64,000 bases of DNA from Rubrivivax sp. (GCA_044225625.1 JBGAII010000003.1:11234-75233); one strand, 5' to 3'; positions 1 through 64,000 are shown, counted from the first letter of the stretch. The notes: generated from the letters alone by a model not told the origin. Translations and numbers: made by a program.

Positions 1-2053
1 GCAGCATGCGGTTGCTGTTGAAGTTGCGCCGCTGCGCCGCCCCGTTGCTGAAGGTCTGCTGGCCGTAGAGCGCGGCGTTCAGGCCGTGGACCACGCCGCC
101 CACCAGTTGCGCCTCGACATTGCCCGGGTTCACCGTCAGGTAGCAGTCCAGCACGACGGCGACCCTGGTGACGCGGAACGAGGTGGCGCTGCTGCCCGAG
201 ACCTCGACCACCGTCGCGACGATGCTGTTGAAGGCCGACCCCACCGCGATGCCGCGCGCGCGGCCGCTGGGCAGCGTCGTGCCCCAGCCGGACAGTGTCG
301 CCGCGGCCTCGAGCACGGCCAGCCAGCGCGGATCGGTCAGCTTCGCGCGGCGGAACTGCAGCGGGTCCTGCTTGGCCGCCAGCGCCAGCTCGTCGACCAG
401 CGACTCGACGGCGAACAGGTTGATCGACGCGCCCACCGAGCGCCAGAAGCCGACGGGAATCGGCGACGGGTGGCTGACCCACTCCACCTTGCGGCTGCCG
501 AAGCTGTAGGGGATGTGGGCCGAACATTCGGTGGCCTGGCCGTCACCGGTGGCCGGCAGCGCGGCGCCGCGCTGGCCCATGATCGACGGCGACACGTTGC
601 GGTAGATCCAGGCCGTGACCTGACCGTTCGCGTCCAGCCCGGCCGAGGCCTTGACCAGCGCCATCGGCCGGTACTGGTCGCGACCGAAGTCTTCCTCGCG
701 CGGCCACACCAATTGCACCGGCCGCTGCACCGCCATGCCGACCTGCACCGCCTGCGCGATGAAGTCGAGCTCGGCCTTGCGTCCCAGACCGCCGCCGAGC
801 AGCGTGGTGTTCAGCCTGACCTGGTCCGCCCGCAGCCCGGTCATCGTCACGATCAGCGACAGGGCGCTGCGCGCCACCTGTGTCGGCGCCCAGACCTCGC
901 AGCGCACGCCCGGCTCGTAGTCGACGGTGCAGTTCAGCACCTCCATGCAGGCATGCGACAGATACGGCAAGGTGTAGCTGACATCCAGACGCTTGACGGT
1001 GTCGGCACGATCGAAGGCGGCCTGCGCGTCGGCGGTGCTCGACTCCACGGTGTACAGCGTGCCGGGCGGGTTCACGCCGCCGGCCACGTAGGGCGTGCCG
1101 GCCTTCGACAACACCTGCGCGTCGGCCAGGAACTGCGCGCTGTTCAGCGCGGACGCATTGGCAGGCGTCGTCCACCTGGCCGACACCGAACGCGCCATGC
1201 GCATCGCATCCCACGTCGTCGTGGCCACCACCGCCAGTGCATTGCGCGCCCCGGTCAGCTCGGTGCCGCGGCCGGTGCCGGCGATCACGCTCAACGGGAC
1301 CAGCGCCAGCGCACCGGATGGCGCGGCGGGCACGGCCGCCAGTGTCGAGCCGAAGCTCGGGCCGTGCCGTACCGCGGCGAACACCATGCCCGGCAGTCGC
1401 ACGTCGATGCCGTACCGGGCGCTGCCGTCCACCTTGGAGGGAATGTCCTGGCGCGCGAAGGTCCTGCCGATGACCTGCAGTGCGCTGTCGGGCACCAGCG
1501 CCGCGCCGGCCGGCGGCGTCAGCAACGCCGCGGCCGCCGCGACGTCGCCGTACGCGATCCGGCGGCCGCTGGACAGCTGCGTGATGACGCCGTTGCTGAC
1601 GGCGAAGTTCGAGCGGTTGCCGTCGCCGCTGAGGTTCATCGCCGCCTGCACCAGCATCTCGCGAGCGATCGCCGCGGCGTCGCGCAGTTTCCAGTAGTTG
1701 TTGCGCGTGACGCTGGAGCCGGCGGTGACGATGGCCGCGCCGATCGGCGCCGGCGTGGCCAGCGTCGCCTGCCCCTGCACCAGCGTGACGCGGTTGAAGT
1801 CGACCATCAGGTCCTCGGCCATCACCTGCGCCAGGCCCTGCAGCGAACCTTGTCCCATGTCGCTCGGGCCGACGGTGAGCGAGATGCTGTTGTCGGTGCC
1901 GACCGTGAGCCAGCTGTTCACCGGCTGCGGCGTGCCGGCAGCCAGGCTGGCGCACGGGGCCAGGCCGCCGCCCAGCGAGAAGCCCAGCGTCAGGCCGGCT
2001 CCGGCGGTGCTGCCCAGAAACTGCCGGCGGTCCATCGAGAGAGATGCGTCCAT
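1..2053 (-). CDS. Aldehyde oxidoreductase / isoquinoline 1-oxidoreductase-type molybdopterin-binding large subunit (IorB-like). N-terminal part only; the 3' end lies beyond the window start.
   Basis: Not in the ORF track because there is no stop codon inside the window. My minus-strand translation from an ATG near 2053 gives MDASLSMDRRQFLGSTAGAGLTLGFSLGG..., with a Tat-type RRxFL motif, and reads on with no stop. It sits about 20 nt downstream of the 2Fe-2S small-subunit gene and is preceded by an AAGGA RBS. The listed plus-strand ORF 86..2215 is its antisense frame. The start position is read by eye and may be off by 1-2 nt. Confidence 0.7.
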   Translation of the reverse strand, partial: MDASLSMDRRQFLGSTAGAGLTLGFSLGGGLAPCASLAAGTPQPVNSWLTVGTDNSISLTVGPSDMGQGSLQGLAQVMAEDLMVDFNRVTLVQGQATLATPAPIGAAIVTAGSSVTRNNYWKLRDAAAIAREMLVQAAMNLSGDGNRSNFAVSNGVITQLSSGRRIAYGDVAAAAALLTPPAGAALVPDSALQVIGRTFARQDIPSKVDGSARYGIDVRLPGMVFAAVRHGPSFGSTLAAVPAAPSGALALVPLSVIAGTGRGTELTGARNALAVVATTTWDAMRMARSVSARWTTPANASALNSAQFLADAQVLSKAGTPYVAGGVNPPGTLYTVESSTADAQAAFDRADTVKRLDVSYTLPYLSHACMEVLNCTVDYEPGVRCEVWAPTQVARSALSLIVTMTGLRADQVRLNTTLLGGGLGRKAELDFIAQAVQVGMAVQRPVQLVWPREEDFGRDQYRPMALVKASAGLDANGQVTAWIYRNVSPSIMGQRGAALPATGDGQATECSAHIPYSFGSRKVEWVSHPSPIPVGFWRSVGASINLFAVESLVDELALAAKQDPLQFRRAKLTDPRWLAVLEAAATLSGWGTTLPSGRARGIAVGSAFNSIVATVVEVSGSSATSFRVTRVAVVLDCYLTVNPGNVEAQLVGGVVHGLNAALYGQQTFSNGAAQRRNFNSNRML

Positions 2054-2073
2054 GGCGTCGTCCTTCCCCGTGC

Positions 2074-2514
2074 TCACAGGCCGGCCACCGCCTGCTTGAC
2101 ACGCTGGTACGTGCCGCAGACACACAGGTTCTTCACCTCCGACGCGATCTCCGCGCCGTGGTGGCCCGCCTTCATCGCGCAGGCGGTGGACATCAGCATG
2201 CCGCTCTGGCAGTAGCCGCACTGCGGCACCTGGTTCGCGATCCAGGCCTTCTGCGCGGGGTGGCTGCGGTCGGGCGACAGGCCCTCGATGGTGACGATCT
2301 GCTTGCCGGCGGCCGAGGACACGTCGAGCACGCAGGCGTGTTCCGGCTGCCCGTCCATCATCACCGTGCAGGCGCCGCAGACCTCGATGCCGCAGCCGTA
2401 CTTGGTGCCCGTGAGGTTCAGCACGTCGCGCAGCACCCACAGCAGCGGCATGTCGGCGCGGCTGACTTCGACGACATGGCTCTTTCCGTTGACGTTCAGG
2501 GTGTAGCTGGGCAT
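2074..2514 (-). CDS. (2Fe-2S)-binding small subunit of an aldehyde/isoquinoline oxidoreductase (IorA-like).
   Basis: Within ORF 2074..2658, the internal Met at residue 49 starts MPSYTLNVNGKSHVV. The protein has the CGxGxCGAC and QCGYCxxG 2Fe-2S motifs. An AGGA RBS lies upstream of the ATG at 2514. Confidence 0.85.
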   Translation of the reverse strand: MPSYTLNVNGKSHVVEVSRADMPLLWVLRDVLNLTGTKYGCGIEVCGACTVMMDGQPEHACVLDVSSAAGKQIVTIEGLSPDRSHPAQKAWIANQVPQCGYCQSGMLMSTACAMKAGHHGAEIASEVKNLCVCGTYQRVKQAVAGL

Positions 2515-2554
2515 GAAGGCTCCTGAGGGAAGTGGTGTCTCCTCATAATGTGCA

Positions 2555-2608
2555 GAACGCACATTTGAAGTGGTGACCACTTGTTGCCGTCGGCAACGGC
2601 AGCGGACA
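2555..2608. promoter_or_regulatory. Three short inverted repeats in the iorAB upstream region: ATGTGC-N5-GCACAT, AAGTGGTGACCACTT and GTTGCCGTCGGCAAC.
   Basis: Palindromes read directly in the intergenic sequence between the iorA start (2514) and the divergent gene at 2847. Confidence 0.3.
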
Positions 2609-2846
2609 GGCCTGCACGGGGGAGCATTTCGCCCGGTCGCGCTTACAAACGGATGCACTTCAGCGGCATGACACCGCGGCCCGGCCCGTTAGCGTATGTG
2701 CATGCAGCCCATTTCCAACGAGGTCGCCGCCGGCGCGGTCGTTCGATGCCCCGGCCCGCCCGCCATGCACCGGCCCGCCGCGCAGCACCTCATCAGACCC
2801 GTGCCCAGGGTCGGCGCACCGACGCCGCGCTCGGTAGCATGAACGC

Positions 2847-3746
2847 ATGCCGCCCACGCCGATCGCGCCGCCCCCCGATCCCCTGCCGGGAGACGAACTG
2901 CTGCATGCCCTGGACCGGCTGCTCGGGCCGCTGGCACGGCTGGCGCTGGCACGCGGGCTCGGTGCAGCGCAGCTCGAGGAGGCACTGCGTTTGTCCCTGG
3001 TGCGGGCAGCCGACCAGCAGCATGCGGGGTTGCTGCCGCACCGGCGCGTCAGCCGCATCGCCACGGCGACGGGACTGCACCGCCGCGAGGTCGCGCGCCT
3101 GGTGCAGCGGCTGCGCGAAGGCGAGGTCCTGCCCGCCGCACCCAGGCGCTCCGCGGCCGCGGAACTGTTCGCCCGCTGGCGCACCGACCCGCGCTTCTGC
3201 GACCGCCGCGGCCGGCCGCGCGTGCTGCCGCGACAGCTCGGTTCGGCGGATCGGCCGAGCTTCGAGATGCTGGCCCAGTCGCTGACACGGGACGTGCATC
3301 CGCGCAGCCTGCTGGACGAGATGCTGCGGCTGGGCCTGGCCACGCTGGACGAAAAGCGCGACACCGTCCGGCTCGCCGCGGACGGCTTCGTCCCGCGCGG
3401 CGACGAAGACCGCATGCTGCAGTTTCTGGGCGCCAACGTGGGTGACCACCTGTCGGCCGCGGTCGACAACGTGCTGGGCGACGGCCGGCGGCATCTGGAG
3501 CAGGCCGTCTTTGCGGACGGGCTGAGCGCAACCTCGATCGAGGACGCACACGCCTTGATCACCCGGCAGTGGAAGCGACTGCACGACGAACTCGTGGCCG
3601 CATTGCGGCGCAAGGTGGCCGACGACCAGGGCCGGCCAGACGCACGCCACCGGCTCCGCGTCGGCCTGTACAGCTTCGAAGACGCGCCGCCGGCAGCGGA
3701 CGACAGGCCGGCGCCCAACCCCACCAGAACGAAGGCAGGACGATGA
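2847..3746 (+). CDS. Hypothetical protein, possibly a regulator, containing an HTH-like segment (ATATGLHRREVARLVQRL).
   Basis: A 299 aa ORF with normal amino-acid composition. The opposite-strand ORFs are Arg/Ser-rich junk. Its stop overlaps the next start as ATGA (3743-3746). Confidence 0.5.
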   Translation: MPPTPIAPPPDPLPGDELLHALDRLLGPLARLALARGLGAAQLEEALRLSLVRAADQQHAGLLPHRRVSRIATATGLHRREVARLVQRLREGEVLPAAPRRSAAAELFARWRTDPRFCDRRGRPRVLPRQLGSADRPSFEMLAQSLTRDVHPRSLLDEMLRLGLATLDEKRDTVRLAADGFVPRGDEDRMLQFLGANVGDHLSAAVDNVLGDGRRHLEQAVFADGLSATSIEDAHALITRQWKRLHDELVAALRRKVADDQGRPDARHRLRVGLYSFEDAPPAADDRPAPNPTRTKAGR

Positions 3747-4972
3747 CGCGCATCCGTTTCGACCGGCTCGGCGGATTCGCCGGCCTGCGCAGCGCCCTGC
3801 TCCGCATGCTGCTCGCCCTGACCCTGGCCGGCTGCGGCGGCGGTGCGGGTCTTGCGGGCGGCGACGGCGGCTCCGGCGGCGTGGGCAGCGGCGGCACCGG
3901 CACCTTCGCGGTCGGGCCGATCAGTGGCTATGGCTCGATCCTGGTCAACGGCATTCGCTACGACCTCGGCCAGCTGAGTGCAGCGCCGCGCGACGACGAC
4001 GACGGTGAACGTGCCGTCGCGACACTGCAGCTGGGCACGGTGGTTCGCGTCGAAGCCGGGCCGATCGACTTCGGTGCCAGCCCGCCGCGTGCGGTGGCCC
4101 GGACGGTGCGCGTCAGCAGCGAGGTGGTGGGCCCGGTCGAGTCCGTGGTCGACGACGCCGCCGGCCGCACGCTGCGCGTCGCAGGGCAGACCGTGCGCAT
4201 CCAGGCAGGCACCACCGTGCTCGATGAACGTCTGTCCGCCGGCGCACCGGCGCCCGGCGACTGGATCGAGGTCTACGGTGCCATCGACGGCGCGGTGTCA
4301 CCGGCACGCATCGTGGCCACGCGGATCGAGCCGCATGCGGCCGATGGCGCGCGGGTGCGCGGCACCGTCACCGACATCGGCACATCGGCCTTGCGCATCG
4401 GCAGCGGCGTCTACGGCTTCGGCGGCGGCACGCCGCCCGCGGGCGCGGCGATGGGCAGCCTGCTGCAGTTGCGCCTGCAAGGCAGCGCCGGCGAAGGCTG
4501 GCAGGTGGCCACCGTGGCCGATGCGCCGACGGCGCCGGCCGAGGCGGCGGCCGCCCATGTCGAGGGACGGGTGACGAGCATCGTTTCGTCCGACCGCTTC
4601 GTGGTCGATGACCTCGTCGTGGATGCCGGCGGTCTGTCGACCGCCGGGCTGACCCTCGGCCGCAGGGTCGTGGTGGAAGGCCCGATCCGCGCCGGTGTAC
4701 TGCACGCCGAGTCGCTGCAGTTCAAGAGCGACGACGACAGTCCCGGGCAGGCGGAGCCCTACGAGTTCCACGGCACCATCGCCACCGCCGACACGGTGGC
4801 TGCGACCTTCAGCCTGAGCGGCCGCAGTGAACTGTTCCGTCTGGGCCCCGGCACGCGCTATGAAGGCGGTGGTGCCGCCAGAGCGGTCGCGGGCGTACGA
4901 CTGGAGATGCGGGGCACGCTCAACGCCGACGGCCGCAGCGTCGACGTGGTCTTCGTCCACTTCGAGGACTAG
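3743..4972 (+). CDS. Lipoprotein with a Gly-rich linker and repeated beta-rich domains (DUF5666-like).
   Basis: Internal Met (MTRIRFDRLGG...) preceded by an AGGACG RBS. Lipobox LTLAGC. Shows the repeated V..V.G.V..V motif organisation. The listed ORF start at 3569 is an upstream GTG extension. Confidence 0.6.
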   Translation: MTRIRFDRLGGFAGLRSALLRMLLALTLAGCGGGAGLAGGDGGSGGVGSGGTGTFAVGPISGYGSILVNGIRYDLGQLSAAPRDDDDGERAVATLQLGTVVRVEAGPIDFGASPPRAVARTVRVSSEVVGPVESVVDDAAGRTLRVAGQTVRIQAGTTVLDERLSAGAPAPGDWIEVYGAIDGAVSPARIVATRIEPHAADGARVRGTVTDIGTSALRIGSGVYGFGGGTPPAGAAMGSLLQLRLQGSAGEGWQVATVADAPTAPAEAAAAHVEGRVTSIVSSDRFVVDDLVVDAGGLSTAGLTLGRRVVVEGPIRAGVLHAESLQFKSDDDSPGQAEPYEFHGTIATADTVAATFSLSGRSELFRLGPGTRYEGGGAARAVAGVRLEMRGTLNADGRSVDVVFVHFED

Positions 4973-4993
4973 GGCCGGCGGCCGCAGCGCGCT

Positions 4994-6199
<1,206 letters not shown>

Positions 6200-6286
6200 G
6201 CGGGCTCCTCTGCTGGTCTGAGAATCTGCGGCGGATGTTCCACGCGCCGCGCGGCATGCGCAAGCTCCTTGGCGACAGGGCTGTCC

Positions 6287-8017
6287 TCAGCGCGACAGCG
6301 CTGCGTCGGGCGCGCCGGGCAGGTCGCCGCGGCGAACGCCCTCTGCCAGCGCGGCACGCGTGATCTTTCCCGATTCGGTCTTCGGCAGCTCCGGCAACAG
6401 GTGGAAGGCCACCGGACACTTGTAGGCCGCGAGCCGCTCGCGGCAATGGCGCTGCAGTGCCTGCGGGTCGAAGTTCACGCCATCGCCAACCGACAGGAAT
6501 GCCAGCACGGTCTCGCCTCGATAGGCATCCGCCGCACCCACCACCGCCACCTCGCGCACGCCCGGATAGTCATACAGCACGTCCTCGACCTCGCGCGGCC
6601 AGACCTTGAAGCCCGATGCGCAGATCATGTCCTTCTTGCGGTCGACGAGATAGAACCATCCGGCCTCGTCGCGAAAGCCCACGTCGCCGGTATGCATCCA
6701 TCCGCCCGCCAGCGCCTCGGCGCTCTCCTGCGGCTTGCGCCAATACCCGGCCATCACGGCTGGCCCACGCACCAGCAGTTCGCCCGCCTGCCCCACAGGC
6801 AGAGGCAGGCCGTCGTCGCCGACGACGATGGCATCGACGCCCGAAACCGGCAGCCCGATCGACAGCGCACCCGATTGCGGATCCACCGGGATCGGACCCT
6901 CGGCCGGCGCCAGGTGGCTGGGCGCGCACAACTCGGTCATGCCGTAGGAGCTGCGAATCGATCGACCCATGCGCTGCTCGAACGCATTGACGACTGCGGG
7001 CGCGATCGGCGCGCCACCGGAGTACAGGTGGTGAAAGCTCTCGAAGTGGGCACGCGAGGCCTGCGGTCGGCTCATCAGCGCAATGAACGCGGTGATCGCA
7101 CCGATGATGAAGGTGGGCCGGTGTTCGATGAAGGCGTCCAGCGCGACGTCGGGCTGGAAGCGATAACCGAGGATCTGACTCGCGCCGGCGGCGAAGGCCG
7201 TCACCAGCTGCAGCTCGAAGCCGGTCACGTGGAACAGCGGCGCCAGGCCGAACAGCCGCGACGCGCCGTTCAAGCCGAAGTGGTCCACCGCGATGCGCGC
7301 ATTGAAGACGAGGCTGCGGTGCGTCAGCATGGCGCCCTTGGGCACGCCGGTGGTACCCGAGGTGTAGAGCAGCACGGCCACATCGTCGGCCCGCGGCGCT
7401 GCAGCGACGAAGGACGGATCGACCGGCCCCTGGAGCAGCGCCGAAAGGGAGTCGGCCACCGGCGGAACGGGTTCGGCCGGCGGTGGCAGGACACGTGCGT
7501 CGTCGCGCGACTGCCCCGCGCGCGGCGAACTCCAGAGCACACACGGCGGCGGGCTCAGGGGCGCCACCGCCTCGCGCACCGCGTCCCATTGATCGTCGTG
7601 GCAGAACACTGCCGACGGCGTGCAGTCGGCGAAGAGCCGCACCAGCTCCGGCCTGCGATACATCGGGTTCAGCACCACGGCGATCGCCGCCAGCTTCCAC
7701 GCCGCCAGCGTCGCCACCACGAAGGCCGGCGTGTTCTGCATCACGATGGCGACGCGATCACCGCGCCCAACGCCGCGCCCGCGAAGTGCTGCTGCCGTCA
7801 GGTCGCTGAGGCGGTCAAGCTCCCGATAGTCGATGCGGCGGTCGAAATACGTCAGCGCGGCGGCCTCATGCGGCACGGCTCGGAAGAGATCGAGCGCCGT
7901 GCACTCTTCGGGCAGCGGACGCTGCAACTGCACGCCGGGTACGGCCCGCCAGGGGCATTCGGTCGCCGCCGTCTCGCGCGCGTTCGCTACGGCAGAAGGC
8001 AGGATCGTGTCGCTCAT
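6287..8017 (-). CDS. AMP-dependent synthetase/ligase (acyl-CoA synthetase family).
   Basis: Internal Met MSDTILPSAV within ORF 6287..8623. Carries the AMP-binding motifs LLYTSGTTGVPKGAML, YGMTE and GWxHTGD. Its start overlaps the GntR stop as ATGA. Confidence 0.85.
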   Translation of the reverse strand: MSDTILPSAVANARETAATECPWRAVPGVQLQRPLPEECTALDLFRAVPHEAAALTYFDRRIDYRELDRLSDLTAAALRGRGVGRGDRVAIVMQNTPAFVVATLAAWKLAAIAVVLNPMYRRPELVRLFADCTPSAVFCHDDQWDAVREAVAPLSPPPCVLWSSPRAGQSRDDARVLPPPAEPVPPVADSLSALLQGPVDPSFVAAAPRADDVAVLLYTSGTTGVPKGAMLTHRSLVFNARIAVDHFGLNGASRLFGLAPLFHVTGFELQLVTAFAAGASQILGYRFQPDVALDAFIEHRPTFIIGAITAFIALMSRPQASRAHFESFHHLYSGGAPIAPAVVNAFEQRMGRSIRSSYGMTELCAPSHLAPAEGPIPVDPQSGALSIGLPVSGVDAIVVGDDGLPLPVGQAGELLVRGPAVMAGYWRKPQESAEALAGGWMHTGDVGFRDEAGWFYLVDRKKDMICASGFKVWPREVEDVLYDYPGVREVAVVGAADAYRGETVLAFLSVGDGVNFDPQALQRHCRERLAAYKCPVAFHLLPELPKTESGKITRAALAEGVRRGDLPGAPDAALSR

Positions 8018-8787
8018 AGACGCCCGGCATCGCTCAATGGGGGCAGCTTGTTCGCCGTGCTGCCCCAGCCCGCAGCCGGATCGGCAGCCATCTTCTCGAT
8101 CAGCAGCCGCGTGCGGCGGATGTGCAGGTGCACGATGCTGCGCGCACCCTCGGCGTCGCGGGCGCGCAGCATCGCCATCAGCATCAGGTGCTGCGGATCG
8201 GAGAACGGCAACCCATCCTTTGCCAGCGAGTCCTTGACGAACCAGCGCCGGAAGTGCTGCGTGTTGTTCCAGAAGCGCTCCACCATGCGGCGCAGTTGCG
8301 GCAATGGTGCGCGCGAGTAGGTCTTCAGGTGGAACTGCCGGTCCAGGCTGATGTATTCCTGGATGCTGTCGCAGCTCTCCAGACGCTGCACCATCTCGTC
8401 CAGCGCAGCGATGTCTTCGTCGCTCAGATGCGGCACGCTTTCGGCAATGGCCAGAGGCTCCAGCACCTCGCGGATCTTGTAGACCTCGATCGACTCCTGC
8501 GACGTCACGTCGGCAATCCATGCGCCGCGGTTCGGTGCCAGCACCACCAGTCCCTCGGTCTGCAGCTGGCGAAGCGCCTCGCGCACCGGAATGCGGCTGG
8601 CACCGAACTTTGCCGCGAGCCACTCCTGGCCCACCCGCATGCCGGGCAGCATCTCGCCGTCGATCACCGCGCGCCGGATCTCGTCCGCGACGCGCATGCT
8701 CAGCAGGTGAACCTCGTCGTCGGCCGCGACCGGCGCGGCGCTGTTCTTCGGTGGTGGCGTGGTATTCGGCATGGCGCGTCGGTACAT
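8014..8787 (-). CDS. GntR family transcriptional regulator (FadR/FCD subfamily).
   Basis: N-terminal wHTH (EMLPGMRVGQEWLAAKFGASRIPVREALRQLQTEGLV) followed by an FCD-type C-terminal domain. The start is MYRRAMPNTT (8787), or alternatively MPNTT (8772). Confidence 0.85.
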   Translation of the reverse strand: MYRRAMPNTTPPPKNSAAPVAADDEVHLLSMRVADEIRRAVIDGEMLPGMRVGQEWLAAKFGASRIPVREALRQLQTEGLVVLAPNRGAWIADVTSQESIEVYKIREVLEPLAIAESVPHLSDEDIAALDEMVQRLESCDSIQEYISLDRQFHLKTYSRAPLPQLRRMVERFWNNTQHFRRWFVKDSLAKDGLPFSDPQHLMLMAMLRARDAEGARSIVHLHIRRTRLLIEKMAADPAAGWGSTANKLPPLSDAGRL

Positions 8788-8789
8788 CG

Positions 8790-10301
8790 TCAGTGGATGG
8801 CGGCGTACATGATCTTCTCCTGCGTGGCGTCCGCCGCCGACATCTCTTCGACGATACGCCCGCCGCGTGCCACCAGCACCCGGTCGGCGATGGCCAGGAT
8901 CTCCGGCAGGTACGAGGAGATGACCATCACCGCCTTGCCCTGCGCCGCCAGCTCGCGGATGGCCTTGTGGATCTGCGGAATCGCGCTGACGTCGACACCA
9001 CGCGTCGGCTCGTCGAAGATCACCACCGACGGCTCCTGCGCCAGCGACTTGGCCACCACCACCTTCTGCTGGTTGCCGCCGGAGTATTCGATGATGCGCA
9101 GGCTGCGCTTCAGGGCCGAGATCGACAGCGCCTCGATCCAGCGGTCGGCGATGCGCTTCATCTCGCGCCGCGAGTACCACCAGCGCCGCACGCGCGGCGA
9201 TGCCAGGTAGCCGAGGTAGATGTTCTCGTCCACCGTCATGGTCTCGAAGAAGCCATCGACCTTGCGGTCCTCGGTGATATAGGCGATGCCGTCGCGCACT
9301 GCCTGGCGCGGCACGCGGTAGCGCACGGGCTTGCCGCGCAGGTAGATCATTCCGCCGCGCAGGAAGTTGCGCTTGCGCGCGCCGCAGACCACCTGCGCCG
9401 CCTCGCTGCGGCCGGCGCCCACCAAGCCGAACACACCCACCACTTCGCCGGCGAAGAGCGAGAACGACATGTTCTTGACGATGCTGCCCATCGTCACGTT
9501 CTCCACCGACAGCAGCTTCTCGCCGCGGCGCTGCGCCTCGCCCCCGACGGTCCGCTGCGGCGCGTACTCCACCTCGCGGCCGATCATCATGCGCACCAGG
9601 TCGTCGCGCGAGACCTCGCGTGAGGCCACCGTCCCGATGCGCCGGCCGTCGCGCAGCACGGTGATGCGGTCGGCCAGCTCCAGCGCCTCTTCCAGCGCAT
9701 GCGAGATGAAGATGATGCCGGCCCCGGCTTCGCGCAGCGTGTTCATCAGGTGGAACAGGTGCTGGGTCTCTTCCGGCGTCAGCGAAGCCGTCGGTTCGTC
9801 GAAGATGAAGATGCGCGCGTTCTGACGCACCGCGCGCACGATCTCCACCATCTGCCGTTTGGCGGTGCCAAGATTCTCCACCAGCGTCAATGCGTCGACG
9901 TTGAAGTTCAGCGACTGCAGCGACTGCGTGGCCGCGATGTTGATCTTGCTGAAGCGAGTGATGAAGCTCTCGTTGCCCAGCTCGAGGTTCTGCGCCACCG
10001 TCATCGACGGCACCAGACTGGACTCCTGATAGACCATCGCCACGCCGCCGCGCAGCGCCTCTCGCGGCGACGCGAAGGAGACCTCGCGGCCGTCGATCAG
10101 GTACTGGCCGTCACTGAGCCTGATCGCACCCGCGATGGCCTTGCTCAGCGTGGACTTGCCTGCACCGTTCTCGCCCAGCAGCGCATGAATCTCACCTGCG
10201 CGCAGGTCGAAGTCGACCTTCTCGATCGCGTGCAGGCCGCCATAGACCTTGCTTCCCTGAACGATCTGCAGCAGCGGCCGCTGCGCCTCTGCGGTGCTCA
10301 T
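8790..10301 (-). CDS. Sugar-type ABC transporter ATP-binding protein with duplicated ATPase domains (RbsA/MglA/XylG-like).
   Basis: Starts MSTAEAQRPLLQIVQGS and has a GGGGAGGGA RBS. Two Walker A sites (GENGAGKST and GLVGAGRS) and an LSGGNQQK signature. Start overlaps the upstream stop as ATGA. Confidence 0.9.
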   Translation of the reverse strand: MSTAEAQRPLLQIVQGSKVYGGLHAIEKVDFDLRAGEIHALLGENGAGKSTLSKAIAGAIRLSDGQYLIDGREVSFASPREALRGGVAMVYQESSLVPSMTVAQNLELGNESFITRFSKINIAATQSLQSLNFNVDALTLVENLGTAKRQMVEIVRAVRQNARIFIFDEPTASLTPEETQHLFHLMNTLREAGAGIIFISHALEEALELADRITVLRDGRRIGTVASREVSRDDLVRMMIGREVEYAPQRTVGGEAQRRGEKLLSVENVTMGSIVKNMSFSLFAGEVVGVFGLVGAGRSEAAQVVCGARKRNFLRGGMIYLRGKPVRYRVPRQAVRDGIAYITEDRKVDGFFETMTVDENIYLGYLASPRVRRWWYSRREMKRIADRWIEALSISALKRSLRIIEYSGGNQQKVVVAKSLAQEPSVVIFDEPTRGVDVSAIPQIHKAIRELAAQGKAVMVISSYLPEILAIADRVLVARGGRIVEEMSAADATQEKIMYAAIH

Positions 10302-11422
10302 CGTGCTCCCTCCCCCGCGACCCCATCGGGCGGCAATTCCACCAGCAGGCCGCGGCCCTTGGCCAAGGCGAGCACGCGCGCGCCGAGACTGCGCACCGCG
10401 GTCACACCGTGAACGCGGCCTTCGACCCGGCTGTGCAGGCTGTACAGCACCTGCGCTTCGGCGTCGAGCCTTGCCACCAGACCATACGAACGGGGTGGCG
10501 CCCAAGGCTTCTGGATGCCGAGCTTCTTGATGCGACCGATCTGCGTCGGCTCGCGGTAGTCGAAGCGGCCTTCCAGGCTCGGCCCGATCCACAGCTCGCG
10601 CGGCACACGCGCCATCATCGATTCGCAGAAGGCGCGTTCGCGCAGCACGAACTCGATCAGCTGCGTGCGCATGCCGAAGAAGGCCATCCAGTAGCCGCCG
10701 CGGGCATCGGCCGTGATGCGCGACGGATAACCGGCGTAGTTGCGCACGATCGTGCGCGCCGCGCCGCCGGCGGCCGGCAGCGCCGACAGGCGGTGCGACC
10801 ACGATTCGGTGACCAGCAGTTCGCGGCCATCGATCGAGGGCGCCACGCCGGCCGGCCAGTCGAGCCCGTCGGCGACCACGCGTGCCTGCTCCAGCCGCGG
10901 GTCGCAGGCAATCAACCGGCCCGAAGGCCGCCGCGCCTGCATCAGGTCGGGCAGCCAGTCTTCGGGCCGGTTGTGGCGCGAGCCTTCGCAGACATAGATG
11001 GTGCCGTCCTGCGCCACGGCCACCGCGGTGGGACAGGTGATCGGCACACCGCCGGCTTCGGCCAGCGTGCCCACCACCGTGCCCTCGGGCGACAGTGCCA
11101 CCAGCCCCAGGCCGGAAACGGCGGCCAGCAGCCGGCCGTCGCGGCTGCGCGTCAGCCCCGTCACTGCGCCGCGCAGCCGCGCGAAGACGCTGCGCTGCTC
11201 GAAGTCCGGCCCGGTGCAGCGCAGCACGCGGTCCTCGCTCGACACGTACAGCACGCCATCGTCGCCGCCGACCAGGTCGTCGGGAGCTTCGATCACCGGC
11301 CCTAGCACGCGCGACGCATCGAGCCGGCTGTTCGGCGAGAACGGGCCATCGAGCATCGGGATCACGTGCTGCTCGCGATTGGGGAACAGCACGCGGTCGA
11401 TGACATCGCGGATCAGTGCCAT
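10298..11422 (-). CDS. Strictosidine synthase-like / SMP-30 / gluconolactonase-type beta-propeller protein.
   Basis: Starts MALIRDVIDRVLFPN with a GGGAGGGG RBS. Has motifs similar to the C-terminal domain of the upstream permease fusion (GRLIACDP..., DGTIYV..., YWMAFF). ATGA overlaps at both ends. Confidence 0.75.
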   Translation of the reverse strand: MALIRDVIDRVLFPNREQHVIPMLDGPFSPNSRLDASRVLGPVIEAPDDLVGGDDGVLYVSSEDRVLRCTGPDFEQRSVFARLRGAVTGLTRSRDGRLLAAVSGLGLVALSPEGTVVGTLAEAGGVPITCPTAVAVAQDGTIYVCEGSRHNRPEDWLPDLMQARRPSGRLIACDPRLEQARVVADGLDWPAGVAPSIDGRELLVTESWSHRLSALPAAGGAARTIVRNYAGYPSRITADARGGYWMAFFGMRTQLIEFVLRERAFCESMMARVPRELWIGPSLEGRFDYREPTQIGRIKKLGIQKPWAPPRSYGLVARLDAEAQVLYSLHSRVEGRVHGVTAVRSLGARVLALAKGRGLLVELPPDGVAGEGAR

Positions 11423-13539
11423 CAGCGTGCCCCTCCCCAGTAGGAGGTCCAGCCCTGCCAGTTCGGGTCGGCACCGGGCAGGCGCACGCGGCCGATGCGG
11501 TTGTTCTCCAGGCCGCCGATGTAGAGCCAACCCTTGTGCTCGCGCACCGAGGTGATGGTCGGGTGGGAACGGCCGCCCGGGTCCCACAGCGACTCGCTGA
11601 CGACCCCCCGGTCGTCGAACTTGATGATGCAGCCGTAGTTGATGCCGGGGCAGAGCCATTCGTCCGGCGGGATCTGCTTGACCATGCGGATGCGGAAGCC
11701 CGGGTCGGCCATCGCCAGGTCATACACCGGCGACCGCAGGCCCACCAGGGCCAGCCAGTAGCTGCCGTCCGACGCGCGGTTGATGTTGTCGCAGTAGCCC
11801 GGCAGATTGTCGATCAGCACCTCGCACTGGCCGGCCTTGTCGCCCTCGATCCAGTAGCGGTAGACGCGGCACAGCCAGGTGCTGGCCCACAGCACCGAGC
11901 GGCCGTCGTGCGCCACGCACACGCCGTTCGGGAAGGTCAGGCCCTTCAGCACCGTGCGCGTGACGCCGGTCTCCGGATCGTGGCAGATCAGCCGGCCATT
12001 GCCGCGGCCCTCGAAACCGTCGAGCGCCCAGTCGGCGAGTTCGTAGCGTGTGGTCGCCTCGCTGAAGTAGATCTTGCCGTCCGGCGCGATGTCCAGATCG
12101 TCGGCCAGATACAGACGAGAGTCGTCCTTCAGTCGCGTGCGCGTGCGTGTGGTGCGGTCGGTGACCTTGAACACGGTCCTGTCCGGACGCACGCCATAGA
12201 CGCCCATGCCCGCGACGCAGGCAATGAGGTTCTCGTCACGGTCGAAGGCCAGGCCCAGCGGCCGTCCGCCGATGCGTGCGAACTCCTCGCGCACGGTGTA
12301 GTCGGGCGCCAGGAAACGCACGATCGAGCCATTGCGGGTGACGGTGTAGAGGTGATCTCGACGGTCGAGGATGATGTCCTCGGGGCCCTCGATCTGCCCG
12401 AGCGCGATCGCCTCGGCATCGCGCAGCCGGTCGTTCTCGGCGAAGGGCGTGCCGCTGTCGCGCGCGATGGAAGCCGGTGGCTCGAAGTCCACCCAGCTCG
12501 GCACGACGTAGACCTTCTGCTGGACCTTGCCCTTGTTCTTGACCCACTTGACATTGAAGCCCACGGCCACCAGCAACACGCTGCCGATCAGCGCCGTCGT
12601 CACGTTGCCGGACACGCCCATGCGCACCAGGCCGCTGACGAGCATGAAGATGATGGCCGCGCCCATCATCGCGCGCGCGATCGTGCCGCGGCCGCCTGCC
12701 AGGCTGATGCCGCCCAGCACCACCGCGGCCAGCGCGTTGATCTCCCAGCCCATGCCGGTGTCGGTGCCGGCGCTGTTCTGGCGCGCAGCGTAGAAGATGC
12801 CGGCCAGCGCCGCCAGCGCGCCGGAGATGACGTAGGCCGAGAACAGCGCACGCTTGACGTTGACGCCGGCATGGCGCGCCGCCTTGCGGCTGGAACCCAC
12901 GGCCATGATGTGCAGGCCCGGGCGCACGCGGGTGAGGAAGAAGTGGGCCACCACCGCAACCAGCAGCAGCGCGCAGACGTTGGCGGGCACGCCCAGCAGC
13001 GTGCCGGCGCCGAGGAAGTCCCACACCGGACTGTCGCTGCTGACACTGGCGAGTTCCTCCGTGTGCGCAGCGGTGAGCTTGTTGTACAGGGCACGCAGCA
13101 CGATCAGCGTGACCAGCGTGGTCAGGAACGGCCGCGTCTTGCCGTAGGCGATGAGCGCGCCGTTGAGTGCGCCGACCAGCGAGCCGAAGACCACCACGAG
13201 CAGCACCATCAGCGGCAGCGGCAGGCCCAGCACCAGGTGCAGGTACAGCGCGAGGAAATTGGCCATGGCGAACACCGACCCCACCGACAGGTCGATGCCG
13301 CCGGACAGCACGGCCACGGCCATGGCCACGGCCACCATCGCCTGTTCGGCAAAACTCAGCGAGAGCTGGCGCAGGTTGGTCAGGTCGGTATAGCCGGGGA
13401 CGAGGAACGCGAAGCTCAGGAAGACTGCCACCGTCAACACGAACGGGATGATCGGCTCCATCCACCGCTTTTCGAGCAGTTCACCGAGGAAGACTTGCGG
13501 CGAGTGCCGGTGCCACAGTCGCAGCAGGTTGGTCGTCAT
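11422..13539 (-). CDS. Fusion protein: sugar ABC transporter permease (RbsC-like, N-terminal, about 330 aa) joined to a strictosidine synthase-like / SMP-30 beta-propeller domain (C-terminal, about 370 aa).
   Basis: A single uninterrupted 2.2 kb ORF. The N-terminus (MTTNLLRLWHRHSPQVFLGELLEKRWMEPIIPFVL...) has multiple TM helices typical of ribose/xylose permeases. A K-rich linker (NVKWVKNKGKVQQK) follows, then DRRDHLYTVTRNGSIVRF...GRLICHDPETG...GSYWLALVG. Start is taken at ATG 13539; an alternative GTG at 13620 lies directly after the SBP stop. Confidence 0.75.
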   Translation of the reverse strand: MTTNLLRLWHRHSPQVFLGELLEKRWMEPIIPFVLTVAVFLSFAFLVPGYTDLTNLRQLSLSFAEQAMVAVAMAVAVLSGGIDLSVGSVFAMANFLALYLHLVLGLPLPLMVLLVVVFGSLVGALNGALIAYGKTRPFLTTLVTLIVLRALYNKLTAAHTEELASVSSDSPVWDFLGAGTLLGVPANVCALLLVAVVAHFFLTRVRPGLHIMAVGSSRKAARHAGVNVKRALFSAYVISGALAALAGIFYAARQNSAGTDTGMGWEINALAAVVLGGISLAGGRGTIARAMMGAAIIFMLVSGLVRMGVSGNVTTALIGSVLLVAVGFNVKWVKNKGKVQQKVYVVPSWVDFEPPASIARDSGTPFAENDRLRDAEAIALGQIEGPEDIILDRRDHLYTVTRNGSIVRFLAPDYTVREEFARIGGRPLGLAFDRDENLIACVAGMGVYGVRPDRTVFKVTDRTTRTRTRLKDDSRLYLADDLDIAPDGKIYFSEATTRYELADWALDGFEGRGNGRLICHDPETGVTRTVLKGLTFPNGVCVAHDGRSVLWASTWLCRVYRYWIEGDKAGQCEVLIDNLPGYCDNINRASDGSYWLALVGLRSPVYDLAMADPGFRIRMVKQIPPDEWLCPGINYGCIIKFDDRGVVSESLWDPGGRSHPTITSVREHKGWLYIGGLENNRIGRVRLPGADPNWQGWTSYWGGAR

Positions 13540-13626
13540 CGTGCGGGTGGAATCTGAGGATGAGATGGACAGGGCAGCGCACGGCTGCCGCCGCTCGGGC
13601 GGCAGCCGGTGGCCAGTCACGGGCCG

Positions 13627-14661
13627 CTATTTGGATGCGGTCTTCGGCACGGTGAAGCAGTAGGCCCGGTCCGCCGCACTGCGCACCCAATACGGCGTGG
13701 TGTAGTAGGCGGTGCGCTTGGTGCCCGGCTTGTCGCCGCTCTGGATCAGCGTCAGCACCGCGTTGACGATGGCCTCGCCCTGGGTGTCCGCGCGATACGA
13801 CAGGTTGGTGTGGAACAGTCCCTGCTCGAGCATGTCGCAGTCGGCCGGCTGGCCGTCGCTGGCGACCCAGACCTTCACCTTGCCCGCCTTTCCGGCGGCC
13901 TTGATCGCCTGCGCCGCGCCGGCGGCATGCGGCCCCCACACGCTCAGCACGCCGCACAGGTCGGGGTTCTGCTGCAGCACCGTGGTGGTGATCTCGCCGG
14001 CCTTGTTGGCGTCCCAGTTGGTGGGCTGCGAGGACACGACCTTGATCGACTTGTCGGCGTTGAAGATGTCCATCGCGCCGCGCTTCATGTCCAGCGAATA
14101 GGCCGCGGTGGCCTCACCTTCGAGGATCGAGATCTTGCCCGAACCCTTGCCGCCACCGCACTCGGCGACGATGTCCTTGGCAAGGCGGCGGCCGAGGTCA
14201 CGCGGATCGACGCCGACGTAGGCATCGGTCAGCGTGTTCGACGCCATGTTCACCTGAATGACGTAGATGCCGGCGTCCATCGCCCGCTTGAGTTCGCGCG
14301 CCAGCAACGTGACATTGGGGTTCTGCACCACCAGCACGTCGGGCTTGGAATTGATCAGTTCGCTCACTGCCTGCAGTTGCACGTCGGACTTGAAGTTGGC
14401 ATCCCGGACGACGAACTTGATGCCGTAGTCGTCGAAGTGCGTCTTCATGTTGCGCGTCCACTCCGACTCGAGCACGCCCATCCACACCGGCGCCCAGGCC
14501 ACGGTCTTGCCCTTGACCGCCTTGTCGAAGTTGGCGCGCAGTTCCTCGCGCGGTTCGGCCGCCGACACCGCCATGGAGGCTGCGAGCGCGGCCAACGAGG
14601 CCGTGGCAACGCTCATACGTCGCAGCGCGACCTGGATCCGGTTCGATGGGGTCTTCTTCAT
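13627..14661 (-). CDS. Sugar ABC transporter periplasmic substrate-binding protein (RbsB/LacI-fold type).
   Basis: Internal Met MKKTPSNRIQVALRRMSVATASLAALAASMAVSA is a signal peptide. An AGGAGA RBS lies upstream. The body has type-I PBP features. Confidence 0.85.
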   Translation of the reverse strand: MKKTPSNRIQVALRRMSVATASLAALAASMAVSAAEPREELRANFDKAVKGKTVAWAPVWMGVLESEWTRNMKTHFDDYGIKFVVRDANFKSDVQLQAVSELINSKPDVLVVQNPNVTLLARELKRAMDAGIYVIQVNMASNTLTDAYVGVDPRDLGRRLAKDIVAECGGGKGSGKISILEGEATAAYSLDMKRGAMDIFNADKSIKVVSSQPTNWDANKAGEITTTVLQQNPDLCGVLSVWGPHAAGAAQAIKAAGKAGKVKVWVASDGQPADCDMLEQGLFHTNLSYRADTQGEAIVNAVLTLIQSGDKPGTKRTAYYTTPYWVRSAADRAYCFTVPKTASK

Positions 14662-14737
14662 TGCAGTCTCCTTGGGTGGGGGTGCCGAATGCGGCACCCG
14701 CTGTGGCGCCTCGGCGGAAATGGCGCTGGCGGGTCCG

Positions 14738-15724
14738 TCAGTCGCCTTGTTTGGATGTTTCCTCGTCGCGCGGGTAGAGCACGGCGTCGAGCACAATGGC
14801 CACCAGCAGCACGATGCCCTTGACGATGTTCTGCGTCTGCACGTCCATGTCGAGGATCGTCATGCCGTTCAGCAGCACGCCGATCAGCAGCGTGCCGGCA
14901 ATGACGCTCATCACGTTGCCGCGCCCGCCGGTGAGGCTGACGCCGCCGAGCACGACAACCATGATGACGTCGAAGATCAGCGTCGACTCGACCACCTGCA
15001 GGTGCATCAGCGAGGTCTGCGCGATCATCACCACGCCGCCGACGTAGCCGACACCGGCGCACAGCGCGTACTGCAGCATCGTCAGCGGGCGGGTTGGCAG
15101 GCCAGCCAGGCGCGCGGCCTCTGGGTTGTCGCCGTGTGCGTAGATGAAGCGGCCGAGCACGGTGCGCGACAGCAGCACGTGCACGCCGATGGCCGCCGCA
15201 GCAAACACCAGCAGCGGCGCCGGCACGCCGCCGGCGACATTGCCGCCCAGCCTCAGGAAATCTTCGTGCCCCGGCCCGAGGTTGACCACGAAGTGCTGGA
15301 CGGCGGTGGAGCGAATGATGCCCAGCACGGCCAGGCCCGACGCCAGCGTCGTCAACAGCGGCGGCATCTCTATCACCGAGATCAGCCAGCCGTTGAGCAG
15401 CCCGACGGTGACCGCCAGCAGCAACCCCACCGCCAGCGCCAGCGGGGTGGCCCAGCCGTCGTTCATCAACAGGATGGCGATCGCCGTGGCGGCGGCCATC
15501 GACGACACCTGCGACAGGTCGAGGCCGCGCGCAATGACGACGATGGCCATGCCCAGTGCCAGCACGCCCAGGATCGAGATGTTGCGGGCCATCGCGAACA
15601 GGTTGCCGAGCCTCAGGAAGCCGGGCAACAACAGGCTGAAGACCACGAACACCAGCACGCACAGGCCGAGCACAGCCATCGCCTGGGTGGGTCTGCGTAC
15701 CGTGTGGGCGGCGCCCCGTGCCAT
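14738..15724 (-). CDS. Sugar ABC transporter permease (RbsC/branched-monosaccharide family).
   Basis: Starts MARGAAHTVRRPTQAMAVLGL, preceded by an AGGAGA RBS. Highly hydrophobic and multi-spanning. First gene of the minus-strand operon. Confidence 0.85.
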   Translation of the reverse strand: MARGAAHTVRRPTQAMAVLGLCVLVFVVFSLLLPGFLRLGNLFAMARNISILGVLALGMAIVVIARGLDLSQVSSMAAATAIAILLMNDGWATPLALAVGLLLAVTVGLLNGWLISVIEMPPLLTTLASGLAVLGIIRSTAVQHFVVNLGPGHEDFLRLGGNVAGGVPAPLLVFAAAAIGVHVLLSRTVLGRFIYAHGDNPEAARLAGLPTRPLTMLQYALCAGVGYVGGVVMIAQTSLMHLQVVESTLIFDVIMVVVLGGVSLTGGRGNVMSVIAGTLLIGVLLNGMTILDMDVQTQNIVKGIVLLVAIVLDAVLYPRDEETSKQGD

Positions 15725-15764
15725 TCGTCTTCTCCTGCTTCTCGTGGCCCGCCTGTCGGCTGGC

Positions 15765-15898
15765 AATGGATCGATTCTTCAACCACATGGATCCACAAGT
15801 CAATCATTGGATCCATAACATCTCGTAAACACCTATAAATTCCCAATACACGGCCTAAACTCGCAACTATGGATCCAAACAAGTCAAAAAGGATCCGC
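15765..15898. promoter_or_regulatory. AT-richer divergent promoter region carrying an array of the perfect palindrome TGGATCCA.
   Basis: Copies at 15789, 15809 and 15870, plus GGATCC at 15891 and a degenerate TGGATCGA at 15767. Spacings are 20, 61 and 21 bp. The region lies between the ABC operon start (15724, minus) and the AI-2E transporter (16008, plus). Confidence 0.4.
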
Positions 15899-16007
15899 AG
15901 TGATGTGCCGAGACGGCATTCAGCGAGCCGTGTAGGACAAGGCCGATGTCATCTGACGGCGAAGTCCGCCAAGTCGTTGCGCCGCCGATCCCGATACTTC
16001 CACCACG

Positions 16008-17189
16008 ATGCAAGCTCAACTTCATGCCCAGGCGGACGGGGCCGCTGACGCCGCCGCCGGGCCGACCGCGGCGTCAGCGGCTGCCGAACCGCCTCATTTG
16101 CCCCTCGATCTGCGCAGCGCTTCGCTGATGCTGATCGCGTTGATGGCGGGCCTGTACATGCTGCGCTGGGCCGGCGCGGTGATCATTCCGGTGCTGCTCG
16201 CGGTGATGGTCAGCTATGCACTGTCGCCGCTGCTCGAGCGCCTGCAGCGCGCGGGCATGGCACGCACCGCGGCCGCAGCAGCGCTGTTGCTGGCGGTCAC
16301 CGGCGGTGTCGGCTCGATGGTCTACTCGCTCAGCGACGATGCCACGGCCATGATCGAATCGCTGCCCCAGGCCGCGCAGAAGCTGCGCAGTGCGCTGCGC
16401 GCCCCGCGTGGCGAGTCGGAAGGACCGATCGCCAAGGTGCAGCGCGCCGCCGAGAAGATCGAGCAGGCGGCCGAGGTCAGCACCGTGTCGGCGCCGCAGC
16501 CCGTCAAGGGCGTGACCCGCGTGCAGGTGGAGCCACCGAAATTCAGCGTCCGTTCGTACCTGTGGAGCGGCACGCTAGGGCTGGCCGGCCTGCTCGGGCA
16601 GGCGGTCGTGGTGCTGTTCCTCGCCTTCTTCCTGCTGGCGTCCGGCGATGGCTTCCGGCGCAAGCTGGTCAAGATCGTTGGGCCGAGACTGAGCCGCAAG
16701 AAGATCACCGTGCAGATGCTGGACGAGATCGATGCGCAGATCCGCCGCTACCTGCTGGTGCAGATCGGCACCAGTGTGCTGGTCGGCCTCGTCACCTGGG
16801 TCGTGCTGTCGAGCTTCGGCCTCGAGCGTGCGGCGGTGTGGGGCGTGGTCGCGGCGGTGCTGAACCTGGTGCCCTACGTCGGCGCGCTCGTCACCGCCGG
16901 TGCGCTGGCGCTGGTCGCCTTCCTGCAGTTCGGCACGCCGGGCATGGCCCTGGGCGTCGGCGCGGCCTCATTGGCCATCAACACGCTCGAGGGCAACCTG
17001 CTCACGCCGTGGCTCACCGGCCGGGCGTCGCGCATGAACCCGGTGCTGATCTTCGTCGGCGTGCTGGCCTTCGGCTGGCTGTGGGGCCTGTGGGGCCTGT
17101 TGCTCGGCGCACCGCTGCTGATGGCCGCGAAGGTGGTGTGCGATCACGTGGAGAACCTGAAGCCGGTCGGCGAGCTGATGAGTGCGTGA
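16008..17189 (+). CDS. AI-2E family transporter (PerM/YhhT/TqsA-like, UPF0118).
   Basis: Eight-TM membrane protein with the characteristic C-terminal half (LVPYVGALVTAGALALVAFLQFG...GNLLTP...NPVLIFVGVLAFGWLWGLWGLLLGAPLL). The N-terminal 40 aa are Ala/Gln low-complexity, so the true start may be the later Met at about 16128. Confidence 0.75.
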   Translation: MQAQLHAQADGAADAAAGPTAASAAAEPPHLPLDLRSASLMLIALMAGLYMLRWAGAVIIPVLLAVMVSYALSPLLERLQRAGMARTAAAAALLLAVTGGVGSMVYSLSDDATAMIESLPQAAQKLRSALRAPRGESEGPIAKVQRAAEKIEQAAEVSTVSAPQPVKGVTRVQVEPPKFSVRSYLWSGTLGLAGLLGQAVVVLFLAFFLLASGDGFRRKLVKIVGPRLSRKKITVQMLDEIDAQIRRYLLVQIGTSVLVGLVTWVVLSSFGLERAAVWGVVAAVLNLVPYVGALVTAGALALVAFLQFGTPGMALGVGAASLAINTLEGNLLTPWLTGRASRMNPVLIFVGVLAFGWLWGLWGLLLGAPLLMAAKVVCDHVENLKPVGELMSA

Positions 17190-17205
17190 CCGGAGGAGAA
17201 ATCGA

Positions 17206-18066
17206 ATGCGAAAACTATGGTCTGGAATTCTCGTCGCCTGCGTGTGCGCCACGTCGGCGACCGCTCAGGTGAGCATCGGCATCGCGACGCCGGGCATCAG
17301 CATCGGCATCCAGCTGCCGGCCTATCCGCAACTGGTGGCCGTGCCAGGCTACCCGGTGTACTACGCGCCGGCGCTGAACACGAACTACTTCTTCTACGAC
17401 GGCCTGTACTGGGTGTTCCAGGGCAACAACTGGTACGCGAGCAGCTGGTACAACGGCCCCTGGTCACTGGTGCAACCTCTGTACGTGCCGGTGTACGTGC
17501 TGCGTGTGCCCGTGCGCTACTACCGCGCGCCGCCGCCGTACTTCCATCCGTGGCGTGCCGATGCACCACCGCGCTGGGGCGAACGCTGGGGCCCGGGTTG
17601 GCAGCAGCAGCGCAAGGGCTGGGACCAGTGGAACCGTCACGCTGTGCCGGCCCCGGCGCCGTTGCCGGTCTACCAGCGCCAGTACGGCGGCGACCGCTAT
17701 CCGCACGAGGCGCAACGCCAGCAGGCGCTGAGCGCGCAGAACTACCGCTACCAGCCCAGAGACCCGATGGTGCGCGAACAGCATGATGCCGTGGCGGCAC
17801 GGGAACGGCCGCCGACCCGCGCGCCACAACCGATGGCCCAGGAGCCGGAGCGTCCGCCGCCGCCGGTGGCCCAGAAGGGTCCGCCGCAGAAGGCGGCACC
17901 ACAGGGGCCGGCGCCGAGCGAGCTGCACTCGAACCGGAGCGCTTCACCGCCGCCCGCGGCCCCGCCGCAGAAGGGCCCGCCTCAGGCGAAGGGCAACGAG
18001 AAGGGCAACGAAAGGGGCAACGGCGACCACGGCCGTGGCCAGGGTGGTGGGAAACCGCAGTCGTAG
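17206..18066 (+). CDS. Secreted hypothetical protein: Tyr/Trp-rich N-terminal domain followed by a Pro/Gln-rich C-terminal region.
   Basis: Internal Met MRKLWSGILVACVCATSATAQVS is a signal peptide. A GGAGGAG RBS lies at 17191-17197. Later shows PPPxxQKGPPQ repeats. Confidence 0.6.
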   Translation: MRKLWSGILVACVCATSATAQVSIGIATPGISIGIQLPAYPQLVAVPGYPVYYAPALNTNYFFYDGLYWVFQGNNWYASSWYNGPWSLVQPLYVPVYVLRVPVRYYRAPPPYFHPWRADAPPRWGERWGPGWQQQRKGWDQWNRHAVPAPAPLPVYQRQYGGDRYPHEAQRQQALSAQNYRYQPRDPMVREQHDAVAARERPPTRAPQPMAQEPERPPPPVAQKGPPQKAAPQGPAPSELHSNRSASPPPAAPPQKGPPQAKGNEKGNERGNGDHGRGQGGGKPQS

Positions 18067-18077
18067 GCCCGCAGCCG

Positions 18078-19004
18078 TCACGCAGGCGCCGCGTAGCCGG
18101 CGTAGGACTGCTTCAGCGTGGCGTGGTTCAACAGCATCTCGGCCTTCAGCACCAGGCCGGCCGCGTCGTAGATGCGCGAGCGCACCCAGTACGACTCGGT
18201 GCGCTTGCTCTGCGCCAGAGCGACGATCTCGCGCCGGATCAGGTAGTCCTCGCCGACGAACAGCGGCCCGTCGACCATGCGGATCTGCTGGTCGGCGAAC
18301 AACCCGACCACCGGGCCCCTGACGGGGAAGCCGGCCTGGGCGTTGCTGTATTCGGCCAGTACGCTGACCATTTCCAGCGGAATGATCGGCCGGCCCCACG
18401 GGCTGGCTGCGGCGTCGGCGTACCACGGCGAGGCTTCGGTGATCTTGGCCAGCTTCTGCCGCAGACTGAACGGATACAGCGCGCCCATGTGCTGGTCGGC
18501 ATCCATGCGCACCCGTTCGTCGGCGCGGCCCACCATGCCGACGTGCAGGTCGGCCAGGATCCGCAGTTCGCCGGGCGGACGCAATTGCGCCATGCGCTCT
18601 TCCAGCAGCGTCGGGCCGCCGCCCAGGCTGGCGCTGGCCTCCAGCACCGGCGTGCCGTCGGCCTTCTCGGCCCAGGCGCGCGTGCGGACCACGGCGGGGT
18701 CGGCTCCGGCCGCGGGCAGCTCGACGAACGCGCGCACCGACTCGCCCTCCACCACCATGTTCTGGTAGTGCGCCGACAGGCAGCCGCGCTCGAACCAGGC
18801 GCGGCCCCACAACTGCACCAGCAGCGGCGCGAACTGGCTGAAGTGCGTCGGCCCCTCGATCGGCCCGGCGCGGAAGCCCAGCGTCTCGGCCGTCGCATCG
18901 TCGTGGATCGAGCTGTGGCCGCCGTATTCCTGCTCGGCCAGCATCTGCTTCGGCTCGCGCAGCGGGCCGCTCAGCGCCAGTGGTGTGTCGAAGGCTCTGC
19001 TCAT
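18078..19004 (-). CDS. Hypothetical protein, possibly double hot-dog / MaoC-like fold.
   Basis: 308 aa ORF with normal composition. The overlapping frames are Arg-rich junk. The functional call is weak. Confidence 0.45.
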   Translation of the reverse strand: MSRAFDTPLALSGPLREPKQMLAEQEYGGHSSIHDDATAETLGFRAGPIEGPTHFSQFAPLLVQLWGRAWFERGCLSAHYQNMVVEGESVRAFVELPAAGADPAVVRTRAWAEKADGTPVLEASASLGGGPTLLEERMAQLRPPGELRILADLHVGMVGRADERVRMDADQHMGALYPFSLRQKLAKITEASPWYADAAASPWGRPIIPLEMVSVLAEYSNAQAGFPVRGPVVGLFADQQIRMVDGPLFVGEDYLIRREIVALAQSKRTESYWVRSRIYDAAGLVLKAEMLLNHATLKQSYAGYAAPA

Positions 19005-19065
19005 GTGGGCTTACTCCGCGCAGCGCGCCGCCGAACGAGTGCTTGGGAACGGCGGCCCGGCGCGC

Positions 19066-19716
19066 TCATGCGGTCACCCTCTGCAGCCGCACGTGCTGAG
19101 CATGCTCCGAGGCCTGGTGCTCGGTGCAGCGGAAGCCCAGCGCAGCGAGGTCGATGCCGGCGAACAGCGCCTCGCCGCGGCCCAGCAGCACCGGCGACTG
19201 CACCAGATGCATCTCGTCCACCAGTTCGGCCTGCAGGTACTGGCGCACCGTGGCGACGCCACCGCCGATGCGCACGTCCTTGCCGGCGGCCGCCTCACGG
19301 GCACGCTGCAGCGCCTCGTGGATGCCACCGGTGACGAAGTGGAACACCGTGCCGCCCTTCATTGCCAGCGGCGGCCGCGGGTGGTGCGTCAGCACGAACA
19401 CCGGCACGTGATACGGCGGCTCGTCGCCCCACCAGCCCTTCCAGGCGTCGTCGAGCCAGGGCCCGCGCACCGGGCCGAACATGTTGCGCCCCAGGATCCA
19501 GGCGCCGATGTTGCCGAAGCTGCGGCGTGCCCAGTCGTCGTCGATGCCGCCATCGCCGCCCTCCCCCGCATGCATCGCGTTGAAGGTGCGCGTGTGGAAC
19601 ATCCACTGGTGCAGCCCGAGGCCGCCCATGCCGAGCGGGTTCTGCAGGCTCTGGTCGGGGCCGGCACCGAAACCGTCGATCGACACCGCGAAGGCAAGTA
19701 CCTTGAGCTGGGACAC
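19066..19716 (-). CDS. Dihydrofolate reductase family protein (RibD C-terminal domain / YwjB-like).
   Basis: GTG start at 19716 gives VSQLKVLAFAVSIDGFGAGPDQS, with an AGGAGC RBS 5 nt upstream. Conserved GRNMFGP and VFVLTHHPR motifs. Confidence 0.75.
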   Translation of the reverse strand: MSQLKVLAFAVSIDGFGAGPDQSLQNPLGMGGLGLHQWMFHTRTFNAMHAGEGGDGGIDDDWARRSFGNIGAWILGRNMFGPVRGPWLDDAWKGWWGDEPPYHVPVFVLTHHPRPPLAMKGGTVFHFVTGGIHEALQRAREAAAGKDVRIGGGVATVRQYLQAELVDEMHLVQSPVLLGRGEALFAGIDLAALGFRCTEHQASEHAQHVRLQRVTA

Positions 19717-19840
19717 GGCTGCTCCTGTCACGCAGCAGCCCGCGGCCCGGCGGGTGCTGCACGCTGCGTAGACCACCGATGCTAGACGACCCGCGCAGCG
19801 ACGCTGCCGCAACCGGGAACGCCGCAGACCATCGACATTG

Positions 19841-19885
19841 GTTGCGCAACGCAACAATTACGCTAGAATGTTGCGTCGCGCAACC
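19841..19885. promoter_or_regulatory. Putative MarR operator overlapping a -10 TAGAAT box: TTGCGCAACGCAAC...GTTGCGTCGCGCAAC inverted repeats.
   Basis: Read directly in the sequence. It lies immediately upstream of the MarR start (19893) and is divergent from the DHFR-family gene. Confidence 0.45.
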
Positions 19886-19892
19886 AATCGGC

Positions 19893-20327
19893 ATGTTCTT
19901 GGCCCCACCCTTGCCCCACCAGCTGCGCCAGCTCGTCGGCCTGTTCGTGCGCTCGCAGCGCCGCCATCTGCAACCGGTGCAGATGCAGCCGCAGGAGCAT
20001 CTGCTGCTTCAGCTGAACCGCCTGGGCCCGGTGACCCAGGGCGAACTCGGCCGCACGGTCGGGCTGGACAAGAGCTGGATCAGCCGCATCGTCGACCGCT
20101 TCGTGGCCGACGGCCTGGTCGAGCGCCTACCGCTGCCGGAGGACCGGCGCTGCCTGCAGCTGCGGCTGACGCCGAGCGGCGGCGCACGCGCGCGCCAGCT
20201 CGACCAGCTGCTCGACGCTCATGCGGCGCAGATGCTGGCCGGCATTCCACGCGCCGCGCAGCCGGCGTTGAGCGCCGCGCTGCAGACGCTGATCGATGCG
20301 CTGCAGCCCGCCGAACCGAAGACCTGA
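19893..20327 (+). CDS. MarR family transcriptional regulator.
   Basis: Starts MFLAPPLPHQLRQLVGLF. The wHTH segment reads LNRLGPVTQGELGRTVGLDKSWISRIVDRFVADGLVERLPLPEDRR. Its stop is 1 nt from the MFS start. Confidence 0.85.
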   Translation: MFLAPPLPHQLRQLVGLFVRSQRRHLQPVQMQPQEHLLLQLNRLGPVTQGELGRTVGLDKSWISRIVDRFVADGLVERLPLPEDRRCLQLRLTPSGGARARQLDQLLDAHAAQMLAGIPRAAQPALSAALQTLIDALQPAEPKT

Positions 20328-20328
20328 C

Positions 20329-21933
20329 ATGGATCCGACCCGCGCCTTCGCCACCGCGGCGCCCGACGCCGCCAGCGCTGCCGCGGCTGCGCGCAGCTTC
20401 CGCGCGTCGCTGGCCGCGATGATCGGCATCTGCCTGGTGTTCATGCTGACCGCGCTGAACACCTCGGTCGTCGGCACCGCGATGCCACGCATCGTGGCCG
20501 ACCTGCGCGGCTACGACCTGTACCCGTGGGCCGCGTCGGCCTTCCTGATGACCAACGCCATCACGATCCCGATCACCGGTCGGCTGGGCGACCTGTACGG
20601 CCGCAAACCCTTCGTGCTCGCCGCGGTGGTGCTGTTCACGCTCGCGTCGGCGGCCTGCGGCCTGGCGCAGACGATGATGCAGCTGATCCTGGCACGCGCT
20701 GCGCAGGGCTTCGCCGGCGGCATGCTGATCGGCGTCGTCGCAGCCTGCGTGCCCGACCTGTTCCCCGATCGCGTGCAGCGCGTGCGCTGGCAGGTGCTGC
20801 TGTCGTCGAGCTTCGGCGTCGCGCTCGCCGTCGGCCCGTGGCTCGGCGGCTGGGTCACCGAACACCTGGGCTGGCGCTACGTGTTCTTCGTCAGCCTGCC
20901 GGTGGCGCTGGCCGCACTGCCGGTGGTGTGGCGCTACCTGCCGCACACCGTGCACCACGACGGCGGCGACCGGCGCATCGATTGGCTCGGCGTCGTGCTG
21001 CTGGCGGCAGGCATCGGCAGCCTGCTGTTCGCCGCCGAATATGCGCAGGTCCACGGCCTGGCCAGCGCACCGTCGCTGGCGCTGTGGGCGCTGACCGCGC
21101 TGGCCTGCACCGCCTTCTTCCGTCACCAGTACCGCACCGCGGCGCCGATCGTGCCGCCGGCCGTGCTGGACGACCGTGCGTCGCGCCTGCTGATGGTGCT
21201 GGGCGTGCTCACCGGGCTGTCGATGTTCCTGCTGGTGTACTACGCGCCGCTGTTGCTGCAGGGCAGCTTCGGCTTGTCGCCGAACGAGGCCGGCATCGTG
21301 ATGACGCCGCTGCTGGCCTGCATCACCGTGGGCAGCATCGTCAACGGCCGCATCCTGCCCCGCCTGCGCCGCGCCGAGCGGCTGCTGGCCTGGGGACAGC
21401 TGGTGCTCGTTGCCGGCTGCCTGCTGCTGACGCAGGTGGATGCGCACACGCCGCGCGCGACGCTGATGTGGATCTTCGCGCTGTGCGGCGTCAGCCTGGG
21501 CTTCCAGCTGCCGAACCTGACGCTGCAGATGATCGAGGTGGCCGGCCGCCGCCACTTCGGTGTCGCCTCCGCGCTGGTGCAGTCCACGCGCATGATCGGC
21601 AGCATGGTCGGCGTGGGCCTGGCCAGCGTGCTGGTGAACACGGTCTACGCGCGCGGCGTCGATGCGATGCTGGCGCGCTCGCCGGCCACCGACCCCGAAG
21701 TCGCGCATCTGCTCGCATCGCCACAGGTGCTGCTGCGCGCGCAGGACCATGACGCACTGCTGGCCGCGGCGCAGCGGCTGGGCCTGGACCCCGCGCCGTG
21801 GATCGAGGCCGCCAAGCTGGGCCTGGCCAGCGGCACGCATGCCGCATTCCTGCTGTGCGCGCTGGCGTCTCTGGCGTGCTTTGCGATCAGCCTGAAGCTG
21901 CCCGCCTTGGACATGCGCGCGCGCCGCGCCTGA
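20329..21933 (+). CDS. MFS transporter, DHA2 (EmrB/QacA-like) 14-TMS drug:H+ antiporter family.
   Basis: Starts MDPTRAFATAAP. Contains MPRIVADLRGYDLYPWAASAFLMTNAITIPITGRLGDLYGRKP. Operonic with the MarR gene. Confidence 0.85.
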   Translation: MDPTRAFATAAPDAASAAAAARSFRASLAAMIGICLVFMLTALNTSVVGTAMPRIVADLRGYDLYPWAASAFLMTNAITIPITGRLGDLYGRKPFVLAAVVLFTLASAACGLAQTMMQLILARAAQGFAGGMLIGVVAACVPDLFPDRVQRVRWQVLLSSSFGVALAVGPWLGGWVTEHLGWRYVFFVSLPVALAALPVVWRYLPHTVHHDGGDRRIDWLGVVLLAAGIGSLLFAAEYAQVHGLASAPSLALWALTALACTAFFRHQYRTAAPIVPPAVLDDRASRLLMVLGVLTGLSMFLLVYYAPLLLQGSFGLSPNEAGIVMTPLLACITVGSIVNGRILPRLRRAERLLAWGQLVLVAGCLLLTQVDAHTPRATLMWIFALCGVSLGFQLPNLTLQMIEVAGRRHFGVASALVQSTRMIGSMVGVGLASVLVNTVYARGVDAMLARSPATDPEVAHLLASPQVLLRAQDHDALLAAAQRLGLDPAPWIEAAKLGLASGTHAAFLLCALASLACFAISLKLPALDMRARRA

Positions 21934-21937
21934 GCGT

Positions 21938-22483
21938 TCAGCGCGTGCGCGCCGCGGCGGCCTTCTTTCGCGTCGCACGTGCCGTGCTGCCCCAGGTGTC
22001 GGACGCCAGCTTGCCGCTGGCCACCCACAGCCATTCGATGCGGCTGTAGGTGAACGACACCTCTTCGTACTCCGTCCAGCGCAGCAGCGTGGCATCGCGC
22101 GTGTCCGGCATGACGAAGCGGATCTGGCACACGCGCGCGTCGCCCAGCCGCACCGTGTAGTACTGCTGCTCCACGCCGCTGGCAGAGCCGACCGTGCCCG
22201 TGCCCTTGGGCGTCCAGAACTGCAGCTCCCACTCGGTGGCCAGCTCGTTGCCGGCCAGCATCTGGTACAGCGGCACCGAGGCCGCATCCACCGGCTTGGT
22301 GACGACGAAGGGTTGATGCTGGCGCTTGCCGCTGGCCTGGCCGGTGGCGGCAGCGAACGGCTGGCTCAGCGCATGGCTTGCGGCCACCACCAGGATCTTG
22401 CCTTCGCGCCCTTTCTGCACGACCGAGCCCTTGATGTCGCCTTGCTGCTGGCCCTTGAGTTTGAGATAGGCGTTCAGTGCCAT
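21938..22483 (-). CDS. hcp: Type VI secretion system tube protein Hcp (TssD), present as an orphan copy.
   Basis: Starts MALNAYLKLKGQQQGDIKGSVVQKGREGKILVVAASHALSQPF, the typical Hcp1 N-terminus. An AGGGGGA RBS lies upstream. It has a short K/R-rich C-terminal tail. No other tss genes occur in the window. Confidence 0.85.
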   Translation of the reverse strand: MALNAYLKLKGQQQGDIKGSVVQKGREGKILVVAASHALSQPFAAATGQASGKRQHQPFVVTKPVDAASVPLYQMLAGNELATEWELQFWTPKGTGTVGSASGVEQQYYTVRLGDARVCQIRFVMPDTRDATLLRWTEYEEVSFTYSRIEWLWVASGKLASDTWGSTARATRKKAAAARTR

Positions 22484-22715
22484 GGGATCCCCCTGCGGTT
22501 TATGGTGCGCGCAATGTAGGCCTGCCACCGGGTGGTGTCGAGGACGGCGTCGAGCCCCCGCGCGGGCCGCAGGACCGCCGTGGCCGGAACCGCACCGGGT
22601 TGCGCCAAATCAACGCCTGCGGCGGCGGCACCTCAAGGCCGCCGGCAAAGCGCCGAAGTAGACGGTGCGACGTCCGGAAGGAGCGCCGCCCTTTCCCACT
22701 TCACGGACGCCCACG

Positions 22716-23828
22716 ATGTCTCTCCCCGACCGTTTCCGCCGCACCGCGCGGCCCCTGCTGGTAGCAGCCATGGCCGCGATCGCCGCCGCCGCACCCACGG
22801 CGCAGGCCTGCACCAGCTTCATGCTGACGGCCAAGGACGGCAGCCGCCTCTATGCCCGCACGATGGAGTTCGGCGTGGACATGAAGGCCCAGGTGACGGT
22901 GCTGCCGCGTGGCCTGGCGATGGCCGGCACGCTGCCCAACAACCAGAAGGGCAAGCAGTGGACCAGCCGCTATGCCGCGCTGGGCATGAACGGCTTCAAC
23001 CTGCCGATCCTGGTGGACGGCTTCAACGAGAAGGGCCTGGCCGGCGGCATGCTGTTCTTCCCCGGCTATGCCCAACTGGTGCCAGCCGGGCAGGCTCCAC
23101 AGGCCAAGGCGCTGGCCTCGTGGGAGTTCCTGGCCTGGGTGCTGACCAACTACGCCAGCGTGGCCGAGGTCAAGGCGGCCATCGCGGCCGGCGAGATCGT
23201 CATCGTCGACACCGTGCAGACCGACCTGGGCATTTCGCCGCCGCTGCACTACACGCTGCACGACCGCAGCGGCGCGTCGGTGGTGATCGAGCCGGTGGGC
23301 GGCAAGCTGGTGATGACCGACAACCCGTACACGGTGCTGACCAACGCGCCGGACATCGGCTGGCACATGACCAACCTGCGCAACTACAGCACACTGACGC
23401 CCGATTTCCCGCCGCCGCTGAAGGTCATGGGCCAGACGCTGGTGCCCTTCAGCACCGGCTCGGGCATGCGCGGCCTGCCAGGCAGCCAGAGCTCGCCGGC
23501 GCGCTATGTGCAGGCGGTGGCCTACGTGGCCACGCTGCCGCCGCCGGCCGATGCCTGGGGCAACGTGCGCAGCGCCGAGCACATCCTGAACCACTTCGAC
23601 CTGTCCAACGGCTCGGCTGGCGAGTACAGCGGCATCAAGGGCCAGGGCGGCTTCGAGCTGACCTACTGGACGGCCTTCTCCGACCTGGCCACCAACCGCT
23701 TCTACTTCAAGACCTACGACAACCAGCAGATGCGCTACGTGGACCTGAAGGACTTCGATCTGGACGCCAAGGCGCCGCGCTACCTGCCCACGACGCAGCC
23801 CTACCAGCCGCAGCGCCTGCAGCCGTGA
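22716..23828 (+). CDS. Choloylglycine hydrolase family protein (linear amide C-N hydrolase, Ntn-hydrolase fold; PVA/BSH-like), predicted secreted.
   Basis: Starts MSLPDRFRRTARPLLVAAMAAIAAAAPTAQA followed by CTSFML, i.e. a signal peptide then an N-terminal Cys nucleophile. Confidence 0.75.
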   Translation: MSLPDRFRRTARPLLVAAMAAIAAAAPTAQACTSFMLTAKDGSRLYARTMEFGVDMKAQVTVLPRGLAMAGTLPNNQKGKQWTSRYAALGMNGFNLPILVDGFNEKGLAGGMLFFPGYAQLVPAGQAPQAKALASWEFLAWVLTNYASVAEVKAAIAAGEIVIVDTVQTDLGISPPLHYTLHDRSGASVVIEPVGGKLVMTDNPYTVLTNAPDIGWHMTNLRNYSTLTPDFPPPLKVMGQTLVPFSTGSGMRGLPGSQSSPARYVQAVAYVATLPPPADAWGNVRSAEHILNHFDLSNGSAGEYSGIKGQGGFELTYWTAFSDLATNRFYFKTYDNQQMRYVDLKDFDLDAKAPRYLPTTQPYQPQRLQP

Positions 23829-23837
23829 CGGGCACGT

Positions 23838-24365
23838 TCAGCGCGGCCGGGTCGCGCGTCCCGTGATGTCGTCGCGGAAGAACAGCCGGAAGATGCGCTC
23901 CTCGCCGAGCGCACGGCCCAGCTCGCGGATCGCGCAGTAGTTGAGGATGACCACCAGGATCACGATCTGGATGCCCCAGAAGTGCGGCCAGATCATCTCG
24001 CCGAGCAGCTTGTGGTTGCCGGCGGCGATGCTGCCGGCCTCCTTGGTGGCGTCGTACAGCCGCTCCAGGTAGTGGATGACCGAGGCCAGGGCGAAGTAGA
24101 TGACGGTCTTCCAGAGGATGTTGTAGGCCAGCGGCTTCTCCGGAAAGCGGTTGATCGCCGGCAGCATGTCGGCCACCAGCACGGCCTTGCCCAGGATCAG
24201 CGCCGACAGCGCGATCTGCGCGGTGCTGCTGCCCGGCAGGCCGCTGCCGCTGGTCATCAGCGAGCGAACCAGGGCGATGACGTGCAGCGCGACGAAGAAG
24301 AACAGTGTCGGCGGCACCACCTTCAGGAACTCTTCCTTTAACTTGTGCAGCGTCGAATGGCTCAT
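23838..24365 (-). CDS. Hypothetical inner-membrane protein.
   Basis: Starts MSHSTLHKLKEEFLKVVPPTLFFFVALHVIALV and contains several TM segments. Confidence 0.5.
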   Translation of the reverse strand: MSHSTLHKLKEEFLKVVPPTLFFFVALHVIALVRSLMTSGSGLPGSSTAQIALSALILGKAVLVADMLPAINRFPEKPLAYNILWKTVIYFALASVIHYLERLYDATKEAGSIAAGNHKLLGEMIWPHFWGIQIVILVVILNYCAIRELGRALGEERIFRLFFRDDITGRATRPR

Positions 24366-24460
24366 GGGGCGGTGGACTCCGGCGGTGGATCGGGTGGGCA
24401 GGGCGCGCCACTGTAGCGTGCGAGCGGAGGCAGAATGCGGGACGCCCAACGAGACGCCCC

Positions 24461-25093
24461 ATGCCCCAGCTCGAAATCCTCGGCCGTTCCACCTCGATCA
24501 ACGTGCGCAAGGTCCTGTGGACCTGTGCCGAACTCGACCTGCCCTACACGCACGTCGAATGGGGCGCAGGCGATCTGTCGCTGCGCGACCCGGCCTACCT
24601 GGCGCTGAACCCGAATGCACTGGTGCCGGTGATCCGCGACGGCGACTTCGCGCTCTGGGAAAGCAACACCATCTGCCGGTACCTGGCGGCCAAGGCCGGC
24701 CGCACCGACCTGCTGCCGGCCGATCCCGCGGCGCGGGCACAGGTCGAGAAGTGGATGGACTGGCAGAACACCGAGCTGAACAACGCCTGGCGCTACGCCT
24801 TCATGGGCCTGGTGCGCAAGCACGCTGCCTATACCGATGCCGCGCAGATCGAGTCCAGCGTGCAGGCCTGGAACCGCCAGATGACGCTGCTGGACGAGGC
24901 GCTGCGCACCGGCGGCGACTACCTGGCCGCCCCGCATCTGACGCTGGCCGATGTGGTCGTGGGCCTGGCCATGCACCGCTGGTTCATGACGCCGATCGAC
25001 GACCGGCCGGCGTTGCCCGCGGTGGCGGCCTACTACGACCGGCTGAACGAGCGGCCGGGCTATCGCGCGCACGGGCGCAACGGCGTTCCCTGA
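24461..25093 (+). CDS. Glutathione S-transferase.
   Basis: Starts MPQLEILGRSTSINVRKVLWTCAELDLPY, contains ALVPVIRDGDFALWESNTICRYLA, and has a GST C-terminal domain. Confidence 0.85.
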   Translation: MPQLEILGRSTSINVRKVLWTCAELDLPYTHVEWGAGDLSLRDPAYLALNPNALVPVIRDGDFALWESNTICRYLAAKAGRTDLLPADPAARAQVEKWMDWQNTELNNAWRYAFMGLVRKHAAYTDAAQIESSVQAWNRQMTLLDEALRTGGDYLAAPHLTLADVVVGLAMHRWFMTPIDDRPALPAVAAYYDRLNERPGYRAHGRNGVP

Positions 25094-25111
25094 GGCTCGG
25101 GCGCGGCGGGA

Positions 25112-25792
25112 TCAGCCCGCAGCGGATTCGGCGACGAAGATGTCGACGCGGCGGTTGCGAGCCCGGCCGTCGGCGGTGGCGTTGTCGGCGATCGGCTCGC
25201 GCGAGCCGCGCCCGTCGATGGCAATGCGCTGGCCGGCGACGCCGTGCGCCACCAGGTAGTTGCGCACCGACGATGCGCGGTTCACCGACAGCGGGTCGTT
25301 GATCGCATCGCTGCCGGTGCTGTCGGTGTGGCCGACGATGCGCACGGTGGTGCGCGGGTTCTCGTTCAGCGTCTGCGCGAAACGGTCGAGGATCGGATCC
25401 AGGCCGGGGGCGATCTGCGCGCTGCCGGTGGCGAAGGAGATGTCGCTCGGCACTTCGAGCTTCAGCTGGTTGTCGGCGGTCTGCGACACCTTGACGCCGC
25501 TGCCCTGCGTGGCCGCTTCCATCTGCTGCTTCTGCTTGGCCATCTGGCTGGACCAGATGTAGCCGCCGAGCGCACCGACCGCCGCACCGGCCAGCGCGCC
25601 GTGCGTGCGGTTGCTGCCGTGCACCGCGGCACCGACGGCGGCTCCGGCGGCGGCGCCGATGGCGGTGTCGCGCGTCGGATTCGGGTTGTACGAGGAGGAC
25701 GCGCAGCCGGCCAGGGCGATGCTGCAGGCCAGTACGACGGCGGGTGAAAAGGTCGTTGCTTGCATGGCGGCGCATGCTGCCATGCAGGCCAT
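25112..25792 (-). CDS. OmpA-family lipoprotein (Gly-zipper N-terminal region plus OmpA-like peptidoglycan-binding domain).
   Basis: Lipobox SIALAGC. OmpA_C motifs IVGHTDSTGSDAINDPLSVNRASSVRNYLV...RNRRVDIFV. The start is ambiguous: MACMAAC at 25792 or MQATT at 25765. I initially misread this line by 1 nt, so the start positions here come from ORF-track frame arithmetic, not from my by-eye reading. Confidence 0.8.
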   Translation of the reverse strand: MACMAACAAMQATTFSPAVVLACSIALAGCASSSYNPNPTRDTAIGAAAGAAVGAAVHGSNRTHGALAGAAVGALGGYIWSSQMAKQKQQMEAATQGSGVKVSQTADNQLKLEVPSDISFATGSAQIAPGLDPILDRFAQTLNENPRTTVRIVGHTDSTGSDAINDPLSVNRASSVRNYLVAHGVAGQRIAIDGRGSREPIADNATADGRARNRRVDIFVAESAAG

Positions 25793-25830
25793 GCCGCGCC
25801 TGTAGGACGCCGCCGCGTCAGGCCACCGCG

Positions 25831-27338
<1,508 letters not shown>

Positions 27339-27890
27339 GGGCTTCGCGTTCAGACCGAGGGAATGTGTGCCCGTGATCGGCGCACAGCCGCCGCTCGTGA
27401 GTAAGGTCATCTGTCCTCACGGGGCCGGCGTTCCACATCGGCTGCGGTAGCGCGCTGGCGTCACCCGCGGTCTCCGGCCCACCTCGCGGGCGGCCGGCTT
27501 CTGTTCGCGGCCGGTACCTCATCACCACCGACCAGGCGGGGACCCAGCCAGCGTACCGCGAATGGGGCCTGCGCCCGCGGGTGGCCACCATCGCACTACA
27601 ACGAGCGCTCGCTGGGCGCCTGCACGAACACCGCGGTGGCGGCAGGGCGTGTGGTTCGGGTTTGCGGGCGCAGGCCCCATTCGCGGCACGCTGATCCCGT
27701 CACTGCCTGGTCAGTGGCGACGAGGCGATCTTCGCAGGCCCAAGTCGCTGGCCCGCGAGCGTGGGCCGGACGCGGGCCCGGACCACGCGCCACGCTGAAC
27801 GCTCGCATGCATGAACAACGAGCGTCCGCTAAGCGCCGTCAGCCGCCACCACCTCATCCACGCTCGATCGCAAAGCGATATGAACCGGGC

Positions 27891-29195
27891 TCAGACCCGC
27901 GGCGTCGGGTTCACCGCCACCGACGTGTCCTGCAGCAGCATGTGCACGTCGCCCAGCGCGCGCTCGGCAAAGCCGCCCTCGCAGTAGCTCAGGTAGAAGT
28001 GCCACATGCGCAGCAGCGCCTCGGGGTAGCCGCGCGCGCGCACCTGCTCGGCATTGGCGAACAGGTTGCGGCGCCAGGCCGCCAGCGTGGTGGCGTAGTG
28101 CGGGCCGATGTCCTCCAGGTCGACCAGACGCAGCGCCGACGCGCGCACCGCCGACTGCGTCAGTGCGCTCACCGACGGGATGCAGCAGCCCGGGAAGATG
28201 TGGCGCTTGATGAAGTCCACCGAATCGCGCGCCGACGCGTACTGCCGGTCGTCGATGGTGATGGCCTGCAGCAGCATCGTGCCGCCGGGCACCAGCAGCT
28301 CGTTGCAGCGGCGGAAGAAGGTGTCGAAGTAGTGGTGGCCCACGGCCTCGATCATCTCCACCGACACCAGCTTGTCGTAGCGGCCGTCCAGGTCGCGATA
28401 GTCGTCCATGCGCAGCGTGATGCGCTCGGCCAGGCCGGCGGCGTCGATGCGCTCGCGCGCCAGCGCATGCTGCTCGCGCGAGATGGTCGTCGTCGTCACG
28501 CGGCAGCCGTAGTGCCGTGCCGCGTGCAGCGCCAGCGCGCCCCAGCCGGTGCCGATCTCCAGCAGATGGTCGCCGGGCTGCAGATCGAGCTTGCGACAAA
28601 TGCGGTCGAGCTTGGCGGTCTGCGCCTGCTCCAGCGTCATGTCCGGCCGCTCGTAGACCGCGCACGAATACATCATCGTCGGGTCGAGGAACAGCTCGAA
28701 GAAGTCGTTGCCGATGTCGTAGTGCGCGGCGATGTTGCGGCGGCTGCCGCGGCGCGTGTTGCGCGACGCGGCGTGCAGCAGCCGGCGCGCGGGCTCGGCC
28801 AGCCGCGACCAGCCGCCGTCCAGGCCGTCGAGCAGGCCGCGGTTGACCAGCAGGATGCGCACCAGCGCGGTCAGGTCGTCCGCCGTCCAGTCGCCGGCCA
28901 TGAACGACTCGCCCGCGCCGACCGAGCCGCCGAAGGCCACCTCGCTGTAGAAGCGCGGGTCGCGCACCACCACCGTGGCCTGCAGCGCACAGTGCGCCGA
29001 GGCCCGGCCATAGGTATGACGGCGCGTGCCGTCGACGATCGTCAGCCGGCCGTGCTCCAGACCTTCCAGGCGCGCACGCAGCGTGCGTTCGGCCAGGGCT
29101 TCCAGGCCGCGCGCGATGCGCCCCGGACGTGCCGCGGCGGTGTCGGATGGCCTGGCACGCATGCGCTCGGCCAGCGTGGGATTCGTGCTCTTCAT
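27891..29195 (-). CDS. Cyclopropane-fatty-acyl-phospholipid synthase family SAM-dependent methyltransferase.
   Basis: Starts MKSTNPTLAERMRARP with a GGAG RBS. Contains the CFA-synthase region HYDIGNDFFELFLDPTMMYSCAVYE...LEIGTGWGALALHAARHYGCRVTTTTISREQ. Last gene of the sigma-E operon, with an ATGA overlap to DUF1365. Confidence 0.85.
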   Translation of the reverse strand: MKSTNPTLAERMRARPSDTAAARPGRIARGLEALAERTLRARLEGLEHGRLTIVDGTRRHTYGRASAHCALQATVVVRDPRFYSEVAFGGSVGAGESFMAGDWTADDLTALVRILLVNRGLLDGLDGGWSRLAEPARRLLHAASRNTRRGSRRNIAAHYDIGNDFFELFLDPTMMYSCAVYERPDMTLEQAQTAKLDRICRKLDLQPGDHLLEIGTGWGALALHAARHYGCRVTTTTISREQHALARERIDAAGLAERITLRMDDYRDLDGRYDKLVSVEMIEAVGHHYFDTFFRRCNELLVPGGTMLLQAITIDDRQYASARDSVDFIKRHIFPGCCIPSVSALTQSAVRASALRLVDLEDIGPHYATTLAAWRRNLFANAEQVRARGYPEALLRMWHFYLSYCEGGFAERALGDVHMLLQDTSVAVNPTPRV

Positions 29196-30010
29196 CGGGG
29201 ATGCTCCGTGGGTCGTGGGCGGACGGACAGCGCCGCGCGTGCGGCCTTCGACCGCGTCGGATGGTCGTGGACGGGAACCCGCTTCAGCCACAGGCGCAGG
29301 GCCTGCCAATGGATGGCGGCGATCACCTGGGCCGTCATCCACGGAAAACGCAGCAGCGTACCGGCCAGCGCGGCGCCCCCGACCGGGACGCGCCGCAGCG
29401 CGAGCGTCGCGCCGAAGACCGGCGCCACGCCGGCGTCGGTGCCGTCCGCAGGCCGCAGCGCCATGTGCACCGCCAGCGCCTCGCCGGGCGTGTGCAGCTG
29501 CCAGTCGTAGCGCAGCGCCATTGGCTGGAACGGCGAGACGTGCATCAGCTTGTCGCTGCGCGCACGCAGCACCTCGGCGCCGGGCTCGGACTGCGGCAGC
29601 ACGTAGCAATGGCGCTCGCCCCAGGGCGTGTTGGTGACCTCGGCGACCACCGTCTCCACCGACTGCCCGGCGGCGTCGAAGCAGTAGTAGAAGCTGACCG
29701 GGTTGAAGACGAAGCCGAAGATGCGCAGGTGCGTCAGCAGGCGGATCGGGCCGGCCGGCCGGCGGCCGGTGCGCTCGGCCACCAGCGCACGCACCGCCTC
29801 GTCCAGCGGCAGGGCCGGGTCGCCCAGGTGATCGCGGCGGTCGAAGCGGGCCAGTGCCGTGCGCGACGTGGACCACAGCCAGCGGCCGCGGAACACCTGG
29901 TCCAGCTCGGCCAGGTCGAGGTAGGCCATGAACAGCCGGTAGCGGAACGCATGCCGGCGCGGCGCCAGCCGCCGGTGATCAAGCCACCCGTGATAGAGCG
30001 CGCTGTGCAT
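29192..30010 (-). CDS. DUF1365 family protein.
   Basis: Starts MHSALYHGWLDHRRLAPRRHAFRYRLFMAYLDL. Family membership and its conserved placement between the oxidoreductase and the CFA synthase support the call. Confidence 0.75.
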   Translation of the reverse strand: MHSALYHGWLDHRRLAPRRHAFRYRLFMAYLDLAELDQVFRGRWLWSTSRTALARFDRRDHLGDPALPLDEAVRALVAERTGRRPAGPIRLLTHLRIFGFVFNPVSFYYCFDAAGQSVETVVAEVTNTPWGERHCYVLPQSEPGAEVLRARSDKLMHVSPFQPMALRYDWQLHTPGEALAVHMALRPADGTDAGVAPVFGATLALRRVPVGGAALAGTLLRFPWMTAQVIAAIHWQALRLWLKRVPVHDHPTRSKAARAALSVRPRPTEHPR

Positions 30011-31304
30011 CGTCGGCCCCGGCCGGTTCGGCAAGGTGGCGGGCGGCATCGAAACGGGTCCCCGCCGGCAGGGCGCTCCCCACGCCGTCCTCGTGGAAGC
30101 CATAGCGCCAATAGGCGCCGCAGTAGTGCGTTCGATGGTGGGTCGCGGCGGCGCCGCTGATCTCGCCGTGCCGCTGCTGCGCGGCGGCGCCCGCCGGCGT
30201 GAACAGCGGGTGCGTATAGTCCATGCGGCGCAGCACGCGCCGCGGGTCCACGTGTGCGCCGGCGTTCAGCGTGACGCAGAAGCGGTGAGGCGACTGCAGG
30301 CCCTGCAGCACGTTCATGTCGTAGGTCAGCGCTACGCCCGAAGCCGCGCCGGGAAGCCGGTGGTAGTTCCACGCCGCGCGGGCGCGCGGGCGGCGCGGCA
30401 GCAACGCGGTGTCGGTGTGCAGCAGCGCCTCGTTGTGCTGGTACGGCAAGGCACCGAGCACCTCGCGCTCGGCGCGCGATGGGTCGGCCAGCAGGCGCAG
30501 CGCCTGGTCGGCATGGCAGGCCAGGAACACGTGATCGAAGCGCTCGGGTGCGGCGCCGCGCACCTGCAGCGTCACGCCGTCGGGCCGGCGGCGGATCGAC
30601 TGCACCGGGCTGTTCAGGCGGATGCGCTCGCGGAACGGCGCCACCAGCCGCTCGACGTAGCGCGCCGAGCCGCCGCGCACCACGCGCCACACCGGCCGGT
30701 CGTTCACCGTCAGCATGCCGTGGTTGTGCAGGAAACGCACGAAGAAGCGCGCCGGGAAGTCGAACATCCGCGCCGGATCGGTGGACCAGATCGCCGCGCC
30801 CATCGGCACCAGGTAGTCGTCGACGAAGCGGCCACGGAAGCGGTGCGCGGCGAGCCACGCGCCGAGCGTGCGCTCCGCGCCCTCTTCCTGCAGCAGCGCC
30901 GGTGCCTCACGATGGAAGCGCATGATCTCCGCCAGCATGCCGAGGAACCCCGGGTTCAGCAGGTTGAGCCGCTGCGCGAACAGGCCGTTCAGCGACGTGC
31001 CGTTGTATTCCAGCCCGCGGGCGTCGTTGCGCACCGAGAAGCTCATCGAGCTGGGCTGCGATTCGACGCCCAGTTCGTCGAGCAGCGCGATGAAGTTGGG
31101 GTAGGTGCGGTCGTTGAAGACGATGAAGCCGGTGTCCACCTGCTGGCTCTCGCCGTCGAGTTCGATGGTGTGCGTGTGCGTGTGGCCGCCGATGCGGTCG
31201 TCGGCTTCGAACACCGTCAGGTCGTGGCCGGCGCGGTGCAGCCGGTACGCGGCCACGTTGCCGGCGATGCCGGTGCCGACCACGGCAATCTTCAGCGCGC
31301 TCAT
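29979..31304 (-). CDS. NAD(P)/FAD-dependent oxidoreductase (amine-oxidase-like).
   Basis: Starts MSALKIAVVGTGIAGNVAAYRLHRAGHDLTVFEADDRIGGHTHT, the dinucleotide-binding motif. A GGAGGA RBS lies upstream. ATGA overlap with the desaturase stop; overlaps DUF1365 by about 31 nt. Confidence 0.8.
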   Translation of the reverse strand: MSALKIAVVGTGIAGNVAAYRLHRAGHDLTVFEADDRIGGHTHTHTIELDGESQQVDTGFIVFNDRTYPNFIALLDELGVESQPSSMSFSVRNDARGLEYNGTSLNGLFAQRLNLLNPGFLGMLAEIMRFHREAPALLQEEGAERTLGAWLAAHRFRGRFVDDYLVPMGAAIWSTDPARMFDFPARFFVRFLHNHGMLTVNDRPVWRVVRGGSARYVERLVAPFRERIRLNSPVQSIRRRPDGVTLQVRGAAPERFDHVFLACHADQALRLLADPSRAEREVLGALPYQHNEALLHTDTALLPRRPRARAAWNYHRLPGAASGVALTYDMNVLQGLQSPHRFCVTLNAGAHVDPRRVLRRMDYTHPLFTPAGAAAQQRHGEISGAAATHHRTHYCGAYWRYGFHEDGVGSALPAGTRFDAARHLAEPAGADDAQRALSRVA

Positions 31305-32311
31305 CGAAGGTCCTCCGTGCTGCCCCCGGCCGCCTCGCGCACCGCGGCCGGCACCGGCTTCAGGCCGTGGATCAGGCCCAGCGCAGCCAGCAGCCGCAGG
31401 CCGTACCAGGTGAGATCGATCTCCCACCAGAAGAAGCCCTGCCGCGCCGCGGCCGGGTAGTGGTGATGGTTGTTGTGCCAGCCTTCGCCGAAGGTCAGCA
31501 GTGCCAGCCACAGGTTGTTGCGCGACGCATCGCGCGTCGCATAGCGCCGGCTGCCGAAGCGGTGCGCGAAGGAATTGATGCTGAAGGTGGCGTGGTACAG
31601 CGCCACCGTCGACACGCAGAAGCCCCACACCACCATCTGCGCGCCGCTGGTGCCCCACGACGGCGCGAAGGCCTCGGCCAGCGCGCCGAAGGCCCACAGC
31701 GCCGCCACCAGCAGCAGCGGCACCAGCGCATCCCAGCGGTCGAGGAAGCGCAGTTCCGGGAAAGACGCCAGCGAACGCACCAGCGCGTCGCGCCGCGCGA
31801 AGTTCTCGCGCGCCATGAACCAGCCCATGTGGCTCCAGGCGAAACCATGGCGCAGCGCGGAATGGCTGTCTTCCGGCTGGTCGGCATGCACGTGGTGATG
31901 CCGGTGGTGCGATGCCCACCACAGCGGCCCGCGCTGCGCGGCCGCCGCGCCGAGCAGCGCAAAGAAGAACTGCACGCCACGCCCGGCACGAAAGGCCTGG
32001 TGCGAGAAGTAGCGGTGGTAGAAGCCGGTGATCGCGAACATGCGCAGCGCATACAGCGTCACCGCCACGGCCACGGCGACCGGGCTCGCGCCGACCCAGG
32101 GCAGCGCCAGGCAGCCGGCATGAATGGCAACGAACGGCACCTGCCGCAGCCAGTCGATGCGGCGCGGGTCGCCAGCGTCGACGCCGCCGGCACCGCCGTC
32201 GAACCAGGCCCGCAGCAGCGCGCGGGCACGTGCCGGCCGGCTGGCCGCCGGGCGTGCGGCGGCCGGCGGCCGCATCCGGCCGCCGTCCTCGCCGTGGGCG
32301 CCGGGCTTCAT
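31301..32311 (-). CDS. Acyl-CoA (fatty acid) desaturase.
   Basis: Histidine boxes HRYFSH, HHRHHH and HNNHHH. Start taken at MKPGAHGED (32311), preceded by a GGAGG RBS. ATGA overlap with DUF1295. Confidence 0.8.
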   Translation of the reverse strand: MKPGAHGEDGGRMRPPAAARPAASRPARARALLRAWFDGGAGGVDAGDPRRIDWLRQVPFVAIHAGCLALPWVGASPVAVAVAVTLYALRMFAITGFYHRYFSHQAFRAGRGVQFFFALLGAAAAQRGPLWWASHHRHHHVHADQPEDSHSALRHGFAWSHMGWFMARENFARRDALVRSLASFPELRFLDRWDALVPLLLVAALWAFGALAEAFAPSWGTSGAQMVVWGFCVSTVALYHATFSINSFAHRFGSRRYATRDASRNNLWLALLTFGEGWHNNHHHYPAAARQGFFWWEIDLTWYGLRLLAALGLIHGLKPVPAAVREAAGGSTEDLR

Positions 32312-33093
32312 CCGCGCTGCCTCCAGGGCACGAAGGCCGGCGTGCGGCGCACGTAGTCCGCATAGCCCGGGCGATGGCGGCCGAGGTCCTGCTCCAGCAG
32401 CGGCACGCCCGACACCTTCAGCAGCAGCAGCGTCATCAGCAGCGGCGACAGCAGCGTCCACCAGGCGCCGGCCGCGGCCGCGACGAGCCACAGCCCCCAC
32501 CACAGGCAGCATTCGCCGAAGTAGTTGGGGTGCCGCGACAGGCGCCACAGCCCCTGGTCCATGACCCGGCCGCGGTTGCGCGGGTCGGCCCGGAAGCGCG
32601 CCATCTGCGCATCGGCCACGGCCTCGAACAGCAGGCCGAAGGCGGCCACCGCCAGGCCCAGCCCGTCGAGCGCCTGCCAGGGCGCGGGGCTGGCCACCGC
32701 GGCCATCAGCGGCGCGGCGACGATCCAGCCGAGCAGCGCCTGCAGGCCGAAGACCAGATACAGGCTCTTCCATTGGAAGTGCGGTTCGTTGCGCCGGCGG
32801 ATCGCCTGGTAGCGCCGGTCCTCCGGCTGGCCGCGGTGGCGCCGGCTGATGTAGACGGACAGGCGCAGCGCCCAGGCGCCGGCCAGCCCAAGCACGGCCG
32901 CCGCGCGCGGACCGTCGGCCGGCAGCAGCGCGGCCACCACCAGGGCCGGCACCAGCACCAGGAAGCCCCAGGCGCTGTCGACGATGCTGACGTCGCGGCG
33001 GCGCAGGCTGCGGGCCCAGACGGCCAGCGCCAGCAGCGCGCCGGCACCGAGGCCCGCCACGGCGGCCTGCAGCCAGACGGCATCGGGCGTCAT
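32308..33093 (-). CDS. DUF1295 family membrane protein (steroid-5alpha-reductase/ICMT-like fold).
   Basis: Starts MTPDAVWLQAAVAGLGAGALLALAVWA. Conserved RHPNYFGECCLWWGLWL motif. ATGA overlap with the upstream gene. Confidence 0.75.
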   Translation of the reverse strand: MTPDAVWLQAAVAGLGAGALLALAVWARSLRRRDVSIVDSAWGFLVLVPALVVAALLPADGPRAAAVLGLAGAWALRLSVYISRRHRGQPEDRRYQAIRRRNEPHFQWKSLYLVFGLQALLGWIVAAPLMAAVASPAPWQALDGLGLAVAAFGLLFEAVADAQMARFRADPRNRGRVMDQGLWRLSRHPNYFGECCLWWGLWLVAAAAGAWWTLLSPLLMTLLLLKVSGVPLLEQDLGRHRPGYADYVRRTPAFVPWRQRG

Positions 33094-33686
33094 GCCCGCA
33101 CCCCGCAGGACCGCGCGTCGGCCGGCGCTGCGGTGGCCCGCTCCAGCCGTTGCGCGGCCGCCAGCAACAGCGGCACGATCAGTGCCCAGCCGACACCCAG
33201 CACGCCCATGGCCAGCAGCGGATCGGGAAAGTGGCAGGCACCGAAGCGTGCTGCGGCCGCATAGGACAGCGCGCCACCGACGCCACCGAACAGCGCCGCC
33301 AGCAGCGGCCGGCCGTGCAGCCAGCGCAGCGGCTCGCGCAGCATCGGCGCGAACAGCGCCCACAGCGCCAGGATCCACACCGGCGCCCAGCCCGGCAGCG
33401 GGCCCGGCGAGGCATAGACGACGATACCGCTGCGCGCCAGCAGGCTGTCCCAGACCAGGCCGACGGCCAGCGCCACGCCGATCAGCCCGAGGTCGGCCAT
33501 CCGCGCCTTGCTGAAGGCCAGCGCCAGCAGCACGACCACCGCCACCGCCGCGATGCCGGCGCCGGCCTGGCCGCGGGCCGCGCCGATGACGCAGCCGAAC
33601 CAGGCCCCCTGGAACAGCGCGAAGCCGATCGCCAGGCGCAGCAGGCGCGCAGCGCCGCTCGGCGCGTCGTCGTCGCGGAATGGCAT
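33090..33686 (-). CDS. Small polytopic membrane protein (DUF2878-like) commonly found in CFA-synthase-like operons.
   Basis: Starts MPFRDDDAPSGAARLLRLAIGFALFQGAWFGCVIGAARG and is hydrophobic throughout. TGATG overlap with the upstream MT gene. Confidence 0.55.
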   Translation of the reverse strand: MPFRDDDAPSGAARLLRLAIGFALFQGAWFGCVIGAARGQAGAGIAAVAVVVLLALAFSKARMADLGLIGVALAVGLVWDSLLARSGIVVYASPGPLPGWAPVWILALWALFAPMLREPLRWLHGRPLLAALFGGVGGALSYAAAARFGACHFPDPLLAMGVLGVGWALIVPLLLAAAQRLERATAAPADARSCGVRA

Positions 33687-34720
33687 CAGCGCGGCTCGAA
33701 CAGGTAATGCGCCACCCACCACTCGCGACCGTGGTCGTGGCCGAAGAGCTCGGCGCAGGACAGGAAGAACAGCCGCCAGCGCATCCACCACAGGCCGGCG
33801 CGCTCGGCGCCGTAGGTCTGGGCGACGATCGGCCACAGCGTCTCGCGCCGCGCGTCCATGTTCGCCAGCCAGGCCTCGGAGGTGCGCGCGTAGTGCGTGC
33901 CGTCCCAGCGCCAGCGCGACAGCAGGCGCAGGTCGTCCTGGAAGCGCAGCGCCAGGTCGTCGCTGGGCATCATGCCGCCGGAGAAGAAGTGCTCCGACAT
34001 CCAGTCGGTGTCGTCCTGGACGTCGAAGGCATAGGGCGTCGACCGGTGGACGAACACGTGCATGAAGAAGCGGCCACCCGGCTCGAGCCAGCGCGCGACG
34101 CGGCCGAACATCCGGGGCCAGTTGCGCAGGTGCTCGAACATCTCCACCGATACGACACGGTCGAACGTACCGTCCGGTTCGAAGTGCTCGGCATTGCACG
34201 TGACGACGTCGACGTTGCGCAGGCCGCGGCGGCGCGCCGCGTCCTCGATGTAGGCCCGCTGCGAATGCGAGTTCGACACGGCGGTGATGCGGCTCCGCGG
34301 AAAGCGGTGCGCCATCCACAGCGTCAGCGAGCCCCAGCCGCAGCCGAGCTCCAGGATGCGCTGGCCGTCGGCGAGTTCCGCGCGCTCGCACGTCGCCGCC
34401 AGCGCCCGCTCCTCCGCTTCGAGCAGGTCGGTGACGCCTTCGGGCCACCACGCCGAGCTGTACTTGCGATGTGGACCCAGCACTTCGGCGAAGAACTCGG
34501 CGGGCACCTCGTAATGCTGCTCGTTCGCCTTGTGCGGCAACAGCGCGATCGGTGCGTCGCGCATCGCGGCGACGAAGGCTTCCGTGCGCGCGGCGGCGGC
34601 GCCCGCGTCGCGAGCGTCGATGGCGGAAAGGCGCGCGCGGAGCAGGCGGCGGATGCCGGCGCGAACCAGCGCGTCGGGCACGATGCCGCGTTCGGTGGCC
34701 GTGATGGCGAGGTTGGACAC
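33686..34720 (-). CDS. Class I SAM-dependent methyltransferase of the CFA-synthase family (second, paralogous copy). First gene of the 7-gene operon.
   Basis: GTG start giving VSNLAITATERGIV, with a GGGGAGA RBS 7 nt upstream. Alternative ATG at 34837. Contains LELGCGWGSLTLWMAHRFPRSRITAVSNSHSQRAYI. Confidence 0.75.
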   Translation of the reverse strand: MSNLAITATERGIVPDALVRAGIRRLLRARLSAIDARDAGAAAARTEAFVAAMRDAPIALLPHKANEQHYEVPAEFFAEVLGPHRKYSSAWWPEGVTDLLEAEERALAATCERAELADGQRILELGCGWGSLTLWMAHRFPRSRITAVSNSHSQRAYIEDAARRRGLRNVDVVTCNAEHFEPDGTFDRVVSVEMFEHLRNWPRMFGRVARWLEPGGRFFMHVFVHRSTPYAFDVQDDTDWMSEHFFSGGMMPSDDLALRFQDDLRLLSRWRWDGTHYARTSEAWLANMDARRETLWPIVAQTYGAERAGLWWMRWRLFFLSCAELFGHDHGREWWVAHYLFEPR

Positions 34721-34770
34721 GTTCGTTCTCCCCGGACCGGTGGTTCGCAGTGGGCCTGCGTCACCGACTT

Positions 34771-34797
34771 CTACGGGCCGGCGCGAGGATTGGATCA
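34771..34797 (-). promoter_or_regulatory. ECF sigma-E/ChrR-type promoter (TGATCC-N17-GTA) driving the methyltransferase...CFA synthase operon.
   Basis: The minus strand reads TGATCCAATCCTCGCGCCGGCCCGTAGAAG. It has the same architecture as the divergent rpoE-side promoter. Confidence 0.5.
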
Positions 34798-34829
34798 GTG
34801 GCCGGCCCGGGACACGGTGCGAAGCGAGG

Positions 34830-34856
34830 TGATCCAATGCGGCTTACGCTCCGTAC
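34830..34856 (+). promoter_or_regulatory. ECF sigma-E/ChrR-type promoter (TGATCC-N17-GTA) upstream of the sigma/anti-sigma pair, consistent with autoregulation.
   Basis: The plus strand reads TGATCCAATGCGGCTTACGCTCCGTACAACC, about 110 nt upstream of the sigma-factor ATG. Confidence 0.5.
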
Positions 34857-34966
34857 AACCGTCCATGCACCTCGCCAGGCACCATGCCGACGGGCCGGCC
34901 GGCGGGCGGACGCGCAAGCTCGCGGCTCACGTCGTCGTGTACGCTCACCCTCGCGCCCTGCCACGC

Positions 34967-35554
34967 ATGCCTACGCCCGACGAGCTCAACGACTGGATGC
35001 GCGCCGTCGCCGCGGCGGGCGACCGCACGGCCTTTGCCGCGCTGTTCCGCCATTACGCACCTCGCGTGAAGGGCTTCCTCGTACGCTCCGGCACACCCGA
35101 CGGCGTGGCGGAGGAACTGGCGCAGGATGCGATGGCCGCGCTGTGGCGGCGCGCGGCGAGCTTCGACCCCACGCGCGCGCAGCTGTCCACCTGGCTCTTC
35201 GCGATCGCGCGCAACCTGGCCATCGACCAGCACCGGCGGCTCGGCGGATTCGCGTATGTGGAAGGACTGGACGAGAACGACGAAGGCGCCGGGATCGGCC
35301 TGGATGGCAACGCGCGGCCCGCGCCGGTGCGGCCCGACGATGCCGCGGCGAATGCCGAGCGCGACCGCCGCGTGCGCATGGCGCTGGCCGAGTTGCCGCC
35401 CGAACAGGCCGACGTGCTGCGCCGCTCGTTCTACGACGAGGACGCGCATGCGACGATTGCGGCGGAATTGGGCCTGCCGCTCGGCACCGTGAAGTCCCGC
35501 ATCCGGCTGGCCGTGAAGCACCTGCGGCAACTGCTCGACGATTACGCATCATGA
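34967..35554 (+). CDS. RNA polymerase ECF sigma factor (RpoE/sigma-24 of the ChrR-partnered group).
   Basis: Starts MPTPDELNDWMRAVAAAGDRTAFAALFRHYAPRVKGFL. Region 2 reads LAQDAMAALWRRAASFDP...STWLFAIARNLAIDQHRR. Region 4 has an HTH. ATGA overlap with chrR. Confidence 0.85.
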   Translation: MPTPDELNDWMRAVAAAGDRTAFAALFRHYAPRVKGFLVRSGTPDGVAEELAQDAMAALWRRAASFDPTRAQLSTWLFAIARNLAIDQHRRLGGFAYVEGLDENDEGAGIGLDGNARPAPVRPDDAAANAERDRRVRMALAELPPEQADVLRRSFYDEDAHATIAAELGLPLGTVKSRIRLAVKHLRQLLDDYAS

Positions 35555-36225
35555 TCCGACACCATCCCGCCGACGACCTGTTGCTGCCGCTTGCGGCGGG
35601 GCGCCTTGCCATGGGCCCCGCGCTCGTCGTGGGTGCGCACGTCGAAGGCTGCGCGGAATGCCGCGCGCGCGTGCGGACCTTGCAGGCGATCGGCGGCGCG
35701 TTGCTCGACGACGGGGAACCGCTGGCTTTGGCGCCGGACGCGTTCAGCCGGACGCTCGCGCGCATCGATGCGGGCGTCGCGAAGGACCGGAAGGTTGCTC
35801 GGCGACACGCCGCTGCGGAAGCGGAGCGCGCGCCTTTGCCGATGCCGCCCGGTACTGCGTGGCCGGAGGCGCTCGCGGGCTGCACGTCGCGTGGCTGGCG
35901 CTGGATGGGCCCCGGCATGCGCTACGCGCGACTGACCTCGCCGCGGGATCCGGACGCCAAGCTCTACCTGCTGCGCATCGGCGGCGGGCGCAGCCTGGCC
36001 CAGCACTCGCATCGTGGCATCGAGCTCACGCAGGTGATGACCGGCTCGTTCGACGACGGGCGCTCGACGTTCGCCGCCGGCGATTTCGACGCCACCGACG
36101 ACGACGTGAATCACCAGCCGATCGTCGCGCGCGGCGACGAGTGCATCTGCCTTGCGTATGTCGAAGGATCGTTGCGCTTCGATGGCCGGCTCGCGGCGGC
36201 CGTGGGGCGGATGATCGGGATGTGA
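35551..36225 (+). CDS. chrR: Anti-sigma factor ChrR (zinc-binding anti-sigma domain plus cupin).
   Basis: Starts MIRHHPADDLLLPLAAGRLAMGPALVVGAHVEGCAECRARV. This is the canonical ChrR N-terminus with H...C..C zinc ligands, followed by a cupin-type C-terminus. Confidence 0.85.
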   Translation: MIRHHPADDLLLPLAAGRLAMGPALVVGAHVEGCAECRARVRTLQAIGGALLDDGEPLALAPDAFSRTLARIDAGVAKDRKVARRHAAAEAERAPLPMPPGTAWPEALAGCTSRGWRWMGPGMRYARLTSPRDPDAKLYLLRIGGGRSLAQHSHRGIELTQVMTGSFDDGRSTFAAGDFDATDDDVNHQPIVARGDECICLAYVEGSLRFDGRLAAAVGRMIGM

Positions 36226-36235
36226 ATCGCGCGCG

Positions 36236-36637
36236 TCAGGCCGTCGCCGACCAGACACGAAACGCCAGCGCCGAGCACGTCGACGTAATGAACGTGCCCC
36301 ACGCGAGGTCGATCATCGTCAGCGACCACGGCCAGTCGCGCAGCGTGGCCTGGTTCGTGAAGTCGTAGGCAGCATAGGCGACGAAGCCGAACAGCGCGCC
36401 GCGCCACCACGCTTCCAGCGTCGTCGACGCGGGCGTGAGCACGAACACCCCGAGCCCCACGAAGTACACCGCGTAGAACATCGCCGCCGGCGCCAGGTCG
36501 AAGCCGTCGCGCATCAGGTGGCCGATGGCCGGACGGTAGACGCGCGATGCGGTGAGCGTCAGCCAGGTCGCGTCCATGGCCAGGAAAGTGGCGATGCCGA
36601 CGATGGCGGCGAGTGTGCAGCGTGCAGTGGGCGTCAT
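36236..36637 (-). CDS. DUF2177-like small membrane protein.
   Basis: Starts MTPTARCTLAAIVGIATFLAMDATWLTL. About 133 aa with 3-4 TM segments. Lies 1 nt downstream of the preceding gene. Confidence 0.55.
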   Translation of the reverse strand: MTPTARCTLAAIVGIATFLAMDATWLTLTASRVYRPAIGHLMRDGFDLAPAAMFYAVYFVGLGVFVLTPASTTLEAWWRGALFGFVAYAAYDFTNQATLRDWPWSLTMIDLAWGTFITSTCSALAFRVWSATA

Positions 36638-36638
36638 G

Positions 36639-37316
36639 TCATTCGATCCGGTAGGCGAGATGGCGGCCGTGGTCGACCGTGGTGTCGAGTCCGATCCAGC
36701 GGTCGCCCGCGTACCAGACGTCGATCGGATGGGCGAGGCCGGTGATGCGCAGCCCGCGCGCCGGCGTCGGCTTGCCCGCGACGTCGATCGTCGTCTCGGC
36801 GAGTGCGGAAATCGTGACGTCGGTCGCACGGCCCGTGCTTGCGTCGAAGAGGCGTGCGGTGCCCGGCGCCAGCGGTTTCCAGTAGGCGAAGCTCATCGCG
36901 CAGCCGGTGTGATCGACCTCTGTCCGTGCAGGCGCCGCGGCCTCACGCAGCGTGACGTCCAGGCGGCCGCCGACGGCGCGTGCCACGACGTCATTGACCT
37001 TGCCGTTGTCGTCGGTGTGTGCGTCCACGGACTTGAGGCATCCGCGTTCCCAGTCTTCGCGCGCGCGGTAGCGATAGGCGTACACCGCGATGCCCAGCAG
37101 CCGCACGTCGAAGGAGGCGCTGGTCGTCAGCGCAAAGCCGTCGCCGTCGACGGGCGTGCGCGTATAGCGGTGCGTGCCGATCGGCGCGCCGTCGAGGTAA
37201 GCCGTGAAGTTCCAGTGGACCGCGGCATCGCTGGCCGCGATCGCATGGACCGCCGCGAATGCGCCGGCCCAGAAGACCAATACCCACCGCGCCGTCGCCG
37301 CCGCACGCGTACCCAT
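36639..37316 (-). CDS. Secreted hypothetical protein.
   Basis: Signal peptide MGTRAAATARWVLVFWAGAFAAVHA. A sigma-E-type promoter ends only a few nt upstream, so the mRNA may be leaderless. Confidence 0.5.
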   Translation of the reverse strand: MGTRAAATARWVLVFWAGAFAAVHAIAASDAAVHWNFTAYLDGAPIGTHRYTRTPVDGDGFALTTSASFDVRLLGIAVYAYRYRAREDWERGCLKSVDAHTDDNGKVNDVVARAVGGRLDVTLREAAAPARTEVDHTGCAMSFAYWKPLAPGTARLFDASTGRATDVTISALAETTIDVAGKPTPARGLRITGLAHPIDVWYAGDRWIGLDTTVDHGRHLAYRIE

Positions 37317-37324
37317 GTCCGGTA

Positions 37325-37366
37325 TACGCGGCGGCGGGCGTTTGGATCACTCGTCGCGAGTGATCC
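37325..37366. promoter_or_regulatory. Third sigma-E-type promoter (minus strand: TGATCC-N16-GTA) embedded in an inverted repeat, GGATCACTCGTCGCGAGTGATCC.
   Basis: The minus strand reads TGATCCAAACGCCCGCCGCCGCGTATACC immediately before the start of the 36639..37316 gene. A mirror-image TGATCC box on the plus strand (37361) has a weaker GTT in the -10 position. Confidence 0.4.
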
Positions 37367-37384
37367 GGCACGGCGTGGCGCTCG

Positions 37385-38389
37385 TTACGCGAGCTTGCCC
37401 GTGTACTTCTCGAGCAGCGCCCAAGCCTCGGCGCCGTACTTGCCCTTCCACTCCTCGTAGAAGCCGGCGGCGCGCAGCTTGTTGCGGAACGAATCGCTCT
37501 TGGGCGAGTTGAACACCATGCCCTTGGCGGCCAGATCCTTCGCGACCGTCGCGTTCAGTTCGGCGACGTCCGCGCGTTCCTTCATGCCCGCGGCGTTGAT
37601 GTGCTTGGCGCAGATCGCGCGCAGGTCGGCCGGCATCGCTTCCCAGGCCTTGCCGTTGGCCAGAAACCAGAAGCCGTCCCACATGTGGTTGGTCATCGAG
37701 CAGTACTTCTGCACTTCGTACAGCTTGGCGGTCTGGATGATCGCGAGCGGATTCTCCTGGCCGTCGACGATCTTCGTTTGCAACGCCGAATAGACCTCCG
37801 CGAAATTGATCGACGCGGGCGAGGCTTCCAGCGCCTTGAACATCGACGTCCACAGCGGCGATACCGGCACGCGGATCTTGAAGCCCTTCAGGTCGTCCGC
37901 CGTGTTGATGGGCTTGGTCGACGACGTGATCTGGCGGAATCCGTTGTCCCAGATCTTGTCCATCGGCACGATGCCGGCCTTGGTGATCTGCGCACGCACG
38001 AACGCACCGAGCTCGCCGTCCAGCGCCTTCCACACGGCGTCATAGTCGGGGAACGCGAAGCCGATGCCGGTGATCGACGTCGACGGCACCAGCGTCGACA
38101 GGATGAGGCCCGACAGCGTGAAGAACTCCAGCGCGCCCGAGCGCATCTGGCTCAGCATGTCGGTGTCCGAGCCCAGCTGGTTGTTCGGGAAGATCTGGAT
38201 GTCGACGCGGCCCTTCGTCTCCGCGCGGATGGCGTCGGCCATCTCCTTGGCGCGCAGGTTCATCGGGTGCGTGACGGGCAGGTTGTTCGCGTACTTGTAG
38301 GCGAACTCGGCCTGCTGCGCGAAGGCGGGGCCGAACGGTACGACGGCGGCCGCCGCCGCCGTCATCTTGACGAAATCGCGTCGCTTCAC
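37385..38389 (-). CDS. TRAP transporter substrate-binding protein (DctP family), orphan with no dctQM nearby.
   Basis: GTG start giving VKRRDFVKMTAAAAAVVPFGPAFA (Tat signal), preceded by a GGAGGAAG RBS. DctP-family body. GTGA overlap with the SDR stop. Confidence 0.85.
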   Translation of the reverse strand: MKRRDFVKMTAAAAAVVPFGPAFAQQAEFAYKYANNLPVTHPMNLRAKEMADAIRAETKGRVDIQIFPNNQLGSDTDMLSQMRSGALEFFTLSGLILSTLVPSTSITGIGFAFPDYDAVWKALDGELGAFVRAQITKAGIVPMDKIWDNGFRQITSSTKPINTADDLKGFKIRVPVSPLWTSMFKALEASPASINFAEVYSALQTKIVDGQENPLAIIQTAKLYEVQKYCSMTNHMWDGFWFLANGKAWEAMPADLRAICAKHINAAGMKERADVAELNATVAKDLAAKGMVFNSPKSDSFRNKLRAAGFYEEWKGKYGAEAWALLEKYTGKLA

Positions 38390-39207
38390 TTCTGCTTCCT
38401 CCGGTTTCTCATCGGACTGAATTGTTGGCGCAGCGTGGGCAGCCCGACGCCCATCGCTTCGAAACCGCCGTCGGCGGCCAGGGTTTGACCGTTGATGTAG
38501 CTTGCCTCGTCGCTGCACAGGAAGACGACCGCGTTGGCGATCTCTTCCGGCGTGCCATAGCGCTCGAGCGGAATGACGTCGTGGTAGTCCGAGCGGATGG
38601 CGACGCTGTGCACGAGCTTGGCCATGTCGGTATCGACGGGCCCCGGCGCGACGCAATTGACGCGGATGCCGGCGGTGCCGAGCTCCACCGCGTACTGCTT
38701 CGTCAAGTGGATCAGCGCCGCCTTGCTGGTGCCGTACGCGACGCGCAGCGTGCTGGCGCGCAGGCCCGAGATCGACGCGATGTTGACGATGGCGCCGCCG
38801 CCATTCGCCAGCATGTAAGGCGCGCAGGTGTGCGTGCAGTTGAACGCGCCGCCCAGGTTCGTCGCGAGCACCTTCTGCCATTCGGCGAACGACGTCTCCA
38901 GGATCGGCTTGAAGATCGCGATGCCCGCGTTGTTCACCAGTGCGTCGATGCGGCCGAAGTGCTTCGCGACCTTGGCGATTGCCTTATCCACCTGCTTGGC
39001 GTCGGACACGTCGCAGTGGAGCGCGAGCACGCGGGCCTTGTCCGCCAGCGCCTTGTAGGTGGCCTTCAGCGTCTTGCCGTCGATGTCGAGCAGCGCGACG
39101 CGATAGCCTTGCGCGAGGAAGCGCCGCGCGATGGCGAGGCCGATGCCGCGCGCGCCGCCGGTGACGATGGCGACGCGGGACGAGGCGGATGTGCGGGACC
39201 TGGGCAT
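38386..39207 (-). CDS. SDR family NAD(P)-dependent oxidoreductase.
   Basis: Starts MPRSRTSASSRVAIVTGGARGIGLAIARRF with the TGxxxGIG motif. Also NNAG and a YxxxK catalytic motif. Confidence 0.85.
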   Translation of the reverse strand: MPRSRTSASSRVAIVTGGARGIGLAIARRFLAQGYRVALLDIDGKTLKATYKALADKARVLALHCDVSDAKQVDKAIAKVAKHFGRIDALVNNAGIAIFKPILETSFAEWQKVLATNLGGAFNCTHTCAPYMLANGGGAIVNIASISGLRASTLRVAYGTSKAALIHLTKQYAVELGTAGIRVNCVAPGPVDTDMAKLVHSVAIRSDYHDVIPLERYGTPEEIANAVVFLCSDEASYINGQTLAADGGFEAMGVGLPTLRQQFSPMRNRRKQK

Positions 39208-39309
39208 GGCGGCACGGGCGTGAAGACACGGGGTCCGCAGTGTACGACGCCTGCGTTTTGCGCCGCAGCGTCCGCTGGTGGATGAAGCGACCGCCCTGCG
39301 GGCGCGCAC

Positions 39310-39714
39310 TCAGGAATCGCCGTCGACCAGGTTGCGCAACTGCTGGCGCAGCGCCTTGCGCCCGGCGACATTGGTGGCACGATAGGCCGCCAACGCGAGG
39401 TCGAGGAACGCGGCCTCCGCTGCGGACGGACCCGCAGCCGCATGCATCACGTCGAGCCATCCGGCCGGCTGTCCGCAGCAGTGCTCGATTTGCCGCGCGA
39501 GCTTGTCGCCGATGGGACGTGAGGCCTTGACCTGGCTCCACATGCTGGGCGAGATCTGGAGCGCAGCGGCGAACGCCTGTTCGAGGCCCTTGGGCCCGGC
39601 ACCCGCGGCGAACGCCTTCTCGGCGTGTTCGTGGAACAGCCGCAGCACGTTCTGGCGACGGGTGACGGTGACGTTGCTCACGCGGTGTGGCCTCGCTGCA
39701 ACAAGGGACGCCAC
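39310..39714 (-). CDS. Hypothetical small protein, possibly an HTH DNA-binding protein.
   Basis: 134 aa ORF of reasonable composition, with a Cro/CI-like stretch LQISPSMWSQVKASRPIGDKLARQIE. The start codon is uncertain. Confidence 0.35.
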   Translation of the reverse strand: MASLVAARPHRVSNVTVTRRQNVLRLFHEHAEKAFAAGAGPKGLEQAFAAALQISPSMWSQVKASRPIGDKLARQIEHCCGQPAGWLDVMHAAAGPSAAEAAFLDLALAAYRATNVAGRKALRQQLRNLVDGDS

Positions 39715-39731
39715 GCATTGTCGCAGAGGGG

Positions 39732-39760
39732 TTGACGGTGTCGTAAAGAGTCTTTACAGT
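39732..39760 (+). promoter_or_regulatory. Sigma-70-like promoter: TTGACG - 17 nt - TACAGT.
   Basis: Read directly in the low-GC intergenic stretch. It points into a region with no convincing ORF. Confidence 0.4.
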
Positions 39761-39766
39761 CCGCCT

Positions 39767-40038
39767 CCTTGCAATGCAATCTGCATCGTTCGACTGAAGC
39801 TGTGCCCATGACCATTTCGTTCATCGCCCTGCCAACGCGCCCCGAAACGGGTGCGTCCGCGCTCGTTCGCGCGGCGCGCTGTTTTGACGCGCCGAAGCGC
39901 GCGTGCAATGGCGTGCATCGGTTTTATGGACAGCGGTTGGATTGCAACACCCCGGGAAGGCGGCTCGTGTAAACGCAGCCGCCCACGCTCTGTTCGACAG
40001 AGGCCCGGAGACCGCAAGGTTCCGGGCCTTTTTGTTTT
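39767..40038 (+). ncRNA. Candidate small RNA of about 270 nt, bounded by a consensus-like promoter and an intrinsic terminator. Alternatively a leaderless mRNA for a 54-67 aa peptide.
   Basis: The promoter at 39732-39760 and the terminator at 40002-40038 bracket a GC-rich, stem-rich segment. The only ORF (39769..39972) lacks an RBS. Confidence 0.35.
40002..40038 (+). terminator. Rho-independent terminator: GGCCCGGA-loop-TCCGGGCC followed by TTTTTGTTTT.
   Basis: An 8 bp GC stem with an 11 nt loop and a T-tract, read directly. Confidence 0.6.
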
Positions 40039-40494
40039 GCGCATGACCTACGCACGGCAACGTGCGTGACGCGATTGGAAGGATCGCGCCGCGGTGGCAA
40101 CAGGATCGCGGACGCTCTTTGACAATTCGGACGAGGCAACGGCCGGCGCAAGCCGCGCCGCCCGTTGCCTCCACTTCGGGTGTGCCCATGCACTCCGCGA
40201 CCAGGCCACAGGGTGCTGCTGGTCCGGGATGTGCGTGGCCCGCAGCCGGGCCCCGTGCAGCGAAAACACGACGTCCGTCGGGACGCTCGCGCGTGGGCAC
40301 AGCCGAAGTGGAGCAACGGATCGCCGCATGCGCGATCCACGAAATCGCCGCCAAGCCCGAGGCTTGCCGGCAACAGCATCTGTCGTGAAAGGCAAACGCT
40401 CACAGGCCGGGGATTCGCAAGTCCCGCCGGTGCGCGGCAACCGGGTCAGCCCGTCGTTGTCGCGTATGCCGCGCTGCCGGAAGCGATCGATACC

Positions 40495-40553
40495 GGTGAC
40501 ACAGTGGTCTGCCGCAGTGCGCTGGCCAGGTTCGATTCCTGGTGTCACCGCCC
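40495..40553 (+). ncRNA. tRNA-mimic mini-element.
   Basis: A perfect 7 bp acceptor-like stem (GGTGACA/TGTCACC) flanks a 24 nt spacer. A perfect T-arm (CCAGG-TTCGATT-CCTGG) follows, then G and CCC. It is too short to hold D and anticodon arms, so it is not a complete tRNA gene. Confidence 0.35.
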
Positions 40554-40623
40554 CTGGATAGCTCAGTGGGTAGAGCAACGACCTCATCAGTCGTGTGTCG
40601 CGGGTTCGAGTCCGCTCCAAAGC
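40552..40623 (+). tRNA. tRNA-like gene with CAU anticodon (Met/Ile2-type), degenerate and possibly a pseudogene or tRNA mimic.
   Basis: Canonical D-arm (TAGCTCAGTGGGTAGAGC). Perfect anticodon stem ACGAC/GTCGT with loop CTCATCA. T-loop GGTTCGAGTCC. However, the acceptor stem pairs at only 5 of 7 positions (CCCTGGA vs TCCAAAG), the T-stem is 4 bp with an 8-nt loop, position 37 is C, and no CCA is encoded. Confidence 0.4.
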
Positions 40624-40871
40624 CTTGTAAAGGGCCGCAAGGCCAAACGCCGGACGTGCGGCGCGGAACGTTGTACCTGCGCGCGCATCAGCGGCGCCCG
40701 TCCGTGCGGCGAGCACGCGAAGGTTTCGCGGCCACGGCCAGCGGAAGCGGTTCGCAGTCTGAACGCCGCCAACGCGCACCGGGGTTCCGGGCGTTCGCAC
40801 TCGTCGTCCGCGGTCGCCGCTGTAACGGCAACTATTTGTCAACACGCTTCCAACCAGGAAGGAGAACTCCC

Positions 40872-42008
40872 GTGAAGATCAAGCGTGTCACCGTGAAGAA
40901 GAACGAACGTGGAATCCTGCTGCGCAACGGCGACTTCGAGCGCGTGCTGCGCCCGGGCGCGTACTGGCTGTTCACGCTCGTCGACGAGCTGACGGTCGAG
41001 CGCTACGCACTCGAGCAGCCGGCGTTCATCGGCCCGCTGGCCGATTACCTGATGGCGGCCGAGCCGGCCGTCGTCGCGGCGGATTTCGTGCGTGTCGATC
41101 TCGGCGAAACCGAAGTCGGGCTGCGCACCGAGAACGGCACGCTGGTCGAGGTGCTGGCGCCGGGCACCCGTCGCCTGTACTGGAAGGGTCTCGTCGACGT
41201 GCGCGTCGAGGTGATCGACATCGGTGCGACGGCCGCGGTGTCGCCGGCGATCGCGTCGCGCTTCGTGCAGACGCAACTGCGTTCGCGCTCGGTGGCGGGG
41301 CTCGCGGGCGTGGCGCAGGTGCAGGTGCCGGAGTACGGCGCGGCGCTGCTGTGGATCGACGGCAAGGTCGAGCGGCTGCTCGAGCCGGGCTCGTATGCGT
41401 TCTGGAAGTTCAACCGGAACGTGGTCGTGGAGCTGGTGGACCTGCGTCTGCAGGCGCTCGAAGTGACCGGGCAGGAGATCCTGACGCGCGACAAGGTCGC
41501 GCTGCGGATCAACCTGTCGGCCACCTGGCGCTTCACGGACGTGCTGAAGGCCTACCGCGAACTCGCCAAGCCGGCGGAACAGCTGTATCGCGAGCTGCAG
41601 TTCGGACTGCGTTCGGCGGTCGGGACGCGTTCGCTCGACGAGCTGCTGGAGAACAAGACGGTGATCGACGACGTCGTGATCGCGCAGGCGACCGCCAAGC
41701 TCGCAGGCTATGGCCTGAAGCTCGAAGGCGTTGGCGTGAAGGACATCGTGCTCCCGGGCGAGATGAAGACCATCCTCGCCCAGGTGGTCGAGGCCGGCAA
41801 GTCGGCCGAGGCCAACGTGATCCGTCGTCGCGAGGAAACCGCCGCGACGCGTTCGCTGCTCAACACGGCCAAGGTGATGGAGGACAACCCCGTCGCGCTG
41901 CGCCTGAAGGAGCTGGAAACGCTGGAGCGCGTGGCCGAGCGCATCGACCGGATCTCCGTGTACGGGGGCCTGGACCAGGTGCTGAACGGCCTCGTGAAGC
42001 TGCGCTGA
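40872..42008 (+). CDS. Slipin / SPFH (band-7) domain protein.
   Basis: GTG start (VKIKRVTVKKNERGILLRNGDFERVLRPGAYWLF) with a GGAAGGAGAA RBS. SPFH core and a C-terminal coiled-coil region. Confidence 0.8.
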   Translation: MKIKRVTVKKNERGILLRNGDFERVLRPGAYWLFTLVDELTVERYALEQPAFIGPLADYLMAAEPAVVAADFVRVDLGETEVGLRTENGTLVEVLAPGTRRLYWKGLVDVRVEVIDIGATAAVSPAIASRFVQTQLRSRSVAGLAGVAQVQVPEYGAALLWIDGKVERLLEPGSYAFWKFNRNVVVELVDLRLQALEVTGQEILTRDKVALRINLSATWRFTDVLKAYRELAKPAEQLYRELQFGLRSAVGTRSLDELLENKTVIDDVVIAQATAKLAGYGLKLEGVGVKDIVLPGEMKTILAQVVEAGKSAEANVIRRREETAATRSLLNTAKVMEDNPVALRLKELETLERVAERIDRISVYGGLDQVLNGLVKLR

Positions 42009-42105
42009 GCCGCTTTGAGGCGATTGTCATGCACCGTAAGGTGCACGTTGGGGGAGGCTGCATTGGCAGCCTCCCCTGGAATGTGAGAATGGTGATGGAA
42101 ACTGA

Positions 42106-43326
42106 ATGATGGAAACGAACTGGATTCATGAAGACGTGGGCGGCGGCGTGCCGCTCAAGATGTGGACGCGCGGCGTGCCCATCGAGGACGAGGCGAAGCG
42201 CCAGCTGCAGAACACGGCGCGCCTGCCGATCGTCTTCCGCCACATCGCTGCGATGCCCGATGTGCATTTCGGCATCGGCGCGACCGTCGGCTCGGTGATT
42301 CCCACCGTGAAGGCGATCATTCCCGCCGCGGTCGGCGTGGACATCGGCTGCGGCATGATGGCCTGCAAGACGACGCTGACGGCCGAGGACCTGCCCGACA
42401 ACCTGGCGCCGCTGCGCGCGGCCATCGAGCGCGCGGTGCCGCATGGCCGCACGCCCGGCAGCCGCGACCCCGGTGCGTGGCAAACGCCGCCCGGTACGGT
42501 TGGTACGGCATGGGCGCAACTCGAGCCGGCGTTCACGGAGCTCTGCCGCGACTTCCCCAAGCTGGCCAAGACCAACCACATCCAGCACCTGGGCACGCTG
42601 GGCAGCGGCAACCATTTCATCGAGGTCTGCCTCGACGAGGCGGGCGCCGTGTGGTTCATGCTGCATTCGGGCTCGCGCGGCGTGGGCAACGCGATCGGGA
42701 CGATGTTCATCGAGCTCGCGAAGCAGGACGCGCTGCGTCACGAGGCGCACCTGCCGGATCGCGACCTGGCTTATTTCGAGGAAGGCAGCCGTCATTTCGA
42801 CGACTACGTCCGCGCGGTGAGCTGGGCCCAGCGCTTCGCGGCGATCAACCGCGAGGTGATGATGCGGCGCGTGATCGAGGCGACGAAGACGGTGCTGCGC
42901 AAGAACTTCCAGACGCACGTCGAGGCGGTGAACTGTCACCACAACTACGTGCAGAAGGAGCGCCACTTCGAAACCGACGTCTACGTCACCCGTAAGGGTG
43001 CGGTCAACGCGAAGGCGGGTCAGCTGGGCATCATCCCGGGCAGCATGGGCGCGCGCAGCTACATCGTGCGCGGCAAGGGCAACCGCGAGTCGTTCGAGTC
43101 CTGCTCGCACGGCGCGGGCCGCGCCATGAGCCGCGGCGAAGCCAAGCGCCGCTTCACGCTGGCCGACCATCGCGCCGCCACCGAAGGCGTCGAATGCCGG
43201 AAGGACAAGGACGTCATCGACGAGACGCCCGCGGCCTACAAGGACATCGACGCCGTGATGGAGGCGCAACGCGACCTGGTCGACGTCGTGCACACGTTGA
43301 AGCAGGTGGTGTGCGTGAAGGGTTAG
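42106..43326 (+). CDS. rtcB: RNA-splicing ligase RtcB (3'-phosphate/5'-OH RNA ligase).
   Basis: 406 aa with diagnostic RtcB motifs throughout: MPDVHFGIGATVGSV, GVDIGCGM, GSGNHFIE, NCHHNY, GSMGARSYIV and SCSHGAGR. Confidence 0.9.
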   Translation: MMETNWIHEDVGGGVPLKMWTRGVPIEDEAKRQLQNTARLPIVFRHIAAMPDVHFGIGATVGSVIPTVKAIIPAAVGVDIGCGMMACKTTLTAEDLPDNLAPLRAAIERAVPHGRTPGSRDPGAWQTPPGTVGTAWAQLEPAFTELCRDFPKLAKTNHIQHLGTLGSGNHFIEVCLDEAGAVWFMLHSGSRGVGNAIGTMFIELAKQDALRHEAHLPDRDLAYFEEGSRHFDDYVRAVSWAQRFAAINREVMMRRVIEATKTVLRKNFQTHVEAVNCHHNYVQKERHFETDVYVTRKGAVNAKAGQLGIIPGSMGARSYIVRGKGNRESFESCSHGAGRAMSRGEAKRRFTLADHRAATEGVECRKDKDVIDETPAAYKDIDAVMEAQRDLVDVVHTLKQVVCVKG

Positions 43327-43338
43327 GCAGCAACGAAG

Positions 43339-43368
43339 GCGCCCGGCGAGAGCCGGGCGCTTTTTTTT
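43339..43368 (+). terminator. Rho-independent terminator after rtcB: GCGCCCGGC-GAGA-GCCGGGCGC followed by TTTTTTTT.
   Basis: A 9 bp GC stem, tetraloop and an 8-T tract, read directly. Confidence 0.65.
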
Positions 43369-43419
43369 CGTCGAGTCGCCAAGTCCGGCGTCATGCGCGG
43401 GCGGCCGCCCGCCATCTGT

Positions 43420-44745
43420 TCAAGGCACCAGCCGCCGCCCGGGCAAGGCCAGCTGCGGCAGCAGCTTGGGCACGTCGCGCCGCGCGAAGCGCCGAATGCG
43501 CCAACCGTTGACCAGCGCATAGACGATCATCCACAGCGGCAGCGACAACAGCGCCATCAGGAAGCCGCCCACGACAGGCGCCACCATCTTGTCCCGCAGC
43601 AGATAGGTGGAACTGCCCAGTTGCCAGGCGAGCACCAGCAGCGGGACGAAGATCCAGCCGCGCATCGACAGGATGCCGCCGAGCGCATCGTCGATGATCG
43701 TCGCGCGTTCCGCCCGCGTATGGTTGCGGAACAGCACCCATTCGCCTTCCTTGCGCAGGCGCCGGCTGGCGATCAGGCCGGAGATCGAGTCCCCGTTCGC
43801 GGCGCGCAACTCGGCGCCGGTCACGTGGACCGGTAGCGACCCGTTCGCAGTCACGAGGTCGAACGCCTCGTGGTGGCTCGACGACGACTGGCTGGTGCGG
43901 CTCCAGACCCGGCCCCACTGGTCGATCCGCTCGGTGATCGTGGTCGTGGTTTCCGTCCATACGCGGTAGTTGCTGATGGTGCCGGACCGCGCAGCGAGCG
44001 CGTAGCGCCGCAAGCCGGCGCGGATGTACGGCGGCTCGCCGGTCACGTCGAACGGCATCAGCTCGCGCGCGAGCAACAGCAGCAACAGCACGCCGAAGAT
44101 CGCGCAGATCTGCACGGTGGCCTGGCGCTCCAGCGGCGACATCTGCGACCACGCCGACGGCTTGTAGTTCGGGTCCTGCGCCGCGATCCGCTGGCGCTCG
44201 TTCTCGCGCAGCGCCTGGAGGTTCGCCGCGTCGGCGCCCATCGTGTCGAGGTAGAGTTTGTGGAAGCCGGGCGAGAAGTAGCGCTTCAGCAGGTCGTCGC
44301 GCAGTTCGTCGCTGTTCTGGTACGCGTTGAGCCCGCCGACCCATTTCGCGCGCGGCGAGTCCATCGTGTCCTGTTTGGGATCGAACGTGGCGAACGCCTG
44401 TTTCTGCAGGCGCCCCGAGGCTGCGGCGTAGTCGTCGAGCAGCTTGCGCTCGCCGGGCGCGTAGTCGTTGTGGAAGCGACGATTGCCGGCGAGCTCCTGG
44501 ATCATCCGGCGCAGCCGGTTGAGCGCACCGGCCTGGTGTTGCAGCGTGTCCAGCGCGTCCGTCCCCTTCGCGTCGGCGATCACGCGCTCCGCGGTGGGGA
44601 ATTCGGCGAGATACCGCGGGTCCGGGGTGGCGGTGCCGTTGCCCGCCGGCTGCGCGGCGGCGCCGAAGGCGATCGAGAGCAAGGCGGCAAGCAGCAACAG
44701 GCAGCGCGCGGCAGCCCGCGCCGCGGGCAAGGACGATGGAAGCAC
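43420..44745 (-). CDS. Hypothetical membrane-anchored protein with an N-terminal signal peptide and C-terminal TM segments.
   Basis: 441 aa ORF. Starts MLPSSLPAARAAARCLLLLAALLSIAFGAAAQP. Two to three hydrophobic helices near the C-terminus. No recognisable domain. Confidence 0.5.
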   Translation of the reverse strand: MLPSSLPAARAAARCLLLLAALLSIAFGAAAQPAGNGTATPDPRYLAEFPTAERVIADAKGTDALDTLQHQAGALNRLRRMIQELAGNRRFHNDYAPGERKLLDDYAAASGRLQKQAFATFDPKQDTMDSPRAKWVGGLNAYQNSDELRDDLLKRYFSPGFHKLYLDTMGADAANLQALRENERQRIAAQDPNYKPSAWSQMSPLERQATVQICAIFGVLLLLLLARELMPFDVTGEPPYIRAGLRRYALAARSGTISNYRVWTETTTTITERIDQWGRVWSRTSQSSSSHHEAFDLVTANGSLPVHVTGAELRAANGDSISGLIASRRLRKEGEWVLFRNHTRAERATIIDDALGGILSMRGWIFVPLLVLAWQLGSSTYLLRDKMVAPVVGGFLMALLSLPLWMIVYALVNGWRIRRFARRDVPKLLPQLALPGRRLVP

Positions 44746-44829
44746 GAGCGGAAATCCGGACAGCGGGTGTTGCGATCGACGGAGGTAGTTGCCTCCGTCA
44801 CGGCGATGCGCGCCGAAGTCCCTGCGCGC

Positions 44830-45696
44830 CTACTCGATATTCTGCACCTGCTCGCGCATCTGCTCAATCAGCACCTTGAGCTCGAGCGACACGTTCGACA
44901 GCTCGGCGTCGACGGATTTCGAGCCGAGCGTGTTCGCTTCACGATGCAGTTCCTGCGCCAGGAAATCGAGCCGCTTGCCTGCCGCGCCGCCGGCGTTCAG
45001 CACGCGCTTCACTTCGCCGACGTGCGTCTTCAGCCGCTCCACTTCCTCCGCGACGTCGACTTTCGTTGCGAACAGCGCCAGCTCCTGTTTCATCCGCTCG
45101 TCGCCGGCATCGGCGCCGATCTCGCGCAGCTTGGCGCCGAGCTTGTCCATGTACGCGGCCTGGATCGCGGGGATGCGCGGGGCCACGCGCTGCACCTGCG
45201 CGAGGATCGCGTCACACGCGCCCGTGAGCATCGCCTTGATCTTGTCGCCTTCGCGGGCGCGCGACGCGGCGAGGTCGGACAGCGCCTGGTTGACGAGTTC
45301 GTGCACGCGCGCGGCGAGCGCCTCCGCCGGCACGGACGTTTCGGCGACGACGCCGGGCCAGCGCAGCACCTCCGCGGTGGTCAGCGGCGCGATGCCCGGC
45401 ACCAGGCGCGCGACTTCGGCGCCGGCGCGCGCGAGTTCCGCGATGCGGCCGGCGTCCACGGCGAGGCTCGAACTGCCGGCCACCGGCCGCGCCAGGCTGA
45501 TCCGGCACTCGACCTTGCCGCGCTTAAGCTCGGCGGCGATCCGCTCGCGGATGGCGGGCTCCAACAGCCGCAATTCGTCAGGCATCCGCAGGCTCAGGTC
45601 CAGGTAGCGGTGGTTGACGCTGCGCAGTTCGACGGTGAGGGCCAGGCCCGGCCATTCGGCCGATTCCGACGCATAGCCGGTCATGCTGAGAATCAT
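44830..45696 (-). CDS. YicC/YloC family endoribonuclease (stress-induced protein).
   Basis: Starts MILSMTGYASESAEWPGLALTVELRSVNHRYLDLSLRMPDELR, the canonical YicC N-terminal domain, with a DUF1732-type C-terminus. Confidence 0.8.
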   Translation of the reverse strand: MILSMTGYASESAEWPGLALTVELRSVNHRYLDLSLRMPDELRLLEPAIRERIAAELKRGKVECRISLARPVAGSSSLAVDAGRIAELARAGAEVARLVPGIAPLTTAEVLRWPGVVAETSVPAEALAARVHELVNQALSDLAASRAREGDKIKAMLTGACDAILAQVQRVAPRIPAIQAAYMDKLGAKLREIGADAGDERMKQELALFATKVDVAEEVERLKTHVGEVKRVLNAGGAAGKRLDFLAQELHREANTLGSKSVDAELSNVSLELKVLIEQMREQVQNIE

Positions 45697-45856
45697 CGTG
45701 GGTGTGCGGGACCGCCGGACGGACCCGGTTCGTTGCGCGGGCGCCCATTGTAAGGGACAGGCAGCCCGGTCCGGTGGCACATGAATTGCGGTTCCGCGGG
45801 GAACCTGCGAAACTGGAAAGCCCCTGCGCAGTACAACGCAAGGCCTTGATTTACCG

Positions 45857-46795
45857 ATGGCTGTCACCAACCAATCCCTGCCGGCGAACTATCAGTTGCT
45901 GAACTACCGGATCGACCGGCAGATCAGCCGCGGCGGCTTCTCGATCGTCTACCGCGCGTACGACGAGACGGGCGCGCCCGTCGCCATCAAGGAATACCTG
46001 CCGTCGTCGCTGGTGCTGCGCACGGAAGGCGACATCGTGCGGGCGTCGTCGGCCGAGAACCTCACGTCGTTCCGCTACGGGATGAAGTGCTTCTTCGAGG
46101 AAGGCCGCGCGCTCGCCAAGATCAACCATCCCAACGTCGTGCGCGTGTTGAATTTCTTCCGCGCCAACGAGACGGTGTACATGGTGATGCGCTACGAGCG
46201 CGGGCGCACGCTGCAGCAGCAGATCCAGATGCGCCAGGACCAGATGTCCGAGCGCTTCGTCCGCCACGTGTTCATGCACCTGCTGAACGGCCTGCGCGAA
46301 GTGCACACGCACAAGCTTTTGCACCTCGACATCAAGCCGGCCAACATTTATCTCCGCACCGACGGGACGCCGGTGCTGCTGGACTTCGGCGCCGCGCGGC
46401 AAACGCTCACCAACACGCGCGCGAAGTTGGCGCCGATGTACACGCCGGGCTTCGCGGCGCCGGAGCAGTATCGGGATCCGGACCGCCTCGGGCCCTGGAC
46501 GGACGTGTATGGCGCGGGTGCGTCGATGTTCGCGTGCCTCGCGGCGTTCGCGCCGCAGGCGGCCGACGCGCGCCTGCAGGAAGACCACCTGGTGTCGGCC
46601 AAGAAGATCTGGGCGGGGCAGTACTCGGACAACATCCTCGAGGTGATCGACTGGTGCCTGCGGCTCGACCCGCTGGAGCGGCCGCAGTCGGTTTTCGCGC
46701 TGCAGAAGGCGATCCGCGACATCCCCACCAAGAAGCGCAAGCTCTCGTTCCTGGGCAACGTGAAGAAACTCCTGTTCACCGAAATCGGGGCATAG
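45857..46795 (+). CDS. Serine/threonine protein kinase (Hanks-type), cytosolic with no sensor domain.
   Basis: GxGxxS-like loop (ISRGGFSIVYRAYD), VAIKEY lysine, catalytic HLDIKPANIYL, DFG (LLDFGAA) and APE. Confidence 0.85.
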   Translation: MAVTNQSLPANYQLLNYRIDRQISRGGFSIVYRAYDETGAPVAIKEYLPSSLVLRTEGDIVRASSAENLTSFRYGMKCFFEEGRALAKINHPNVVRVLNFFRANETVYMVMRYERGRTLQQQIQMRQDQMSERFVRHVFMHLLNGLREVHTHKLLHLDIKPANIYLRTDGTPVLLDFGAARQTLTNTRAKLAPMYTPGFAAPEQYRDPDRLGPWTDVYGAGASMFACLAAFAPQAADARLQEDHLVSAKKIWAGQYSDNILEVIDWCLRLDPLERPQSVFALQKAIRDIPTKKRKLSFLGNVKKLLFTEIGA

Positions 46796-46814
46796 GCCAG
46801 GCAACTCCGCGCCC

Positions 46815-47738
46815 ATGCGCTTCACGATATTCCAGGAATCGCGCCGCGGTTCCCGCAAGGTCAACCAGGACCGGATCGCGTACACGTACGGACGCGACAC
46901 GCTGCTGCTCGTCATCTGCGACGGCATGGGCGGCCACGCGGGCGGCGAGATCGCAGCGCAGATCTGCGCGCGGCTCTTCATCGAGCGCTTCCAGCAGGAA
47001 GCGAAGCCGGTGCTCAAGAACCCGCTCAAGTTCCTGCAGGACACGATGCAGCGCGCGCACGCGGCGCTGGGCTCCTACGCGAACCAGTTCTCGATGCTGG
47101 AGACGCCGCGCACCACCTGCGTAGCGGTCGTCGTGCAGGCCGGGCATGCCTACTGGGCGCACGTCGGCGACTCGCGCTTCTACCTGTTCCGCCAGGGCGG
47201 GCTGATCGCGCAGACCAAGGACCACTCCAAGGTGCAGTACCTGGTCGACCAAGGGCTGATCGGCGCGCACGAGGTGGTCACGCACCCGGATCGCAACAAG
47301 ATCTTCTCCTGCCTGGGTGGGCTCGTGGAGCCGATCGTCGACCTCTCCAAGCGCACGCCGCTGCGCAACGGCGACGTGATGGTGCTGTGCACGGACGGCC
47401 TGTGGGCCGTGATGCCGCAGAACGAGATGTCGACGTGGCTCACGTCGGCGCCGATCCTCAAGACCGCGCCGCAGATGATGCGCGAGGCCGAGAAGCGCGG
47501 CGGGCCGGAAGGCGACAACCTGTCGACGATCGTCGTGCGCTGGGGCGCGGACCTTGCCACCGAGCAGGCGTCGACGGCGACGATCACCGAGTCGCTGGGG
47601 CTGGGCGAATTCGAGACGGCGATCGAGAAGACCGTGACGCTCACCGATCGCGCCGGTGCCAATCGCGACCTCACCGACGACGAGATCGAGCGCGCGATCC
47701 AGGAGATCCAGTCGACGATCCAGAAGTACCGGCGCTGA
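46815..47738 (+). CDS. PP2C-family serine/threonine phosphatase (Stp-like).
   Basis: Motifs DGMGGHAGGEIAA, HVGDSRFYLF and CTDGLW. It follows the kinase after 19 nt. Confidence 0.85.
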   Translation: MRFTIFQESRRGSRKVNQDRIAYTYGRDTLLLVICDGMGGHAGGEIAAQICARLFIERFQQEAKPVLKNPLKFLQDTMQRAHAALGSYANQFSMLETPRTTCVAVVVQAGHAYWAHVGDSRFYLFRQGGLIAQTKDHSKVQYLVDQGLIGAHEVVTHPDRNKIFSCLGGLVEPIVDLSKRTPLRNGDVMVLCTDGLWAVMPQNEMSTWLTSAPILKTAPQMMREAEKRGGPEGDNLSTIVVRWGADLATEQASTATITESLGLGEFETAIEKTVTLTDRAGANRDLTDDEIERAIQEIQSTIQKYRR

Positions 47739-49360
47739 TGGATCGGGGTCAGGCTCGATTTCGACGTTGGTTGCACGCGGTCGGTCGGGGCATTGCGCCG
47801 AGTGTCCGCGTGAAATGGCGGCGGGCGTCGTTGGTGACCCCATTGCTTGCGTTGCTGGCCGGGTGCTCGCTGTCGCCGGCCATCCAGCAGAACGCGGTCG
47901 AGTACAACGCGGCCGCCGCCAACTACAGCGACGAGCTGCTGCTGTACACCCTGCTGCGCGCACGCGACGAGGCGCCGCTCAACATGCTGGCGTTGTCCAC
48001 GATCAACGGCGCGCTGAGCCTGCAGGGGTCGGTAGGAACGACGATCTCGTACTCGGGCCTGCGCGGCGGCAGCGCGACCCAGGGCTTCGGCGGCGTCGTC
48101 ACGCCGTCCATGCTCGCGACGTCGTCGCCGACGTTCAGCATGGCGTCGCTGAACACACAGGGCTTCACGCTGGGCATCATCCAGCCCGTGTCGCCGGTGT
48201 ATATCGCGAGCAAGTGGAGCAACGGCGCCGACCGCGAGTTCCTGCTGCGCCTCTTCATCAAATCGATCCGAATGAACGAGGGCGGGCGCTATCGCGACTA
48301 CTTCAACAACCCCTCGTCGCCGGAAGAAATTGCGGCGTTCAATGCGAAGCTGCACGGGTGGATCCCGCACATGACGATGCGTGCGCTCACCGTGCTGGAG
48401 CCGCTGGGACCGCCGTTCGATCCGGCGATCGACGCGCGCGTGACCGCCACGCTGTCGACGCCGGCGAGCGGGGATGCGACACCGGCGTCGACGACCCCGG
48501 TGCCGTCCGCCAATCCGGCGGCCACGGCCATGCTCGGCGCCTACCAGCACCTGTTGCCGCTCGGCACCGGTGCCTACCGCGTCGGCAACGCGCCGCCCGT
48601 GTCGCGCCCGGGCGTGACGACGCTGCAGCTGTATCGCGAATTCCCGCAGCAGGTGGTGCTGTGCATCGACCGGCGCGCGCTTGGTGACGAGGCGCTCGCT
48701 GTCACCACCGCGCCTCTGGTCGCGGAATCGCCCACCGTGGCCAATGCACAGGTGGCGCAAGCGCTCAAGTCCGCCGCGCTGGCCGGGGCGGGCGCCAGCG
48801 GACGTGCCGCGGCCGGCGGCACGGCCGTCGCCGGGTCCGGCACGGGGCCCATCAACGGCCGCGCGCCCGGTGGCGTGGGCTCGCCGCCGGCATCGCTCGG
48901 CACCAACCTCAAGGTCGACCGCATCGCGGCCATCGTGCCGCGCGAGGTGTGCACGCAGGACGAGCTCGTGCTGCCCGCGATGACCGAGGAGAAGAACGCG
49001 CGCGACAGCAGCACGTTCAGCCACGTCGAATGGCGTTCGGTCGCCGAGGTGATCCAGTACCTCGGCGCGATGTTGCGCACCGGCACGCCCGACGACGCGC
49101 GGACATGGCGCGAATCGTCGCGCGATGGCGGCGATGGCGCGCTCAACGTGATGTTCGCCGCGAGCACCGCCGGCGAGGCCGGCTTCGTCGCGATCGACTA
49201 TCGCGGGCAACGCTACGCGGTGAATACGGACGCCGCGCGCAAGCCCGGCGCGCCGCGCGACCACAGCCTGCAGGCGATGGCGCTTGTCAGCGAGCTCATC
49301 AGCGCCGCGAAGGTGTCCAGCGACATCCCCACGACGCAGCCGATCCAGTTGCTGCCCTGA
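47738..49360 (+). CDS. Large lipoprotein of unknown function, co-transcribed with the kinase/phosphatase pair.
   Basis: Starts MDRGQARFRRWLHAVGRGIAPSVRVKWRRASLVTPLLALLAGCS with an LLAGC lipobox. TGATG overlap with the phosphatase stop. 540 aa with no recognisable domain. Confidence 0.6.
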   Translation: MDRGQARFRRWLHAVGRGIAPSVRVKWRRASLVTPLLALLAGCSLSPAIQQNAVEYNAAAANYSDELLLYTLLRARDEAPLNMLALSTINGALSLQGSVGTTISYSGLRGGSATQGFGGVVTPSMLATSSPTFSMASLNTQGFTLGIIQPVSPVYIASKWSNGADREFLLRLFIKSIRMNEGGRYRDYFNNPSSPEEIAAFNAKLHGWIPHMTMRALTVLEPLGPPFDPAIDARVTATLSTPASGDATPASTTPVPSANPAATAMLGAYQHLLPLGTGAYRVGNAPPVSRPGVTTLQLYREFPQQVVLCIDRRALGDEALAVTTAPLVAESPTVANAQVAQALKSAALAGAGASGRAAAGGTAVAGSGTGPINGRAPGGVGSPPASLGTNLKVDRIAAIVPREVCTQDELVLPAMTEEKNARDSSTFSHVEWRSVAEVIQYLGAMLRTGTPDDARTWRESSRDGGDGALNVMFAASTAGEAGFVAIDYRGQRYAVNTDAARKPGAPRDHSLQAMALVSELISAAKVSSDIPTTQPIQLLP

Positions 49361-49433
49361 TCCGCGGGCGCTTCGCGCCGGCGTCCGGTAGCGCGCGTGC
49401 ACGCACGTTGGGGGCGGACCCTATAATCGCGGG

Positions 49434-50192
49434 ATGCGCCACCTGATCCTGGACACCGAGACCACGGGCCTCGACCCGCGGCAAGACCATCGGATCATCG
49501 AAATCGCCGTGCTGGAGCTCGTGGACCGCCGGCCCACCGGGCGCACGTTGCACATGCACCTGGACCCCGAGCGCGAGATCGACGCCGGGGCCACCGAAGT
49601 CCACGGGATGCGCTGGGACGACCTGCGCGGCAAGCCGAAGTTCGGCGACGTCGCGCACGAACTGATCGCGTTCCTGCAGGGCGCCGAGTGGATAATCCAC
49701 AACGCGCCGTTCGACGTCGCCTTCCTCGACGCCGAGTTCGGCCGCCATGGCCATCCGCTGTGCAGCGTGCACGCGGCGCGCATCGTCGACACGCTGGCGA
49801 TGGCACGCGAGGCCTTTCCCGGCCGCCGCAACAGCCTGGACGCGCTGTGCGAGCGCTTCGGCGTCGACAACAGCGGCCGCACGTTGCACGGCGCGCTGCT
49901 CGACGCGCAACTGCTGTCCGAGGTGTGGCTCTCGCTGACGCGCGGCCAGGACGCGCTCGCCATCGACATGACGCCGCCGGCGCCGCCGCGGCCGGTGCTG
50001 GCGCGCGAAGGCGGCGAGACCGGGCGCGTGCCGCTGATCGTGCTCGCGCCGAGCGCCGACGAGCTGGCCGCCCATGCCGCTTACCTTGCGGCGCTGGACA
50101 AGCAGACCAAGGGCCGTTGCGTATGGCTCGCGCGGGAGCGCGCGGCGAATCCCGTCGCGCCGCCCGCGGGCCCGACGCCCGCCGCCGCCTGA
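49434..50192 (+). CDS. DEDDh 3'-5' exonuclease of the DNA polymerase III epsilon (DnaQ) family.
   Basis: Exo I motif MRHLILDTETTGLDP, Exo II IIHNAPFDVAFL and Exo III HGALLDAQLLSEV. A TATAAT box lies about 15 nt upstream. Confidence 0.8.
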   Translation: MRHLILDTETTGLDPRQDHRIIEIAVLELVDRRPTGRTLHMHLDPEREIDAGATEVHGMRWDDLRGKPKFGDVAHELIAFLQGAEWIIHNAPFDVAFLDAEFGRHGHPLCSVHAARIVDTLAMAREAFPGRRNSLDALCERFGVDNSGRTLHGALLDAQLLSEVWLSLTRGQDALAIDMTPPAPPRPVLAREGGETGRVPLIVLAPSADELAAHAAYLAALDKQTKGRCVWLARERAANPVAPPAGPTPAAA

Positions 50193-51706
50193 TGCCCATC
50201 GACTACCTGCAGAAGATCCTGACGGCGCGCGTATACGACGTGGCGCAGGAAACGCCGCTCGAGTTCGCGCCGACGCTGTCGCGCCGCACCGGCAACCGCA
50301 TCCTGCTGAAGCGCGAGGACCAGCAGCCGGTGTTCTCGTTCAAGCTGCGGGGCGCCTACAACAAGATGGTCAACCTGACGCCGGCCGAGCGCGCGAAAGG
50401 CGTGCTCGCCGCGTCGGCGGGCAACCATGCGCAAGGCGTCGCGCTCGCGGCGCAGAAGCTCGGCTGCAAGGCGACGATCGTGATGCCGGTGACCACGCCG
50501 CAGATCAAGATCAACGCCGTGGCCGCGCGCGGCGCGCACGTCGTGCTGCGCGGCGACTCGTACAGCGATGCCTACGCGCACGCGCTGGCGCTGCAGAAGA
50601 AGTCCGGCGCCACGTTCGTCCATCCCTACGACGATCCCGACGTCATCGCGGGCCAGGGCACGATTGGCGTCGAGATCCTGCGCCAGTGCGAAGGCCCGCT
50701 CGACGCGATCTTCGTCGCCATCGGCGGCGGTGGGCTGATCTCCGGCATCGCGGCTTACGTGAAGCGCGTGCGCCCCGACGTGCGCATCATCGGCGTGCAG
50801 CCCACCGACAGCGACGCGATGGCGCGCTCGATCGCCGCCGGCCGCCGCGTGGAACTCGCGCACGTCGGCCTCTTTGCCGACGGCGTGGCGGTGAAGCAGG
50901 TGGGCAGGGAGACGTTCAGGATCGCGCGCGAACTCGTCGACGAGATCGTGCTGGTGGATACGGACGCCACATGCGCCGCGCTGAAGGACGTGTTCGAGGA
51001 CACGCGCAGCGTGCTGGAGCCCGCGGGCGCGCTGGCGATCGCGGGCGCCAAGCAGTGGATCGCGGCCAACAAGGCGCGCGGCGGCACGTTCGTCGCCGTC
51101 GCCTGCGGCGCGAACATGAATTTCGACCGCCTGCGCTTCGTCGCCGAGCGCGCCGAGGTCGGCGAGCAGCGCGAGGCGCTGATCGCGGTGACCATCCCCG
51201 AGCAGCCCGGCAGTTTCCGCGCGTTCTGCGCGCTGCTGGGAAAGCGCTCGATCACCGAGTTCAATTACCGCTACGCGGGTCCGGGCGTCGCGCACCTGTT
51301 CGTCGGGCTGGAAGTGGGCAACCGCGACGAGACGCGCAAGCTGCTCGCCGAGCTGAAGAAGCGCCGCATCGACGCGTTCGACCTGACCGACAACGAAATG
51401 GCCAAGCTGCACGTGCGCCACCTGGTGGGCGGCCACGCGCCGGCGGCGGAGCACGAGATCGTCTACCGCTTCGAATTTCCCGAGCGGCCCGGCGCGCTGA
51501 TGAAGTTCCTCGACAGCATGAGCGCCGGCTGGAACATCAGCCTCTTCCACTACCGCAATCACGGCGCCGACTACGGTCGCGTGCTGGTCGGCATGCAGGT
51601 GCCGCCCGGCGACAAGCGGGCGTTCAAGGCGTTCCTGGACGGTTTGGGGTATGACTACGTCGATGAGACGGCCAACCCCGCTTACGCCATGTTCCTCGGC
51701 CGTTGA
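50192..51706 (+). CDS. ilvA: Threonine ammonia-lyase, biosynthetic (IlvA), with a C-terminal ACT-like regulatory domain.
   Basis: Starts MPIDYLQKILTARVYDVAQETPLEFAPTLSRRTGNRILLKREDQQPVFSFKLRGAYNKM (the PLP lysine region). Full IlvA-length at 504 aa. TGATG overlap with the exonuclease stop. Confidence 0.9.
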   Translation: MPIDYLQKILTARVYDVAQETPLEFAPTLSRRTGNRILLKREDQQPVFSFKLRGAYNKMVNLTPAERAKGVLAASAGNHAQGVALAAQKLGCKATIVMPVTTPQIKINAVAARGAHVVLRGDSYSDAYAHALALQKKSGATFVHPYDDPDVIAGQGTIGVEILRQCEGPLDAIFVAIGGGGLISGIAAYVKRVRPDVRIIGVQPTDSDAMARSIAAGRRVELAHVGLFADGVAVKQVGRETFRIARELVDEIVLVDTDATCAALKDVFEDTRSVLEPAGALAIAGAKQWIAANKARGGTFVAVACGANMNFDRLRFVAERAEVGEQREALIAVTIPEQPGSFRAFCALLGKRSITEFNYRYAGPGVAHLFVGLEVGNRDETRKLLAELKKRRIDAFDLTDNEMAKLHVRHLVGGHAPAAEHEIVYRFEFPERPGALMKFLDSMSAGWNISLFHYRNHGADYGRVLVGMQVPPGDKRAFKAFLDGLGYDYVDETANPAYAMFLGR

Positions 51707-51731
51707 GCGGCGGTTGCGCCGGCCGCGCGCG

Positions 51732-52316
51732 TCATTCGAGCCGGTCGATGCACACCTGCATCGCCGCGCCCAGGTCGCGGATCAGGTCGGCGTCGGGCAT
51801 GGCCACCAGCCGCGGCGTTTCGAAGATGTAGCGCGACGAGAGCAGGCCCACGATCTGGCTTCCCACCAGCGCGACGACGGCCTCGAGGTTGCGGAAATTC
51901 CCGTACTGCCTGAACACGTTGCGATACGCCTCCGCAAACGGCTCGCCATAGCGTTGCCGCGCGTCCATGCTCGTAAAGGAGGTCAGCAGCATCGCGCGGC
52001 GGATATTCCGGTGCGCGGGATCGCGCCAAGCCGTGACGATGCGCTCCACGATCGCCTCGCCGAGATGTGCGAGCGGGACGCCCGCGAATTGCTCCGGGGC
52101 CACCGGCTTGAACTCCATCGCGGTGGCAAAGAGCCGCTCTTTGCTCCCGTAGTAGCGCATCACCATCGCGGGGTTGATGTTTGCCGCCGCCGCGATGGCG
52201 CGGATCGTCGCGTTGTCGTAGCCTTGCCGGGCAAACACCGCCCTGGCCGCTTCGAGAATACGGTCGCGGGTGGGCTGGGAGCGCAGGGGCCGATGCTCCA
52301 AGTTGTTGATTTGCAT
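51732..52316 (-). CDS. TetR/AcrR family transcriptional regulator.
   Basis: N-terminal HTH: RILEAARAVFARQGYDNATIRAIAAAANINPAMVMRYYGSKERLF. Confidence 0.85.
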   Translation of the reverse strand: MQINNLEHRPLRSQPTRDRILEAARAVFARQGYDNATIRAIAAAANINPAMVMRYYGSKERLFATAMEFKPVAPEQFAGVPLAHLGEAIVERIVTAWRDPAHRNIRRAMLLTSFTSMDARQRYGEPFAEAYRNVFRQYGNFRNLEAVVALVGSQIVGLLSSRYIFETPRLVAMPDADLIRDLGAAMQVCIDRLE

Positions 52317-52319
52317 ATT

Positions 52320-52410
52320 GTTAATATCTTATTGCAAACCTTCGTTTGCAAACGACTGTTGAAGCATGTAGAGTGCAAACGTTGGGTTGCATACCTATGT
52401 TTGCAATCAT
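52320..52410. promoter_or_regulatory. AT-rich divergent promoter with repeated TTTGCAAAC-type half-sites, including the perfect 10 bp palindrome GTTTGCAAAC. Putative TetR operators.
   Basis: Five copies of TTGCAAAC, GTGCAAAC, TTGCATAC or TTGCAATC within about 80 bp, between the TetR gene (minus) and the repeat-precursor gene (plus). Confidence 0.45.
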
Positions 52411-52468
52411 ATCCCAAACCCGCGGGGCGGGGCCATCCGGGGTAAGGCCCGGGCTACAGGAGTTCACA

Positions 52469-52918
52469 ATGTCATCGAAGCAGAAGCTGTCCCAAGCGCT
52501 CGCAGCCGTCCTCCCGGCCGGCGCGGTGGGTGCATCCGTCGTGCTGGCGCTGGCGCCCGCGCAGGCGGCGACGGTGTCGTCCGTGACCACCGCATCGACG
52601 CCGGCCACGCCGGCCACCGTTGCCGAGCGGCTCGAGGCGATCCGCGCCGGCGTTTCCGCGGCAATCGTCGCGCCGGCTCCCGCTGCGGCGGATGAAGCCG
52701 CCAGCGAGACCGCCGACGAAACGGCGGAAGGCGGTGCGTTCATCCCGACGTGGTGGGGCAACGGCGGCTGGGGCCGCTTCGGCATCGGCTGGGGCAATGG
52801 CGGCTGGCACAACTGGGGCAACGGCTGGCACAACTGGGGGAACGGTTGGCACAACTGGGGCAACGGCGGCTGGAACAACTGGCACAACGGCTGGAACAAC
52901 TTCTGGCACAACGCCTGA
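52469..52918 (+). CDS. Secreted Gly/Trp/Asn/His-rich tandem-repeat protein, a candidate precursor for the adjacent radical SAM/SPASM enzyme (GRRM-like system).
   Basis: Starts MSSKQKLSQALAAVLPAGAVGASVVLALAPAQA (signal peptide) after an AGGAG RBS. A Thr/Ala/Pro linker follows, then WWGNGGWGRFGIGWGNGGWHNWGNGWHNWGNGWHNWGNGGWNNWHNGWNNFWHNA. This tail is encoded by three near-identical 21 bp direct DNA repeats (GGCTGGCACAACTGGGGCAAC). Confidence 0.7.
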   Translation: MSSKQKLSQALAAVLPAGAVGASVVLALAPAQAATVSSVTTASTPATPATVAERLEAIRAGVSAAIVAPAPAAADEAASETADETAEGGAFIPTWWGNGGWGRFGIGWGNGGWHNWGNGWHNWGNGWHNWGNGGWNNWHNGWNNFWHNA

Positions 52919-52945
52919 CCGCGGCGCGAGACGAGCGAGCCCCCG

Positions 52946-54178
52946 ATGGCCTCATCTGCGACCCGTCCCGGCTGCGCGCACGCGCCGTCGACGTCCGTCG
53001 TCGTCGTGCAGCCCACGCCGTTCTGCAACATCGACTGCAACTACTGCTACCTGCCGGATCGCAGCGACAAGTCCACGATGGCGGACGCCACGCTGCGCGC
53101 GCTGTTCGAGAAGCTGTTCGCGTCGGGCTGGGCGGCGTCGCACGTCACGGTGATCTGGCACGCGGGCGAGCCGCTGGTGATGCCCGTCGCGTGGTACGAG
53201 CGCGCGTTCACGCTGATCGAGTCGCTGCGGCCCGCGCACGTGGGCATCCATCACTCGTTCCAGACCAACGGCACGCTGTTGTCGAAGGCGTGGTGCGACC
53301 TCTTCAAGCGCTGGCACGTGGGCGTCGGCGTCAGCATCGACGGCCCGCGTCGCTTCAACGACGCGCATCGCGTCGGGCGTGACGGGCGCAGCACCTACGA
53401 CAAGGTGATCAAGGGCCTGCGGCTGCTGCGCGACGAGGACGTGCCTTTCCACGTGATCTCGGTGCTCACCGACGAGAGCCTGGACGCGCCCGACGAGATG
53501 CTCGCGTTCTACCGCGAGCACGGCGTCACCAACGTGTGCTTCAACGTCGAGGAATCGGAAGGCAGCCACGTGTCGGCGCTGTTCGCCAGCGCCGCGCCTG
53601 CCGCGCGCTTCCGGGCGTTCCTGGAGCGTTTCTGGCGCGAGGCGCGACGCGACGGCAGCGTGGAGTTCATCCGCGAGGTCGACGGGATGATCCCGCGCGT
53701 CTTCCGCCCCGAGGGCGGCGCGATGCACAACGTGCAGGTGGAGCCGTTCGCGATGCTGAACGTCGACTGCCGCGGCAACGCGTCGACGTTCTCGCCGGAG
53801 TTGCTGGGCCTGCGCAACGCGACGTACGGCGACTTCATCGTCGGCAACGTCAACACGGACACGTTCGAGGCGATGCGCGACAGCGCCGCGCTCGCGGCCA
53901 TGGCGCGCGACATCGCGGCGGGCGTCGAGCGCTGCCGCTCGTCGTGCGACTACTTTTCCGTCTGCGGCGGCGGCGCGCCGGTCAACAAGCTCACCGAGAA
54001 CGGCTCGTTCGACAGCGCCGCCACGGGCTTCTGCGAGTTGACGCAGAAGGTGGCCACCGACCTGGTGCTCGACGCGTTCGACCGCCTGCAGGGCCTGCCC
54101 GTACCGCCCCTCGCCGCAATGCCGCCGCCGTCCGCGCGCGCCGAACGGCGCCGCACCATTCCGCTCGTGCCCGTCTGA
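52946..54178 (+). CDS. Radical SAM / SPASM-domain maturase (anSME-like).
   Basis: CNIDCNYC (CxxxCxxC) at residues 27-34. Cys-rich C-terminal SPASM-type region (CRGNAS...CRSSCDYFSVCGGG). Lies 27 nt downstream of the repeat-protein gene. Confidence 0.85.
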   Translation: MASSATRPGCAHAPSTSVVVVQPTPFCNIDCNYCYLPDRSDKSTMADATLRALFEKLFASGWAASHVTVIWHAGEPLVMPVAWYERAFTLIESLRPAHVGIHHSFQTNGTLLSKAWCDLFKRWHVGVGVSIDGPRRFNDAHRVGRDGRSTYDKVIKGLRLLRDEDVPFHVISVLTDESLDAPDEMLAFYREHGVTNVCFNVEESEGSHVSALFASAAPAARFRAFLERFWREARRDGSVEFIREVDGMIPRVFRPEGGAMHNVQVEPFAMLNVDCRGNASTFSPELLGLRNATYGDFIVGNVNTDTFEAMRDSAALAAMARDIAAGVERCRSSCDYFSVCGGGAPVNKLTENGSFDSAATGFCELTQKVATDLVLDAFDRLQGLPVPPLAAMPPPSARAERRRTIPLVPV

Positions 54179-54228
54179 TGCAACGACGGGCGAACCACGC
54201 ATTCATCGAATCGAACCGGAGACTCTCC

Positions 54229-54984
54229 ATGCAACGCAAATCCTTCGCGGCAGCGCTGGCTGCCACCACGCTGGCGCTGGGCACTTCCGTGGCGCTCGCG
54301 CAGACGCCGTCCGCACAACGTCCGGCCATGGCGCCCTCGGGCCCGACGCCGGCGCAACTGGCGGAGATGCCGCCCGCGGCGGGTCTGTCGCCCGCGCAGG
54401 CGGCGCCGCTCACCGCCAACGAGACCCCGGTGCATGCCGTGCTGCGCATCGCCAGCGTCGAGGTCGTGCGCACGACGCGGCAACCGTACATGGACATCGT
54501 CCGCGTGCGCGGCCTGGCCAGCAGCAACGGCTGGGAAGAAGTGGAACTCGTGCCGCTTACGCGCGGCTCGCCGCCGGACGGTATCTTGCACCTCGTCATG
54601 GTTGCGCGGCCGCCGGCGGGCGCCGCCACGGCCACCGGCTACGAACCCGTGGAAGCGATCCTGCCGCTCTCGAGCCCGGCCGCGTACAAGGGCGTCAGCG
54701 TGCACGCCGCGGCCAATTCCGTGGAGGTCGACACGTCGCCCGGCTATTCTGAGGCGAAGCCGATCAACGACGATTGCGGTGCCTGTGTCGGCAAGATCCT
54801 GCTCGCGAAGGGCGCAACGGCGGGGCCCGCGGCGGGCGCCGAGACGATCACCGAAGACCAGCTGCCGCCCGGAACGCGCGTCGTGCGGCCGGGCGACGGC
54901 CTGATGGGCATCGGTTCCAATCCCAACCGCCTGTCACTGCTCGTCAACAAGGAAGGCCGGATCGTCTCGGCCATCTGGGACTGA
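54229..54984 (+). CDS. Secreted protein with a C-terminal I78-family peptidase-inhibitor-like domain.
   Basis: Signal peptide MQRKSFAAALAATTLALGTSVALAQT after a GGAGA RBS. The C-terminus (LPPGTRVVRPGDGLMGIGSNPNRLSLLVNKEGRIVSAIWD) is I78-like. Confidence 0.5.
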   Translation: MQRKSFAAALAATTLALGTSVALAQTPSAQRPAMAPSGPTPAQLAEMPPAAGLSPAQAAPLTANETPVHAVLRIASVEVVRTTRQPYMDIVRVRGLASSNGWEEVELVPLTRGSPPDGILHLVMVARPPAGAATATGYEPVEAILPLSSPAAYKGVSVHAAANSVEVDTSPGYSEAKPINDDCGACVGKILLAKGATAGPAAGAETITEDQLPPGTRVVRPGDGLMGIGSNPNRLSLLVNKEGRIVSAIWD

Positions 54985-55006
54985 TGGTCGAATCGAGGAC
55001 TGCGTC

Positions 55007-55444
55007 ATGAACAAGTTCGCCATGCCCGCCGCGTTCGGGGCCGTCATTGCCTTCGCGGCCTCCGGCTGCGCTACGGCCACGCAGCAGATCACGATGGGCG
55101 ACACCAACATGTGCCTCAACGTGGTCAACCACGGCTCCCCGGAACCCGGTGCCGTCGTCAACGTGAAGCCTTGCGACCCTTGGCAGAACCAGCAATGGAC
55201 GTACAACGGAGACGGCACGATCACCGGCGTCGGCGGCTTCTGCATCGACGTCAAGGGCGGCCAGGGCGTCAACGGCGCGGACGTCATCTACACGCCGTGC
55301 TCCGGCGCGCCGAGCCAGAAGTGGACGCCATCCAACGGCAGCTTCGTTGGGGTCGGCGGCAAGTGCCTGGACGTGCTCGACGGCCTGCACGTGGTGCTCA
55401 ACACCTGCAACGGGACGCCGACCCAGCGCTGGATCTCGCGGTAG
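55007..55444 (+). CDS. Ricin-type beta-trefoil lectin-domain lipoprotein.
   Basis: Lipobox FAASGC. Three QxW repeats (QQW, QKW, QRW) with the spacing of a beta-trefoil. Confidence 0.75.
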   Translation: MNKFAMPAAFGAVIAFAASGCATATQQITMGDTNMCLNVVNHGSPEPGAVVNVKPCDPWQNQQWTYNGDGTITGVGGFCIDVKGGQGVNGADVIYTPCSGAPSQKWTPSNGSFVGVGGKCLDVLDGLHVVLNTCNGTPTQRWISR

Positions 55445-55462
55445 CAGGCTGGCGACGCCGTG

Positions 55463-55492
55463 AAAAGGGCTGCCCGCGGGCAGCCCTTTTCG
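55463..55492. terminator. Bidirectional intrinsic terminator: AAAA-GGGCTGCC-CGCG-GGCAGCCC-TTTT.
   Basis: A perfect 8 bp stem flanked by an A-tract and a T-tract. It sits between the convergent ricin-lectin gene (plus) and the TctC gene (minus). Confidence 0.6.
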
Positions 55493-55514
55493 CGTGGCGT
55501 GGACGCGCGCCGCG

Positions 55515-56513
55515 TCAGTCGACCGTCGCGCCGCTCGCCTTGACCACCTTGCCCCACTTCTCGCGCTCGGCGGCGACGAAGGCGGCGAACGCGGCCGGCG
55601 GCTCGCCGACGTTCTCGGAGCCGGTTTCGGTCAGGATGCGTTGCCAGTCGGGCCCCTGCATGATCTTCAGCGCCGCGGCATTCAGCTTGGCCACGATGTC
55701 GGGCGGCGTCTTCGCCGGCGCGAAGAAGCCGTACCACGCATAGGACTCGAAGCCGCTCATCCCGGCTTCCGAGAACGTCGGCACGTCGGGCAGCGCGGAC
55801 GAGCGCTTGGCGCTGGTGATCGCGATCGCGCGCACCTTGCCCGCCTTGATCATCGGCAGGATGGCGATGGCGCTGTCGAACATGATCGGCACGTGGCCGC
55901 CGACGAGGTCGGAGATCGCCGGCGCCGAGCCCTTGTACGGCACGTGCGTGATGTCGAGGCCCGCGGTGGTCTTGAACAGTTCGCCGGTCAGGTGCTGCGG
56001 CGTGCCGTTGCCGGACGACGCGTATTGCACGTTGCCCTTCTGCGCCTTGATCCAGGCGATCAGCTCGGTCAGGTTCTTCGCCGGCACCGACGGGTTGACG
56101 GCGAGGATCAGCGGCACGCGGAGCAGGTTGGTGATCGGCGCGAGGTCCTTCGCGGGATCGAACGCCATCTGCTTGTAGAGGCTCGGGTTGATGGCCACCG
56201 GCGCGCTCGACGTGATCAGCAGCGTGTAGCCGTCCGGCTTGGCTTCCGTGACGAGCGTCGTCCCGAGGTTGCCGCCGGCGCCGCCGCGGTTGTCGATGAT
56301 GAACGATTGGCCGAGCAGTTCCGTGAGGCCCTTGGCCATCGGCCGTGCCGCGATGTCCGAGGGCCCGCCCGGCGGCCAGGGCACGATGATCGTGACGGGG
56401 TGGGTCGGCCAGGCCTGCGCCTGGACGGCGAAGGGCACGAGGCCCAGCGCGGCCAGGGAGCCGGCGGCCAGCAGTTTCAGCAAAGTGCGCAACGAAGTGA
56501 CGACAGGGGGCAT
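55515..56513 (-). CDS. Tripartite tricarboxylate transporter substrate-binding protein (TctC / Bug family), orphan.
   Basis: Signal peptide MPPVVTSLRTLLKLLAAGSLAALGLVPFAVQA. Motifs PGGPSDIAARPMA and DNRGGAGG. Listed ORF 55515..56549. Confidence 0.85.
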   Translation of the reverse strand: MPPVVTSLRTLLKLLAAGSLAALGLVPFAVQAQAWPTHPVTIIVPWPPGGPSDIAARPMAKGLTELLGQSFIIDNRGGAGGNLGTTLVTEAKPDGYTLLITSSAPVAINPSLYKQMAFDPAKDLAPITNLLRVPLILAVNPSVPAKNLTELIAWIKAQKGNVQYASSGNGTPQHLTGELFKTTAGLDITHVPYKGSAPAISDLVGGHVPIMFDSAIAILPMIKAGKVRAIAITSAKRSSALPDVPTFSEAGMSGFESYAWYGFFAPAKTPPDIVAKLNAAALKIMQGPDWQRILTETGSENVGEPPAAFAAFVAAEREKWGKVVKASGATVD

Positions 56514-56902
56514 GGCAGGACTCGCGGCGGGTTGAGCCAGGTTGGCCACGCCGATGATACCGCCTGCGCACGCGAAGCCGGTGGGCAGTGCTCATGCATT
56601 TGGCATAGAAAATGCGCCTGCAGCCGGCACACCTTGCCCCTTTGCGTCAGCGCGCGACGGTCTCGCTTTGCGAACCTGTTGCGTTTTCATCGAAATCGAC
56701 GCCAAGTGCCGATTCCGGCAAGGTTTGTGCTCTAGGCAGTTGGTTGACCCCGTGGCACACTCCCGCGCAGGGAGGGGGTGCCGGACCGCTTGCCGCCCGA
56801 AGGGCAAGCCGGCGGTCGGGTCGATTCGCAATCGCCGCGAGGCGCACCAAACAAGTGCGCGCGTGGCCCGGGCGGGCAACCGCCGGAAGAAAGGACCAGC
56901 GT

Positions 56903-57298
56903 TTGGCGGATACGAATCCCCTGTCGGGCGTCAAGGTGATGGTGATCGACGATTCGAACACCATCCGCCGCAGCGCCGAGATCTTCCTGCTCCAGGCCGG
57001 TTGCACGGTCATCCTGGCGGAAGACGGCTTCGACGCGCTGTCGAAGATCACCGACCATCGTCCCGACCTCATCTTCGTCGACATCATGATGCCGCGGCTC
57101 GACGGCTACCAGACGTGCGAGCTCATCAAGAAGAACGCCAAGTTCCGCACGACGCCGGTCATCATGCTGTCGTCCAAGGACGGCCTCTTCGACCGCGCGC
57201 GCGGCCGGATGGTGGGCTCCGATCAATACCTGACCAAGCCGTTCACCAAGGAAAGCCTGCTGAAGGCCGTGGCGGCGCACGTGAAAGCTGCTGCATGA
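56903..57298 (+). CDS. pilG: Twitching-motility response regulator PilG (CheY-like).
   Basis: TTG start with an AAAGGA RBS, giving (M)ADTNPLSGVKVMVIDDSNTIRRSAEIFLLQAGCTVILAEDGFDALSKITDHRPDLIFVDIMMPRLDGYQTCELIKKN...SDQYLTKPFTKESLLKAV. Near-identical in organisation to Pseudomonas PilG. The start could be the later ATG at MVIDD. Confidence 0.85.
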   Translation: MADTNPLSGVKVMVIDDSNTIRRSAEIFLLQAGCTVILAEDGFDALSKITDHRPDLIFVDIMMPRLDGYQTCELIKKNAKFRTTPVIMLSSKDGLFDRARGRMVGSDQYLTKPFTKESLLKAVAAHVKAAA

Positions 57299-57657
57299 TC
57301 AAGAAGATCCTGATCGTCGACGACTCGCCCACCGAACGCCACGTCCTCAACGACCTGCTGACAAAATCCGGCTACGAGGTCGTGGCCAGCGACAACGGCG
57401 AGGACGCGATCCTCAAGGCCAAGCTGCTGAAGCCCGACCTCATCCTGATGGATGTCGTGATGCCGGGACTCAACGGCTTCCAGGCCACGCGCGCGATCAG
57501 CCGCGATCCGGATACGCGCACCATCCCGGTCATCCTGTGCACCTCCAAGAGCCAGGAGACCGACAAGATCTGGGGCATGCGCCAGGGGGCGCGCGACTAC
57601 GTCGTGAAGCCCGTCGTCCGCGACGAGCTCCTCACCAAGATCGCCGCGCTCGGCTGA
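57295..57657 (+). CDS. pilH: Response regulator PilH (CheY-like).
   Basis: Starts [22 protein letters not shown]...[25 protein letters not shown] overlap with pilG. Confidence 0.85.
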
Positions 57658-57672
57658 CGCGGGACCCACGCC

Positions 57673-58200
57673 ATGGCCCGCGCCGCACGCCTCGACCTCC
57701 GGACGTTCCAGCAGGAACTCGCCACGCGGCTCGCCAGCAAGACGGCGGCGCAGGTGGAGTCGTCGCGTCTCGGCCTCGACTGCGGCGACGCGCAATGGCT
57801 CATCCGCCTGGCCGACGCCGGCGAGGTGATCACGGTGCCGCTGATCGTGCCGGTGCCGCTGACGCAACCGTGGTACCTCGGCATCTCGAACATCCGCGGC
57901 AACCTGTTCAGCGTCGTCGACTTCGCGCGCTTCCTGGGCCTTGCGCCGACGCCACTCGGCAGCGGCCACCATGCGCGGCTGGTGCTGTTCGGGCCGCGCA
58001 CGGGCGAACTGAACGCCGGCATCATCGTCCGGCGCGTGCTGGGGCTGCGCAACCTTGCGGAGCTCGCACCCGCGGCGGCGCCGGAAAACCCGCCGGGCTG
58101 GTATGCCCAGCGGTGGATGGATGGGGACGGGCGTGCCTGGCAGGAAATCGACCTGGGCAAGCTCGCGCGCGATCCTGCGTTCCTGCAGGTCGGGCAATGA
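57673..58200 (+). CDS. pilI: CheW-like coupling protein PilI.
   Basis: 175 aa with a CheW-like domain. Positioned between pilH and pilJ. Confidence 0.8.
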   Translation: MARAARLDLRTFQQELATRLASKTAAQVESSRLGLDCGDAQWLIRLADAGEVITVPLIVPVPLTQPWYLGISNIRGNLFSVVDFARFLGLAPTPLGSGHHARLVLFGPRTGELNAGIIVRRVLGLRNLAELAPAAAPENPPGWYAQRWMDGDGRAWQEIDLGKLARDPAFLQVGQ

Positions 58201-58224
58201 ACGTCTAGAGGGACGGAGGCGGTA

Positions 58225-60432
58225 ATGGCACTGAAGATTTCGGGCAAGCTGTTCGGCGGCGACAAACCTGCGAAGGCGGGCGCGTCGGACCTCGACATGC
58301 CGACGACGCAGGTCAAGATGGGCAAGAACACGCCGGCCGGCTACGACCCGCTGGCGTCCGCGTCCGTCATGGACCAGATCCGCGCCGGCGGCGTCCCCAG
58401 CAAGGGCAGCAAGCTGCCGATGATCGGCAACCTGCCGGTCGTCAAGCAGTTCCAGATCCTGGGCTTCCTGCTGCTGCTGTTCATCGTGCTCGCGGCGCTG
58501 ATGCTGTTCCTCGACCAGCGCGCGCGCGAACAGGGCGCGGCGGCGGGCGCCACGGCGACGGAAATGCAGATGCTGTCGCAGCGCCTCGCACGCGCCTCCG
58601 CGATGGCGGCGCAAGGCCAGGCAGCGGGCTTCCCCGCCGTGCGCGACAGCCGCGACAAGTTCGCGAACGACTTCCGCGCGCTGGCCGAAGGTGGCGTCAC
58701 GCACGGCACGTCGATCGACGCGCTGCAGGATCCGGCCGCCACGGCGCTGCTGGCCGACATCCGCACGCGCTGGGAGCGCGTCGACGCCGCCGCCAACACG
58801 GTGATCGGCAACGAGCAGGCGCTGACGTCGCTGGCCAAGGGCCTGGAGGCGGTCAACCAGAACAACAGCGCGGTGCTCGAGCTCGCGCAGCAGGCCGGCC
58901 TGCAGTTCGCGCAGTCCAACGGCTCGCCGCGCGAAATCGATTTCACCAACCAGCTCGCGGTGCTGTCGCAGCGCATCGCCAAGAACGCGAACACGCTGGC
59001 CTCGTCCGACGAAGTGGACCCGGAAACGGCCTTCCTGCTGGGCAAGGACGCGGGCACGTTCCGCGACATCGTCAACGGCTTGCTGAAGGGCAGCGACCCG
59101 CTGCGCCTGCCGGGCGTGCGCAACGAGGAAGTGCGCGCGACGCTCGTCGAGCTGCAGAAGCGTTTCGCAGCCTACGACACGGGCGTGGCGAGCATCCTGT
59201 CGTCGATGCAGCGGCTGACGGCCGCCAAGCAGGCGGCGCGCACGATCAACAACGAATCCGAGAACCTGCTCGCCAAGTCCACCGACCTGGCCGCCACCGT
59301 CGAAGGCGGCGGCCGCGCGCACCTGTTCACGCTGTGGGCGTCGATCGTGTTCGGCCTGCTGGCGCTCGTGTGCCTCGTGTTCCTGGGCAAGGTCTTCCTC
59401 GACGATGCGCGGGCCCGCGCGAGCGAGAGCGAAGGCGAGAACAAGCGGAACCAGGAAGCCATTCTGCGGCTGCTGAACGAGATGGGTAACCTGGCCGACG
59501 GCGACCTGACCGTGCAGGCCTCGGTGACGGAAGACGTGACGGGCGCCATCGCGGACTCCATCAACTTCACGATCGAAGAATTGCGCACGCTGGTGCGCGG
59601 CATCAACAGCGCGACGGACCAGGTGACCAAGGCGACGCAGGAAACGCAGGCCATCTCGAACCGCCTGTACGAAGCGTCGCAGCGGCAAAACAAGGAAATC
59701 CAGCAGGCCTCCGCGTCCGTGCTGCAGATGGCGCAGTCGATCAGCGAAGTCGCGCAGAACGCGTCGCAGTCCGCCAAGGTGGCCCAGATGCAGCTGGCGG
59801 CCGCCGAGAAGGGCGGCATGGCCGTGCAGAACCAGATCGCGGGCATGAACGACATCCGCTCGCAGATCCAGGACACGTCCAAGCGGATCAAGCGCCTGGG
59901 CGAATCGTCCCTCGAGATCGGCGAAATCGTGGAACTGATCTCGGACATTACCGAGCAGACGAACGTGCTGGCGCTGAACGCCGCCATCCAGGCCGCGTCC
60001 GCCGGCGAAGCGGGCCGCGGCTTCACGGTGGTGGCGGAAGAAGTGCAGCGGCTGGCCGAACGCTCCGGCGAGGCGACGAAGCAGATCGAGGCGATCGTGA
60101 AGACCATTCAGGCGGACACGCAGGACGCGGTGGCCGCCATGGAGAAGTCGACGGTGGGCGTGGTCGAAGGGACCAAGCTGTCCGACGCGGCGGGCCAGGC
60201 GCTGACGGAGATCCAGACGGTGTCGCGCGACCTCGCCAACCTGATCTCGCGGATCTCGTCGCAGACGCAGATGCAGTCGACGTCGGTGACGGAAGTGACG
60301 CGCGGCATGCAGGGCATCCTGAAGATCACGGAAGAAACCACCGAGGGCACGAAGCAGACGAACGTGTCCATCGGCCAGCTCACGCGATTGGCCGCCGAGC
60401 TCCGCTCGTCGGTCGCCGGCTTCAAGGTCTGA
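58225..60432 (+). CDS. pilJ: Methyl-accepting chemotaxis protein PilJ.
   Basis: 735 aa with an N-terminal TM, a periplasmic region, a second TM, HAMP, and a C-terminal MCP signalling domain. Confidence 0.85.
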
Positions 60433-60437
60433 CCATC

Positions 60438-63400
60438 ATGGCGGGCGACAGCAACTCCGGCCGCGGCAGCGCGGACGGCGCTGCCGACACGTTCGACGTC
60501 GGCCCGCTGTCCTGGGTCCACGGCGAGATCGACCAGGCGCTGACGCGCGGGCTCGACGCGCTCGCCACGTTCAAGGCGGCACCGAAGGAAGCGATCGCGC
60601 TCAAGCACGCGCGCACGCACATCCACCAGGCCGCGGGCGCCATCCAGATGGTGGGGCTCGACGCGGTCGTCGCGTACACGGACGAGATCGAGCGCCAGCT
60701 CACGCGGCTCGAGGAACTGCCGGCCGCGCAGGCACCGGCGGCCGTCGACCTCGTCGACCACGCATGCCGGCGCCTCAAGATCTTCCTGGACGAGCTCGTC
60801 AACGGCGCGCCGCCGGTGCCGCTGAAGCTCTTCCCCGAATACGAGCAGATGCAGGGCGCGCGCGGCGTGAAGGCCGTCGCGCCAACCGATCTCTTCTATC
60901 CCGACCTCGGCGCGCGGCCGCCCAAGGTGCCGGCGCGCGAGGCGCTGCCGATCTCGCGGCTGCAATCGCTGCTGGTCAAGCAGCGGCGTATCTACCAGCG
61001 CGGCCTGCTGTCGTGGCTGCGCGGCGACGCCGACGGCATCGCGCAGATGAAGGGCGCGATCGCCGACATCGAGGAAGCGACGACGCAGGCGCCGCTGCGC
61101 GCGTTCTGGTGGTCGAGCGGCGCGCTGTTCGAAGCGCTCGGCGCCAAGGGCCTGGAGCCGTCGTTCGGCGTCAAGCAGCTCACAGCGCGCATCGACCTGC
61201 AGATCCGCCGCGTGCTGGGCGGCAGCGCCAAGGTGGCCGACCGGCTCCGCCGCGAAGTGCTCTACTACGTCGCGATCGCCGCGCCCACCGGGCCGCAGGT
61301 GCAGGGCGTGCAGAAGACGTTCCATCTCGGCGGGCTCATCCCGTCCGCGGATGTGCTCAATGCGGACCTGGTGCGACTGCAGCCCTTGCTGCGCGAGGCA
61401 CGCGAGCAACTGGTCGGCGCCAAGGACGCGTGGCTCAAGTTCGCGTCGGGCCGTGCGGAGAACCTGCCCAAGCTCAAGGCCACGCTGACGTCGGTGCACA
61501 CCAAGGCCGCCGACGTGCGCAACGGCGCGCTGATGAAGCTCACGTCGGCGCTGGTCGAGCGGCTGGACAAGATGCCGGCGTCGGGCGTGTCCGAGTCGGT
61601 GGCGATGGAGTACGCGACGGCGCTGCTGCTCGCCGAGAGCGCGTTCGACAACTACTCGAACCTGGGCCCGGATTTCCCCAAGCAGGTCGACGCGATGATC
61701 GGGCGGCTCGACGCCGCGCGCGCCGGCCGCGGCGTACCGACCTCCGGCGCGCCGGCGCTGGACGAAATGTCCCGCCGCGCGCAGGAGCGGATGCTGCTGG
61801 CGCAGGTGGGTCGCGAGATCCAGGCCAACCTGCGGCACATGGAACAGGTGCTCGACGCGTTCTTCCGCGACAACAGCAAGCGCGCGGAACTCGCGAGCCT
61901 GGCCAAGGACAGCGCGCAGATCCGCGGCGCGCTGCTGATGCTGGGGCTCACCGACGCCGAGAAGCTGCTGATGTCCTGCCAGGCCCAGATCGACTCGTAC
62001 GTCGGCAGCGAGGAGCCCGTCGACAACGACGACCTCGAGATGCTCGCCGAATCGCTGTCGGGACTCGGCTTCTACATCGAGGCCGTCGAGCAGCAGCGCC
62101 CGGATCGCGAGCGGCTGATCGCGCCGCTGATCGCCAAGCGCTCCGGCGAGACGACGGTGGTGGAGATCGACGACGACGCGAAGTCGGTCGAGAGCGCCGT
62201 GGCCGAGCTGCGCGGGCAGCTGCCGGCGCTGCTCGACGAGCTCCACGCGGGTGGTCCGCGCGCCGCCTCGCGCGCCGCGCTCAAGTCCAAGCTCGAAGCG
62301 CTGCGCGACGACGCGGAGCTGATCGGCGACGCGACGCTCGTGCAGCAGACGCAGTCGGCGCTGGCCGAGCTCGATGCCGGCGGCGATGCGCTTGCCAAGG
62401 CCGTCGACGCGATCGCCGACACCACGGCCGCCGCCGCGCCGGAGATCTCGGACGAGACCAAGCGCCTGCTCGAGACCGACGCCACCGCGTTCGACGGCGA
62501 GCTGCTCGACATCTACCTCACCGAAGCGCACGAGGTGCTGGACACCATCGCCGCGCATCGCAAGGTGCTTGCGGCCAACCCGAGCGACCGCGAGGCACTG
62601 CGCACGATCCGCCGCGGCTTCCACACGCTGAAGGGTTCGGGCCGCATGGTGGGCCTCACGGATCTCGGCGAACTCGCGTTCGAAGTCGAGCGCGTGCACA
62701 ACCGCCTGCTCGAGGAAGACCGCGCCGTGACTCCCGCGGTGCTCGCGATGATCGGCGTCGCCGAGCGTGATTTCCGCACGTGGATCGCCGCGCTGCAGGA
62801 CACGAAGCGCGTGACGCCCGACCCGACCGCGTTGCGCGCGGCCATCTCCGCCGTGCTCGCCGAGCTGCCGCCGGGCCCAGGCCCCGCCACGCCGCCGCCC
62901 ACGCCCGGCAAGCCGCGGCTCGTGGACATCCCGGAAGCTACCGGTGCCGCGTTGCCCGCGCGCGACGACGGACCGCCGCCGCTCGCGCTGGTCGACGAGC
63001 TCGACGACCTCGACGCCTTGCTCGACCGCGATGCGCGCGAAGCGAGCGGCATCGATTTCGTGAAGCCGGACGTGCCGCTCACCACGGCGCCGCCGGCGCC
63101 GGCAGCGGCGCCCGCAGCGGCGCCCGCGAAGGGCGACTGGGAGCTCGACCTCGACCTCGAGCCGCTCGACGTGCCGGTGGCCTCGCCGGTGCCGGCCCCG
63201 CTTGCTTCACCCGCCTCCGTCGCGCCGCTCGCCGCGCCCGTGATCGCGCCGGCGTCGCACGACCTGCCGCCGCTGGTGGACTTGCCGGAGCTCGGCAGCG
63301 CGCCGGGCCTCGCGCCGCAGATCGTCGTGCGCGATGCGGTGGCCGCGGACGAGCTCGCGTCCGCCCAGGATCTGACCATCGCAGCCGACGAACCCGCACC

Positions 63401-64000
63401 GGGCTTGCGGCTCGTCGCCGACAACGACCTCGAGCAGATCGAGCTGCCGCCGCTCGACGACGGCCTGCACGATGCCGTGCACGCGGTCGACGCCCTGGCG
63501 CCCGCCGCGGCCAACGAGGCCGCGCCGCACGCGCAGCCGCTGGCGGAGGTGCTGCCGTTCGCGACGCCGGCTGCGGCCGGTGGCGGTGATGGGGAAGGTC
63601 CGAGCGCGGACGATGACGACGTCGTGATCGGCGACGTCACGCTGTCCGCCGCGCTCTACCGCATCCTGGCCGACGAGGCCGACGAACACCTGGCGACGCT
63701 GCATCACGAGTTGTCGCTGCTGCAATTCGAACCGCAACGCGTGCCGTCGCCGGCGATGGTCCGCGCGAGCCACACGTTGTGCGGCATCCATCGCACGGGC
63801 GGATTTCCGGTCGTCGCCACCACGGCCAAGTCGCTCGAGCTGGCGTTGAGCGCGCTGGCTGAGCACGCACCGCCGTTGCCCTCGCATGCGCAACCGATCC
63901 TCGCGCGTGCCGTCGCCGCGCTGACGGAGCTCGTGGCGCGGATCAAGCAACACGCCGGGTTTACCGCGGCCGATCGCGAGGAGGCCGACGCCGTGGGCGC
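60438..64000 (+). CDS. chpA: Chemosensory hybrid histidine kinase ChpA (PilL-type, multiple Hpt domains). 5' part only; it runs beyond the window end.
   Basis: Not in the ORF track because there is no stop inside the window. The ATG at 60438 lies 6 nt after the pilJ stop. My translation gives MAGDSNSGRGSADGAADTFDVGPLSWVHGEIDQALTRGL... and later Hpt motifs (RRGFHTLKGSGRMVGL). Listed ORFs 60764..62770 (+) and 60108..62699 (-) are Arg-rich wrong-frame or antisense. Confidence 0.8.
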   Translation, partial: MAGDSNSGRGSADGAADTFDVGPLSWVHGEIDQALTRGLDALATFKAAPKEAIALKHARTHIHQAAGAIQMVGLDAVVAYTDEIERQLTRLEELPAAQAPAAVDLVDHACRRLKIFLDELVNGAPPVPLKLFPEYEQMQGARGVKAVAPTDLFYPDLGARPPKVPAREALPISRLQSLLVKQRRIYQRGLLSWLRGDADGIAQMKGAIADIEEATTQAPLRAFWWSSGALFEALGAKGLEPSFGVKQLTARIDLQIRRVLGGSAKVADRLRREVLYYVAIAAPTGPQVQGVQKTFHLGGLIPSADVLNADLVRLQPLLREAREQLVGAKDAWLKFASGRAENLPKLKATLTSVHTKAADVRNGALMKLTSALVERLDKMPASGVSESVAMEYATALLLAESAFDNYSNLGPDFPKQVDAMIGRLDAARAGRGVPTSGAPALDEMSRRAQERMLLAQVGREIQANLRHMEQVLDAFFRDNSKRAELASLAKDSAQIRGALLMLGLTDAEKLLMSCQAQIDSYVGSEEPVDNDDLEMLAESLSGLGFYIEAVEQQRPDRERLIAPLIAKRSGETTVVEIDDDAKSVESAVAELRGQLPALLDELHAGGPRAASRAALKSKLEALRDDAELIGDATLVQQTQSALAELDAGGDALAKAVDAIADTTAAAAPEISDETKRLLETDATAFDGELLDIYLTEAHEVLDTIAAHRKVLAANPSDREALRTIRRGFHTLKGSGRMVGLTDLGELAFEVERVHNRLLEEDRAVTPAVLAMIGVAERDFRTWIAALQDTKRVTPDPTALRAAISAVLAELPPGPGPATPPPTPGKPRLVDIPEATGAALPARDDGPPPLALVDELDDLDALLDRDAREASGIDFVKPDVPLTTAPPAPAAAPAAAPAKGDWELDLDLEPLDVPVASPVPAPLASPASVAPLAAPVIAPASHDLPPLVDLPELGSAPGLAPQIVVRDAVAADELASAQDLTIAADEPAPGLRLVADNDLEQIELPPLDDGLHDAVHAVDALAPAAANEAAPHAQPLAEVLPFATPAAAGGGDGEGPSADDDDVVIGDVTLSAALYRILADEADEHLATLHHELSLLQFEPQRVPSPAMVRASHTLCGIHRTGGFPVVATTAKSLELALSALAEHAPPLPSHAQPILARAVAALTELVARIKQHAGFTAADREEADAVG

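Follow-up and report, generated by a model that had tools for sequence, protein, structure and literature searches.

The segment at 52317-55492 of the 64,000-nucleotide stretch of DNA analysed here (the window) very probably carries four genes that form a Grr/Osc-type (GrrA/GrrM, OscA/OscB) triceptide operon, with modification, Sec export, envelope partners and TetR control as we propose below. About a dozen Trp-x-Asn motifs in a probably secreted repeat protein are the expected targets of its radical SAM enzyme, which would staple them. The genes lie on the plus strand in the order precursor, radical SAM enzyme, beta-sandwich/I78-like protein and lectin lipoprotein, followed by a terminator, and a TetR gene is divergent from them. 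We read the four genes as one operon because the gaps between them are 27, 50 and 22 nt and a single strong terminator closes the unit. That intrinsic terminator is a palindrome, GAAAAGGGCUGCCCGCGGGCAGCCCUUUUC at 55462-55491, which folds at -39.6 kcal/mol (z = -4.57; none of 200 shuffles folds as well). It has A and U runs on both sides and is shared with a convergent gene of the TctC/Bug family (55515-56549, minus strand), so the bidirectional terminator described in an earlier sequence-only reading of this DNA holds up.

We compared the cassette with 27 related proteobacterial loci, made up of 23 genome loci and 4 further contigs. Its nearest relatives are L012, from a MAG labelled only 'Proteobacteria bacterium', and L001, from a Casimicrobiaceae MAG.

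The radical SAM enzyme

The enzyme (410 aa, 52946-54178, plus strand) starts 27 nt past the stop codon of the precursor, where the sequence-only reading had placed a radical SAM gene with the motif CNIDCNYC. The NCBIfam profile TIGR04261, which is a 'subfamily' model and not an equivalog, gives it 414.6 bits, where the cut-off is 310, and aligns residues 21-379 with profile positions 1-362 of 363. This puts it in the GrrM/OscB family of enzymes that form three-residue cyclophanes, and the earlier identification of a GRRM system was right. PF04055 also matches, at 69.2 bits. CNIDCNYC is the CX3CX2C motif (C27/C31/C34) and is invariant in all 22 relatives. The C-terminus had been called Cys-rich and of the SPASM type, and this is partly correct: C330-x3-C334-x5-C340 and C363 are invariant in the same 22 relatives, but C275 is kept in only 14 of them, and the one Pfam domain reported at E <= 10 was Radical_SAM, with SPASM absent from a search in which the HMMER filters drop most matches above E ~0.1.

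It could be argued that this is an anaerobic sulfatase-maturating enzyme, or some other SPASM enzyme outside RiPP biosynthesis, and that the repeat protein beside it is an unrelated secreted Gly/Trp-rich protein. The closest solved structure is that of the triceptide synthase ChlB (9gm3), but anSME comes second (4k37, E = 3e-19), and TIGR03942 matches the enzyme at E = 1.8e-49. The sequence-only reading had itself raised the case of a sulfatase maturase lacking synteny with the repeat protein. What we find is a TIGR03942 score of 168.7 bits against a cut-off of 349.45, whereas TIGR04261 clears its own. The neighbouring genes encode the repeat protein, the I78-like protein and the lectin, with no sulfatase among them, and the adjacency of repeat protein and radical SAM genes is kept in at least 23 loci from Alpha-, Beta- and Gammaproteobacteria. 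We regard the maturase explanation as extremely improbable. In the alignment to ChlB, the C-terminal motif C-x(2,3)-C-x5-C-G-G-G-[AS] is common to ChlB and the window enzyme. The YhhB, XyeB, FxsB and AmcB models all score below their cut-offs on the window enzyme.

The precursor and its core

The precursor gene (149 aa, 52469-52918, plus strand) encodes exactly the tail that the sequence-only reading had quoted. It is GrrA/OscA1-like. The NCBIfam profile TIGR04260 gives it 27.1 bits (E = 4.9e-6), which is under the curated cut-off of 31, while its relatives pass: an orthologue that is 78% identical (P0121) scores 33.1 bits, P0191 scores 46.5, and the L006 copy scores 80.7 over its full length. 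Judged by these profile scores, the window precursor is a divergent and slightly sub-threshold member of GrrA/OscA1, not an outsider. It has more than 1000 homologues, many of them named 'rSAM-associated Gly-rich repeat protein' or 'GrrA/OscA1', and it fits the GrrA/OscA1 layout of a Gly-rich repetitive C-terminal half, Trp-x-Asn/Asp motifs and an adjoining GrrM gene.

The core is residues 93-149 (52745-52915), 57 amino acids rich in W, G, N and H: 14 Trp, 17 Gly, 14 Asn and 5 His (30% Gly, 25% Trp, 25% Asn). It holds 12 Trp-x-Asn motifs, at W96, 108, 113, 116, 120, 123, 127, 130, 135, 138, 142 and 146, as well as one Trp-Gly-Arg at W101, and all of these are predicted cyclophane sites. The pattern belongs to the family at large. 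Asn stands at +2 of Trp in 76% of cases across 121 members, compared with 21% in shuffled cores, and the family precursors carry 9-12 WxN motifs each. Within the core, three tandem 21-bp units (GGCTGGCACAACTGGGGCAAC) occupy 52802-52864 on the plus strand (52802-52822, 52823-52843 and 52844-52864). A single base separates copy 1 from each of the other two, and every unit encodes G-W-H-N-W-G-N. Tandem Repeats Finder reports a period of 21 over 52801-52901 (4.7 copies, 84% matches), in agreement with the three nearly identical direct repeats that had been read directly from the sequence.

The precursor and radical SAM genes are adjacent in 19 of the 23 genome loci and in the 4 further contigs, which makes the repeat protein a conserved neighbour of the enzyme. 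A separate scan looked for the short precursor ORFs. Clustering of the neighbourhood genes turned up no families in 5 or more of the 23 loci besides the radical SAM enzyme, the I78-like protein, the lectin and frames overlapping them.

Expected chemistry

The claim that no chemistry has been shown for such systems is out of date. OscB (IPR026357) forms three-residue cyclophanes between residues i and i+2 by joining Trp-C7 to the C-beta of Asn or Asp (Nguyen et al. 2020, Nat Chem 12:1042, as cited in PMC11002830), and each cyclophane means a loss of 2 Da (PMC12912966). The NCBI names of the TIGR04260 and TIGR04261 families now reflect this chemistry. The guess in the sequence-only reading that Trp and Asn are cross-linked agrees with what OscB is described as doing (PMC11002830).

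From family membership and this published work we can sketch how the window enzyme would act. GrrM/OscB would bind the precursor in the cytoplasm, probably through the conserved leader motif ERLxAIRxGV. SAM would be cleaved reductively to a 5'-deoxyadenosyl radical that takes the C-beta hydrogen of the Asn at i+2 in each Trp-x-Asn, the Asn carbon radical would add to the indole ring of Trp i (at C7 in OscB), and re-aromatisation would leave a strained three-residue cyclophane, with 2 Da lost per motif. With twelve WxN motifs in its 57 residues, the tail would then turn into small rings strung together almost without a break. How many motifs are modified, and whether the link is to C7 or C6, are extrapolated here from one characterised cyanobacterial enzyme.

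The likeness to the cyanobacterial OscA/OscB (GrrA/GrrM) systems is close. The enzyme clears the curated cut-off of their family, and the precursors, each encoded beside its enzyme, run alike from a hydrophobic N-terminus through a leader to a Gly-rich repeat tail that carries Trp-x-Asn motifs. The differences are that the host here is a proteobacterium of a soil-type lineage, that the window precursor falls just below the family cut-off, and that the window cassette adds a conserved beta-sandwich/I78-like gene, a lectin lipoprotein gene and, at the level of the lineage, a TetR gene. As in OscB, radical SAM chemistry in XncB, MscB, ChlB, HaaB, YhhB and WprB joins an aromatic ring by a C-C bond to the C-beta of residue i+2, but these enzymes target other motifs (Trp/Arg, Phe/Ser, Tyr/Asp, His/Ala and others). 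In the two examples that we read, L018 and L021, the precursors are shorter and lack signal peptides.

The N-terminal segment and export

Residues 1-33 of the precursor resemble a Sec signal peptide ending AQA/A, with the n/h/c layout judged by eye and from the hydropathy, which peaks over residues 6-30. They are followed by the conserved leader motif at residues 51-63 (VAERLEAIRAGVS) and by an acidic, Ala/Pro-rich linker at residues 64-92. The distant precursors of L018 and L021, which have no signal peptide, share a helix like E-x-L-x-x-I-R. This arrangement suggests that the modified protein would leave through Sec by way of its N-terminal signal peptide. The related loci have no dedicated transporter or leader protease gene in common; in the clustering, no family of transporters or proteases reached 4 of the 23 loci.

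The sequence-only reading saw a compartment conflict between a cytoplasmic radical SAM enzyme and a precursor with a signal peptide. We believe this objection is weak, since bufferins offer a precedent: in these RiPPs, MNIO enzymes act on precursors that carry Sec signal peptides, and export through Sec follows (PMC12452194). The window precursor likewise has what looks like a Sec-type signal peptide in place of a classical leader and a dedicated transporter, both kinds of precursor are long and protein-like, and both would likely work in the periplasm. The comparison does not extend to the enzymes or their products. Bufferins are modified by an MNIO with a DUF2063 partner, unrelated to the window's radical SAM enzyme, and the result is Cys-derived copper-binding heterocycles as opposed to the predicted Trp-Asn cyclophanes.

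Another objection accepts the enzyme and substrate as we propose them but takes the N-terminal segment to be a conserved leader or recognition element, or else a signal anchor. The product would then stay cytoplasmic or membrane-tethered, or be freed as small cyclophane peptides by unlinked proteases or transporters. The segment is indeed conserved far beyond ordinary signal peptides, with LPxGAxG in 84 of 121 members. Its hydrophobic stretch is long, at about 21 residues the length of a transmembrane helix, and the cyanobacterial TIGR04260 profile covers the segment (residue 4 of the L006 copy falls on profile position 2). The bufferin signal peptide is also thought to be part of the recognition sequence (PMC12452194). 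However, in the precursors from these loci the hydrophobic segment closes on a small-x-small triplet (AQA, VQA, SKA, AVA and similar) and is preceded by Lys or Arg. Export also applies to the two conserved accessory proteins, one with a signal peptide and one as a lipoprotein, and the neighbourhoods conserve no gene for a peptidase or an ABC transporter. We think this reading unlikely, and prefer Sec export of the modified protein.

Regulation

The divergent TetR gene of the sequence-only reading is there, at 51732-52316 on the minus strand (194 aa; PF00440 55 bits, PF17920 59.7 bits), and so, probably, is the operator-rich promoter. The 8-mer GTTTGCAA/TTGCAAAC occurs 5 times in the 64 kb against 0.75 expected, and 4 of the 5 exact copies fall within 52332-52406, a probable operator/promoter region that contains inverted repeats. 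There these half-sites lie around a candidate sigma-70 promoter, TTGCAA (52346-52351), 17 nt and TAGAGT (52369-52374), which matches at 8 of 12 positions; a promoter scan at a threshold of 9 of 12 found no site and thus passes over this candidate. L001 keeps both the GTTTGCAAAC palindrome and TTGCAA-N17-TAGAGT in the spacer between its TetR and precursor genes; L012, which has no TetR gene, has neither. These conserved motifs suggest that in this lineage the divergent TetR repressor would bind TTGCAAAC palindromes overlapping the promoter.

What does not survive comparison is the idea that TetR gating is a property of the system. Only 1 of the 27 related loci has a TetR gene in that position, namely L001 among the 23 genome loci; none was called beside the cassette in the four further contigs, and L012, the closest relative, is also without one. 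As far as gene neighbourhoods can tell, TetR control is lineage-specific.

The secreted partner proteins

The third gene (54229-54984, plus strand) encodes a secreted protein of 251 aa with a signal peptide (ALA/Q), a Pro/Ala-rich linker, a beta-sandwich domain at about residues 70-165 and, separate from it, a C-terminal I78-like domain in which D-C-x-x-C-V-G-K is invariant. The label 'I78-like' stands for the family and less well for the single protein. Among 31 family members, 13 match PF11720 through their last 35-65 residues at E <= 0.01 (best 6e-8), but in the window protein the match covers only residues 216-246 (profile positions 31-60 of 65) at 20.2 bits, under the gathering threshold of 23.6. 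By these matches the domain is I78-like at the family level, and we do not assume inhibitory activity; to our knowledge none is known for this family. It differs from the peptidase inhibitor I78 family (PF11720) in being fused to an uncharacterised beta-sandwich.

The fourth gene (55007-55444, plus strand) encodes a ricin-type beta-trefoil lectin lipoprotein of 145 aa, much as the sequence-only reading had it. PF00652 scores 74.2 bits against a cut-off of 29, there are three QxW motifs (QQW, QKW and QRW), and the lipobox, A-S-G-C, is kept in direct orthologues.

Are these proteins part of the system or merely neighbours carried along within one lineage, with no functional link to the modified protein? 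Some loci (L009-L011 and L023) have only the precursor and enzyme, and lectin genes adjoin the cassette in 11 of the 27 loci (9 of the 23 genome loci, plus L026 and L029), sometimes in two or three copies and in L026 on the opposite strand. Yet the I78-like gene follows the radical SAM gene directly, on the same strand, in 19 of the 27 loci, which is every locus where it is found. In those 19 the enzymes are 53-82% identical to the window copy, and the loci come from MAGs labelled Alphaproteobacteria, Gammaproteobacteria, Steroidobacteraceae and Casimicrobiaceae. The I78-like family is also small, with 329 representatives at E <= 0.001 among 1.84 billion, and its members carry no other annotation. 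That the two proteins are passengers without a functional link seems to us distinctly unlikely.

We found no mention of an I78-like gene, a lectin gene or a TetR gene in the papers on triceptide clusters that we read. Reading synteny as a sign of shared function, we believe the modified product may work in the envelope alongside two presumably co-transcribed partners, the beta-sandwich/I78-like secreted protein and the lectin lipoprotein. The system at 52317-55492 is of a kind already known, with its chemistry solved in 2020; what it adds is its conserved secreted partner proteins, and only these are new.

The enzyme and its predicted substrate

The radical SAM gene (52946-54178, + strand, 410 aa) begins 27 nt 3' of the precursor, and this gap agrees with the sequence-only reading. 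That reading took the pair for a GRRM-like system, and the profile searches bear this out. With NCBIfam TIGR04261, the model for 'cyclophane-forming radical SAM/SPASM peptide maturase GrrM/OscB', the protein aligns over its full length and reaches 414.6 bits against a cut-off of 310. Other models fall below their own cut-offs: AmcB (308 vs 425), anaerobic sulfatase maturase (169 vs 349), and YhhB, DynA, DarW and FxsB. The sulfatase-maturase reading was dropped on the HMM scores together with synteny. The nearest solved structures are ChlB (9gm3, a triceptide synthase) and anSME (4k37), and an alignment shows a C-x-x-C-x5-C-G-G-G-[AS] pattern common to ChlB and our protein. The C-terminus had been called Cys-rich and SPASM-type, which is too strong. 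There are four invariant Cys beyond the radical SAM core (C330-x3-C334-x5-C340 and C363) and a semi-conserved C275, but a Pfam search at E <= 10 reported Radical_SAM alone, with no SPASM match.

It had also been claimed that no chemistry was shown for the GRRM system, and this is out of date. The triceptide papers (Nat Chem 2020, JACS 2022) and Haft and Basu 2011 are cited here through PMC11002830 and PMC11499958. According to the account of Nguyen et al. 2020 in PMC11002830, a review from 2024, OscB (IPR026357) co-expressed with its precursor makes two kinds of C-C bond: one joins Trp-C7 to the C-beta of the Asn or Asp at the second position after it, the other joins Phe-C4 to Asn-C-beta. The same source calls the products, three-residue cyclophanes, 'triceptides' and their enzymes 3-CyFEs. 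Each ring costs 2 Da (PMC12912966).

The precursor is called as a 149-aa ORF (52469-52918, + strand), and its quoted repeat tail is present. The final 57 residues hold 17 Gly, 14 Trp, 14 Asn and 5 His, and the motif count gives 12 Trp-x-Asn (WxN) and one Trp-Gly-Arg. The 21-bp repeats are real as well: Tandem Repeats Finder reports a 21-bp period at 52801-52901 (4.7 copies, 84% matches), with three near-identical units on the + strand at 52802-52822, 52823-52843 and 52844-52864. Across 121 family members each precursor has 9-12 WxN motifs, and Asn stands at +2 of 76% of all Trp, against 21% in composition-matched shuffles. The earlier guess of Trp/Asn/His crosslinks is right for Trp and Asn because OscB links Trp to Asn and WxN is enriched in the family. 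We think it quite likely that cross-links form at most, if not all, of the 12 WxN motifs, each a predicted cyclophane site.

The sole profile match of the precursor is TIGR04260 ('GrrA/OscA1 family cyclophane-containing rSAM-modified RiPP'), at 27.1 bits against a cut-off of 31. Close relatives exceed that cut-off: the orthologue P0121 (78% identical) with 33.1 bits, the homologue P0191 with 46.5, and the precursor at related locus L006 with 80.7. The L006 copy aligns from residue 4 to profile position 2. Since relatives pass the model, and one does so from residue 4, the full architecture, hydrophobic N-terminus included, is that of the GrrA/OscA1 family. Metagenomes contain more than 1000 precursor homologues, and many of these already bear the label 'rSAM-associated Gly-rich repeat protein' or 'GrrA/OscA1'. 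The pair is, by sequence, GrrA/GrrM (OscA/OscB), and NCBI models name close relatives accordingly. Homology and the literature indicate that the enzyme is a three-residue cyclophane synthase and the adjoining repeat protein its substrate. Neither a further W-rich ORF nor a paralogue of the radical SAM gene lies elsewhere in the 64-kb window.

The exact 149-aa protein is absent from a collection of 15 billion proteins that does include the contig's three other cassette proteins, namely the radical SAM enzyme, the I78-like protein and the lectin. Apparently the precursor was missed by gene callers or another start was chosen. A start at the first ATG, GTG or TTG of its frame, the TTG at 52346, would yield 190 aa.

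Conservation of the cassette

Scanning genomes with the radical SAM protein as query gave 23 loci, all from metagenome-assembled genomes (MAGs). The hosts are Casimicrobiaceae, Steroidobacteraceae, Acetobacteraceae, Stellaceae and unclassified Alpha- and Gammaproteobacteria, with a few distant loci in Acidobacteriaceae, Actinomycetota, Rhodoblastus and Cytophagales. The proposed pairing holds throughout the closer loci, with a W/G/N-rich precursor directly upstream in 19/19 where the enzyme is at least 53% identical. The 251-aa I78-like gene (36-82% identity) comes after the radical SAM gene in 15 of the 23 loci, and likewise in 4/4 extra contigs retrieved from distant members of its own family. 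Lectin genes adjoin the cassette in 9 of the 23 and in the further loci L026 and L029, sometimes in 2-3 copies, and direct lectin orthologues keep the lipobox. Clustering of neighbouring ORFs in the 23 loci found no transporter or protease family in at least four of them. Three loci (L009-L011) have precursor and enzyme only.

Four distant loci have an enzyme 39-43% identical, and upstream ORFs were examined in two. Next to its GrrM-like enzyme, L018 has a precursor with FSQ/FNN/FGQ repeats (5509-5892) and L021 one with F-K-K-R (FKK) repeats (1940-2239). Both lack a signal peptide and retain a leader helix resembling ERLxAIR, and neither locus has an I78-like gene or a lectin. These systems probably belong to other triceptide classes.

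Several loci depart from the simple arrangement. Tandem W/G/N-rich precursors share one enzyme gene in L015 (5067-5465 and 5611-5964) and L017 (5263-5469 and 5611-5964). L029 has two genes of precursor size (150 and 137 aa) upstream of one enzyme gene, at 3758-4210 and 4295-4708. Frameshifts split the radical SAM gene in L022 (6001-7107), L023 (6001-7080) and L024 (3745-4934); these are either pseudogenes or MAG assembly errors. A gene for a Bestrophin-like (PF14023) membrane protein, absent from the window, lies beside the cassette in five independent loci: L008 (4669-5427), L022 (8423-9181), L024 (2384-3148), L026 (6450-7211) and L028 (6741-7505). Upstream of the cassette the window has genes for a Ser/Thr protein kinase (45857-46795) and a PP2C phosphatase (46815-47738), as well as one for a roughly 520-aa lipoprotein whose lipobox is LLAGC (about 47800-49360). 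This lipoprotein is 35-36% identical to a 597-aa lipoprotein directly behind the I78-like gene of L024 (5720-7513), which has a homologue in L008 (9854-11581). The resemblance may reflect a fifth component in loose linkage to the cassette, or it may be chance.

Candidate promoter, TetR and terminator

The TetR gene (51732-52316, - strand; PF00440, PF17920) is divergent from the operon across a 152-bp spacer. The 8-mer GTTTGCAA/TTGCAAAC occurs four times in this spacer and five times in the whole 64-kb window, where 0.75 are expected. Among related loci only L001 has a TetR gene, and its spacer keeps the GTTTGCAAAC palindrome together with TTGCAA-N17-TAGAGT, which we propose as a promoter candidate from this conservation. 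A sigma-70 scan gave no site at its threshold. In L012, the closest relative (enzyme 82% identical), both the TetR gene and the motif are absent, and ilvA abuts the precursor gene. The description of the operon as TetR-gated is plausible for this genome, with its divergent gene and enriched 8-mer, but it is not a general feature. Here TetR probably represses the operon through the TTGCAAAC palindromes.

The threonine dehydratase gene ilvA (50189-51706 in the window) adjoins the cassette in the window, L001 and L012, so the position has been inherited within the lineage. The TetR gene lies between the two only in the window and L001.

The terminator proposed at the operon end (55462-55491) is a real palindrome: a perfect 13-bp stem with runs of A and U on its flanks, folding at -39.6 kcal/mol (z = -4.6). 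A TctC/Bug-type gene converges from the other side. Rfam found no credible RNA element in the 5' UTR or the rest of the operon, and the 5' UTR folds no better than shuffles (z = +0.64).

Possible export of the modified precursor

The N-terminal 33 residues of the precursor have a Lys in the n-region, hydrophobic residues 10-30 and an AQA|A site, by sequence and hydropathy. We lean towards these residues acting as a Sec signal, and therefore towards export of the modified protein without a dedicated transporter. The hydrophobic segment is unusually conserved, with LPxGAxG in 84 of 121 family members. This fits a dual role of the signal peptide in export and enzyme recognition, and it may also be compatible with a signal anchor.

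A signal-peptide precursor and a cytoplasmic enzyme had been seen as a compartment conflict. AtsB, a cytoplasmic enzyme of the radical SAM class, modifies sulfatases of the Ser type ahead of their Sec export. Few RiPPs leave through Sec, and the bufferins are the only ones for which this has been demonstrated experimentally; their authors infer that the modifications must precede export, and suspect that the signal peptide belongs to the enzyme's recognition sequence (PMC12452194). With bufferins as a precedent and three-residue rings creating no folded domain, the conflict is no real obstacle.

The putative secreted partner and the lectin

The I78-like partner is a 251-aa ORF (54229-54984, + strand), followed by the 145-aa lectin lipoprotein (55007-55444, + strand). 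The I78 label fits the family better than the protein at hand: in the window the profile matches residues 216-246 only, at 20.2 bits against a threshold of 23.6, but the C-terminal domain of 13 of 31 family members matches PF11720 (best E = 6e-8). The family is small: a search of 1.84 billion proteins gives 329 representatives at E <= 0.001, there are 255 clusters at 90% identity, and any source that names its members calls them 'hypothetical protein'. Four parts can be told apart in its alignment: the signal peptide, a Pro/Ala linker that varies, a domain of high conservation with ...SVEVIRS...LDIIRVRGLASS.GWEEAELVPLTRG..., and a C-terminal domain with an invariant D-C-x-x-C-V-G-K and NPNRL...W-D. 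The invariant motif (window 54775-54798, residues 183-190) holds the family's only two Cys and hints at a disulfide, a metal site or a part in redox chemistry. The beta-sandwich N-terminal domain also occurs as 4-5 tandem copies in larger proteins of 565-708 aa (P0278, P0291, P0292, P0294 and P0322), so it behaves as a reusable extracellular module. It is conceivable, if somewhat doubtful, that, in the envelope, the I78-like protein and the lectin lipoprotein work together with the exported product or act upon it.

What the locus may mean

The locus reveals no new enzyme reaction because the family chemistry is already known. It is still of some value because we found no reported biological function for Grr/Osc-type triceptides in a literature search that reached the primary papers second-hand. 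From the same secondary sources, and provisionally, we found no description in triceptide clusters of a linked secreted beta-sandwich/I78-like gene, of recurrent lectin genes or of a Sec-type export logic. The core pair is known; the accessory module of I78-like and lectin genes is possibly undescribed.

Our broadest reading is a tentative one that we think rather unlikely to hold in full. The Grr product here would be a Sec-exported protein of about 115 aa with a poly-cyclophane tail, working in a dedicated three-protein envelope module, and not a small diffusible natural product. The second member would be the previously uncharacterised periplasmic beta-sandwich/I78-like partner with its invariant DCxxC, serving as carrier, protease shield or processing factor. 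The third, a ricin-type lectin lipoprotein that presumably sits in the outer membrane, would target or anchor the module to glycans. If true, this would give triceptides their first biological role and add a new accessory protein family. The locus offers four leads: a protein-size precursor with up to 12 predicted cyclophanes that is Sec-exported by appearance, a secreted partner family in tight linkage with the enzyme gene, lectin genes recurring beside the cassette, and a TetR switch that in this genome could serve to induce the operon. Jointly they make the question of what triceptides are for approachable by experiment in a Gram-negative host.
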